Source: Zancudomyces culisetae HAW-14-8
Taxonomy: Eukaryota > Fungi > Kickxellomycota
DNA length: 64,000 nucleotides
Direction: 5' to 3'
Assembly: GCA_052426225.1 (NCBI GenBank)
Contig: JBNJNM010000015.1
Location: 620,001-684,000 of the forward strand
Both the position numbers and the translations under genes were made by a program. Position 1 is the stretch's first letter; every line of letters starts with the position of its first letter. Below are positions 1-64,000 of the stretch, one piece after another. The notes below the pieces were generated by a model. That model searched no databases. It was not told the origin of the DNA and saw only the letters and a list, made by a program, of their open reading frames with translations.

Positions 1-1915
1 ATCATATACTAATATTTCCTCAATTATGTAATATTTATAAAGTTTGACCTTATATACAACCTCATTGATCAAATTCATCATGAGAAAAAAAAAGTGCGTA
101 AATAACCAAGACCTGTGATTATGCTAAAAAATAGAAAATAAAAAATGAAAAATAAATAAAAAACTATTACATTCCTTTTTTTATTTGCAGAACCATTAAC
201 AGTATAAAAAAATCATCCTTTCTGTGAGAGAGAAAGTGAGAGGGAAAGAGAAAGAGAATAGGAGGTGGGAAAAGTGGGGTTGCTATAGTACTTTACAATA
301 CCAAGTCTTTGTATATACCCGAGGTGCAATACTCTTTAAAATCACATTTACTTGTATGATCTTTAATCAATAGTTATAAACTCCATAATAGAGGTCAGGG
401 TACATTCTCTTTTTCTTTTCTTTTTAGAAAAAAATTATGGTGCATTGTATATGTACATGTACATAGTATTGACTTGATACTAGTTTATTTATTTATTTTT
501 TGTAATATATTATGTTGGTTTTGGCTGTATAAAAGCTTAAAACAGTTGAATCTCTTTATATTTGTATTAATGATCATATTTATATTTTTGGTACATAAAT
601 GTTTTATTATATTAGTCTCTAACCAGCTCATCAAGGCCATTAATTACTTGTAATGTATATAATTACTTTGGAGGAATATCCAAATCTAATAATGATTTTA
701 TATTTCCTTTTTTTTTTGTATTTATCCGTTAAAGTACATATTTGTTTGTTCTTTATACTATACTGGTCAAGTATGCATATAAAGCTAATGATATATAATA
801 TTCAAAATTCACATTGGAAATTATAAATCACCTTTGCAAAAAAATAAAAGATATTGCATCATCTAACAACCAAAGTAAATAGGCGAATTAACAATAGTTT
901 AAATTAAAGCTGATTAGATAATACAAACTCACTATGATTTCCTTTATTATCATTTTCTCTGTTTTTTTTTTAAGCTTTTTGTATTCATACACACGTTTTT
1001 TATTTATTTTTCAAATTAATTAATTTCTCGTTGATTGTTAAAACCAAACCAACCTGGTACAAGATGAATCAGGGAAACAGGTAAAAAAAAAATCGTATAT
1101 TGGTCATGTTCCTTGAAATCCAAATTGTCTACATAGTTAATCACTCACCAAAAAAAAAAAAAAAAGAATTAATAATTAAAAAGAATTAAAAAAAAATAAG
1201 ACCCAACGAATAAAATATTTTGTTTCCCAAGTTTTTAAAAGTAATTTTTGATAGCAAACAGAATAAAATATAATAAAATAAAATAAAATAAAATATAATG
1301 AAATAAAAAGAGTGGCAGGGACGGTTTATATAAATCAAGTACTATATTTTTTCATGCTACTATTAAAAAAAAAAATTGGAAAAAATTAAAAAAAACCAAT
1401 CGTTTTTATATTATAAATGTACTAAGCTACTCATTTTTAGACCGGAGTAAAGTAAAGCATAGTAAAGTAAAGAGAAGAAAAGAAGAGAAGAATAGAATAA
1501 ACCAGAAAAAAATTATAGTATTTTAAATCCAAGTTCCAAAAAAGAAAAAAAAAAAGCCCAATACTATTCAATAAAACGATCTTTTAACAATTTTACAACT
1601 TACAACGACAATAGGAACGAAACGGGAATCAGAGACCAACAATACAATAACAAAATAACAGTCGAACCTACCCTTTCTCCTACCCCTCCATACAAATATA
1701 TATATAGCATTTTACACACAACAAAGAGATCAACACACTCTTTCCTTACCTTATCTTTTCACATCCTTGTAATACTTGTTTTTTTTTTCATCGTTAATTC
1801 TTGTTGTATTAGGAAAAAAAGAAAAAAAAGAGGATAAGGAATATTAAATAACTAGTGGGAAACGATATCGAAAAAAGTAATAGAAAAAGAAAAAGAAAAA
1901 GAACAGAAAGAAAAT

Positions 1916-4774
1916 ATGGCACCAATCATATTACGGATCAAGGGACCCAAATTGTTTTCACCCTTCAACGACGTTAACAGTGCAAATGATCTATCGGCGA
2001 TTTGGCGTGTTTGCACCAAGGTAAAAGATTCACTGGAAAATGGTTCTCGACTAGAAAATCTGTCCTGGAGACTGTGGTACCTACAACAGGTTCTGGAAGG
2101 TCAGGGTAGAGGCAATCAGTTGTGTAAATTGATTCCGAAAACCGAACAAGATATAGAAAGTAGTGATAAACAACAAGTGTTTGGTAAACGGCGGTGGTAT
2201 GCTGGTATGAATAACTCTACCAAAAAGAACGCAACCGGTAATAAAAACACAAATGCTGGCGATGGTGGTGATGATATCAATATCAACAGCGATAATAATA
2301 ACAATAGCAATACTAATACCAATACTAATACCAATAATAACACTAACATTAATAGTACAAATAGTAATAATAGCAACAATAGTAATAATAGTACAAACAG
2401 TAATAATAGCAATGTTAATAGTAATACCGGTTTTGGTAATTTTAGTAGAGATGCTGGTAAGGGAGGTGATAATCTTAGAAACGACAAAAACAGGATGGAA
2501 TGTGATGAAAAGACAATGTTTGGATTTGAAGGAGATAGTGGTAATACAAGGAATAATTTTACCAACCCAAAAAAGTCAAATTTCCAAATTAAGGTTAGAC
2601 TGGGTAGTAAGCCTAAAGTACACAACAATAGCAATAGCAATAGCAATAGCAACAACAGCAGCAATAATAATATTAGTACGACCAACAACTCAACAACTAA
2701 ACATACAGATGAAATTAATAGAAGAGATGGGATGAGCGATTACAACACTTTTCAGAACAATCCAAGTGAATTAAATAGTGGTAATATTGAAAAAACTGAT
2801 ATAGAAGCAAAGGCAGAAACGCTAAATAACAATATGGCAAATGACAATATGGAAAGACAACAACAAAAAATAGACGGTGGTGAGTTGGATACTGAAAAGA
2901 AAACAAAAGGCATTTATAATACTTCGACACTGGTTGGGGAAAAGAAACAGGAAAAATCGATCCAGGCATCGGATCTGATGTCGATTGGACCATCCAGTTT
3001 TCTTTCAAATGTCAATATAGATCCGGTACAAATTGAAATTACTCTTAATGAAATATTTCCAATGACGTCAGGAAATACGATTTCATCACCTTATAGCTAT
3101 TTTGATCAAGATATTGATAATTACTACAACAGCAATAATAATCGAAATATTACTGGAAATAGTAATAGTAATGGAAATAGTATTGGAAATAGTAATAGTA
3201 ATGGAAATGGAAATGGAAATGATAATGATAATGATAACAATGATAGTCGATTATTTTCATCTTTGCAACAATCCTCTCTGCTACCCAAATCAAAACTAAA
3301 ACCATGTATTAAGACCAAACCAAAAATCAAAAAGGCAAATACGGTACCTCAGAATAATGGTACGGGTAGTAATGATTTTTATGGAGATATAGGAGGAGGA
3401 ATGTGGGGAGCGAGTGGTGGTGGAATGGGAATGGGAATGGGTATGGGAATGGGTATGGCTATGGGGATGGAAATGGGGATGGATATGAATATGACAATGG
3501 ATGGAATTAACGAGGTTGGCGAGATTGGGGAAATTGGCGAAATTGATGAAATAGGAATGATGGATAAAAATCTTGGTGTGAATAATGAAAAAAACAACAA
3601 CGATACAGGAATTGAACAAGGATTGATAGATAAAATGTTGCTTGATTCTTATAAAGATTCTTGTGATTCAATATTAAATAACAATAACAACAACAACAAC
3701 AATAGTAATGGTAATAATAGCGAATCAGAAAACAGCAACAATAACAAAAATGAAAATAACAATAACAATAGCAATAGCAGTAGCAATATTAATAGTAATA
3801 GTAATAGTAATAGTAGTAGCAATAGTAGTAGTAATAATAATCATAGAAATGGTTCAACTTTGGGAATTGACGAGTCACCAGCAGCTGGGCGTAGTGATGG
3901 GCCACAATGTGCCAACTGTCAAGTACGAACAACACCTTTATGGAGACGGTGTGGACCAGATATGGTTCTTTGTAATGCGTGTGGTTTGTACTACCGACTT
4001 CATAACCGACACCGACCAAAGACATTAAGGTCGATAACTACACTAATTAATAATGGTAATGGTAATAATAATGGTGGTAATGGTGGTGGTAATGGTGGTA
4101 GTGGTAATGGTAGTGGTAGTGGTGGTCAAGGTGAAAATTCAAATGGTAATGGATTTGGGTACCGTACCGATTTGATTCTGAACAAATGTAGCAATTGTAA
4201 GACTGAAAGAACTCCATTATGGCGACGTGATGAAAATGGAAATACTTTGTGTAATGCGTGTGGCTTGTATTTCAAGTTACATAAGGAAAAACGTCCAATT
4301 GAACTAAAAACAGATATTATTCGAAAACGACATCGTACTCCGTCTTCCTCCTCCTCCTCATCTTCTTCCATTGCAAATTCGAACCAATTATCATCATCAT
4401 CATCATCATCTCTTCCCATACCTCATAAAGGTATAACTGTACATTCTTCATCAGTTTCGGCTTTGTCTTCTCCTACACCATCATCATCATCATCATCATT
4501 TGCTCAAAATGACAATATTCTGAAAAAACTAAAGAAACATCATTCTAATTTTTTACCTTCCTATAACAATAGTATTATTAGTCACAATCCCAATCCCAAT
4601 CACAATCCCACATCTACTATACAAGACAATCTAAACATCAATATCAACTCCAACCTCAATCCCCCTTCTCTTCCATCTCTTCCATCTCTTCCTCTTCCCC
4701 ATAATAGTATTTCTCCTGAACTACCAAATATTTCTACTAACGTTTCCTCCAATATAAACCATCAATTACTATAA
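1916..4774 (+). CDS. GATA transcription factor, AreA/Gat1/Gaf1-like: N-terminal DUF1752 plus two C-X2-C-X17-C-X2-C zinc fingers; Asn/Ser/Gly low-complexity linkers
   Basis: DUF1752 signature [10 protein letters not shown]; fingers [26 protein letters not shown] and [32 protein letters not shown]; single 952-aa ORF. Confidence 0.93.
2290..2425 (+). repeat. Coding (AAT/AAC/AGT)n microsatellite tract encoding poly-Asn/Thr/Ser; similar tracts at ~2625-2675, 3150-3245, 3675-3840
   Basis: Direct reading of trinucleotide/hexanucleotide repeats inside the GATA ORF. Confidence 0.85.
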
Positions 4775-4953
4775 AATCATTTATTTAGCTGATTATTTGC
4801 TTTAATTTAATTTAATTTAATTTGATTTAATTTCTTGATTCTTTTTTATTTTTATTTTTATTTTTATATATATATTTTTATTTAATATTTTATTTACTAT
4901 AATTCATTTAAACTATATATTTAAAACACTTGTAAAACCAAAAATGATCCTAA

Positions 4954-4974
4954 CCCATACCCAAACCCAAACCC
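4954..4974 (-). repeat. Short (TTTGGG)-like hexamer array matching the canonical G-quadruplex pattern on the minus strand
   Basis: + strand CCCATACCCAAACCCAAACCC = four GGG runs with 3-nt loops on the minus strand. Confidence 0.5.
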
Positions 4975-5150
4975 AAACTATCTCTCCTCATCCCATCTCA
5001 AAAAGAAAAAAAAGAAAGAAAGAGAGAGACACACAAACTATCCTTTCAGATTCCATTTCATTATATTCCGTTTAATTTAATTTGCATCACTTCACTTTAT
5101 ATTTCCTGACCTTTAATGTGATCAACAATATCCTTATATTTTTCATTCTT

Positions 5151-8100
5151 TCAAAAGGACATTATAGAGTTCTTTAGAAAATAATTTGAAAAATTAACCA
5201 GAGTTCTGGTAAATCTAACCCAGTTTTTGGCATTTCCATGGTAATACAAATCATTCAAAAAGTCATCACATTGAATATTAACATTACCGTTTTTGCTACT
5301 GTTTGCAATCTGTTGCTTTAGACAATGCAAAAATGATAATTTTGACTGCTCGATATCTTGACTCTCTGTATTACCACCTCCACCTCCATTGTTAATATTA
5401 TTAATGTTGTTGCTGTTGTTATTGTTTGTGGTATCATTGTTTAAATTACTGGATGGATTGGTAGAAAAGAATTCTTGGCTAGAGAGTATTTGGTATATAT
5501 ATGTTATATTCGTTGCAGTCAAGTGAATAAGATCATAGTGTTGATCTTTGTTTTTAAGAAGGAGTGTGATAAGACTGACTAGTAATAATGGATATTCTTT
5601 AAGTTGAGAATCGAAATTACCACCAGTACCAGTAATAGTACCAGTAGTAGTGGTAGTGGTAGTACCAGTAGAGTTAGTACCAGTAGAAGTAGCAGTAATA
5701 GTATTAGTGTTATCAACAATATTATTAGAATTGTTATTTGCAACATCAAGATTGGTATTAATACTCAAGATTTTTCGCATTATATGAGCAGTTTCGTGTC
5801 GGTAATAAGCAGAAAAGGATAATATGGCACTCCAGAACTCAAGAGCAGCCTCGGTGACATAATAATGGATTGAAGAAATGGCTTCAATAGCAAAATGAAC
5901 CAACAATGAACCATCGGAACTGCCATGCTGTTGCTGTTGCTGTGAAAGCAAAAACAACAACCGTCGCTTATCGTTATGGAAACGAGCCATACATAGTAAG
6001 AAATACTCTTCGGCCTGTTCAGGATACTGATCAATTCCAGTAGTAACAGCAGCAGAAGAAGTAACCAGACTAGTCATTGCTCCACTAATTGTCTGTACAA
6101 ACTCATCGTACTGTTGCTGTATTGCGTCCCTGTTAGCATTGTTGGCTATTTCAAATTCTTCAATAATCTTTCGACCCGCCCAAATATACACTGAATATCC
6201 TGTTTGCACAAACCCGCGCGCAAGTATCTGTAGCGCACTACTGACAAGCTGTTCAGGAACCACTCGCGGCGTCACCGTCACCAACACCCGCAACAACCGC
6301 CCACACGCCTCACTAACCTCGCTACGATGGCCGTGTTGCTCAACTGCGGATATGACAACTGGCCAGATCGGCCCCACTGCCGCCTGCATCACTACTGTCG
6401 CAAAGGCCTCAGACCGGTTGGCATCCAGGTGCCGCAAAAACGTCGACATCCGCACCAAAAGCCGCGCCATTCGACTATAGTCAGCACTGGCTGCAGCCCC
6501 AACATCTTGTCCAAGGTCCTGCATTACAGCGCTACAAAAGCGCTCGACGGCAGCTGAAAAGGCCGAAATGTCTTGCAGCCGGCCTACAGTGTGTGAAAAG
6601 CCTTCCGTCAAATCCACCACATCGTCTTCATCCAAATACTCCAGCTGCACCACTTTGCTATAAAACGCTTCCAGCTCGTGCCAGTGGCCGACTAGGTATT
6701 CTCCACAGTCCTTGCACAGATACTTCAGCGCTTGTGTGCTTGCTGTTGCCACTTGTTGGTTCTCAAAGCCTGCCGAAATGTATGCCAGCTGCGGTGCTAT
6801 ATACTCGACATGACGTCGTGTCCAAAACGTATATCGACTCATCACCAGAATTGCTCCGTACTGCAGCTTTGCATGCCCATCTATCGTCCCCACCACCTGC
6901 ATAATCTTCGGCATCACCACCTCTTCCTCGTCGCTAATCTCGCTGCCCATCGCCCGCAACGCAAACAACGCTGCCTCCATAACCTGCCACGCCTCGTTCC
7001 GCCCTTGTCGCCGTGCCTCCATCTGCTGCTGCAGTATATTGTATGGATGCATTAGCGCCTGCGCCTGCCCCAATACATTCACCGCCTCCTTCAACACATC
7101 TCCTATACTGTGCCGGAAATCGCTGAAATCGTCTCGGTCCTTGGCTGTCCACACTGCCCCTTCTCCGCTGCCTTCGTTCTTTCCTTCCACTCGGAACCCG
7201 TCGTAATCAAGCGGGTATCGCAGATCCACTATCACTGCTTCCACCAGTGCCGCAAACACTTGCTCCATAATCCGCTGCTTCTCTTTGTCTCCTGTTCGCT
7301 GCCGTACCTCCACTACCTTTTCTGCCAACTCTCCCCAAAAGTTAAATGTCATTGGAAGAACTTCTAGCTGTGGAATCTGCATAATCCCCACAAGTGCCTC
7401 TAATATCCCCAAAAACCGCTCTGGCTGCCTCACAATCTCTCTTATCCACGCCTCACCCGCCTCTGTAAATATCCGGCATACTCCTCGCATTCTATCCACC
7501 TCCCCTTGCACTATTGCCTCCATGTTCCCCGCCATCTCTTGCAATTTACCCTTCAAATACTCTATATTCAAATCCTCCACTTCTTCTCGCTTGTCCTCCA
7601 TCTCCTCTCCTTCCTCTTTTCCTTCCCTCTCCCTTTGCTCCTCCCGTCCTCTTCGCTCCATATCCTTTTCTATGCTACTCTCGTATATATACCCACATAT
7701 CGCTTCCACCGCCACCTCCATCACCTCATCATCCTCCGACCTCAGTCCCGCAAACGCCAACTCTATCAGTGGTGTCTGATGTACTCGGGCTGCCTTCAGT
7801 CCCCCACTGCTCATCCACGCCCTGAAACACTCCAGAATCTTCACCTGTATGTCTGCTTCTACTGCTTCGCTCTCCAGCCCACGCACTAATAGCCCAAGCA
7901 CATCCTCCCCAACATCGTCCAACAACTTTTTCTTTTTTACCCTTAGTTTCTCCCCGCTCAGTATTATTCGCTCATTGTTCATCAATTCTTCCGGTAACAC
8001 CGTTAAAAACTCTAGTATCTCGATCATTCCCCCTTCACTCCTCTGTACTTCTTGTTGTTGACTAGGTATCAAAAACCTTTGTATCATTTCCACCACTGGA

Positions 8101-8652
8101 TCTTCCCATTCAAGTAGCTGGACTGCCAAATCCGCCAGCACCAAATTTATTTGTCTCCTTAATGTAGGTATGATCTTTTCCGTTTCTTGTAAATATCCTA
8201 TTAGCGATTCTTTCAACCCCAATCCTGATGTTGGATCCAAATCCCTAAAGTCGTGAATTACCTATTTTATCATTTTTATTATTTTATATATATATGTATT
8301 TATGTTTAAATTGACGTTATTTCCCGTTATTATCCTTCTAACAAATTTAAAAATCATTTTTACAAGACCCCACCACACCCTCCCCACTCCAAGAAATTCT
8401 GAAAATCTCTTCTTTTTTTTCTCTCTCTATATCTCTCTTTCTTACCTTACTTCGCAACGTCTGCGCTGCAAATATTTTGTATTCTAAATGTGCCTCACTA
8501 CCATTGTCACGTAATATCGCATTTGATATTGTCCATGCCTCCTTGGTCTTTTGAAACTGCTGCAACCATTCAGCTGCGCTGCTTTTGGCACCGGAATCAT
8601 GACCTCTATATAGTATCTCCAGTGCATGCAGCACTTGGTTTATATTTTCCAT
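5151..8652 (-). CDS. MTR10: Transportin-SR / importin-beta family mRNA transport regulator Mtr10; exons 8652-8446 and 8261-5151
   Basis: AAEWLQQFQKTKEAW and IFAAQTLRSK spliced via GTAAGA...AAATAG intron (8445-8262) to VIHDFRDL; LEFLTVLPEE, DFRHSIGDVLK, WQVMEAALFALRAMG HEAT-repeat motifs typical of Mtr10/TNPO3. Confidence 0.92.
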
Positions 8653-9235
8653 CCTATACCTTGAATAAATTAAACTGGCTTGATTTGTTAATTGTTCACT
8701 TTTTTTTTATTTCTTTTGTCGTATCTACTGAGTTTTGCACTACTACAAAATTGATTATTGTTTCTGTCCCTTTCTTTTCTTCTCTTGTATTTTCTTGTAT
8801 TTTCTTGTACTTTCTTGTATATTCTTTTCTTTTCTTTTCTTGTATATTCTTTTTCAGTTTATTTCTGTTTCTTTTACCTGGTATGGTCAATAGTATTTCC
8901 AAAATCTAGGTTTTAAAATAAACTTTGTATTAAAGCAAAAAGTTGTTCCTTTATTTTATTTGTCTTTATTTTTTACCTTTTTACCTTTTTACCTTTTTTG
9001 GTCAAACTTGTTACTTTTTGGTTTGTTTTTTTAGATTATTTTTCCAAACTCTACACACACATTACTATTTTCCAACTTGATATTATTGTTGATTTGCTTT
9101 TGCTTTTGCGTTTGCTTTTGTTTGTGCTGTATTCATATAACATTTATTTACATTAAAAAAATTTTTTTTATTTTTTATTTTTTATTTTTTATTTTTGTTC
9201 TAGACTTTGGGTTTTTATTTTTTTATCCCTTCCTT

Positions 9236-9275
9236 CCACTCCCCGCCCACTCCCCGCCCACTCCCCCCCCAACCC
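9236..9275 (-). repeat. C-rich tandem repeat (CCACTCCCCGC x2-3), G4-capable, in the divergent MTR10/Rsm1 promoter region
   Basis: ccactccccgcccactccccgcccactccccccccaaccc read directly. Confidence 0.5.
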
Positions 9276-9989
9276 ATTTACTCCACTTCATTCCACTTTC
9301 CTACTCTCAAGCTTACAAACCACGCGTTCTGCGATTTATAAACTAATTTGTTTTTGATGATCCTTTCTCTTTTCCTCCCTGCTCCTCCCTGCTCCTCCTA
9401 CCCACTCTCGCTCTGACTTCTTCCTTGGTAGATAACAATTTTCCCGCACAAACCTCCTTTTATCTCTTTTCCTTTCTTTCTCACTCACTCTCCTATTTAT
9501 ATTTCCATTTAAATGTGTGACTGGATAAAACTACAAGTAATAATAAAAGTACGAATACTTCTTGTATTGCCCGATCAGCCTCAATATATATTCCTATTTC
9601 ACCCTCCCATCCTCTCATTCACCCCCACCTCATCCTTCTCATCAAATACTCTAATATCCAAACACCGAATTATTAGCCTTACTATTTCCCTATTTCACTC
9701 TAATTTATTACTCGCTAAATTCAATATTCCGATATTTGGCGTTTTTTTTTAACTTTCCTCTTACCACTTTTGCTCAGTCTCTTCAATTCTCACAATCTAC
9801 TTGATATATTCCTTGAAAATTAAAACAAATACGTAAATAAACAGAAATACAATATCACTAAAAAAATAAAAAAAACCAAAAAAAAAAAACTACAACTACA
9901 ACTACAAATACGAAAGGCCATAGAAGTTTCAAAGGGATAATAACATTAATAATAATAACAACGAAATACAACCTCAGTACTAAAAGCAA

Positions 9990-11798
9990 ATGAATAACGA
10001 TCCAACACTGACAGATCCTTCAACAACTACTGGCCATTCCCTTTTGTTGAATGAGAACGAAAGCATCTTTAACTTTAAAACGATTCCCCTCTCTACCACA
10101 TTTTCATCCAGGCTCAACAAACGAAAAGCAAAATCCATTTCCGACAACGAGGTTACTGATTCAACACAGAATAAATCCCATACGAACAAGAGTAATAAAT
10201 TTACAGAAAATCTTGCTCCAAATCACTCTTTTGCCGAGAACCTTACCAGGTAAAGTTCATACATACACTCTCACCTTACCCACCTACATCACCCCCTCGT
10301 TTTTCTTGTCTTTGTATACGTTTTTTTATTTTATTCTCATTTTTTTTACTTTAATGGAACCCCCCCCCTTCCTCCGATATTATTCCTTTAGACCAATATT
10401 TGCTCAGCTTTGTAGAACCCAGAGTATTGACGACTTGTTATTCAGAATCTCCACTTTTAAGATAAGTTAATTCTAACTTTCCCTTTTTTTCATTATTATT
10501 CTTTTTATCCAACATGATATTACTTTTACCTTTTACTAATTTCTGTTTTAACCTTTTACTTTTCTCAATACCATATTGAAAATTAAACAAAAAAAACAAA
10601 AAAAAAACCAACACAATATTTCTTGGAGTATAAAACATGAAGCTCTCAACCCAATAAACTGTTCTCTACATGGTTGGATAAACTCTGGTATGAATCGGCT
10701 CGAATGTTTATCTTGTGCATCCATCCTGCTGATTGATCCAAGTTCAGTTGATACCGATTACCACTATGATGTTTCTTTGGACTCTCCAATCGATGATTTT
10801 GCTGATGAACTCTATAACAAAAGTAAATATTTTATCTTTTATTTTTCACTTCTCACTCATTTACTTGTTTTGTATCAATCCTCGTTATGTATTCGCTTTG
10901 CAATTACTTGAAATAGACGAATTCATGGTGAAAATATTTACTGACCAGCTATCCTCTGCTCATAAACCTGATTGTTTGTGGCATAGTACTTGTTGCAAAC
11001 CCGAGTTGTATGGCCCAGTATCTGAGACCGCCAGGACCCAGCTGGTTAAACTCAACAACACTGTAAAGTCGATGCTTTTGTTGCCATCCAAGACACCACT
11101 CGCATCTTTATCTACACCACCTTCTGTTTCCGAATCACCGGAAAATCCATCATTTTTACCGCACATCTCCCTGCCAAAGGTAATTTCTCCTCTTTATCCT
11201 TCCTCCACCATCTATTAATTCGTACTTTTTGTCTATTTTTTTTCCTCACCTATATCCCCGTTTATTCGATATTTAGGATCTCGTTGAAAAGTATGGCACC
11301 AAAATCGACTCGATTGTATCAAAAATCACACCAATGCTGGATGATCCCCTTCCCACTGATACTTTTAAGCGGCCTAGGATTCAACCATCCACATCATCGC
11401 CTTCTTTGCCTAATTCTTCTCCGGTCTATACAGCCTGCGTACTTGCTCTTTTCGGTTGGATACCTCAGGAAATTTCAAATCTCCAATACCTGAAATGTAA
11501 TTTATGCTTTCGGTCTATTCCACTGACCTGTTATAGTAAATTAAACAAACAAAAAACAAAACCACATGGTAGTACTTCAGATGGTTGCACAGAGCACAAG
11601 GATCGCAATGCTGTTGATAATGAAGGTGGCTCTGTCGACCATCTAAAGTCTTTTGATGTCATTGGAAATCATCGGATTTATTGCTTCTACGCAGACAAGT
11701 CTACGGATACGACTGAATCAAATCCGTTTTCGTCCGAGAACCAATTTTCCTACTATAACAGTAGGGTATTTCAAACTCTGGATAGGTTAAGCATTTGA
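9990..11798 (+). CDS. C3HC zinc-finger / Rsm1 (NIPA/ZC3HC1, Pml39-like) nuclear basket mRNA surveillance protein; exons 9990-10249, 10392-10461, 10615-10822, 10917-11179, 11277-11798
   Basis: Spliced motifs LLFRISTFK|NISWSIK..LNPINCSLHGW, LECLSC, HKPDCLW, ACVLALFGW, LKCNLCFR, FDVIGNHRIYCFY; three GT-AG introns and one AT-AC intron (10462-10614). Confidence 0.85.
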
Positions 11799-12185
11799 TT
11801 TTTTTCATTTTCTGTATTTACTTTCTTTTATGTCTCTCTTGTATTTGTAAATTACTTGTTTTTTTTATCCATTAAGGACTAACAGTTCTTAACCTGGAAA
11901 TATTAATATTAATTTACCAGGTTAGTAGTTCATAACTTTCTATTATTAGTTCGATAAAAAAAAACCTGACTGTTTTAATATCGCATCACATTATACCCCC
12001 TTCTTCCTTTCTCTGACTCATCGATGATTCTTGCAATAACCAAAAACGATAATATAAAAACAACATGGTTTCTCATCAAAAGTGGGCTTTGCTGATATAC
12101 CTTTTTTTTTCCGCTTTGAGTGAGGGGATAATATCTGGATTTTATGTCAAGTCAGCAAAGTTTCTAAGGAAGAAGCTTTCATGAG

Positions 12186-14060
12186 ATGAAAATATTTACT
12201 TTTATTGCATTTCTTGGTGCCGTTTCGGCGGATTGCACAAAGCACATAATAGAACAGGGTGACACATGCCATCAAGTGGCAACCAATTATGGAGTTACGC
12301 TGGAAGATTTATACATTTTCAACCCTGGCGTGGAGTGTGACTCTCTTCAGATAGGCGAGCATTTAAACTTAAACAATGAATGTATTGGTGATGATATTAA
12401 CGAGGAGGATCTTGACGAAAACGAAGAGAGTATAGAGGACAAAGAAGGTGGACCAAAAGAGTTTGAAAAGATCCATGTCGTTAAATATGGTGAATCTTGC
12501 TGCTCAATTTCCGATTTATACAACCTGGATATCAAGCAGCTAATTGAAATGAATGAACACTTGGAATCGTGGAATGGGTGTGCTGATCTCATTGTTGGAC
12601 AGGTGCTGATTGTCGGAGATAGTAGCAAACTGCCATTCGGATGCGTTGTTCATGTGGTCAAAGAATCGGATACGTGTTGTTCGATTGAGGAAAAGTACAG
12701 TATAAAAAGAACGGATATAGAGTCGCTGAATATACACAATCCCGATTGGTTGGGATGTGACGCACTTATAGTTGGTGAATACATCTGCGTCTTACCCACA
12801 CAGGCACCAGAAAAGGGATGTCAAACATATAAAGTAATATCCGGAGATACATTAGAGAGCGTGAGCACAGAGTTTGAAACAACCATGGAATTGTTGAATG
12901 AACTCAACAAAGACGATCCTGAATGGGACAAGGATCTAGCAAAACTAGTAGGAAAAGAAATCTGTGTTTGGAAAAAAGTGCAAGTCGTCTCCATTCAAAA
13001 CCTTGATAAGGGCATTACTAAAAATGACAAAACACTGGATTTTATAAAGGTGGGTTACTACGAGTACTGGGGGTCCTCAAGAAAATGTTTGAAAAAACAG
13101 GCAAAAAATATAAATACTAAGCGATACACACACATACACTATGCCTTTGCCAAGATCTCTCAAGACTTCAAGGTAGAGATCGAAGAATCCTACTTTGACG
13201 ATTTTCTTGACTTTACACGGCTATCAGGTGTAAAAAAAATTCTATGTTTTGGTGGATGGAAGTTTAACGATCCAGGTCCAACAAAACATTTAATGCGGGA
13301 AATGGTTGCAAGGCATAAAGATGAGTTTATATCCAATTTAAAAGTATTTCTCGAAACCTATTCGCTAGATGGCTTTGATATTGATTGGGAGTACCCCGGT
13401 ATCCCAGAAAGAGGGGGATCACCCGAAGACGCACAAAACTTTTTGGATTTTGTGAAACAAGCAAGGAGTACCATGCCTAACTACATAATTTCAATCTCTA
13501 TACCCGCCTCACGCGAAAAGTTAAGACACTTTAAGCTAGAAGAAATGTCTGAATACCTGGATTATATGGGAGTAATGACATACGATTATCATGGTATCTG
13601 GGAAACAAGTTTACCTCCAGATCAAAGATTTTTAAAACCACATTCCAGCTGGATTGACACTGTTAGTACAATAGAGCATATTAAAGCGCTACGCGTACCC
13701 TCTAAAAAGCTACTCGTGGGTATTCCCCTTTATGGACGATCCTTTGTTCAAAAGGATCCAAATTGCTTCACTTCAAACTGCCATTTTATTAACAAGAAAC
13801 CTATACCCGGAAGATGTACACAGGAACGAGGATTTATGGGTTTGGGCGAAATTAGAGAAATAATAAGGTCTAGAAAATTCAGAAAGTTGGCGTATGAAAG
13901 GCGATCTGATACAAACATCTTGACTTATGGCAAAAATCAGTGGGTCTCTTATCTGAAGATGCAAGTTGTTGAAAGCAGAATTGAAAAGATCAAAGCCATG
14001 CAGCTAGGAGGAATATCAGAGTGGACAATAAGTATGCTGGGTGATACAAGATCTAGCTAG
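12186..14060 (+). CDS. Secreted GH18 chitinase with four N-terminal LysM modules (subgroup C / killer-toxin alpha-like catalytic domain)
   Basis: Signal peptide MKIFTFIAFLGAVSA; four H/Y-x-V/I-x-x-G/S-D/E-T/S LysM repeats; YTHIHYAFA, FGGW, intact catalytic LDGFDIDWEYP, MTYDYHG, GIPLYGRSF. Confidence 0.95.
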   Translation: MKIFTFIAFLGAVSADCTKHIIEQGDTCHQVATNYGVTLEDLYIFNPGVECDSLQIGEHLNLNNECIGDDINEEDLDENEESIEDKEGGPKEFEKIHVVKYGESCCSISDLYNLDIKQLIEMNEHLESWNGCADLIVGQVLIVGDSSKLPFGCVVHVVKESDTCCSIEEKYSIKRTDIESLNIHNPDWLGCDALIVGEYICVLPTQAPEKGCQTYKVISGDTLESVSTEFETTMELLNELNKDDPEWDKDLAKLVGKEICVWKKVQVVSIQNLDKGITKNDKTLDFIKVGYYEYWGSSRKCLKKQAKNINTKRYTHIHYAFAKISQDFKVEIEESYFDDFLDFTRLSGVKKILCFGGWKFNDPGPTKHLMREMVARHKDEFISNLKVFLETYSLDGFDIDWEYPGIPERGGSPEDAQNFLDFVKQARSTMPNYIISISIPASREKLRHFKLEEMSEYLDYMGVMTYDYHGIWETSLPPDQRFLKPHSSWIDTVSTIEHIKALRVPSKKLLVGIPLYGRSFVQKDPNCFTSNCHFINKKPIPGRCTQERGFMGLGEIREIIRSRKFRKLAYERRSDTNILTYGKNQWVSYLKMQVVESRIEKIKAMQLGGISEWTISMLGDTRSS

Positions 14061-14832
14061 CCTTTATATATACTTTTTTATTTTTTATTTTATTTTTTCA
14101 AAATATGGCGATTCTCAACCTGAATGTGAAACTGTAAGGAGGATGGATATCTCTAATTCAATACCATATATATGAGTACACCAACTTTGAAAGTTTAAAG
14201 GTATTTCTTTTGTGAAAAAGTTGGTTTTCTTTTTAACTCAACTTTATCTTTCTTGGTTTGGAGATACAATCCTCGGATGCATTGGTATTTGCTGGTACTA
14301 ACTACAAATACACTTGGTGAGGAAAGAACTAGCATATTCATACTATGAGTGTTGTTATCATATCAAATCTTTTTTCTAAACCTGTTAGGAGCTAGTATTT
14401 GATGTAAATTAAAGTGTCAGAAAAAAGTACTAGTTTTTGGAAAGATCAAACATTATGTTTAATCCAAAGTAAATGTAAATGTAAAACTTACGAGTTAGCA
14501 CACAACATGGATATCGCTATCTTACTTTGTTTTCAAAGTGAACTTATAGAATAATCCTATAATTTTGGGAGAACCATCCATAAATTAACGAACGAGTATC
14601 GTATTTTGTAATCGAAGCCTGATTTCAGCCTAATAATACATTCTAACAATCTCCGTGCTCTTTTAAATACAATAAAGAGTTTGCTATTGAATTATCAAAA
14701 GATAAAGTATAAAAACTAAGGAGTATTCGGTATCATCCAATGATATAATTAATGAACTTTAACAGTCTACACAATCACTCATACATCACAAATATTTTTT
14801 AGACTGGCTTCAGCATTTCAATTCACTATAAT

Positions 14833-17800
14833 TTATAATTCCATCGCCATTCTTTGCGAAAAAATAAACAAATTGTGATCAGTCAAGCCATCTACAGCTT
14901 TAAAAGCTGGTTCCCCATTCACACTTGCGTTAGCGCCATATTTTATCAACAACTTGATCATTTCCTCATTATTACGGTTGTACGCTTCCTTCAGCCCATA
15001 ATCCTTTCCCAGTACCAAATTTGGATTTCTTTCAAGTAAAAGCCTCAAAATTTCCAAGTTATTATTCCCGCAAGCCTGAATCACACCACTTTCATACCCC
15101 TTTCTTATTTTGGCCCCTTTCTCAAACAGCATTTTCAGAATTTCTAGATTATTGTTCTTACATGCATCGAAAATGTAATTATATCCACCATTTGCAAGCG
15201 TAACCATATATTCCAGAGCCAAACTAACTGCTTCTACCTTGTTTTTTCGAACAGCGCTTAGTAGTAATAGTGAATCATCTCCAATATCAGGACAATGATT
15301 TAATATTAACCGTAATGTTTCAATGTCATCTAAATTGGAATATTCTGCAAGATAATGTGAATATTTATCTACTTTTGCTCCAAGTTTCAATAAAAACTTA
15401 ATCATCTCAACACTTTTTGCTTGGAGTGCTATATTTAAAGTATCAGGATTGTCTTCAATACTAAACCCATCCTCTAAAAGAAGTTCTACCACATCAGTGT
15501 TTCCTGTTTGCACCGCAATTTGCAGTATTTTTGAATCACCATTATGATTGAACTTGTAAGAAAGAAGTAACTTCAAGATTTCAACATTGGCTAATGCGAC
15601 TGCTGCGATTACTCCATCCAACAGATCGTTGTTTTGGATGGGTTTACCCTTTTCAAGCAATATTTTAGTAATCCTGTATTGTTCAAAACGATCGGAGTTT
15701 TCAAGATTCAAAAATGAATCATTTTTTAATTCATTTCCCTCACTCGACTCTGTGTTTTCCCTTTTTTCCAATACTCCCAAACCATCATAATGCTCAAGAA
15801 TGATCTTTACCAATCCGATATCCTCAACCAAGCACGCGTACTCCAATTGATGATGCTGAACACCCTTTATCACAGCATTATTATTCAAAAGATATTTCAA
15901 TGTTCTTTTGAGACCCAATCTACATGCAATCCTTACTCCATTTCGTCCTGGGTCACTCAAATCAACTCCATTTTCTACCAAAAGTTTAACCATATCAAAA
16001 TTACCCAATAAACATGCCATGTTAATACAAGGATACTCTGGATTCTTGGGTACCACACCTCCATTCTTTATCCAGTGTTGTAACACATCGATGCTATTTG
16101 ATTTACATACATCTTCAAACCCATCCGACGCTCCTTTTAGTTTTGCACCTTTGCTGATACTGTAGTTAATCCAACCAATGTCACCTGATTTATATGCTGT
16201 TTTCAAAATTAGACTACCAGCTGAGCTGATATTCATTCCATGTTCTATCAGCAATCTCAAAATTTCAAAGTTTCGGTTGACCAATTCTAACTTTGCCAGC
16301 TCGTAATGTCTATCATTCAAAATTTCTACATCTCCTCCGTGTCCTGAATCGCTTGTTTCATCATATTCGGCGTCATTGAATGTGCTTTGCAGATCATTTT
16401 CAACAATATATCCAATGATTTCAACTAATTTATCATAACAGTCTCCTGAAGTGTTGCTTCTAAGGCTCATAAAGCAAAAACCCATATGATATGAATAAAA
16501 AACATCGGCGATGTCTTTTCTTTTCGAGTTAACGATCATCATCACTTTCTCGTACAAATCCAAATGCTTAATAAACTCATCAAATTCAACATTACTATTA
16601 GGATTATATTGATCATAGGACTGGCGAACTTCAATAAGACATAGGATTGTTTTGCTAAATTTAAATTTCGTTCCAACCTTGTCCTGGCATCCTGGAGTTT
16701 TGAATTTAACCACTTCTTTATCTTTATCAAAATGGTCTAATAGCCGTTCAGCTATTTCATAATTCTTGATACTACACAGTTGTTCGATAACACGTTGATC
16801 CACCAGTTTGACCGAAACATCATTTTCCAAAAATAACCGTAACATATCCACATCTCTTCTTTTTATAGGTATATTGATTCCCTCGAATTCTGACGAAAAC
16901 AAATTTACTCCAGATTTGATAAGTAGTTTTACAACTGTAATATTTCCACTTTCCACTGCACCCTCCAGACAGGAAACGTCTACAATATTTGGATATTTAT
17001 TGATGATTTCTTTTGCTAGGTCGTAATCCTTCTTCTTAATAGCCGTTTTCAATACATTTTCATCTAGACCACACTCCAGTTTATCACTGTTGTTTAAAAG
17101 AAATTTAACAATATCGACATTACCACTTTCGTACGCCATTTCTGTCATTTTTCGTATATTCTCTGAACTTGGTTCCACTTTAAAAAAATATTCTTGCACC
17201 AAACTTCCATTTCTACATCTTATTGCAGCATCGAACAACATTTGTTGGTAAATGACACCGGGGTAGCTATCTTTAAGAAAATTTATCAATTCTTCCCTAT
17301 CCCAGCAAATCGAATAATATGAACATGCCATATAGATCAACAGTTCCATTTTAGTTTCATATCCAAAATCCCTAATAAATCGAAGCAATTTGACAGCTGT
17401 TCCCATACCAAATGCACTGCTAAGAAGTTCTAATTCCTGAAAAGGAATATTAGTGTTGATTTCTAAATCCAGAATTCTTTTTAACAATTCAGGTCCATTA
17501 AATGCAGCACATTTGATTGCAGCCAACAACATACAAAATATTACATGTTTACTATCAGAGAATCTGTACTCAGGTTCAACAGAGTCCGCGAACTCTGAAG
17601 GAAACTCAATTTTACTGCTACAAGCATCTACAAACACTTCAATATCATCTTTTCGAAAGTTTGTAATCGCCTTTGCTATTAGTAGCCTCAACCCCTTTTC
17701 TGTAGCTACTAGCGGTCTAATAATAAGTGAATCAGAAACCTTGATATCTCTTGTCACATTTGGGTATTCGACTTCATCCGAGAACAACTCTTCAATATCA

Positions 17801-18231
17801 ATATCTAGATATTCATCTTGGTTCATAAATAAAGTGCCCTTGTGCACAACATTTAAAGTGTTTATATCGATTATCATATACATTCTAAGCAACTTTTTTA
17901 ATATGTTCCTCCAATTATAGGTTATTGACAGTTCTAAAGCCGTTTTATAGCTCAGGTTCTTGATTTTCCTCAGAACCAGCATTCCAACGGTCTCATTCAT
18001 GCTTATTCTAGTATATTTATCGAGTATATTCCCCAACCTCCATTCAAAGTCATTTTGAGTATTTGATGATACATATTGAACGATGTACTTTTTAATGGTG
18101 TCCACTTGTTGCGAGGCATAGTACATGCCTTCGTTTAAGAGTGATATCTGAGCGTTCTGAGCGAGTACAAATATGGTTGACAGAATATTTTCTGGAAGCT
18201 TGCTGAAAACATTACCATCATCGTTATTCAT
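14833..18231 (-). CDS. Large ankyrin-repeat protein with F-box-like N-terminus (paralogue A, intact, ~1130 aa)
   Basis: First ATG at 18231 aligns with the paralogue starts (track start 18273 is TTG); FSKLPENILSTIF; many ankyrin units such as AVESGNITVVKLLIKSG, ACLLGNFDMVKLLVENG, ACKNNNLEILKMLFEKGA. Confidence 0.9.
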   Translation of the reverse strand: MNNDDGNVFSKLPENILSTIFVLAQNAQISLLNEGMYYASQQVDTIKKYIVQYVSSNTQNDFEWRLGNILDKYTRISMNETVGMLVLRKIKNLSYKTALELSITYNWRNILKKLLRMYMIIDINTLNVVHKGTLFMNQDEYLDIDIEELFSDEVEYPNVTRDIKVSDSLIIRPLVATEKGLRLLIAKAITNFRKDDIEVFVDACSSKIEFPSEFADSVEPEYRFSDSKHVIFCMLLAAIKCAAFNGPELLKRILDLEINTNIPFQELELLSSAFGMGTAVKLLRFIRDFGYETKMELLIYMACSYYSICWDREELINFLKDSYPGVIYQQMLFDAAIRCRNGSLVQEYFFKVEPSSENIRKMTEMAYESGNVDIVKFLLNNSDKLECGLDENVLKTAIKKKDYDLAKEIINKYPNIVDVSCLEGAVESGNITVVKLLIKSGVNLFSSEFEGINIPIKRRDVDMLRLFLENDVSVKLVDQRVIEQLCSIKNYEIAERLLDHFDKDKEVVKFKTPGCQDKVGTKFKFSKTILCLIEVRQSYDQYNPNSNVEFDEFIKHLDLYEKVMMIVNSKRKDIADVFYSYHMGFCFMSLRSNTSGDCYDKLVEIIGYIVENDLQSTFNDAEYDETSDSGHGGDVEILNDRHYELAKLELVNRNFEILRLLIEHGMNISSAGSLILKTAYKSGDIGWINYSISKGAKLKGASDGFEDVCKSNSIDVLQHWIKNGGVVPKNPEYPCINMACLLGNFDMVKLLVENGVDLSDPGRNGVRIACRLGLKRTLKYLLNNNAVIKGVQHHQLEYACLVEDIGLVKIILEHYDGLGVLEKRENTESSEGNELKNDSFLNLENSDRFEQYRITKILLEKGKPIQNNDLLDGVIAAVALANVEILKLLLSYKFNHNGDSKILQIAVQTGNTDVVELLLEDGFSIEDNPDTLNIALQAKSVEMIKFLLKLGAKVDKYSHYLAEYSNLDDIETLRLILNHCPDIGDDSLLLLSAVRKNKVEAVSLALEYMVTLANGGYNYIFDACKNNNLEILKMLFEKGAKIRKGYESGVIQACGNNNLEILRLLLERNPNLVLGKDYGLKEAYNRNNEEMIKLLIKYGANASVNGEPAFKAVDGLTDHNLFIFSQRMAMEL

Positions 18232-18343
18232 AGTGTTGTAAGCTTTATTATTATTATTGTTTCTTCCTTTCAAGCTTGGTTTGTTTATTAAAGTATTAAA
18301 GCAATGTGATTAAGTAAAGAAAACCAGAAAAAGCGATATTTTT

Positions 18344-18449
18344 GATTTTATGCTACTCTCGATTTCTTGAGTTTCTGAATCTTTAATGCTGATTTGTCCA
18401 GTAGTTTTCAGCGTAATTTGAAAAATGTGATGACTTTACAAATGATTGG
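18344..18449 (-). promoter_or_regulatory. TATA-like and CCAAT boxes conserved upstream of all three ankyrin paralogues (also 20259-20375 and 29759-29873)
   Basis: TATCCAAT 214-229 nt and (T/C)ATAAAA 107-117 nt upstream of each ATG within alignable upstream DNA. Confidence 0.55.
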
Positions 18450-18699
18450 ATACAGATTGCGATTAAAATATCAAACCAGAAAACTTGGTCCATTCCCAGT
18501 CCAATGGCTTATTTCTCTTTGTGGGTTTCTGGATGGGCTTACTAATAACCAAAAGAAACTTAAAATTTAAAGCTATAAAACCAATTCTCGCTGTCCCTCA
18601 AGCAACATCATGTTCACCAGGCGTTGGTCCAAGCAGGTTGATTCTGCTCTGAGTTGATCTAGGATTTGCACCCTCGCTTGACAGAACCTATCCAAGAGT

Positions 18700-20142
18700 C
18701 TAGTCTAAAGATCCATCAGAGGCACCATTTTCCAATAATAATTGTAGCATATTTATATCATTATTTCTATTTGCAATCGTAATCCCATTGAATTCAGGTG
18801 ATTTTAAATTTATTCCGGAATTGATAAGCAGTTTTGCAATTCTGATATCTCCACTTTCCACTGCTTCCGCTAGGCAGGAAGCACTTACTATGTTTGGATA
18901 CTTGTTGATTATTTCTTTTGTCAACTCGTAGTCGCTGTGTTCTATGGCTATCATAATAGCGTTTTCATCTAAATCCCCTTTCAACTTATCGCTGTGATTT
19001 AAAAGGAACTTAATCATATCGATATAACCTCTATCGTATGCCATTTCTGTTATTTTTCTAATATTTTCTGAGTTTAACTCCACTTTAAAAAAGTATTCCT
19101 TCACTAAACTCGTTTTTTCATGAAATATCGCCGCATCAAACAACATCTGTTGGCAAATGGCATCGGGGTAGTTATCCTCAAGTAATTTTACCTGTTCTTC
19201 TCTATCCCAACAAATTGAATAGCATAAACATGCCATGTAGATCAATAACTCCATGTTAGTTTCATACCCATACTTTTTAATAAAAGCGATTGATCTCCCA
19301 AATGTGTACATATTATATACATTGTTAAACGCTCTCAACTCCTGAATAGAAAGTGTTACTTTGATATTGAACTCCAAAACGCGCTTTAATAGTTCAATTA
19401 TGTCTAATTCGCAGCTTCTACGTGCAGCTACCAATATAGAATACAAAATAGCCTTACTAGCAGTAAACTTAATATTTTTTTCAACAGAGACTGATACTCC
19501 TAGCGGAAGCTTAATTTTAGCGTCGTAGACATATATTAACGCTTCAACGGCCATTGTTTGCAAGGTTGTTCTTAATTTTTTGAATAGTACTTTCATTCCC
19601 AATCTTGAAGCTACTAATGGCCTGAAATAAAGAGAGTGAGAAATCTTGATATCTATTAGGTCCTTTTCTGATTCACTGTTTTCCAAAAATAAACTTCCAA
19701 TATCAACATCTAGGTATTCACCCTCGTTCATAAATATAGTACCCTTATACACAACAGTTGAGGTGTTTCTATCAATAACAACATACATCTTTAGCAGTTT
19801 TTTTAGCACATTCCTCCACTTGTACTTAAATGCCATATTTAGAGCTGTTTCGTAGTCCAAACTCTTGATTTTTCTCAGAACCAATGCCCCGGCCGTTTCA
19901 TTTATATTTATTCTCGTGTATTTCTCAAATATTGTACTTAAATTTGACTCCAAATTATCCTTTGTGTCAGATAAAGCATATAAAAGTATGTACTTGCTAA
20001 TAGTGTCTACCTGTTGTGAGGCGTAGTGCATATTTTCGTTCAACAGTGATAGTTGAGGGTTCTGGACAAGAACAAATATGGTTGACAGGATACTTGCCGG
20101 AAGTTTGTTGAAAAGACTGTTGTCGTTGTTTTTGGAGTTCAT
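18700..20142 (-). pseudogene. C-terminally truncated F-box-like/ankyrin paralogue B (480 aa); pseudogene or short isoform
   Basis: Colinear with the N-terminal ~490 aa of paralogue A; stops at a TAG aligned to a Gln (CAA) codon of the other copies, then runs into the paralogue A upstream region. Confidence 0.65.
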
Positions 20143-22679
20143 TGTGTCGTAAGTTTTAATATCCTTATCCCCCCTCCTTCCCCTCAGCTTGTTTTCTTAT
20201 TAGTATGTTAAAGTAATCCGGTCAAAATAAACAGAGTGAAATAGATGAATTATCTTGATTTTATACAATTTTCCTGATTTTTTTTGATCTACCTATTTTA
20301 TTTTTAGGATTTGGTTTAAATGGTTGTTTGCTGTGTAATTTAATAAAAATCAATAAAAAAATGTCAAATTATTGGATAAGTTCAAGATGATTTGCTACTA
20401 ATCAAAAAAGTCTCATCAAATTGACAGCTGAAAGTCATTCCAACTCTCCTAATCTTTAACCAAACACAAACTGGCCATTCCATCTCAGTTATTCTTGTCA
20501 GGATGTTTATTGATGGTGGTGAGGTGTTGAAAGTATATATTAAAGTATTGAATATTTACGAAAGTGAAGAGTGTAGCCCTTAGGGAACACAAATTACAGA
20601 TATATTTGATTATACCAACTGTATTTTAGAGAAATTCAAATAAATTATCACTGACAAAATAACAGTATTAAAACACTCTGGTCCCTAAAGAGATACATAA
20701 TTATGTGAAAATACAATAAAATATTCTGTGATATTCATAGGTGATCTCAGTTCTGGGATATTTTATTGTCTAGTAAGCGTTGATATATGTGGAAATTTAA
20801 AAAAGTGTGATTTACGTGTCAATTCAAGATAAAACAGTTCTATAACAAAAAAGGACGGAAAAAATAAGTGTCAAAAGGATAATAAAGTCTTATTTTCTAG
20901 TAACAATATTTTAATTTATATATACTATATCCATATTTGTTAGACTTTTTAAGGAGATTGCAACTCTCTATATATGAAACGGTAGAGGGGAAAACCAGAA
21001 AGAAGGACAACAGTATTGTTTTTATTCTAAAGTCAATAAAGCTTAATATTTAAAAACTAAAAAATATATATAAATACTGAAGGTATACACAGAGACGGAA
21101 CACTCTATTACATACCCAAAGAGAGGATTGTTGGGGGAGCTTACCAAATCTCTTAGTCGTTAAATCTGTAGTCAACATACTAGTTTTTTTTTTACAAATT
21201 AAAAAAACTGCAGGATAAAAATTTCTACTAAATAAAAGAATACCTATAAATGCTCAAATCCACAAAACTATAAAAGAAGCAAACGAATTCGACCTTTGGT
21301 AATTAGCCGAGATGCAACACAATAGTCCAACCAAAGGGAAAACCAACAGCGCAACATATATATTTGGAGGTGACCAAAAAAAGATCTTTTATAAGAATAA
21401 TTAGAATTGATAAAACTCAGAGTGGATATAAAGCTAAATATATCACTGTTACTTTAATAAAACGTTAGATCTGAATACCGAGCAATGAAGATTTTATAGA
21501 ATATCTGTCAGTAAAAACTATAAAATAAAACTATAATTTAGGGTTTGGTGAATAGGATATGTAAACAGGTAGTGTTATATGCTATACTGATATAATAAAG
21601 ACGGACTTTTATAAATATGATTATATATACAAAATATCTTGTGTAAACTCATAAGATTGTTGGTTTTTATGAATCTGAGACTTAAAATATACCACAATGC
21701 AATATCATTCATTCTTTTGATTTAACTGACGCGATATATAGCAAATGGTGAAATATGGAAGTATAAAGTGAGAAACTGGATTTAACACACCTTTGGGTAA
21801 CTATCTAATATTGTATAGTTGTATAGAGCGAAGTTTATAATTTATTAGCTATTTATTCAGAATCAATGTAAAAATATTGTATGCCAACGTAGAGTTGGTA
21901 AACGTATTGACTTGAAATGAGGTCAATCTCTCTACAAAGTGTGGTTTTATGTATTAGAATAGGAATCTAAATAAGTTGAAAATTCTGAAATTGTCAATAC
22001 AACCTGGCTCAGAATTGAAAAAAAACTAGCTGAACCCATTAATCTAGCATAAGGGTAGGATAAACATAGATTTTTACAGCTATTGATGAGAGTCACTATG
22101 TTTGCACAACTCTCCTCCAACCTAAAGAAACCAAGTAAATCAAGATCTTACTCAAATATAAACACCACTGTTGTATAACTGTTTTGATAGTCCAAAGTTA
22201 TTATACTTTACTGAAAGCACTTTAGATCGAGGTTTTTGATAAATTCACGTTGAAGTCATGGGTGTACACAGCTAGGTATTGAATGACAATATATTATTCA
22301 ACGCAAATTTATTTATTTTAGTATTTCCTACTATTGTTATTTTCTTTAATGAATCAAAGTAATCAAGATTTAATAATAACTAGTATTTTGCAACATTCTG
22401 GATATTATTTATGTATTTATTTATTTCTGAAAAATACAATAACCCTAAAACTATATACTACACAGGTTATGATAAATTGCAAGAGTATGCTAATAAAAAA
22501 TAAGCAAAAAAACATCAAGATCTCAGAGTAAAATGGTCTTGGTTTTATTTCTAACTGTCTGTTCTTCTCACCAGTTACAAAAAATTATGAATCTGTCAAT
22601 GATACCAAATTAAAAGTAGTGGATATCTCAACTAAAAATACGTACTGTGAGACATACAGTACGACTATTCCACTAATTC

Positions 22680-23075
22680 TTAGCATTTACATCCAGATTC
22701 ACAGTGGCATATCTCGCCTTTATCCCCCTTGCATTCACAGGTTGCTTGTTCACATTTACATGGTCCTCCACATGTACAACCTTTACCATCTCTGCACTGA
22801 CATATACTTTTTCCTTCGCACTTGCACTCATCCTCCTTGCAGATACACTTTTTACCTACTGAACACCTACAACAGGTACTGGCTTTCTTATTTTCAGCAC
22901 AGTTGCACTTTTCAGATTCACAACAGCATTTTCCTTCAGAGGTGGCTGAACAACCTTGTCCCTTCTTGCAGCAGCATTCACAATTTCCAGCCTCACATGA
23001 ACACCGACCCCCGGGAGCATCTCTGCACTTTCCAATATCTTTGTTGTAGCAGGCCTTCTTGTCGCATGAACTCAT
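22680..23075 (-). CDS. Metallothionein-like Cys-rich protein (131 aa, ~34 Cys)
   Basis: ATG 23075 MSSCDKK...CKC; repeated CxC plus CC/CCC motifs, rich in K/E/G, nearly no aromatics, no signal peptide; TATAAATA at 23223-23216. Confidence 0.85.
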   Translation of the reverse strand: MSSCDKKACYNKDIGKCRDAPGGRCSCEAGNCECCCKKGQGCSATSEGKCCCESEKCNCAENKKASTCCRCSVGKKCICKEDECKCEGKSICQCRDGKGCTCGGPCKCEQATCECKGDKGEICHCESGCKC

Positions 23076-23780
23076 CTTTGATTTATTTATTTTGACTTGT
23101 ATTGGTTTATTAGTCAACCTTATTGGTATTATTGTTTTGTTTTTGTATTTAGTATGGAATACTAGGTGGTTTTATGATTGATATTTTCTTGTCTTTTTTG
23201 AGAAAAGTTGTTGACTATTTATACTTTTTTCTTGAGTTCTGGTTTTCTTTGTACATACTCAAGGCTTGGATTGTATTTTTATAAAAACAGGAACTTATAC
23301 ACTTGAAAAGTGCATTACACATCCGAGTTACTTTTGCCTGTAACCAAGTGAGTATGTGATTATAAATAATTTAGATACACTTCTCTTCTTTCGTTATATT
23401 CACTAAAATTGCATTTACAAAACCCATCCTGCTGCCCAATAGCAAAAATGGATCCACTAATTTTTTAATTGATTTGTTTTTAGCTTCTTTATGATTCTGT
23501 CACGAGATTTCCCACTGCCATTTCTCCTCTCTCTATCTCTTATTTTCTAGTTGCGCTGATTCTGCTATTCGCTACTTTTTAGAAAACATCACCAGCTTTT
23601 TGACCAAAACATTTTTTTACCCATTAGAAGCTTTAAAGAATGTCTCTGCTTTTTTACACTCGCATATTCCAAACTAACTCAGGCATTAATATTTCTTCTG
23701 CTAACTTTTTTTTCTCGATGCTTTAATAATAAATTGCGAATAAAACTACGTTTAAAAAATTCATCACAGCACCTATCTGA

Positions 23781-23917
23781 CCAACTCTCCTTCGTTTCTC
23801 ATATACGATGAACTCGATACCCACTGGGTGTTGGTTCAGGGAAAAGGTATTTTATTGGAGAAGAAAATAGTGGATTAAGCGGCATAGGCGGTGTTTAGCT
23901 GTTTAATCCAGACATAC
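23781..23917 (+). ncRNA. Candidate box H/ACA-type structured RNA (hairpin-H box-hairpin-ACA)
   Basis: Hairpin 1 CCAA/TTGG base, TTTCTC/GGGAAA and TGAAC-CGATACCC/GGGTGTTG-GTTCA stems; AGAAGA (ANANNA) 23859-23864; hairpin 2 23871-23910 with several G-U pairs; ACA 23912-23914. Confidence 0.4.
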
Positions 23918-23920
23918 AGC

Positions 23921-23945
23921 TACCTGGTACCTGGTACCTGGTACC
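23921..23945. repeat. Tandem 7-mer (TACCTGG)x3
   Basis: tacctggtacctggtacctggtacc read directly. Confidence 0.8.
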
Positions 23946-24175
23946 TTCTTAATTCATAAATATTATGTCCCACCTTGCTCGCTATTTAGTATAACAATTC
24001 TTACAAACAATTCCCTACTCTTTTAACAACTTATTTCAATAGGCGAGACACAAAGTAAATTATTAGTGAGTGAAAATCGATTCATTTTTTTTTTGGTATT
24101 AACAAATATATTAAGATATGCCACCTGTAAACTAATTATACATTAACACATAGATCAAGAAAGTCATAAACAGAT

Positions 24176-25240
24176 CTAAAATAGTAAAACCAATACCGAT
24201 GAAAAGAGTATCACTAATTTAAATCCAATGTTTTGCAAAATAGTCGAGGTAGAATCCGAGCCACTAAAACGTCCATTGGTTAGTATACCAGTAATCGTTG
24301 AATAGTCAGGCGAGGGTCGCGCAGTTGTATTCAATAGACACGACTTTTCAAGTCCTGTGACATTTACAATCCAGTCAATGTAGCTGTATACGTGGGTGTA
24401 ATAGTTCGTAACAGCATTTTCTGGACTAATAGTTGCACCATTTCCAGATCTACCTGTATTACTCGCAATACCAACAAGTAAATTAGCTCCATTATCCATG
24501 TACGCCAAGGGGTTTCCACCATCATCATACGCCAAACTTTTACCATCCTTTACTAATGTACAAACTAGATTTTTGTTGTTGTCCGACCAAATATTATTGG
24601 TGTCTTTACAAACATCCGAAGAAGAGGGTGATTGTATAGCTGTGCTTAGTTCATTATTTGCTAAACCTGGTGGCCCAGCCGAAGTGAAGCCCCAACCTGC
24701 TGTGACCAAATTCATATCATCCGTTACATTTCCACTGTATATCGCTACTGGTGCGAAAATATCTTTTAATACTGGAGAATATAATTCGATAACTGCTATA
24801 TCATTTTCCAATGACTCGGGAGAAAACTCGGAATGAATATGTACTTTACGTGCTGGATAATCAATACCGCGAGTGTTTTTTGTTGTTCCAATACCAATGA
24901 AAATATATGTTAGCTTAGGATCTTGCTTTACTTTGCCTTCCTTGTCTAAGAAACAGCTAGCTGCAGTTACTGCTATTTGGTTAGATATTAGTGAAGCACT
25001 ACATACTATGTAACCATCTTCCACGTACACTTTCATTCTTCCAATATATGGAAAATCTTCTCTCTTTGCTGGTTCCCCATGTATGATTCTCGCATTGTTA
25101 ATACGATTATTCACTCCGTTCTGTGATATGCCAGTATTGGTGTCTACATTATCAACTGAGGAAGCTTGTACAGCTGCAATACCTCCAAGTGAAAGTGCTG
25201 TAACGATATGTTTACAAATTGATTTGTTGTTTAATTTCAT
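24176..25240 (-). CDS. Trypsin-family (S1A) serine protease homologue, catalytically inactive, likely GPI-anchored
   Basis: Signal peptide; activation site R-IIHG; CSASLIS; TAASC (His to Ser); NDIAVIEL; YDDGGNPL (GDSGGPL, Ser to Gly); Ser/Thr spacer and hydrophobic C-terminal tail. Confidence 0.88.
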   Translation of the reverse strand: MKLNNKSICKHIVTALSLGGIAAVQASSVDNVDTNTGISQNGVNNRINNARIIHGEPAKREDFPYIGRMKVYVEDGYIVCSASLISNQIAVTAASCFLDKEGKVKQDPKLTYIFIGIGTTKNTRGIDYPARKVHIHSEFSPESLENDIAVIELYSPVLKDIFAPVAIYSGNVTDDMNLVTAGWGFTSAGPPGLANNELSTAIQSPSSSDVCKDTNNIWSDNNKNLVCTLVKDGKSLAYDDGGNPLAYMDNGANLLVGIASNTGRSGNGATISPENAVTNYYTHVYSYIDWIVNVTGLEKSCLLNTTARPSPDYSTITGILTNGRFSGSDSTSTILQNIGFKLVILFSSVLVLLF

Positions 25241-26229
25241 TGTTATTGTTATTATTATATATTAGCCTTGTGTTTGTCGATTGTTAAAATGAGTTAAGAA
25301 TAAGTGTAATTATGTATTTTAATGATGAAGCTGCTCTGTTTATATACTATTTCCTATATACCCATGAATCAATTCCACCTATAATTCACCGCTGATTAAA
25401 AATGGAAAAGAATAAAACTTGATGAAACCATAAACACTGTTGAATATTGTATTTACCATCTTTGTTTCATTTATCAGAAATATTGGAATGTATTTTTCTT
25501 TGTGTTTTCAAGCAATCAAATCTCAACCCCAAGAAATATTTGGTGTAGATTGTAAAATATTCATCTTTGTAGATTATTTGAGGGTAATTTACGTAGATTA
25601 TAAGTGAATATTTGTTGGCAAAACAAACAACCTGACCAATAGATATGCCAAGTGAAGGGAAAATACATCTTGAGAATCATCAAAACCGAAAGCCATGTAA
25701 TATTCATTTCTTAGAGCAAATAAAAAATAACCAAAAAAGAATAGATCTGCTGAATAGTGCACTGGCAACCTTAAGGTCTCTCTTGATTGGAATTGTATAA
25801 GATGACCTGTTTTTTTTATGGTTTGGTTTTATCTGCCAAGAGCACATACCAGTCAGGTGGTATGATATGTGCCACACACCTCAGCGTAAGCATGATAGTC
25901 AATTAATACAACACACTTGGTCGATGCTTGTACCAACACAAGTAATAAAGGGTATTGAAAAGAATGGCAATTGTTGTGATGTTTATGAATAGCACGATTT
26001 TGGTACATGTTTTTGTTAATTCTGTATTTACAAGGTTAATCTATATTTTTTGCTAGATGGGTTTATCAAATTAATACCACATAAAACTACAAAAAAATAA
26101 TCCGAAATAATATCTACCTACCCAATTACTTTCTGTATATGCTATGAAATCCATACCCACTGAACGTTGGTTCAAGACTACACACAATCAGAAAATAAGC
26201 TGATAAAATAACTAGTGGTGTTTATATAG

Positions 26230-29200
26230 CTATGATAGTTTCATTTTTTTTAATTCCTTCATCTCTTTCTGACAGTATTCAGCCAAGTTTCGGTCATTTA
26301 GTTCATTCGCAACCTCAATTACTGATTTCCTGTGAGTACTAGCATCAGCACCATACTTAATCAACAGCTTGATCATCTTCGCATTTTTGTGGTCAATGGC
26401 CTCCTTCAGTCCATAATTCTTTTTTAATACCAGATTAGGGTCTCTTTCCAATAGGAGTTTCAGTATTTCTAGATTATTTTTTTTGCAAGCCTCGATTATC
26501 CCACTACTTTGTCCCTTTTGTATTCGTGCACCCTTTTCAAATAACAACTTTAGAATATCCGGGTTATTGGTAATACATGCATCTAGAATGAAATTGAAAT
26601 TGAAAAAACCATTTGCAAGTGTACTGATATACTCCAAAAGAAGCCTAACCGTCTCAATCTTGTTTTTTTGAATAGCATTTTGAAGTAAAAATGAAAAATC
26701 CACAAAACCAGGACGTCTTTTAAATAATAACTGTAGTGTTTCAATATCATCCGGACCAGATTCTTCTGCAAGACCATATGAAAGTGCATTCATTTGTGCA
26801 TCATGTTCCAACGGTAATTTAATAAGTTCAGTGTTTTTTACTTGGAGTGCTACATTTATAATGTTAGAGTCATCCTTAGGGCTTAAATCGTTCTCCAAAA
26901 GCGCCTTCACCACATCAATATTTTCCAATTGCACAGCATATTTCAGTATTTTAGATGCAATGTTGGAATCAAACTTGTAAGAGAGCAGCAGTTTCAATAT
27001 TTCAATATTGGCTACAATAGCTGCTGCTATTACTCCATCAAACAAATCGCTATTCTGGATAGGCTCACCCTTTTCAAGTAACGCTTTAGTAATCCTGTAT
27101 TCTTCGATGCCATCAGTGTTTTCAAGATTCAAAAATGAATCACTTTGTAATTCATTTCCTTCATTTGTCTTTGTGTTTTCCCTTTTTTCCAATACTCCCA
27201 AACCATCATAATGCTCAAGAATGATCTTTACCAATCCGATATCCTCAACCAAGCACGCGTACTCCAATTGATGATGCTGAACACCCTTTATCACAGCATT
27301 ATTATTCAAAAGATATTTCAATGTTCTTTTGAGACCCAATCTACATGCAATCCTTACTCCATTTCGTCCTGGGTCACTCAAATCAACTCCATTTTCTACC
27401 AAAAGTTTAACCATATCAAAATTACCCAATAAACATGCCATGTTAATACAAGGATACTCTGGATTCTTGGGTACCACACCTCCATTCTTTATCCAGTGTT
27501 GTAACACATCGATGCTATTTGATTTACATACATCTTCAAACCCATCCGACGCTCCTTTTAGTTTTGCACCTTTGCTGATACTGTAGTTAATCCAACCAAT
27601 GTCACCTGATTTATATGCTGTTTTCAAAATTAGACTACCAGCTGAGCTGATATTCATTCCATGTTCTATCAGCAATCTCAAAATTTCAAAGTTTCGGTTG
27701 ACCAATTCTAATTTTGCCAGCTCGTAATGTCTATCATTCAAAATTTCTACATCTCCTCCGTATCCTGAATCGCTAGTTTTATTATTTTCAGTGTCTTCGA
27801 ATGTGCTTTGCAGATCATTTTCAACAATATATCCAATGGTTTCAACTAGGTTATCATAACAACCTTTTTTAACCGGGTTAACATATAAGTCATGTGAAGG
27901 GTTTGGAAAATATAGTGCACAAGTATCGACAATATCATTTTTCTTTGAATTCATAATTGACATTACTCTTTCGTACAAACCCATATGCTTATGAAAATTC
28001 TCAAAATCAATATTATTATCAGAATTATGTTAATCATAACCATGACAAGCCCCAATAAGACATAGGATTGTTTTGCTAAATTTAAGTTTCTTTCCAACCT
28101 TGTCCTGGCATCCTGGAGTTTTCATTTCAGTATTATCTATATTGGAGAGCTTTAATAACCGTTCAGCTATTTCATAATTTTTGATACTACACAGTTTTTC
28201 AATAACATTTTGATCTGCTGGCCCAACAGTGGCACCATTTTCCAATAACAAACGTAGTATTTTTATATCTTTATTATCGATCGCCTCTTCTATTCCCCTA
28301 AGCTCAAGTGATTTTAAATTCGCTCTAGCTTCGGTAAGTAATTTGGCAATTCTAACATCACCGGTTCTCATTGCCTCCTTTACACAGTAATCACTTATTG
28401 TATTTGGATATTTGCTGATAACATCGTGTACTAATTCATAGTCTTTTTCTATTATAGATATTAATAGTGCATTTTCATCTAATTCTCCCTCCAGTTTATC
28501 ACTGAGGTTTAAAAGGATTCTTATGAAATCGAGTTTACCACATTTGCACACCATTTCTGTTACTTTTCCAATATTTTCAGAGTTCAACTTAACTTTGGAA
28601 AGATATTTCTTGAATAAGCTTTCTCTTCTGTGAAATACGGCTGCATCGAAAAATATTTGTGCGTGTCTACCGCTAGAGTAATTCTCCTCAAGGAAACTTA
28701 TCGATTCTTTCCTATCCAACTCAATTGAATAATATACACAGATCGTATAGTTAAACAAATCATTCTCTTGGTCATATCCATATTCCCGAATAAACTCACT
28801 TAATCCTTCATCTAGCGGCACATCATTTATATTAACAATCGATTCTAGCACCTGGAAAGGAAAATTAACGTTGAATTCGAAATCCAAAATTCTTTTTAGC
28901 CATCCAAGGTTGTTTAGCCCGCAAACTCTACGTGCTGCAGTCAACATACAGCATGTCATAAATTTGTTATCAATGCATCTAACATCTCTTCCAACAGAGC
29001 TAGATATATCTGGAGGAAACTCAAACCTGGCGTTACAGATATCTATTAGCATTTGGACATCACTTTCCCCAACAATTTCTAACATTTCGCACATCAAAAT
29101 GTCTGATGCATCGATTTTGGTTATTATTGGTGCGATATAAATAGAATCAAAAACTCTGATGTCTGTTTCCTCTTTTTGTGGTTCATTACTCTGTGAAATG

Positions 29201-29652
29201 TATTTTCCAATATCAATATCTAGGTATTCATCCTCGTTCATAAATATAGTATTCATGTGTACAACCGCAGAAGTACTCTCATCAACTACTACATACATCT
29301 TAAGCAGTTTATTTAACACATTCTTCCATCTGTACTTAAATGCCAATCTTAGAGCGGTTTCGTAGTCCAAACTCTTGATTTTTCTCAAAACCAACGCCCC
29401 AATAGCTTCATTCGTTCTTATTCTTGTGTATCTGTTGAGTATGTTCTCTAACCTCCATTCAAAACTAAATCTGATACTTGATAAGATATGGTTAACAATG
29501 TACTTGCTAGCAGTGCTCACTTGTTGTGAAGTATAGTACATATTTTTGTTCAACAGCGATAGTTGAGGGTTCTGGGCGAGTACAAATATCTTTGACAGAA
29601 TACTTGACGGAAGTTTGTTGAAAAGGTTGTTGCCGTTATATTTGGTATTCAT
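26230..29652 (-). pseudogene. F-box-like/ankyrin paralogue C interrupted by a single in-frame TAA (28032-28030); reads as 540-aa and 584-aa ORFs in one frame
   Basis: Span 3423 nt = 1141 codons; GYD*HNSDNNIDFENFHKHMGLYE aligns to SYDQYNPNSNVEFDEFIKHLDLYE of paralogue A (CAA to TAA). Confidence 0.8.
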
Positions 29653-30313
29653 TGTGTCGTACTTGAATTTCTATTGCTTCCTTTATAGCCTCGTTTGTTT
29701 GTTAATATATTAAAGTAAACAAAAAAAATGAAGTCCCGAATAGATGAAATTGTGTTGGTTTTATACTATTTTCCTGACTTTTTTGATCTATTTATTTCAT
29801 CTCTAGACACTAATTCAAGTGGGTATTTGCTGCGTAACTTTAAAAAATCAACAGTGATATTTTGAACTATTGGATACAATTTAAGGTTAATTTATCAAAC
29901 CAGAATGCTGGATTATTTCCAGCCCAATGATTTACTCACTTTCGTAGATTTCAAGATGGCTTTGCTAATACCAAAAAAGAAATGAATCCAATAACCACCC
30001 AACTGATTCCTCTCTGTCCCTCCAACTACTACATACCCACTGGATGTTGGCTCATGAAACACAGTAGATGTATAGTATCTGACACAAAGAGCAATGTGTT
30101 AATTTTGACCACTAGTATTTGGAGTATAATACAGCCCCTATCTTCACATTACAATAAAACTGAACTAAGTTCAACAGGTGGTGTAGACGTTGTCCCATTA
30201 CACCGAACTCAAGAGGATAAACGTATCGGTTTATTATGAACTGTATGTTTTTTAAAGAAAAGAGTTTAAGCTAGCACATAAGCCGAGGGTAGTAGGATAA
30301 AAAATAAAAGGTA

Positions 30314-31606
30314 TCATTTAGTGGTTTTACTGAAATATAAATCTCTCCCCTTAAACTCTTTCATAGAGCTCTGAGCATCTAGTAGATTATAGACGCGATC
30401 TCTAAACGATCTTGAGAATGCTGATAAAAATGAAGTGATTTTAGCTGTGCGGGGAAGAAAGATCTCATGTCCCTCTTGGCTTTCAACAATATCAATAAAT
30501 GCCCGTGCAACACTATCTGGTGAAGAGTTAGCGATTAAACTAGTCGAAGTTTTCAAGCCGTCAAACAAGCCAGTATTCACAACACTTGGATAAATGACTG
30601 AGATCTTAATTTTCGATCCACCTGGAAGTTCTCTTAAGTCATGTCTCACTCCTTCAAAGAAGCCATGTAATCCATGTTTAGATGCACAATATGTAGAACC
30701 ATGGGGGAATGTTACAAATGAAGCAACGCTCCCCATTGAGATTATGTGACCCTTTCTGTTCTTCAGCATAAGCGGAGCTACCAGTCGGGTAAGGTATATC
30801 GGGCCGGAAAGGTTTATCGCAAGTAGCTTATCGATTTGATCCGGTGTAAATTCAAGAAAGCTTTTGGGCACCATAATTCCTGCGTTGTTAAATAAAACTG
30901 TTGGTGTTCCGAGCTATCGCGGTACCGTTAATACAAGTAACGATAAAAGTTATAACATTTTTTTGTAACAAGAGTTGTGTGGTGAGGAAAATTAGTTTAG
31001 TTGTGCCAGACTTACATCTTTTACAATCTTTTCGACTATAGGCTCTAAGGTTTTATAATTGCTGACGTCTCCTTCGTAGTACTTTATACGATTTCCTAAG
31101 TAACAGGGGTATTCAATTCATGTAAGAACAAAAAGCAAATATATATGAAGATGTTTTATTAGGCTACCTTTATCTGACTCTGACAGATATTTTGGCTCAT
31201 AAATATCAATTATTGCTATTTTTGCTCCGTACTCCATCAAATATTTGACGGTCTTCTCGCCAATACCATGTGAACCTATTTCCAAATGCACATAACTATA
31301 GTTATATCGACGCCATATCTGCGAACCCTTTTCTGCCTTTTTTTTTTGCAATATACACACACTAATTAAAAGTGAAATACAGCAATTACCTCCAGTAATT
31401 ATAACCACCTCATTCTCCCAAACTATTGGCTTTTTATTGACCTTTTCGCGGCCCAAAACCACGGTGGACGCAATTATAAGGGCATTCGCTGCCAATGCAG
31501 GCACAATACCAAGGATTCCTGTAAGGTACAAACAGATGCTCGCTGCTGTACCAATCACCACGGCGACAAGCAGACCTGAACTCATCCCCCTGGAATTATT
31601 GCTCAT
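30314..31606 (-). CDS. Classical short-chain dehydrogenase/reductase with N-terminal membrane anchor (RDH10/17beta-HSD11/Tda5-like); exons 31606-31390, 31275-31168, 31095-31016, 30913-30314
   Basis: Spliced TGGSHGIG, GDVS, LFNNAGI, SMGSVAS, YCASK motifs; three GT-AG introns. Confidence 0.92.
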
Positions 31607-32406
31607 TTTGTTGTTTTTTCTCGTTTCGTTATCCTTTTAAATCTTGTTTTATTTATTTCTTGTAATACCCTGCTGAACACAAAGTATAAATGTCTTCTTG
31701 AGCTATCTTGGTGTTTCTTTTAATCGGCCGCTTAAAATAGTGTCTTTTTTCCTCTTTTATCTTCGAGTTATTGCAATGAAACCAAGGGGCTATTGTTCCA
31801 TAAATGCAGTATTTTGAGCATAGAAAAACTGCAACAATTTTGGAAAACTGCGCTCTTTTCGTTTTCAGCTTATCACAGTCTTGAAGTGTTGTCGTTTAGG
31901 CTAATCCAAATAAAAACGTGAAATTGTAAAATGGTAAACGAGTTAAAAAAAAACTAGTAGTAAATGCGATTTTATTCATTGGCCAATAAGTGTAGGTTGA
32001 TCAGAGTTGATGCACATTAAAATATCAGTATTTTCATCTTTGATGGAAAAACAAGCTGGAAAAAACCAAAATAATGACAGATTTTAACTTGGTCAAGCTA
32101 TTTTCTGGCTTCAACGATACGATTCCTGGCTAATTAAGCTCAATCAATAGTTTTTAGGAAAGAATTGCATGGGCATGCCATTAGGATAGAAATATCCCAG
32201 TTTCAGGTTGGTTGTAAAACAGGACTTTTGTTTATTAGTGCTCCCTGCCCCGGCACTTACTTCATTGCAACCAAGAAAACTGTTTTCTTGATAAAAGTGT
32301 AAAGATGATCAATAAATTTTTTACCGAAAGGTATGCAAATAATAAAAAACCCAGTTGACAGTTAATATACTGGTCTATGCAAATTACTCAGAAACGTAGT
32401 TAATGG

Positions 32407-33848
32407 TTAAGCATTAGCCAGACCCTTAATCAAATCCACGTAAAAGTCAATGCCCTTCAGAAACTCGGATTCTTTTGCAAACTCGTCATGATCATGAACT
32501 AAAGTGGGGTGATTCAAAAGTGGACATACACCTATTGCCGGGATACCATTATATCTCATATACTTTGCATCAGTGCCGGAGGGACAGATAACCGCCTCGT
32601 GTTTGATGTTGTGTTTTTTAAAAGTACTTTCAAGAACTGAAATGTATTTGTCGCTAGTATCCCACTGTGTAACTGGATTTTCTTCGAGCTCGGAGTATAG
32701 GAAATGAAGCTCTGCGTCATGCTTAGCAGCAAGGTCTCTCAGCATCTGCTTGAATTCAGCTACGTTGGTGCCGGGCTCAATTGCGATATCAAATAATGCT
32801 GAACACGCAGCTGGAACCACGTTTTGTTGTGTTCCGGTCTCAATAACAGTCAGGTTAATTGTGTTAACGCGACCATGGCTTTTCACGTTTTCTGCGCCCA
32901 TGGTAATGAGTTTGGCAAGTTCGGCATCTCTAAGATCCATCAGAGTGTTTATAATGGGACGTAGCTTTTCGAATGCGGTTCCTCCCATAAGCATACTACC
33001 ATGTCCAGAATTACCATGTGTAACAAATTTTACAGGACATTTGTATTTTTGCCCCACAAACAAGAACGAAGTATCTGTCGGTGATGGAACGCTTTCATCA
33101 ACATCAAACCCGATGTTGAGATTTTTAAATTCTTGGGTCTTAACTAGCGAACCCACCCCATCTGCTCCACCGATTTCTTCATCAGGTGCATAAATTGCAT
33201 ACACATTTCTTGTAAGCTGTATACCAGAGCCTTTAATCAGTCTTAGGGCTTCTAGGTAGCAACTTCCTGTGACCTTCATATCCTGTGATCCACGTGCATA
33301 TATTCTGTAGTCACCATTATCATCCTGCACTCTTTCAGCTCCAAATGGATTGTGTTTCCACTTTTCCTATACACAATAAATTACAGGTATTAGTTGGATG
33401 TTGTTGTTGTAAATTGCTATTTTAATATAATAGTACTGATAGTGACCATCATTACCTCTGCAACTGGAACTACATCAGTATGCGAGCTCAGTGATATTGA
33501 TTTTTTTGTGGGATCTGACCCGGCAAGCTTTAAAATTATTATAGGTTTTCCCCTTACGCACTATTTATGTTTACATTACATTGGTATTAACATTGGTGTT
33601 AATACTGCTACTGAAACTAAACGGTTTGAGATTAATTCATGGTTTTTTCATATTCTAAGAGGAGCGATGTAAATAGAGCACACATAGCAAACAAATACCT
33701 CGACAATTTGATACTCAAGGCCTATCTCCTTTGCTTGGTCTATCAAAAACTCCCTACAGCTCTCATAATCTGGTGTAGGATGTACTGACTTGATCTGCAA
33801 ATACTTTCTAAATCTTGATACTGAAGCTGGTTCTTTGGATTCCACCAT
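32407..33848 (-). CDS. ACY1: Aminoacylase-1 (peptidase M20A); exons 33848-33699, 33560-33456, 33366-32407
   Basis: FRKYLQIKSVHPTPDY, SHTDVVP, IYARGSQDMK, PDEEIGG, GHGS, GTDAKY, HDHDE metal-binding motifs; two GT-AG introns. Confidence 0.93.
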
Positions 33849-34553
33849 CTTGGTTTTTATTCTTTTGTTTAAAAATATTGTCTTTACCTTTCCAACAAAT
33901 TCTTTTTTATTTTTAGTTATAAAATATTCTCTGGGCAATATAGGTCCAATTTAAGGTATATATACCTTTTGCAAGTACTCCTAACTTCTAGTTATTATTT
34001 ATCATCGTCTTGGGAAATGTATTTTGTTTCAAAAATTGATGAAGATGAGATTGACAACTTTTAGAAACCTAGATGTAACTGAAACTGTGAAGGTTTCGGT
34101 TTAAGGGATAAATCCCCGCCATCTACAAAGAAACCAACTGATTCAGTCCCAAAATCCCATGCATTATGCCTATACCAATAGCTTTAATGTTGTATTAGTT
34201 GCGCCTATTTTTTAAAGAGTTAGCTGTCAAACCATAATCTGCGGCAACTTTAAATGAGCTTCCTAGTATGTTTTGTTTTGGCGCATCTGAATATACCAAC
34301 AATTTGTGAAATAAACGTATTGTCTTGATGTCGTTAGCCTGTATTTCAGTTAAAGAATATAGTCTCCGAGTACAATAATAACAATAAACGATAGCGGTAG
34401 CTAATGATAATAATACTATATATATAAGCAAAATACTAGAACGTGTGCAAGCACAGTAGACACGTGCTTTTCTAACTATATGACTAATTATACGAATGCA
34501 AATGTAATAAATTAAGCTAAATTAAATCAAATTAAGTTTTAATACCACCGTCC

Positions 34554-35744
34554 TCATAGGATTGAACGCCTCTTAGCAATGAAACTGTCATGAGTACCTA
34601 AATCCTCAGGACCGTTCATCTCAACATAAGCCCTTTTGTTTTTTCGCTCTTCTTGCGCTTGTTTTTTCAAAAACTTTGACCATATCAACCCACATGCATT
34701 ACATAGCGTGCGCGGCCCTAGTGGGCCTTTTCTCCATTCAGGGGTGGATGTAGTGTGGCAAGCTTGGCAAGTACGTGTTACATAAGTTTTAAGATCAAGC
34801 TTACATCCACTGCTATTTTTCTTCTTTCCATACTCCAGCGCGTTTTTTAGTAGTACAGCCGCACCGATCAGTTGATCGATACTTTGGATATCATCAAGGT
34901 TATAAGCTTTTATTCCAGAGGCTATTTGTTCAGTGGCATCCTTCAGAAGAAGGAATACTTCACTTGTAAACCCAACGCCGTTCGTACGATTTGATATCGT
35001 ATGGGCATTCCTTGAAGATGTATCTTCAGTACTGGTTAATATGGCAGCTCTATGCATATGGTTATAATAGTATGTTTGATTGGTATACTGGTCTTGATGT
35101 TGTCCCTGGTGGTCTTGATGGCGTTTTTGATGCTGGTGATTTTGATGGTGTAGATTATATTGGTAACTTTGACTGTGTTTACTGTGATATAGCTGAGTAT
35201 AATGTTGTTCCTGTTGTTCTTGCGCCTGTGGCTGCGACTGTTCCTGTGACTGTAGATGGTGCGTATAATTCTTTGATGGTAGGTTCCTACGAACCGCATG
35301 TGTGTCTTTATAGTAGTACTCGTATGCTCTAAACTCACCCCTGTACATTTGTGAGATATCTCGGGTTCGAAATTGACTATTATTTATCTCTTGGCTGAGC
35401 GGGATTACTCCGCCTTCAGAAGGTGATGTTGAGTATGCGACCCCAATATTGTTATTACCAGTACTAAGGGGTTGATTAGATGTTTCTCTTCTATAATATG
35501 GGTATCTTCTGTTTCGACACCTATTTTTGGGAGACGATAAAATATCATTTCTCCTTTCTCCAAAGCCCCTGAATTTTTGGTTTGGGTATAATCCTTTCGA
35601 GCTCGTCAACCTTATCTGTGGCAAAAAGATAGACTTTTGATCCGGCTGACCATTTGGTCTTCCTACAGGAGAATTTGTGCGCCTAAAGCCGGAGTCATCC
35701 TGTAATCCATTGGAGTTATCTAGTTCTGTGCTTTTGAATGTCAT
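34554..35744 (-). CDS. GATA zinc-finger protein, C-X2-C-X18-C-X2-C type (NsdD/Gat2/WC-2-like finger, no PAS), Gln/His-rich middle
   Basis: [30 protein letters not shown] near the C-terminus. Confidence 0.9.
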
Positions 35745-38493
35745 TTTTAGTTGCGTCTACGAGCTTGGTGTCTTAATAAAAGTGTTGTAAAGCTATGTAT
35801 ACAACTGAGATTTGGTTTTATTGATGATATGGTAGCTAGTGTAGCTAGTAATACTCTTGTATATGCGTGTAAGATTTATGTGTATATTTGGTTCTGGTTT
35901 TGTTTTTAATCCTTTGGTTCGCGACTATGCTATTCGTTATTGTTCTATTTCCTATATAAATTATGGTATATTGTATGTGCTGTGTTGTGTTGAGATATTG
36001 TGCTTGGAGTATGACCTATTGCTATGATATATTTGTATGTTATATTTAATTTAATTTTTGTAAAGTGTAGATTTATTTTATTTTTTTTGTTTACACCGCA
36101 TTTTTGTGGAGCGAATATTAAGAAATTTAGATCAAACAATAATATCTCACCACTTTTTTTTCCCTTTGTCCTCTATTTCCCTAGCGCCCTTTTTAAAGTT
36201 ATATTTTTTCCTTATTTTAGTAATTTGTATAACTGCAATCATTTAAAATCATTGGTAATAACTAACCTCGTCAATTCGGGTAAGTTTAGTGATTTTTTTT
36301 CCTAATACCATCAGAATTGAAAACACTGTAATAGGCTTTTTCTATATTGAAAAATCTGGACTTAGCAAAACCACCCATATTAAATCATAGCCATTTTGAT
36401 TATAATGTTATGGTAATTTGAATTGAGGGCCTGTTTTATCAACCAATGTAATGAATTTATGGCCTGAGGAATACAAAACAAGCAAGTTTGAACAAATACA
36501 AAAAGGTGCATTAGCTTTGCGAGATATCAAATTTGTCGATGATTTGTCTTGTTTCACTTGTAGATGATGGTTTGCCGTTACTTTTTTCTCAACATTACAG
36601 ACCTAATTTAACAATTCCACAAGATTTACCCACAAGATGCCTAAGGTTTTACGTTGTGTATCGGAATATGAAACTTTGTAATAAACAGTCAATCTGCGAA
36701 TTTCCTTTCTTGAAAAGACAAATATTTTGTCAGACGAACCTGGTCATATGGTTTCACCTCACCCTCATCCTCCCCTTGAAAACGTAGATTACGTTAGTTC
36801 ACGTGAGGGCTGAAAATTGTAACCAAAACATCAAAATCCCTTTACAGTTTGAAAGAGGCTCTAATATAGCTACGTGTGAATACATTTCGTGGTCTCGCTG
36901 TGAAATAGTGAGTATATATCCATCACAAGTCTTTCTAGCCCGCCAAGTGCACTATGGTTTTGTTCACTTTATTGCTGTGGCTAACCATTTATGTCTGTTT
37001 TGGATGGAGAAAAAGCAAAATAAGTGCATTTAATAACAAAAGTATTGTATCATGTAATTCTATAACGTAATCAATATTCTTTTGTTCCGTTATAAGAATT
37101 ACATTGTGAATTCAGCGATACCCTAAAAAATGACTGTAGTAATACTTATATACACCTGTAACAAAGCGTGATTAATTAAATGGGCAAATAAAGTGCTGTT
37201 ATTAATTGAGCAGCATTTCCAGTTCCACCACAACAACAAAAAAAAAAATTTTTTTTGCTTGGATACCAGCAAAAGAGCAAACCTAATGGACAATTATAAA
37301 TTGCAAGGAGTGGATAAAAATATACAAGATGAGGGAGGGGCTTTGCAATGCAACTTCTTCAGTAACTATAGCGATCTGTCCAACATAAACACGCAAACAA
37401 ACTTTTTTATGGGTTTCTATGATATACCCAACAATTCTCCCCAACATGTATATAATGAGAGCTGTGCTTGCTGATTTGTAATATTTTCTGCAACTAGTGA
37501 GGGTTTCTAAAAATAACTCATTTATTGCATTAATTATTTTTTATACTTTACTGGTACATTGCTCAAATAGGCCCTGTAAGTAGCCACTCCTTGCCCAATC
37601 AAGAATAGTGAGGTCAATTTATCCCTATTCTTTTATTTGTCATTGAGTGGGTTTTAAAAGATATATAATATAAACATTTTTAGTTTTGTATTCAAAGGAG
37701 TGTTAAAAAAAATCGAGGTAGGAACACCTGCAACTATTGTAGTAAAGTCATCTACTTTACCAAAATGACATTAAACCATATTGGGGTTTTTATATGGCTT
37801 TGAAAATCAGCCTTGCTCTTATCAACACAAAATAGCATTGGGAAAATACAAAATTATTCAGTGTTGCAATGGGGTATTACAGCCAAACAAAAATCATGTT
37901 ATCATTAAATTTCACGATTTTTTCTCCAAAATAGTGGTAATAACCGAAAATTAGCACTACTCAGAGCTGTCCCGTCTCGCGAGATCTTGTGTGTCAAAAG
38001 TAATGACGTGTCTATTGGTTTGGAAGTAGGTGGTAAACATAATAACACAAATTTAAAATAAGCGATTTCTAGGCAAGCTATCATTTTTTCCTTAAAGGAT
38101 AATCCACTTACAAATCTCAACCATGACTATCTTGCTCAACTATCAACGATCAAATAGTCGTGTAGCTTACACCTGTTTGTTTGATAACTTATTTATCTAT
38201 GTATCAGTTTTACAAAACTTGAAAATCTCCATTACAAAACTCGAATATATCCCAACCTGTCCGGGTTTAATAACACTTTGTTTAAGACCGCCGAAAACAA
38301 GAACACAATCTGTCCTGTAATACATCGGATGTAAAACTAAGGATAGAGTATTGCTAAATTAAATTTTCAAGTAAAACAACCATTTGTTGAACTTATACTT
38401 AGTGGTGCACTGCTATAGGCGCAAGGTAGATAAAGCCCGGCAAATAGGCACTGCCCTATTGAATCAAGATTTGAAACCATTACACATGAACTC

Positions 38494-38519
38494 TTATCTG
38501 TTATCTGTTATCTTTATCT
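38494..38519 (-). promoter_or_regulatory. Array of four tandem AGATAA (WGATAR) sites
   Basis: ttatctgttatctgttatctttatct on + strand; a further AGATAA near 38428. Confidence 0.45.
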
Positions 38520-39166
38520 GGTCTGAGTTTCTGTCACTAAGCGCTATATAAGATCAAATACATTAGCTTTTGGTGTGCGGCTAGAAACCATACAGCCACC
38601 ACCTCTCATTTACCCAACATCTAAATGCACCACTGTGGTTATATTTGTTTCTAACCTGCCGCACTGTTTCTCAAATCCAACCATATATATTGCAAAACCA
38701 ATAAATAACCAATTTTATGTGCAATAGACTCAGATTCCAGGCAGGTTTTTGCGATGCCCAGTCATTATTAATTATTTTTTTTCTGTACAACCAGTTATAG
38801 GAGAGTGTGTGCTTGTATATAAAAAATGACACTATTTTCATCTTCATATCCTAGTCTAGATAGTAGAATTGGGAACGAAAGCACATTGCCATCACGATTA
38901 TAATAAATCATGTGAGAATGGCTCACTTTCTGAGTATCCCTCCTCTTAGTATTAGAATCCATGTAAAACACGTCTAAAGCCTTGAGAAATGTATGGGAAA
39001 AGACAAAAAATCATTTTTCGGCTCTCACCGATTTGCTCGAAAATTTTGTAACAAGTGTAAAAAAATATGAGAAAAAAAAATGCGATTTCCAGGAGAAACA
39101 CGGATAAAAAATAAATAAAAGTGATAGTGAAATTTAAAATCGAGATTAAAAGAATGAAAAAGTAAG

Positions 39167-40423
39167 ATGAATTGTACAATAAAGAATCTCAAGAGAACGG
39201 AGGAAGATGGCGAAGCCCAAATACAAGAAATCAAACGAGCAAAGCATGAGGTAAGCCACAATTTAAGTTCGGACTTCATACACATCTACGCTTACATTCT
39301 ATACTTGTACTTTTATTTACTTGCGGTATACATACGTTGCGAATTAAGGAAACCGATAAATATCTCATTCAAAAATAGGATGGAGACAAACAGGATGACG
39401 ATGATCTAACGTAAGTTTTTAAAACACGGAATCGTAAAATTATTTCAGATTAATTGTTAAATAAAACAAAATAGGCGAGACAATGTGGAGGAATCCAGTA
39501 GCAAGATTGAGAAACCGGAGGTAGAGCTAGAAAGCGAGCAAAAAGATGCAAAAAACCAGACCCAGAAATCCGACGGAGACTTGGCTAAAAGCGCAATAAA
39601 ATCTCCTCAGAGTGAAGAAGAGAAAAAAGAAAATGGTGATCAACCCAAAAAAGACGACGATAATAATGATGAACATAGCAGTACGAGCAAGGATAACGGG
39701 CTCAAGGGGGAAGAGAAAGGAGAGAGCGTCAACAAAAAGCAGCAAAGTGGCTTTTCAGGGAAAATTGAATTCAAAACAAGTTTTGGATTTTCTGCAGGTA
39801 AAGTAGAGAACAAACAACACTCAATACAATTTGGAAGCAGCACAGCGTTCCAAAAAGGTACAACCGCAAAACCAGCCATGTCGGAGGCCTTTACTTTCGG
39901 TAAATCAAATGTATCAAAGGTAGATTTTGGTGATTTGGCTGCAAAGGCTGCTGATGGTGAAAAGAGCGAGGGCAATGCTTTTGAAAAAATGTTAAAGACA
40001 GTTGAAAAAGACGATTCTTTAAATGCGTCAGAACACTTAGCGCTAAACTCTAATCCATCCAGCAGGCCAAAGCCTGTGGTGACAAAAACATATGAAGAAG
40101 ACGAGGAAGTATTGTTTAGCCACAGAGCAAAGCTTTTTGAACTAATAGAGGGTAACTGGGCTGAGCGTGGGGTCGGAGTGATGAAATTGAACAGAAAGAA
40201 AGACCGCCTCAAGTATCGCCTCGTTATGCGTGCTGATCTCACGTTTAGGTTGGTGTTGAACATGCCGCTTTTTGATGGATTCAAGCCTATTTCTGACGGG
40301 AAATTTGTCCGACTGACATTTGTAGAGCCATCAAATAATGAAACGCAAAATTATGCTTTGCGCTTCAATAGCATGCAAGAAGCTGAGTCCCTCGTGGAAC
40401 ACATTTTGGGTTTAAACTACTAA
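39167..40423 (+). CDS. RanBP1-domain protein with FG-like motifs (Yrb2/Hba1/RanBP3-like); exons 39167-39250, 39379-39410, 39475-40423
   Basis: TYEEDEEVLFSHRAKLF, WAERGVGVMKLN, RLVMRADLTFRLVLN; SFGF, FTFG motifs; two GT-AG introns keep frame. Confidence 0.88.
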
Positions 40424-40904
40424 AAAGAATTGACACACTCTGCCATAATCAACCCATTCATTGATCAGCTGCTTCCACACCCTCTTTTATTCCCCCCACT
40501 CCAGGTTGTTCGTTTCTGCTCTGCATTTTTTTTATTCTGTTTAGCTATTAGAGCTTAAATACATACACTGGAAATTAGCTAAAATGTTTCATGTGAATTT
40601 TTTTTAGTAAATATATTACGTTTTAGCTGCCCAATGCCGCCCATTTAAGGTGCATTGCGCTTTTATTGCAAAAAAATTTTTTTAGAGCACTTTGGAGCTA
40701 TCAGATAGTAAAGGAGTCATGTTGATTCATAGCTGGTGTTATGGACTATTTCTTGGCCAATCATGTTTAAGATTGAGATTATTAATTTCCAAGAATTCTG
40801 ATATAGATTTCTGCATTTAATTTTTCTTTTCACCCTGTAAATAAAAGACACCAAGTGAAAATATAAGCTAGTAGTAAAAAAAAAAGTAACAGTAAATTTA
40901 CAAA

Positions 40905-42230
40905 ATGTATAGAGGTACAAGTAAAACAGTTGGTAGAATTTTGAACACTAGGATCTTTGTAAGATTTAGCAGCAATTTGCGAAAATGGGGGACTGATATA
41001 GCCAGAGAACCAAAGCCCATATACCTCGATGCACAGGCGACCACACCATTGGATCCACGGGTGTTGGATGACATGCTTCCATTTTTAACGAATGAGTACG
41101 GAAACCCACATTCTAGGACACACAAATTTGGATGGGATGCAGAGGCTGCTGTTGAAAAGGCCAGGGCGCAGGTGGCCAGCTTGATTGGAAGTAATGATCC
41201 AAAGGAGATAGTTTTTACAAGCGGAGCAACAGAATCCAACAATTTGGCACTCAAAGGAATAGCAAATTTCTACAAGGAAAAAAAAAGACACATAATCACC
41301 TCGGTCATAGAACATAAATGCGTGTTAGATAGCTGTCGGGTTTTGCAAGATCAATATGGATTTGAGGTTACCTATCTGAAGGTCAACAAGGAAGGCTTGG
41401 TCGATTTGGATGAGCTTGCAGATACCATTCGACCTACAACCTCACTTGTTTCAATTATGTTTATCAATAATGAAATGGGTTCAATTCAAAATATAAAACG
41501 AATTGGGGAGCTTTGTCGCTCGCGAAAGGTATTTTTTCACACAGATGCTGCGCAGGGCGTCGGAAAAATCCCGATCAATGTAAACGATCTAAATATTGAT
41601 CTCATGTCCATTTCCGGTCACAAGATTTACGGCCCAAAAGGAGTAGGTGCGCTTTATGTTCGCCGCCGTCCCAGAGTACGTCTTGATCCGATTATAAACG
41701 GTGGTGGCCAAGAACGTGGACTGCGAAGTGGAACTCTGCCACCAGCACTAGTTGTAGGACTAGGCTCAGCATGCAGTGTAGCGCAAAGAGAACTTCCGTA
41801 CGATTACGAAAATGTTCATAGCTTATCCGAACATTTTTTGAAGCGAATAGAAAGAGAACTACCACATGTCACCAAGAATGGCTCCTTTGACCCGTCTTCC
41901 TGCTATCCTGGTTGCGTAAATCTTAGCTTTTCGTTTGTGGAGGGAGAATCCCTGCTTTTGGCATTGAACCAAATAGCACTGTCTTCTGGCTCTGCCTGTA
42001 CTTCTGCTTCTCTTGAACCTAGTTATGTCCTTCGAGCTCTTGGAGTCAACGAGGATTTAGCTCATTCTTCTATTCGGTTTGGAATAGGTCGGTTCACAAG
42101 CAAAGACGAGATTGATGCCACTGTTGATAGTTTGGTTGAGAATGTCAATAAATTACGGGAACTTAGCCCACTTTATGAGATGTATCAAGAGGGCATTGAT
42201 ATCAACTCCATAAACTGGTCGCAGCATTAA
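40905..42230 (+). CDS. NFS1: Mitochondrial cysteine desulfurase
   Basis: Presequence-like basic N-terminus; [59 protein letters not shown]-terminal WSQH. Confidence 0.98.
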
Positions 42231-42654
42231 TCGGCTTTTTATAAAAAGGGAGGAAACAAGGGCGTCTCCCATTTTTTTCCCGTACACATATTATTGTATC
42301 TTTTCTCTGCTTAATTCCCCATTTCCTATTCCCTTTTTTCTTATTACTTGGGATTTCGCTTTTTTCTTTTAGCAATTTATTTTTTTAGGGGGTATTTTTT
42401 TATGTGAGCATTTTACTGAAACACTCAGCTACATCCGAATTTTAATCTAGAAGCGGTTTCTACTGCTAACATTTTCTAATTGCAAAGGAATGATAGGCCA
42501 TTTACTGTTTTATTATTGCCTACCATATCTGCAATAATTTTATTTAAATATTAATATTAGCGAGTTGGGTAAATAGCGAATAAAGGGAACTTGCATCATT
42601 GATATATCACTAAGAAAAAAACACGCAAAATAAAAAAGAGAATTAAAATCTAAA

Positions 42655-43614
42655 ATGTATAGAAACCACAGCTCCACGGCGATGCGTCGTCTAATGACAG
42701 AATACAAAGGTACATTTTTGAAGAGTTTAATATGATTGTTCACTATTATTCACTATTAGATCTGTTTCGATTTACGCTCCTGGGCCTTTTAAAACGGTTT
42801 TGGATAATATAGACGCAAAATAAAGGGAATAAACAATAAATAAACTTCATAAAACAAATAGAGCTAGTGGTGAATGCACCAGAGGGAATACTTGCAGGAC
42901 CAGTAAGCGAAGACAATATTTTCGAATGGGAAGCATTGATTGTGTAAGCCTTTCCCTCCCCCCTTCCATTTGCAGAGAAATACCAGTATTTCTAGGGAAA
43001 CTAGACTGAAAATAAAAGTATGTTTATGTGTATACAAATTTAGTGGCCCTGCGGATACGCCTTTTGAAGGCGGTGTATTTCCGGCAATCCTTAAGTTTCC
43101 AAAAGATTATCCTCTCAATCCACCAACAATGCGTTTTACCTGTAAAATGTTTCATCCAAATGTGTACGAAAATGGTGAAGTTTGTATTTCTATCTTGCAT
43201 CCCCCGGGAGAAGATCCTAATATGTATGAAAGCTCTTCTGAAAGATGGAGTCCTGTTCAATCAGTCGAAAAAATCTTATTGAGTGTACTGTCCATGATCG
43301 CCGAGCCGAATGACGAAAGCGGTGCGAATGTGGACGCTTCGGTAGGTATATTTATATAATTGTATATAATTGTACATAATTGTATATGTGTGTACGTGTA
43401 TTTTATGTTTCGTATAAAGAATCCCTCAGTGTTTTTGTATATAGTCTATTTACATTTCAAAAACTCCAGCAACATATTAAAAAGTAAAATACACTATCAA
43501 AAAATTATCCTAACAAGTGCTTTATAAATAATACAGAAAATCTTCAGAGAAAACAGGGAGGAATATAACCGAATAGTCCGTGAAAACGTTAAGGCTACTT
43601 TGGGGCTCAACTAG
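42655..43614 (+). CDS. UBC7: Ubiquitin-conjugating enzyme E2, Ubc7/UBE2G2; exons 42655-42709, 42862-42943, 43044-43341, 43537-43614
   Basis: [71 protein letters not shown] (acidic insertion of Ubc7); three GT-AG introns. Confidence 0.95.
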
Positions 43615-44372
43615 CGAAAAACACCACCAGAGGGTATTATTAGGCATGTGTCGTTGAACGCACCGTTATTGTAACTCCATTCCTTTCCAAGCTTTTTTTC
43701 GTCGGGAAAGTCTATTGATTCTATTTCTTTTATCAATTCTTGGATGTTTTTGATCTTATTTTTTATTAGATATTCGCTAAAGTCATTTCCAATTATTAGT
43801 ATCTCTGTTTTTGTTTCTCGACTTTGGTCTATGACTTTTTCATAAAGCTCTGCTTCACAGTGTGGCATATAAAACAGCGTCCTCGAGTCTAGCTCCTCTA
43901 AATTCCCCTCAAGGTAGTCAATGCCGTGATCCATGTATAGCTGAATATCATCTTTCGTGCTTATTGGATCATAGCCAACCGCTCTTGTATTTTCTAGCTC
44001 TTCTTTTAAAAGTAGCAAGAATGCAAACTGGATTCGCGCATTTCTGTTCCCTCCGATATTTCCTATCCCATAAACCACGACCAATTCGGGATTGAACGTC
44101 GATATTTTCATCAATATATCTTTTTTTACCTCTTCGTAGAACCTTGAGCTTCTAATTCGCTGTTTGTATTCAATAATATCGTTTTTTGTTTTTCTCAGCT
44201 CAGCAGTAGTTGTTTTCTTCTTAGTACTGCCACTCTTTACCGTAAAAATATGCTCCTTCTCATCTTCTACCCGAGTAACAGAATGATCATCGCTCTCGAC
44301 TTCTTCCTCCTCTTTTTTTTCTTTCCTTCGTTGCTTTCTTGTTTTTTTGCCACTCTCTAGATATTTGTACAT
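43611..44372 (-). CDS. SRR1-domain protein (SRRD/Ber1-like)
   Basis: VVYGIGN, QFAFLL, YDP, TLFYMPHCEAELYE, LIIGNDF, AFNDTCL motifs of the SRR1 domain; start uncertain. Confidence 0.85.
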   Translation of the reverse strand: MYKYLESGKKTRKQRRKEKKEEEEVESDDHSVTRVEDEKEHIFTVKSGSTKKKTTTAELRKTKNDIIEYKQRIRSSRFYEEVKKDILMKISTFNPELVVVYGIGNIGGNRNARIQFAFLLLLKEELENTRAVGYDPISTKDDIQLYMDHGIDYLEGNLEELDSRTLFYMPHCEAELYEKVIDQSRETKTEILIIGNDFSEYLIKNKIKNIQELIKEIESIDFPDEKKLGKEWSYNNGAFNDTCLIIPSGGVFR

Positions 44373-44786
44373 TTCTCGTGTTTTCTTGATCTATGTTCTA
44401 TCACTGATCTTGTTGCCTTGTTCATATGCTTGAGTATCGCTTTACTATATTTGGCTCTTCAATTACTCTTTCATTTTTCCTCGGGTGTATTTTTCTAGAA
44501 TTGTACCTCGAGTTTTCTAGTAGTACAACTTTCTAGCTTTATTTTTGGGATGAAGTGCATGCCAAGCTTTGAAAAGTAGCAATACACATGAAAGCGTAAA
44601 AATATAAAAACCTGAAAAACCAATCCAGAACTAACTTGTGTTTTCCTGTGCTGTGATCTGATACACTAGTGGCCCACTTATTGACTATTTTTTTTTCTAA
44701 AAAAATTTTTTCATGCTCTATTCCTTGCCGAGCTATATCTGGATCTTGTTTCATCTACAAAAAAAAAAAATAAACGGGAAATGCAT

Positions 44787-45076
44787 ATGGAAAAGATGGA
44801 GCCGAAATATCGACGTCCGATTTTTTGTGCTGTGAGATAGTTATCGCACCTCTAACCTTGTTGTTCTATGTACAAGCTCCGACAAGCAAGCGTACGAACA
44901 CGCTAGGAATTTACGTTCAACCATGGAACTTCCTCAACTGCGGTATTTGCATTGAGGTTTCCTTATTTGGCTTTGATGATTCTCGATGAGAAACAACAAT
45001 TATTGCGGATTCTTTATTTTTCCCTTGATTAGCCCATTATGATTAACAAAAAGGCGTTTTTCCATTCCGATTTTTT
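44787..45076 (+). other. Hairpin-rich ~290-nt non-coding stretch; candidate structured RNA or small inserted element, unidentified
   Basis: Several local stems and terminal complementarity ATGGAAAA/TTTTCCAT followed by a T run; direct repeat TCCGATTTTTT at 44816 and 45066. Confidence 0.25.
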
Positions 45077-45725
45077 TTTCTACTGCCCAGATTTGCAGTG
45101 ATATTGGGATTAGAAATCACTGAAATGATATTTTGAAGCATTCACTGATTTCAGCTGTCCACTAGCGTTCTTTTAATAGTTGCGGCTAAAAAAAAAATTG
45201 TATACAAAAGCAATTTTTTACAGGCTTAAAGATGCCAATTACTCATTAAAGTGGCCAACTACGTCATTTTCACACCAATCAGAAATATATAATAATTATA
45301 AAAACACAAAACGCCATTGAAAACCATTGTATTTTTTTTGGGCTTTTGCGAAGCAATTAGGAAGAAGTTGGAGTTCAAAACCTGGTATAGTGAAGGAAAA
45401 TGTTTATTACTCGCCAAGTATGCCACCTTATTACACGTTTTTTTTTGTTGCAGAGAAATTATGCCCCAGATGAATCAACAAAGGGGCATCAATACCTGCT
45501 AGCCTTGTTTATGCACAAAGATTGATAAAATGACACAATTATTTCTTTGAAAATATCGCTTAATAGTAAATACATCATAAACTTTGTACTAAGCTTAATA
45601 TTTAAGACTTGAGGCGTGAAGTAAACGTGTAAACGCGTAATTCCAGATCAAAGGTGTGTTCTTTATCTGACGCTTTCTATTCAACTATACGTAGATAAAT
45701 AATATAAAACACAAGTGAAATCGAC

Positions 45726-46793
45726 ATGGCACAGATCACCAAGCGAAAATCCGGTACTAAGTCTAAGCTCGCTTCAAATGATCTTAATAAAAAAACAGAA
45801 CCACTCTGGACAAAAAATGTGGTTGACCAGGATGAAAAGGATATTGAAAATATGGAAACCTCGATCGTGACGGTTTTAGGGACTGTTTTATCGATAATCT
45901 ACCTAGCAAGCCGAATGACAAATAATGAATTTTTCAAAAAGCTTACCACAATTTCATATCTGCTACCTGAGGACGGCAAATATCGCAAGGGGATTAACGA
46001 TGTCTACTATTGCATATACTTGACAATGCTTATTTTGTTTGTAAGAGCGGCATTTGGAATGTACTTTGGACGACCTTTGGCGAGATATCTTAAAGTCAAA
46101 GATAGTAGACAGATAATGCGCTTCGCGGAGCAGCTATGGGGTGCAATAATAGCTATAATTTCGTTTTCGTCAGGGATTGCGCTGATCGTCCAGTTTCCTG
46201 AACACTTCCGTCAAGATACAGTGTGGACCAGCTATCCTATCCTAAGAATGCCATATGTACTCAAGCTTTATTACCTGGCCGAAAATGGATACTGGCTTGC
46301 CACATTAACATATTTGTTTTTGGAAAAGAGACGGAAAGATTTTGCTATGATGGTTATCCACCATTTTTCCACCATTTTTCTAGTGGCTGGCTCCTACTAC
46401 ATTAACTTTACTTCAGCTGGAGTCATAATTCATGCAACTATGGATTTGGTAGATATATTTTTGCCGCTTGCAAAGATATTCAACTACATCGGCCTTCAGC
46501 TGTACTGTGACATTTCTTTTGTAGCAATGGCCATAGCTTGGATCTTTTCCCGCCACTACGTATTTTTGCGCATACTTCACGATGTTATCTTTGTCTCGTC
46601 ACGACTTGCAAATCCTAATTGGGATCCTGCGAATGGTCTATACTACACCAGAAACACTCGCCACCTTTTCCTCTTCTTTTTGATTGCGTTAGAGGTTTTG
46701 TTCTTTATTTGGCTCTACAGTATTTTAAAGATCATCTATAGAGTCGTAATGGGCAATCAGCTAGAAGACATTCGCTCTGACGACGAGGAATAA
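45726..46793 (+). CDS. LAG1: Ceramide synthase (sphingosine N-acyltransferase), Lag1/Lac1 TLC family
   Basis: RFAEQ, LKLYYL, Lag1 motif EKRRKDFAMMVIHH..D..DIFLPLAK..NY, C-terminal EDIRSDDEE; LAG1 versus LAC1 not resolved. Confidence 0.92.
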   Translation: MAQITKRKSGTKSKLASNDLNKKTEPLWTKNVVDQDEKDIENMETSIVTVLGTVLSIIYLASRMTNNEFFKKLTTISYLLPEDGKYRKGINDVYYCIYLTMLILFVRAAFGMYFGRPLARYLKVKDSRQIMRFAEQLWGAIIAIISFSSGIALIVQFPEHFRQDTVWTSYPILRMPYVLKLYYLAENGYWLATLTYLFLEKRRKDFAMMVIHHFSTIFLVAGSYYINFTSAGVIIHATMDLVDIFLPLAKIFNYIGLQLYCDISFVAMAIAWIFSRHYVFLRILHDVIFVSSRLANPNWDPANGLYYTRNTRHLFLFFLIALEVLFFIWLYSILKIIYRVVMGNQLEDIRSDDEE

Positions 46794-47450
46794 GATGATA
46801 TTTTACCACCAACTTTATTTCCATTTAGACTTTTTCCAGCGATATAAAAAACCCTATTATAGTAATTTTTAGTAAATATACGATTGTTGTTATACCAAAT
46901 TTTGAACCTAAAGTCTGATGTAAATACTCTTTTCTTTTATTGGGGAGGAATACAATTAATAGTTCATGTAGCATTCAAGACATATATATCTCAGCACATG
47001 TTGTGTCGGTCGTTTGTTGATTGAGAATCTTGGTGTATTTATGGTTTGGTAGCTGGATGGTGGATCAACCGAAGTGGTCGGGAATACGTTACTGTTAAAC
47101 AGTCATTCACACTACTACCTCTACTACTACTACTAACACTAATACTAATATTAGCATTAGTGGTAGTGCTATTATTCTCACAATATTTTAAATTCAAATG
47201 ATAGAACTGGTTTAAGGACCATCTCATAAATTAAATCACACTTCTTTTCAAATACTACTCATGTTAAGGCTTTGTTCGGGAATAGCATCTGGTTTTATTG
47301 GATTAATTTAATGGATAATTGTATATCATAAAAAAAAAGTAAAAGCTCTATTAAAAGAAGCAAATATTAAAACAAATTACTTTGAAAATTAAAAAAACGA
47401 AAGACTTGATAACACTACTTGCTGTTAACTTGAAAGTATCATATCGTTAA

Positions 47451-50040
47451 ATGTTTTCTAAAAAAGGTAAAACAATACTACCCGCAAAAAAACTAGTAAG
47501 TTGTCACTTTTTCTTGCAAATTATACGTTTACATTCTTAATTTTAAAAAAACGAAAACTACAGACATGCGGCTCTAAAAAGAAGGTCAAATAAACTACTA
47601 TAGGCTCCAAGAAAGACAAATGAGGAACTTATAAACAACATACTATCCTCTATGGAGGATATTTACAATCTTAAAGGATCCACACTCTCCTTCGAGGAGC
47701 TATATCGCTCTGGGTATACACTGGTTCTGAATAAGCAGGGTGCGGTTTTGTATAAAAATATTGAAAAGAAAATTGGGGATCTGATTACACGGAAAAGGCA
47801 TGAGATTATAGATACAAATTTTGTTGCGTTTGAGGAGAAGCTTAGTGTGGAAAGAGGTATAGAGTACCTGAAAAGGATGAAAAGGCTATGGAATCTGCAT
47901 ATTATGAGTGTAAAGATGATTAGGGACGTACTGGTCTATTTGGATCGAGTATACATCAAAGCGAATAAATTACAAAGTATATACGAAGTTGGGCTTAGTG
48001 TTTTTAAAAGAAACGTGTTGTTATCCAAAACAAAAATGCTGAAAGGAGAAAGGGAGGTTATAGAAGTTATAGCTGAGGTCTTTGCGGTGCTTATTGAGCA
48101 CGAAAGAAGGGGAGTAGTAGAGCTAAACAGCACTAATATGAAGGGGATTACAGAAATGATACAAGAGATGTCAGGTGGAACTATAGCCAACATGTTTGAT
48201 AAACAATTCTCTCCAAAAATATTAGAGCAGTCGAAAAAGTACTATGAGGAGTATTCTCAAAAGCATACTACGAATTTAACTACGCTTTTAGAGTATTTAA
48301 AAGACGTGGAGGGTAGCATTACTAAAGAGCAGGTTAGAGGAGATGGGTATTTAACTGAGGGACTCAAAGAACGAGTGATCGAGATAACGATTAATGAGTG
48401 TATCGAAACTAAAGGCAAAAGTATACTGAATAAATATACCAAAGAGATACACGAATATTTGCAAAATAACTGTACCGAGGAATTAAGCCTGATATACAAA
48501 GTATTAAAACTAGAGAAAAGCAAAAGTTCGGTTGCCCAGTTAATAGACATAGTAAGGATGCATATAATAAGCATACCCCAAAAGCCAGGCGGTCCAAGGG
48601 AGGGTGGTGTGAGTAGTGGAAAGAGTAAAAATGAAATGTTAATAAATGAAGCAATCAAATGGGTCGATCACGTTATTGATATTTACAAAAAGTATACAGC
48701 GATTGTGGAAGTGGGGTTTGAAAAAAATGTGCAGTTTCAGAATGCAGTGTACAAGGCTATAGTGACAGTAGTCAACGAAAACAATCGGGCGCCAGAGTTC
48801 ATAGCTGTTTATATTGATTATTTTATCAAAAGGAGCTTAAGGGAAACTGTAGAAGAAAAATATTTAAACCAAGCGATAACTGTATTTAGATTCCTGAATA
48901 GTAAGGATAAGTTTGAGCATTATAGTTGTTTGTATTTATCAAAACGGTTGCTTACGATTACAATATGCGATTACGAGGTTTGGCTTATAAACAAATTGAA
49001 ACAAGAGTGTGGTTCCCATTTTACGCTGAAAATGGAGGGTATGCTCAAAGATATCCGAGTATCCAATGATTTTAGCATTGAGTTTACCGAATGGTTATCT
49101 CGTGAAAATACAGATCAAATACCGAAAAAGAAAAACATTTTGGATGTTAAGATGCTAACGCATACAAACTGGCCTGTGGATAGCTCAACTTTTGATGGAT
49201 TAAAATCAGTTGCATTGCCTCAGGAATTGTCACCTTTATCCAATAGGTACCAGGAGTTTTATTTGGGGAAACATAGTGGGCGGAAACTTATATGGCTATA
49301 CAATCAGGTAATCTTCATTTATATACATAGCGTACATATTATGGCAATATTAGTAGCATATACCTGCTATAGTAACTTTATAAATACCGCAATGTATCAT
49401 AAAATTTTGCTAGGGGACAGCAGAGTTAAAATTGAACTACCTCAAAAAGGGAACGTACGAAGTGGTTGTGTCCACATACCAAATGCTTATTTTGATGTTA
49501 TTCAACAACAAGACTACACTACAGTTAACCTATAACCAAATTAAAGACCAGACCGGGATTTCAAGTGATATTGACCTCAAAAGAAATCTACAAAGTCTGG
49601 CGTGCCTAAAACATAAAATCCTTCTCAAAAGCCCTGATACTAGCCGCACTGTACTCGAAACCGATGAGTTTAAGTTGAATTTACAGTTTTCTGCACCAGT
49701 CAGAAAACTACGGATTCCTTTGATAGCTGCATCAACTGCTGATTCCTCAGCGGCCTCCAATGGCGCATCTGTAGGGCTAAACTCCGAGTTTGATGAATCT
49801 GAAGTTGACAACAAGCTGATTGAACAGAGGAAATACCTCATAGATGCTGCCATAGTTCGCGTTATGAAGCACAGAAAGCTTCTCTCTCATAATAGCCTTA
49901 TCATTGAGGTGACTTCTATCCTTAGCGCCCGCTTTCTGCCAGATCCAGCACTGATCAAACAGCGAATTGATTCCCTGATTGATCGTGACTACATTGAGCG
50001 TTCAACTCAAGATCGATCTGTTTATTTGTATATATCCTAA
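47451..50040 (+). CDS. CUL3: Cullin-3; exons 47451-47495, 47604-49307, 49414-50040
   Basis: LSFEELYRSGYTLVL, IRDVLVYLDRVY, KDKFEHY, KLKQECG, KHSGRKLIW, LKRNLQSLAC, neddylation motif IDAAIVRVMK, LIDRDYIER; first exon less certain. Confidence 0.92.
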
Positions 50041-50223
50041 CACAATATTTTTGCTTTCCATTCTATAAAACTCTTATATTGTTGTGTCTCTTTGTAACCA
50101 TGCGTGTCAACCTAAAATAAATAAGTAAAATACATATTATATTGGTGTTAAAAGATAGACTCCCTATACTCTGTAATTTGATCTGATATTTTTTGAAAGA
50201 CATGGTTTATGTATTAGTACTTT

Positions 50224-51214
50224 CTAACCGTTTCTGAACCATACCATTTTTTCCAATCCAGACTCCACATATCCCACTTTTTTAACCTTCTTGTTTGCTA
50301 TTTGTACTTGTATCTGCCCAAGCTTTCGCTTCCGCTCATTTGCTTCTGTGCTAGTTACACTGGCACCACTTCTGTTGTGTTCGAGATCTTGTTTTATCAT
50401 TTCGACTGCCTCTTCTATCAATTTCTTAAAACTTGCTTGTACTTCTTTTTTGACTTTGTTGATCTCGTTTGCTCCAACCTCGATTTGCTCTGCTAAATCC
50501 TGCACCTTTACAACATTCTAATTGTATAAATATAACCATAGATATTTACCGAATGATACCCCTTTAACAGCCCGTAGTCACAAAAAATACACATTATAGT
50601 CAGCATCACGCTAAAACGCTTTGGAATATTAAATTTACCTTTTTTACACCATTTACCAGCAATAAAAACACTGCTGCCTCTAAAGCACAATCTTCAGCAA
50701 CAGCTTTCTTTCTCCTATACTCGCCAACTATGTTGCGAACATAACTGTCCATTCTGGCCTCCATTCCTACTCCGATTCCATACTTTATGCTCAGATCTTT
50801 GAAATCTACCTTCTTTTCATATCCCAATGTTTGTCTCACTGCAACCAGATTTGTTGTAAAGACCGCTTGTTTATACCCACTAAGTTTCACCAGCGTTTTT
50901 GTATCAAGTTTTGCCCTACATCTATAGAAACAAGAATTTTACATTTATTTGGTTTCTTTTTTGTATTTTAATCCAAGAGTGGTCATAAATACAATTCATA
51001 AAAAAGGGTAGTCAAGGAGAAAATCTCCCATTTACTTTTCGCAGGCTAGTAAAACAGATATTGGGCCGATTAAAACACTAAGTTCTTTTTTATTTATTCG
51101 ATTTTGCTTTGCCCTTATTTGACTGTGTATCTGAGCACTCAGTTTCAGCACTTCTCTGGCTTTATCCGAATCTAAAACGACTCTGTCTATCAGATTTTCC
51201 AAGACGTTATTCAT
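50224..51214 (-). CDS. ORC6: Origin recognition complex subunit 6-like; exons 51214-51036, 50921-50639, 50517-50224
   Basis: Three short ORFs join in frame through GT-AG introns; LACEK..KLD..LVKLSG....F.....V...LG and DLSIKYG patterns resemble the Orc6 TFIIB-like fold. Confidence 0.7.
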
Positions 51215-53235
51215 TTCGATGCTGATTTCTTCTTATTCCAAGGTACCCTTTCTTTGAAACAAAGCTATGTATTATTCACTTTGTAAGCTAAGGATATTTT
51301 TTTTTGACTGGTAAAACCAAAGCCTGCTTGATGTTTATTTTTATTTACAGCCCGATTAGCGAGATGCTATAGGATGTTTTTGTTATTGCAATCATGAACA
51401 AAATGGAAAACAGCAGGATAATGGGGTAAAAAAAAAAGTTGTCATGACAAACTCAGTACTAAGAGATTTCAGAGGTGCTTTGCTTTGAGTGCAGTTACTG
51501 TTCTTTTTACTATTGGAGCGAGATTTTAGTATACTCGTCACGCTGTGCTAAAACAGTATATCATGCAATATTTAACACGTTATCGACTAATGTGCATACT
51601 TTAGCTTTAACACATTTAATACAATTTTATTGCTGGGTGACTCCTTAATAGATTTGTAAACTTTTTAAGATTGTACTAATGGTGGTGGGGGGTTTTTTTT
51701 AAAAAAAAGTGATTATCTAGTCCATTGAAGTAAAACTAAGAGGGAATATTTTTAATCAGCAGTAAAAGATGATGAGCCGTCACATTGTTGCAAAAACCCG
51801 GTATCCACAGAAATTGAACGTATAAAATCTTATACTCACTAATATTACTGATTCGATATATATAACTATAGCTCTTTTCTATTCCTTTTTGAGAATGAAC
51901 TCCTCACAAAAATATATCAGGTAAGCCCACACCTCCACACGCAGCTAAAGTCAATAAATAGGAAAAAAGCGACAAGATGAATGTTTATAATGCGTGAGGT
52001 GGTGAGTAACTGTAATAGTAAAAGAACTGTTGGTATCATTGATTGTGATTTATGGGGTACGTACTGAAAAATAACATGCTGATCAGTAAAGCTACCAGAT
52101 ATTCCAAGTATTCTTGTCTATATATTATATTTGCTTGCATTTACTTTTATTGAAAATTTAAATCTGCTTTAACTTACACACTATTATTGCAATTTAGAAA
52201 GTTAACTTGGTTATTAATTGGGTGTTACACGGAATTCATATCACAAATAATGCTAAAAATATCATTTTTCTAAAAGGCAGTTATCTCGTTGCGTATAATA
52301 CACATAATATAAATGTAGCAGAAAGTGAGCATTCAAGGAATAATGGTCCAAAAAGCTGGAGCATTTTTGTGGATAAACGCTCTATGAATAATGTTCATAA
52401 GTGGAGAGGATGTAAAAATGTCACTCACCCTAGAACTATGCGGAAAAGAATTCTTGTTTTTCCGTATCATACTTAGCGATAAGATTTGACAGTAACAAAA
52501 AAGGCGAGACTCCATTTATAGATTTAGGTGAGAGGAACGTGTATGTTTTTTTTTGTTTTTTTTTCAAAAGCGCTGGTATTCTCATTTTCAAATCAAGACA
52601 AGAATTCCAACCTTGTAGTCCGGCCTTATTAAAAATGAAGTGCGCAATATCTATTATTGTTGTGGTCATTGTTCTACCTGTATATAACTGTGTTTTTTTC
52701 TTTTTTGGAGTTATTTTTTGGTTGGGCATACATATTCTATTCTGAGATTTTTAGTGGTTATAATAAATCGAAAAAAAGATATCCCTATTTAAAGAATTAA
52801 AGAGGGTGTTGTTCAACTAAAATTGAACTAATTAACCCAGAACTTAATTGTTTAAAACGAAAAATAGCATTGTATTCTGTTGAATAATCATCTAGACCAA
52901 ATTGCTAACAAATACAGTGTGTTTTATAGAGCTTGCACTGAGGACCTGAAAAAAAAACAAAATATTTCAGACATCCTGAACGGAGATATGAATCATTTTT
53001 GCCATTTTTTTCATTCCTGATATAAAAAGCATCTACGCTTTAAACATGGTGTTTATATTTTTACTTTGTTCATTGAATGTTGGAGTGCATTAGGAAATAA
53101 AAACACTAAAATATTCAAATGTATTTGCGGTACCGAGATACTTTTCATTGATATATTGCTACTTTGCTACACATGAAATTGTAATAGATAATTTTATTGC
53201 ATATTACGACAGAGTCAAGTACAGAAAAGCGTGAG

Positions 53236-53362
53236 GTAAGTAGAAATTGGTTACATATGCTTATTTATGTGTTATACCTCCTACAAAAACTAGTTGGTGC
53301 TGAAGCTTTAATACAAAACGCTAATTATTATAATAAGCCGTTTTATTATACTATTTACATAG
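53236..53362 (+). other. Probable 5'-UTR intron of the CAF120-like gene
   Basis: GAG|GTAAGT donor, GCTAAT branch-like site near 53320, ACATAG acceptor 55 nt before the ATG. Confidence 0.55.
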
Positions 53363-53417
53363 CCAAAGAGCGAGAAGAATAAATAATAAGGAAAGGGAAA
53401 AAAACAAAAAAAATAAA

Positions 53418-56400
53418 ATGACGGTAGGAGGAAACGCAGTTAAGCTTATGTTTGATTCTTTTCAAACAAAAAGTTATGTTGATGGCTTAATAAGCATCAA
53501 GAAAGAACGAGAAGAGGATGGGAAGGAAGTCAGTAAAAAGAAATGGATCCACTGTTATGCAGAGGTTGTTGGTCTAAAAATACTGTATTGGAACTTTGAA
53601 AACCCCTTGTTGAGTAGATACAGTAATAAAATAAAGCCCTTACTCAAAACAAAAAGAGATGTCAGCTATGACCAAGTCAACGAGATTGTAAACATGGTCA
53701 AGAGTGTTGTTCCCATTGCAGAAGAGATAAACATCTCAGAAGCTGTGTGCTCTGAAATCGGAAGGCTAAAAAAGAGGGATGGTCTAGTAAAGTTGCAAAC
53801 GGGTGGAAGTGCTGAATACCACATATATACAGGAAGCGAAGCTGGAATGCATGACTGGGTATTAGCAATTCGGCTATCAACTTTTCAGTTGGGATGTATT
53901 TACGAAAACTATACCCTTGGTGTTATAAAAGAAAAGTACCCAAATCTGTTGAGCGGCAAATATGTTGATATCAAATACACTGTTAAGGCCAGGCTTGGAA
54001 ACAAATGCGAATGGAAAGAAACGGAACTGGAGATAGGTATCATTGGACTTCAAAACAAGTGGGAGCTAAAGTTCTGGAGACGTGTTGACAAAAACGCCAA
54101 AAAGAAAAAAAATCTGTCTAGTACAATTTTTGATGTAGAAGCTCTGGACAACATTTATGCCATTTTTTCAGATAAATCTACAGTTAACAGCGCAAATCAC
54201 CCTATGTTGAAAGTGGAGGGACGTTTTGTTGATAGATCTGAGGAAAAAAACAAAAAAGAGGAGACATGTGACTCACTGTTGATCTTGTTCGACAACTCTG
54301 AAGAGATGTTCAACACATTTCTTAGACTGGTTCGAATATATAATCTGTATGGGTTTCCTCAAATATTTGCACCAAATGTTAATATCATTGGGAAAGAGAA
54401 TCTGATTGATATTGAATACTTTAAAGGGCACTATATTGAGGTAATGGAGCAGGAGAATGCACGAAAAAAGATTCGAAGTATAGCTCGCAGCCTGGTAAAT
54501 GGTGAATTGGTTGTGCCAGTAGGAACTAATAGTAGGCAATTAAACGGTCTAAAGGAGCAACTTTCAAAATTCCATACACCCGTAGGTGAAAACTCTCAAC
54601 TAAGAATGGAACAGTCTCTGTACGACAATAGAAACAAAACCATTAGGCATAAGCTAACCTCAGGAAAGTTAGGGTTTTTCTTTTCTAGAAAAAAGAGTAG
54701 GCCTATGCAACCATCACAAGACGATGTTCATAATTTCTTTGATCAGAAGCCTGTAGAGGTATTTCAAAGTAAACCCATAGAAAACAATCCACCCTTCGAG
54801 CAAAAAGATTTCAAAATACCCGAACAAGACACAAAAAAACTTGGGCTTCAGAGCATGGTGGATATCTTTCCTAATTTTGAAGCGAGTGACACATTAAACA
54901 TTGAAAGTATGATGAACAAGGTTAGCGTGATGAATCTTGGAGACAAGCCATCTACTGAAAATGGTCTTAAAAAACAGGTGGATGGTAGTGCTACAATAAT
55001 CAAACCTGTAACCAACATACATTCTGGCAACAAGGATGACTCGGATTCAGAACCGGATGTACCTCTATCTACAGTGTTAACAAACACTTTTGGAAAGAGT
55101 GATGGGAAAAAAGCTAAACAAAACGATTTAACGCAGTTTACATATGATAACTTGGATGCGATAACAGCCAATGCTGATCTTATTTTAGATAACGACGACC
55201 TGAGCATTCCTTACAACAACAATGGATATAACTCCAAGCAATCTGCTTTAAATAATTGCAATAATCCAGTATATACAAACCCAGGTCAGTTTGGTCAAGG
55301 AAATATGGCAATGAACCAAATAAATACAAATAGCATGATTATGAACGGTATGGATATTTCAGGACAAAGTCAAGCAGGCTATGGTGGTGTCAACACTAAC
55401 AGTATGGTTGGTATTAATGGGTTTGATCAAAGTATGGCAAATATTGCTGGTATGCAGGCTATGAACGATCCACAGCAAATGTACTCAGGAAACGGTTATG
55501 GAAACCCAAATCCGATGAATCCTGTTGAAATGGGCGGCCAAATGAACTCAAACATGTATCCCATCAATGGTGGGTACGACCCAGCGTATGGGGATATGAA
55601 CGTCGGGTATGATGGGATGATGCATCACCAATCCCAAGACACAGCCATGCTAAATAACAGCTACCCTGGCGGTTTACTTGGTTTAGCAGCCTCATACGTA
55701 CCAAAGACCGAGAATGTATTAGGATTTCCTGTTCCTGACGAGGATATGGGCGGACCGCTAATATCAGTTCAAAAGAAAACTGACACAATGCAAAACCCTG
55801 CAGGTCTTGTAGCGGCGATAGCAAATAGGGAACAGCTAAAAAGCGATCAAAAATATAGGGATTCGGGTAGTTTAATGAGAGGAAGGCAAATAAAGAAGAT
55901 GGGCGAAACATATGGCACCGTTTCTGGAAAGAGTTCTAGGCTTGGAATGTCTTCCAGTACATTTAATCAAAACGACGATACAATGTCTGTTGTTGGCGGA
56001 TATGCTAGCCAAACTCTCGGTCCAAGGCCTGCTACTTCAATGTACTTCCACGAAAGTCCACATGCAATGAACGAAAATTTAGGTGGGTCGGTGATGAATG
56101 GAGGAAGGCCTCTTTCGATGAATGTCAACAGTGCGTTTGGTGGAAGCGTTGCAAATCTTTCGGCCTTTGTGCAAAATTCAGGGATAGGCCACTCGCGTTC
56201 GGTGCTCGGATACCATACAAATCACAACGCAATAGATGAAATGGGTGTGTCTGGTGGTAGTTATGAAGGTTTTAGACCGCGAAGTAATATCTATGGACCT
56301 TCAAATTCATTTACAAATCTACCACAGTCGTTTGGAATACACGCCAACGGAGGGAGACCAGTTAGCGGAATCCAAAGTATGGGAGGACCTGGATTTAGAG

Positions 56401-57083
56401 GATCTACAGTCGGGGGGAAGTTAGGGGGTTATGATGGTGCTAATCGCATGTCGATTATGTCTTCAGCTGGAATGGGCTACCCAAACAATCGACTTAACCG
56501 TTCTTCCCTTGTTTTTAATGGAAATCAACCAAGCGATCAAACCCTGAATGCTTCTATTGGAAATATCAATGCAGGCTATGGGATACAAAACCAACAGTTT
56601 TCAGAGGAATTTCCTATGAATGCCAACCCTAACAGAATGTCTAGAGTTACTCACGGGTTTGGTCAAAACTCTGACTTTGCGCCCATAGGAGGTAATAGAG
56701 GTATCCACGCACCACATAATGCTCCAGTATTTAACCAGCACCTAAACAACAGGAATTCGACTGCCTTCAGCTCACAGCTCAAGCAGTCAAGCAGCCTCAA
56801 CTCGCCGGTATATCAAGATTTTATGATTGATTTGACTATAACGCAAAAAGTAGCGCAAAATTTTGAGGCATTTTTAGACAAGTGTGTAGATTCCAAGCCC
56901 TATTCGGTAGTAACCATGTCTGATGTATACTCGTGCTACTCAAGGTTCTGCCTGAAAAATGGACTTACAGAAGAAGAAAGGCCCAATATTGACCAGTTCA
57001 TCAAAATGCTAAAGGTTGCTGATTGGACTCCAAAGGAGAATAAGGAAGGCGAAAGCTCGTATTACAATATGATTCTTGTATAA
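53418..57083 (+). CDS. CAF120: Caf120/Skg3-like PH-domain protein with long disordered region and C-terminal winged-helix-like domain
   Basis: WIHCYAEVVG..ILYW PH domain; DWVLAIRLSTFQ...IYENYT; ARLG...WK; IYNLYGFP; GLVAAIANREQLK motifs shared with the Caf120/Skg3 family. Confidence 0.75.
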   Translation: MTVGGNAVKLMFDSFQTKSYVDGLISIKKEREEDGKEVSKKKWIHCYAEVVGLKILYWNFENPLLSRYSNKIKPLLKTKRDVSYDQVNEIVNMVKSVVPIAEEINISEAVCSEIGRLKKRDGLVKLQTGGSAEYHIYTGSEAGMHDWVLAIRLSTFQLGCIYENYTLGVIKEKYPNLLSGKYVDIKYTVKARLGNKCEWKETELEIGIIGLQNKWELKFWRRVDKNAKKKKNLSSTIFDVEALDNIYAIFSDKSTVNSANHPMLKVEGRFVDRSEEKNKKEETCDSLLILFDNSEEMFNTFLRLVRIYNLYGFPQIFAPNVNIIGKENLIDIEYFKGHYIEVMEQENARKKIRSIARSLVNGELVVPVGTNSRQLNGLKEQLSKFHTPVGENSQLRMEQSLYDNRNKTIRHKLTSGKLGFFFSRKKSRPMQPSQDDVHNFFDQKPVEVFQSKPIENNPPFEQKDFKIPEQDTKKLGLQSMVDIFPNFEASDTLNIESMMNKVSVMNLGDKPSTENGLKKQVDGSATIIKPVTNIHSGNKDDSDSEPDVPLSTVLTNTFGKSDGKKAKQNDLTQFTYDNLDAITANADLILDNDDLSIPYNNNGYNSKQSALNNCNNPVYTNPGQFGQGNMAMNQINTNSMIMNGMDISGQSQAGYGGVNTNSMVGINGFDQSMANIAGMQAMNDPQQMYSGNGYGNPNPMNPVEMGGQMNSNMYPINGGYDPAYGDMNVGYDGMMHHQSQDTAMLNNSYPGGLLGLAASYVPKTENVLGFPVPDEDMGGPLISVQKKTDTMQNPAGLVAAIANREQLKSDQKYRDSGSLMRGRQIKKMGETYGTVSGKSSRLGMSSSTFNQNDDTMSVVGGYASQTLGPRPATSMYFHESPHAMNENLGGSVMNGGRPLSMNVNSAFGGSVANLSAFVQNSGIGHSRSVLGYHTNHNAIDEMGVSGGSYEGFRPRSNIYGPSNSFTNLPQSFGIHANGGRPVSGIQSMGGPGFRGSTVGGKLGGYDGANRMSIMSSAGMGYPNNRLNRSSLVFNGNQPSDQTLNASIGNINAGYGIQNQQFSEEFPMNANPNRMSRVTHGFGQNSDFAPIGGNRGIHAPHNAPVFNQHLNNRNSTAFSSQLKQSSSLNSPVYQDFMIDLTITQKVAQNFEAFLDKCVDSKPYSVVTMSDVYSCYSRFCLKNGLTEEERPNIDQFIKMLKVADWTPKENKEGESSYYNMILV

Positions 57084-60000
57084 CTCTGCGACAACCTGTG
57101 CATATTTTGATTTTTTTATTTTATTTAGGTATTATATTGGAAAATGAAAAATTGCTTGATATTATCACTCTTACGCTAATAAATTATTTCTCTTTGATTA
57201 CACATTAGGCAATCAGATGGTTATTCGTATTTTAGGATGCTGGTATAATAAATGAAAATGGCTTGACTAGTTTTAAGTTTGTGTTTTAGATTCATTTGAT
57301 GTCCTCGTATCTCCTGGTCCCACATACCTCATTTTAAAACTTTGACTAAAATAAAATCAGCCACATGGATGCACGATAGTAGATCTTTCAAGTCAATAAA
57401 AATCTTTTGTGCAACTATACCAACTTACACAAAAACTATTTGGAATGTACGCTTTGTTTGCGAGTTTACCCCCTCCTCCTCCTCCATTTTACTTTAATTT
57501 TTGTTTCAGATGTTTTGCAAATGAGAATTAATTGGCATGTATAAAACACAAAACATCAACATCACAAAATATCATGCGAGTGGGCCTTTTTTAATATTGT
57601 TATGTATGCATGTACTAACAAATTTAGTAACACAAAAAGTTAATAACATCCAGACTAGCATCTGACCAAAACAGAGGGATTCGAAACGCACTTTGCCTTG
57701 CCCACTATTGTCTATGAGAACCATAATTACACAGCTTTATGTTGATGAGTACAAAAACATATAGGTGGGAAACAGTGTGTTTTTGTGTCGCCCTCCCCTA
57801 TTTCTTGACACTAAAACACATTTAGTGAGAAGGATAAGTGGGTAAAATACGCATTTGTATAAAATCGATATATGTATAGTAAACAACAACGGTACATGTA
57901 GCCTTGAAGATAAACGTGAGGATAGGTAAGTTGGTACATTCTGTGTGAAGGTTAGATCAAATATTTTTGCTGAACTTCTTGAGTAATGCGGCTGTTTTCA
58001 AACAAATTTTCTGTTGAGCGAATTGATGAAATGAAGTGTGCACTAATGCACACAAAGATAAAAAGTTTTATATACCATGAATATGTCCTGGGAAAGAAAG
58101 ATAGAGGGTGGGATTAATGACGCATTAATTGGTGCAGTTGAAAACAGGTACCATAAATAGTGAGTACAACTAGTAAGTGTAAGGAGGAGGGGGGAGAGGG
58201 GGGGGTTGATGTTTATAGAGCTGTTTTATCAATATATATACTATTCGAGTGCATGTGAAAACTAAGGAGTGAAGGGATTGGAACCATATGTGAAAGATTC
58301 GATTTTACTTTTTGATTTCTCTTTTGTCACTGCTGTTTGGTTAAAGAGTGAAATTGTGTCTGAGAACCCATGAACAGGTGGTCTTAGCAAAGCTAGAGAA
58401 AATACAACTGATTTCCTTTTTGAGTGCAATAGTATGATATTCTCAACCAAATACTGGGTTTTGACTATTGAATGTGACGGGAATATATCTAGTTTATAAC
58501 AAGAGCAATCAAAAATCGGTATTAAAAATATATTTGGCATTGCAAGTAAGAAACGTCAGTCTGGTATACAGTATGTAGTGGAACAAAGAGTGACAAAATA
58601 CATGATATAGTATGCCTGTTTACTAGAATCCGGCTTTTCCATGAGGTAGGAGATCCGGTCGCAAAATATCACTAAAAGATGTGTTTTCTCCCCGAGAAAA
58701 AAAAAAAACTCTGGTAACAGATGTTTCTATCAAGAAATAAGTTGTATTTGACACTTATTATGACGCATTTATGAGTACACTAGTGCAAGTAAACGAATAG
58801 AAGTTTGGCTTGTCCAATGGGTAGGAGTGAGAACATTTGTAAAAGCAGCTAAAAGCGTTTTTATTCCAGAAAGAGGCGAAAGGAAAAGGATGATTGTAGT
58901 AAATTTTGGAAAGTTCAAATACTGGTTTAGAAAAATAGTATATTTGGAGAATGCTTATGACTAATTTAGCAAGTTTCACTATAATTCACGGGAAAAAAAA
59001 GCTTGTAATTGAATCGATAGATGAGATTGCTCCGCCTCTAATTAAAATGCGTAGAAAAAAAATTAGCTAAATGGGGGAGGTGGGGGCAAAAATAAATAAA
59101 TGTAGATTCTTCTGGGAAAGTGGCAGAAAAATCGATGCTTAATATTGTTAAAATCCGGTATCACCGTATTATTATCGATAACACCTAATGATTCTAAAAA
59201 AAAAAGGTTGAAGATGTATTATAGGTAAAACACCAGAGATTTACAGTTTGTTTCTTAGTTTTTTTTGGGAAAAAAAAATGCAGAGACCATGTTAAATTGG
59301 TGGAAAAGTAAAAGGGACTAAATTAGCCAAAATTCTGCGTGATTAGTTATCATTTATTTGCAAAACATAAAACGTGTAAGTGGAAAAGGCAACTAAACTA
59401 TTAACAGCAGAACATTACAGCAATAAACACAATGATATGCCGGAAGGGGTGGAAGAAGGGGGGGATGAGATGTGAACGATATCGTGAAAATAGTGACATC
59501 ATTATTCAAACGCGACATCTTGTAATGTATAGACGAAGGGGGGTACACATCTAGTCATAGTTGAATCTTTGAAGCGTAAAGAAAAACAATGTTTGTGCCT
59601 GTTACATGTACCAAGCGAGGGACGTGTTACTCTCTTTTTTTGCATTTACAAAAAATTTTTAGTGTGATTTGAGTAGCACCAAACTTTGCTGACTAACAAC
59701 AAAAGCAAATTAGCGATACTGTTACTATTCGATAAATGGTGAAAATTAGATTATGTAACCCTCGTAAAATTGTTTTTGAGATTTGGCGTTTATTTCATAT
59801 ATGAACACCAACCAGCAACCTAATAGACCAGTCACGGATTGGAAATAGCAGAGCATTGAGATTTGGTTTTCTACTTTTCCAATTACACCATATCTAAGGT
59901 TATGTAACTTGATAAAGTACAGTCGAATAAAATGAAAGCGATGCTGCTACCATCGTGACTACTGGCCATATTTTTAGTTACGAATTTATAATACTCATCC

Positions 60001-60752
60001 ATAATTTTGTAACAATTAAAGGAGTAGTTTTGAGAAAAAAACATAAAAAAGCGAACTAGTATTGGATAATCAACAGAAACTGTGAATACAATAAAAAAAC
60101 AAGAGAATAGGGGAAGATGGTGGCGGGTCTGGAGAGAGCAAAGTCCAAGTAATCATAAAAAAATAAAAAGTTCCCAAAGCTAAAACCAAGAAATCCTTTC
60201 ATTTGTTTTTTTTCCTTCTAGACCATCAAAGATTGAGAGTCCAAGAGTAAATGCGTTGAATTGAACCTTCATCTGTTTTTACGAAATAGAGGCCTTTAGG
60301 ACATTCGAATTTTGTTTTCAAAATTCGAATTACAAAAATATAAGAAGCCTCTTTTCCGCTTAAAAAAAAACAGAAAAACCTTGAACCATGTTACATATTC
60401 TGAAATCAAATTGTTGAAATATCATTTTTTGTTACTCTTTATATTATATCCCACATTATTGTATCAATGCTAAAATAGGCAAAGTGGACAGGAGCTTTGT
60501 TTTTTTAAATAATTTTTATACGGTTATTTGTCTTTCATAACTTCCAAAAAAAAAGGAAAAGAATCCACCCCATCAACTTTCGAATTAGACGTGTGATAGT
60601 AGTATTTGACAACAAAACTAAAGCTGTACTACAAGAATAATAAAGTGGTTAACACTAGAAGTGGGACGAGATAAAATAAAATAAGATAACTTGGAGTACA
60701 AGGAAACATAGAAAAGAGGCATTAACAATCCGAACTTTCAAACTAAATAAAG

Positions 60753-62507
60753 ATGAACTGGCAAAATCTTCAAGATGGTGGAGATTTGGGAAGCAGAGGG
60801 CTTCAGCCCGGACAGGGATCGGGCACTGATATACTGGAAGCGTTGTTTCGGTTTTCTGGATTGGAGTATATGGTGGGTGATTCAAGGGGAGTAAAAAACA
60901 GAATTGCAAAACCACCATCACCTCCAATAGATTTGAATCCAGTATCACTGTTTGATCGAGGTGCAGATCTCGAGGAATTTAAAATGAACAACAGACAATG
61001 TAATAGTAGTGTTAATGGTATTAATAGCAATGTTGACAAAAATACAGCAGAAAAGGAGGCAGAAATGCTATTCGAAATGTGTAAAACATACAACAACAAG
61101 ATAATGACAGAAAAGGGAGGGCTCTTTAACAACAATGAGGAGGAATACTTGAAAGGGTTTTTAGATAATTTAGAAACTGACATGTTTGATTTTAACAGTA
61201 GCAAAGTAGGGTTGGGAGGCGACCATACGGGACTTAAGAATTCATACCCAGGTGATGGTGTGGTTTCAGCATCAAATCGAAGCGGGCAGATGGGGTTATA
61301 CAAAAATTCTATCTTGAGTGAAGGGCAAAAGGTTAACAAAGCTCTATCTACAGGGTACGAAACGCTCCTCGAGTCGCGGAATAATCAATTTGGAAACGTA
61401 AATGCATTTGACAGTAACATTATGGGGTTGGATTTGGATACAAAGAGCCGGTTTGGACTTGCAGACATAGTTTCGACAAAGAACATAGACAGTGTGGAGC
61501 TTCCAAGATTCAATGAGCTTGGGGGAAAGAGCCTAAAAGTTGTAGATTGGATAGCCAACAACCAGGAGTACATAAACCAAAATTCAGGGCTCGCATCATC
61601 CAACCACAGTGATAACCACAACCATAACCATAACCATGACCACAATAACGGGCATGATCATGGCCACAATCAGGCAATGTCAGCATCAAGTGGGGTATTT
61701 GATTTATCTAGTGGAGCAAAGAATAACGCAGAAATTCCAATTCTTCATACACTAGCGAGAACTATGTTGTCAATTGACAAGACACGTTCTCGGCTGACAT
61801 CCAAGCGTTCTAAAAAGCAGGCAGCGATGGACATTTCAAGACCAATGGCGACACAGACTATTTTGACTGAGCACAAGCCATCGATGCTGAATTTCAACGA
61901 TATCAACATGACCAATCGGCTAGAGCCTATGGTTGTTCCCCGGGTTACTACACATCAAAACAAACCTTCCAAGCGGAAATCCTCACTTACTTTGTCTCCA
62001 AGCAAAAGGCAAAAAATATCAGCTCCACCCACTCAAGCCTCTTCTATCGCATTCCAATATCCCATCAGCAGCAGCAGCAATAACAACAGTAACAATACTG
62101 GCAGCAATCATAGTAATAATATCCGCAATAACACTGCCAGTAGTATTGCGTCTTCTATGGCTGCACACTACGATATACAGTCTGGAAGAGGCGTGGTTGA
62201 TTCTACATCGTCAACACCGCCCCTTATAAACTCTACCAATAGTTCTCGGCCCACAAAGTCGCGTGAGATTTTGTCAAAGGACGAAAAGCGTATAAACCAC
62301 ATTGCGTCTGAACGTCGGCGTCGGGGTTTGATTAAGCAGAGTTTTTCGGAGCTAACTTCGATTGTTTACGATCCTAGTACGAGAAAGGTTGAGAACAGCA
62401 GAAGAACCAAACCAAGCAAATCGACAATTATAATGTGTGCTGTTGAGTATATCAACAACATCAAATCAGAGATTGACATGCTAAAGTCAAAACTGGATTC
62501 CATGTAA
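60753..62507 (+). CDS. bHLH transcription factor, Ino2/Ino4-like C-terminal bHLH-zip
   Basis: LSKDEKRINHIASERRRRGLIKQSFSELTSIV...SKSTIIMCAVEYI; His-rich tract near 61600-61670. Confidence 0.9.
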   Translation: MNWQNLQDGGDLGSRGLQPGQGSGTDILEALFRFSGLEYMVGDSRGVKNRIAKPPSPPIDLNPVSLFDRGADLEEFKMNNRQCNSSVNGINSNVDKNTAEKEAEMLFEMCKTYNNKIMTEKGGLFNNNEEEYLKGFLDNLETDMFDFNSSKVGLGGDHTGLKNSYPGDGVVSASNRSGQMGLYKNSILSEGQKVNKALSTGYETLLESRNNQFGNVNAFDSNIMGLDLDTKSRFGLADIVSTKNIDSVELPRFNELGGKSLKVVDWIANNQEYINQNSGLASSNHSDNHNHNHNHDHNNGHDHGHNQAMSASSGVFDLSSGAKNNAEIPILHTLARTMLSIDKTRSRLTSKRSKKQAAMDISRPMATQTILTEHKPSMLNFNDINMTNRLEPMVVPRVTTHQNKPSKRKSSLTLSPSKRQKISAPPTQASSIAFQYPISSSSNNNSNNTGSNHSNNIRNNTASSIASSMAAHYDIQSGRGVVDSTSSTPPLINSTNSSRPTKSREILSKDEKRINHIASERRRRGLIKQSFSELTSIVYDPSTRKVENSRRTKPSKSTIIMCAVEYINNIKSEIDMLKSKLDSM

Positions 62508-63433
62508 TATTCTACATTATCTTTTATCATTTATACCATCATGCTTTTTTTTCTCTTCCCGTTTTCCATTCATTTTTATTCAAGAAAGGGAAAAAGGGGG
62601 GGAATGAAAGAAAACAAATTGTTACAAGTTAAGCTATCAACCAACTTTTAATAATACCTGCTTTAGTAGTGTTACATTGCTATTTGCTATTCTACTGATT
62701 TTATTTCAAAACTCATTACATATTAGCATATGTATTAACTTATTTACAAGAAAATAAAACATTTTCATTTTAATTTGGCTCAGAGTTTTTTTATTTATTT
62801 TTACCATTTCGATGCATATTGTTGCCTTTTGGGAATTAATGAATCTTTATTCTAAATTGATCATTATTCACACTTTATTCACACATGCATCCATTTCTCA
62901 TTTAGGAATGGGTAAACCCTATTTATACAAAAAAAGAAAGAAAGAAAGACAAGTTTACTTTTGCAGGTGATATTTTCATAGCATTGATTTAAATGGTGGT
63001 GGTAAGTCGTTTTCCTAATAGTACCTTACTCCAAGGTTAATGTAGTTCTGCATTGGTTATTATTTGTATCTTTTGGTTTATTATTTTATCACATTGCTTT
63101 ATAGTGATATAGAGACACTAAATAGTATTCGACAAGTTTATTTTTACTAATAATACTTGGATTAAGGTATGCCAATTTACTTTTACATACCAACTAAACG
63201 AGAGTTATAAAAAGGGATAAAGATAATGATACAAGTAAGCTATCCTTTGTATTATAAAGATTTGATCATCAGGAGCGTGATGGATGATGAGTGATGGGCA
63301 AGGATTTGGAAAGAGGAAAGAGGAAAAGCTATTAAAACTAAATGCATAATCAACTCTTGGTAATATCTGAGGAAAAGAAAAATAAGTAAATAATGAAGAT
63401 ATTGGATGAATCCAACAGTCTGCAAGTAGAGCT

Positions 63434-63476
63434 GATGTGCGATGAGGTGAGGTGCGATGAGGTGCGATGAGATGAG
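63434..63476. repeat. Short tandem repeat (GTGCGATGAG)-like
   Basis: gatgtgcgatgaggtgaggtgcgatgaggtgcgatgagatgag read directly. Confidence 0.7.
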
Positions 63477-64000
63477 AACATGTTACTTGGGAGTCCGAGA
63501 GTTTTCGAGTTTACGATGAATATAAAAAAATATATATTCTTACAAATCTAGTGTATTAAAGAACATAATGAGTGAAAGTTCAAAAAGAAAATAAAAGAGG
63601 CAAGAGAGGATATGATTGATAAACCGATTATAACTAATGATTATGATAATAATGGTGATGGATGAACACTATGAGTGAATGATTGAGTTTTTTTAGTATA
63701 TACTTTTTTTTTCTTTTTTTTTCTTCTTCAATTGAACTTGGGTGTTATTTCTATTTTGATTCTTGAAAATGTATAAAAATCGTTTATAAATAAATACAAA
63801 GAAAACGAAAAAAAAAAGTAATTGCCATTTTTTGATTAGGAAAACCAATTGAAATGTTACAAATGTTGAATATGTTTAAATTCCAAAAAATAAAATAAAA
63901 TAATATAATATAAAAAATTTAAAAGTGACAAAGCTAAAAAAGAAAAAGATATAGAGCCAGAATAATAAAGGTAGTGAAAGGTTTCTTTACATCAATACTA

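Follow-up and report, generated by a model that had tools for sequence, protein, structure and literature searches.

The question raised by this locus is whether a gene of a gut fungus can depend on the removal of an intron with AT at its start and AC at its end and, if so, which spliceosome would remove it. The gene in question occupies positions 9990-11798 (+) of the window, that is, the whole 64,000-nucleotide stretch of Zancudomyces culisetae HAW-14-8 DNA that was analysed (G000:C15:620001-684000). Searches were extended to the genome to which the window belongs (27.1 Mb in 25 contigs), for which the published HiFi assembly of the species gives 27.2 Mb, 26 contigs and 35.6% GC (PMC12611240). 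The evidence gathered here suggests that segment 10462-10614, referred to below as intron 2, is probably a genuine U2-type (type II) AT-AC spliceosomal intron removed by the major spliceosome.

The sequence and its list of open reading frames give a zf-C3HC/NuBaID gene of five exons (Table 1). Pfam searches were run exon by exon, the joined protein never being used as the query. Exon 3 alone matched the zf-C3HC profile (PF07967) with 31.5 bits over profile positions 18-61 (curated cut-off 22.2), exon 4 matched the same profile over positions 73-123 with 21 bits, and exon 5 matched NuBaID_C (PF08600) with 37.3 bits (E = 3e-9, cut-off 20.2). The only solved relative was yeast Pml39 (7RDN, E = 0.008). 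On account of these exon-wise matches and of Pml39 as the solved relative, the gene is assigned to the Rsm1/Pml39/ZC3HC1 family, in agreement with the original prediction, which had called it Rsm1/NIPA-like; we take its product to be a nuclear-pore basket protein. The gene is single-copy in the genome, which rules out a paralogue or haplotig. No spliced protein from it was found in the protein collections searched, nor was a Smittium-like orthologue recovered by an exhaustive representative search with exon 3, by word-index searches based on exon 5, on exon 3 or on an alignment holding the exons as separate rows, or by two metagenome scans.

Table 1. Features of the zf-C3HC/NuBaID gene, in window positions; a slash marks an exon-intron boundary.
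Feature	Positions	Strand	Description
Exon 1	9990-10249	+	ATG at 9990; low-complexity N-terminus; ends in phase 2; taken from the ORF list
Exon 1 donor	10250	+	CAG/GTAAAG, read directly
Intron 1	10250-10391	+	142 nt, canonical GTAAAG...TTTAG; joins the frames of exons 1 and 2 through one split codon
Exon 2	10392-10461	+	70 nt, ...DDLLFRISTFK; start of the zf-C3HC/NuBaID N-terminal domain
Intron 2 (putative)	10462-10614	+	153 nt, ATAAGT...CAACAC; AT-AC termini
Exon 3	10615-10822	+	Encodes NISWSIKHEALNPINCSLHGWINSGMNRLECLSC...; first zinc-binding half of the domain
Intron 3	10823-10916	+	94 nt, canonical GTAAAT...AAATAG; joins the frames of exons 3 and 4 through one split codon
Exon 4	10917-11179	+	Second half of the zf-C3HC domain
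Intron 4	11180-11276	+	97 nt, canonical GTAATT...ATTTAG; phase 0 on either side
Exon 5	11277-11798	+	NuBaID C-terminal domain, stop codon included; end taken from the ORF list

The place at which exons 2 and 3 should meet can be judged from the family, and for this purpose the two exons were kept as separate rows in all family alignments. MAFFT aligned LLFRISTFK of exon 2 on the F-L-x-R-L-x-S-F-K of the homologues and NISW of exon 3 on their x3-W, with neither a gap nor a surplus column at F-K / N-I-S-W. The exons abut exactly, which bears out the claim that removal of 10462-10614 restores the F-x4-W-x2-K spacing of the domain. The Trp of W-x2-K is nearly invariant among the 13 aligned sequences. 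One plant-like homologue carries a GT-AG intron eight codons downstream of the position of intron 2. A family HMM was also built from ten homologues, the window sequence being left out. Exon 3 scored 51.3 bits against it, starting at HMM position 21 (Ser 10621; Ser-Trp correspond to positions 21-22), and exon 4 scored 18 bits. The match of exon 2 covers HMM positions 3-20, with its Lys at 18; although weak when taken alone (1.1 bits, E about 0.3), it has the correct frame, order and position. Since the Lys of exon 2 is at position 18 and the Ser of exon 3 at 21, Asn and Ile exactly fill positions 19-20. Without its first 10 residues, the exon 3 match to PF07967 loses 7 bits, falling from 31.5 to 24.6. 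A conserved protein would, on this comparison, require the 10461/10615 junction.

At the nucleotide level, position 10461 is the last base of exon 2 (...TTT AAG), and exon 3 opens at 10615 with AAT ATT TCT TGG. Positions 10459-10467 read AAG/ATAAGT and positions 10609-10617 read CAACAC/AAT, which places AT at 10462-63 and AC at 10613-14. All of the bases first noted at the two ends were found to be correct on re-reading, as were the length of the segment and its AT...AC limits, and an in-frame TAA lies within it at 10468-70. The stretch 10467-10626 is indeed free of AG, the nearest AG being at 10465-66 upstream and at 10627-28 downstream. This absence is unremarkable by itself, because intron 2 contains 4 G (with 64 T, 57 A and 28 C) and 7% of its mononucleotide shuffles are also free of AG. 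The donor motif, unlike the absence of AG, is significant: within the window ATAAGT has a frequency of 2.8e-4 per position, and among 128,000 positions the one instance of AAGATAAGT coincides exactly with the boundary demanded by homology. A shift of both ends by one base (10463-10615, TA...CA) yields an identical mRNA; AAC/ at 10608 is likewise in frame, and its use would insert Gln-His.

An assembly error would be another source of such termini, and the original prediction had named G at 10462 and 10614 as its sign. A near-identical contig from an independent Illumina draft (LSSK01001762.1, GCA_001969505.1) has the same AT and AC termini yet differs from the window at other positions, and an assembly error at the ends of intron 2 is thereby ruled out. 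Intron 2 of this contig differs from that of the window in four places (10476, 10479, 10597 and one extra A). Its length is 154 nt as against 153, so no reading-frame constraint acts within intron 2. The two assemblies agree at every base of exons 2 and 3 and of as much of exon 4 as the contig covers; exon 1 shows 7 base differences, despite which its open reading frame is intact.

Whether canonical sites could serve instead was addressed by enumerating all in-frame, stop-free boundary pairs, the flanks of exons 2 and 3 being joined for the frame and stop test. The complete list of GT-AG pairs comprises 10412-10642, 10424-10642, 10437-10628 and 10466-10642, the sole GC-AG pair is 10407-10628, and skipping of exon 2 (GT 10250 to AG 10628) is likewise in frame. 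The nearest option, from GT 10466 to its first AG at 10628, had been dismissed in the original prediction and, at 163 nt, is indeed out of phase. Two others, the in-phase pair 10466-10642 (177 nt) and the exon 2 skip, had been overlooked there, while the broader claim that canonical options fail holds in the sense that every one of them, the skip included, loses the conserved Trp / W-x2-K. The AT-AC junction is apparently the sole route to the conserved protein. It may still be supposed that only canonical sites are used (10466-10642, another upstream GT or the exon 2 skip), that the protein lacks W-x2-K and that the fit of the AT-AC boundaries is a coincidence. Such pairs are in frame and stop-free, they are what annotation pipelines would choose, and isoforms made with them could coexist with the AT-AC product. 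We nonetheless consider their exclusive use unlikely: the residues that they would delete, including the near-invariant Trp and worth 7 Pfam bits, match the family at the exact spacing, the canonical signals are poor (donor GTTAAT, acceptors GAG/ and AAG/), and the unique AAGATAAGT sits precisely where homology calls for a boundary. Somewhat less probable again is that the locus is decaying or non-functional, mutation having destroyed the GT and AG of intron 2, which is now retained. All five exons of this single-copy gene are open, with their Pfam matches in order, and exons 2-4 are the same in two assemblies that diverge in introns and in exon 1, which speaks against decay even though a retained intron 2 would end translation at 10468-70 and many conserved fungal genes are absent from this genome (BUSCO completeness 71.9%; PMC12611240). 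Moreover, A at +1 with C in last place is the exact pair known to restore splicing (Parker & Siliciano, 1993, as cited in PMC5029451), and random decay would rarely arrive at it.

As regards the type of spliceosome, U12-type introns typically have AT-AC termini, the searches for snRNAs described here scored a subset of candidates, and Basidiobolus and some other Zoopagomycota are rich in minor introns (PMC10639083), all of which could favour removal of intron 2 by a minor (U12-type) spliceosome that escaped detection. The splice signals argue otherwise. The donor ATAAGTTA differs from the rigid U12 donor ATATCCTT at +4 to +6 and no ATATCC is present, whereas /ATAAGT is the consensus of metazoan U2-type AT-AC introns (PMC5029451; PMC1557818). 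A U12 branch site would be expected 10-20 nt from the 3' end; the motif TCCTTAAC or CCTTAAC is absent from intron 2, nothing resembling TCCTTAAC occurs within 60 nt of its 3' end, and the nearest TTTTAAC is 63 nt away. A single U1 and a single U2 were found in the genome, the former having the canonical 5' end UUACUUACCUGG and the latter the canonical GUAGUA. Because the U1 5' end is canonical, AAG/AUAAGU would pair with it (ACUUACCU) everywhere except at +1, 7 of the 8 positions from -2 to +6 being predicted to pair, which is a better predicted match to U1 than at any of the gene's three GT donors. The possibility of a variant U1 carrying a compensatory base was considered and ruled out, the sole U1 found being the canonical one. 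These observations support the claim of a U2-type donor. A search for U11, U12 and U6atac had been suggested with the original prediction; with Rfam models for these and for U4atac, no match was obtained at E <= 0.001 among the roughly 45 prefiltered candidates scored per family, the best U12 candidate at a relaxed threshold (16.6 bits, E = 7.6) being noise. The same method recovered U1 and U2 as positive controls. Neither PDCD7 nor a U12 5' motif was found in the genome. With donor, branch region, four snRNA families, PDCD7 and the U12 5' motif all negative, we regard the action of a minor spliceosome on intron 2 as very improbable.

The preferred reading, splicing of intron 2 by the major machinery, can be formulated as follows. 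The U1/U2/U4/U5/U6 spliceosome would remove intron 2 and join ...TTT AAG to AAT ATT TCT TGG..., the near-perfect U1 match at the donor making up for A in position +1. The first and last bases of the intron would have to be compatible during the second catalytic step. A at +1 would be tolerated only with C in last place, and for this reason AC rather than AG would be taken as the 3' splice site. In yeast, A at +1 and C last form a compatible pair in the second step (Parker & Siliciano, 1993, as cited in PMC5029451). The 3' region itself is less clear-cut. YTRAY branch-like motifs in the 3' half of intron 2 are found only at 63 and 75 nt from the 3' end, and CAC/ at 10612-14 is the first pyrimidine-A-C past 10571. 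The tail is A-rich with several other AC sites between these motifs and the end, and two frame-shifting TAC/ sites (10559 and 10571) lie between the motifs and 10614, which counts against the proposal. No RNA structure pairing the splice sites was significant (z = -0.44). Use of the 10461/10615 junction in the mRNA, as well as the branch point and the splicing efficiency of intron 2, is what we infer from the sequence.

To our knowledge, U2-type AT-AC introns in fungi have so far been only hypothesised or seen as a minor by-product, and intron 2 would be a new fungal member of this known but rare class. A survey of five model genomes listed 24 U2-type AT-AC introns, with none in the worm or Arabidopsis (Sheth et al., 2006; PMC1557818). 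Intron 2 resembles animal examples, among them human SCN4A intron 21 and one in SCN5A (PMC1557818; PMC2831892), in its termini, its /ATAAGT donor and the lack of U12 donor and branch motifs. It differs from them in coming from an early-diverging fungus in which no minor spliceosome was detected, in being short (153 nt) and in having a 3' region that is A-rich instead of pyrimidine-rich. The animal introns have been proposed to descend from AT-AC introns of U12 type that were converted to AT-AC introns of U2 type and then 'trapped' in that state (Lin et al., 2010; PMC2831892). A closer comparison in terms of machinery is the nested AT-AC intron of Saccharomyces cerevisiae RPL30 (Gould et al., 2016; PMC5029451), which is also found in a fungus without a minor spliceosome. 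Together with engineered yeast introns bearing A at position 1 and C in last place, it illustrates the same compatibility of first and last bases that is proposed for intron 2 (PMC5029451; Parker & Siliciano, 1993, as cited there). Unlike intron 2, the RPL30 event affects 1-2% of transcripts, is dispensable for the protein and has a donor unlike ATAAGT (PMC5029451).

The origin of intron 2 may be approached through the mammalian members of the family. Both human and mouse ZC3HC1 (NIPA) appear in a published list of minor-intron genes (Olthof et al., 2019; PMC6717393 Table S2), where the AT-type U12 donor is given as TCT/ATATCCTTT; the branch site reads TTTTTCTTAACA in human and TTTTCCTTAACC in mouse. 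The mammalian intron thus occurs in the same family and is of the same AT-type class as intron 2, and the listed coordinates (hg38 chr7:130041102-130049032) place the human one close to the start of its gene (PMC6717393). It differs from intron 2 in its U12 donor ATATCCTTT, its TTCTTAAC/TCCTTAAC branch site and its length of several kb.

A second candidate AT-AC intron was identified in the same genome, in the TLG1/syntaxin-6 gene (G000:C7:931486-931610, G/ATAAGT...ATAC/AG). The Pfam matches of TLG1 on its two sides stop at profile position 64 and resume at 66, a gap of exactly one codon that the junction has to supply as a split codon. Like intron 2, this candidate has an ATAAGT donor, an AC end and exact Pfam contiguity; unlike intron 2, it has an in-frame GT-AG alternative, which would add six residues, its AC is followed at once by AG, and its strand is purine-rich. 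Human STX6 is also listed with an AT-type U12 donor, as is mouse STX6 (PMC6717393 Table S2), and the human intron is kept as U12-type in Drosophila. Both AT-AC candidates (2/2) therefore fall in orthologues of AT-type minor-intron genes, which is unlikely by chance given that the human catalogue holds 722 minor introns in 699 genes (PMC7507305). A brief inspection of eight orthologues of other human AT-type minor-intron genes brought no further relic to light, which counts against such a history. In PHB/Band_7, NHE, ATG9 and TFIIS the domain is uninterrupted, while ALG3, TRAPPC2, PRIM1 and GPAA1 have, by eye, GT-AG or GC-AG introns only; an HSBP1 orthologue was not found in the genome.

These listings for ZC3HC1 and STX6, which are matched at the level of the gene only, give circumstantial support to a U12-to-U2 conversion. 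Intron 2 could then descend from a U12-type AT-AC intron already present in the ancestral ZC3HC1 gene, converted to U2-type recognition upon loss of the minor spliceosome in this lineage and thereafter 'trapped', a history to which we would give a chance a little short of even. The original prediction had raised the possibility of a converted U12 intron; the AT-type U12 intron of human and mouse ZC3HC1 lends weight to the idea at gene level, and the finding that none of the nine other homologues with readable DNA has an intron at the same spot counts against a relic history. The wider scenario is a tentative one that we hold to be possible and rather less than evenly probable: Z. culisetae, and perhaps the Harpellales, would have lost the minor spliceosome, and at least two U12-type AT-AC introns, in the ZC3HC1 and STX6 orthologues, would have switched to recognition by U1/U2 with their AT-AC ends retained. 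The splicing-efficiency feedback that the original prediction had also raised is a speculation.

If removal of intron 2 is obligatory, the gene would provide a natural test of how strictly the first and last bases of an intron must match, and another of how minor introns are rescued once the minor spliceosome has gone. The latter is favoured by the setting: no minor spliceosome is detectable in the genome, and ZC3HC1 in human contains an AT-type U12 intron. If the conversion is true as well, the two fungal candidates would represent the rare 'trapped' route in a present-day organism and serve as a marker of the fate of minor introns after loss of their machinery. There is also a practical side, in that gene predictors allowing just GT-AG and GC-AG introns will break or truncate this zf-C3HC/NuBaID gene. 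Just one public gene call was found to cover exon 3, and it is a fragment of 44 residues.

A second candidate AT-AC intron of Zancudomyces culisetae was recognized in the TLG1/syntaxin-6 gene, with the boundaries G/ATAAGTAT...AATAC/AG. The two pieces of the Pfam domain PF09177 that flank this candidate stop at profile position 64 and resume at position 66, respectively, leaving one split codon and thus an exact fit for the AT-AC junction. A GT-AG option in frame is also present (L010 1702-1811), the product of which would gain six residues. An AT-type U12 intron is listed for human STX6 in Table S2 of PMC6717393. In the 27-Mb genome, only a single gene each was found for U1 and U2, and both carry canonical splice-site and branch-site binding sequences. 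An apparent GC-AG intron (ATTAAG/GCAAGT) was observed in the Sedlin/TRAPPC2 gene (G000:C11 near 1329735, locus L031).

Coordinates of the second AT-AC candidate and of the major snRNA genes (G000:Cn, contig n of the HiFi assembly)
Feature	Genome coordinates	Locus (positions)	Length	Donor
Candidate AT-AC intron, TLG1/syntaxin-6 gene	G000:C7:931486-931610	L010:1685-1809	125 nt	ATAAGT
U1 gene	G000:C11:3222884-3223039	L013		
U2 gene	G000:C13:443817-444019	L001		

The AT-AC intron in the ZC3HC1-family gene has an A-rich tract and no pyrimidine tract at its 3' end (window 10580-10614); introns 3 and 4 of the gene likewise have A/T-rich ends, AAATAG and ATTTAG. The A-rich tract is polymorphic, with one substitution and one additional A in L002, the Illumina draft contig covering the same locus. 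Compared with this contig over window 9000-10600, the HiFi assembly shows many substitutions and several indels 5' of the gene (including 9188-9212, 9252-9263 and 9373-9382) and seven substitutions in exon 1, with no differences in exons 2-4 (exon 4 only up to the contig end at window 11061). This divergence is that of two strains or else of two haplotypes.

For exon 3, the sole public gene call found was P0001, a fragment of 44 residues beginning at an internal Met (window 10690-10821; L002:3438-3570). Given this fragment, and since the draft contig terminates within exon 4, the gene was probably missed or truncated in public gene models.
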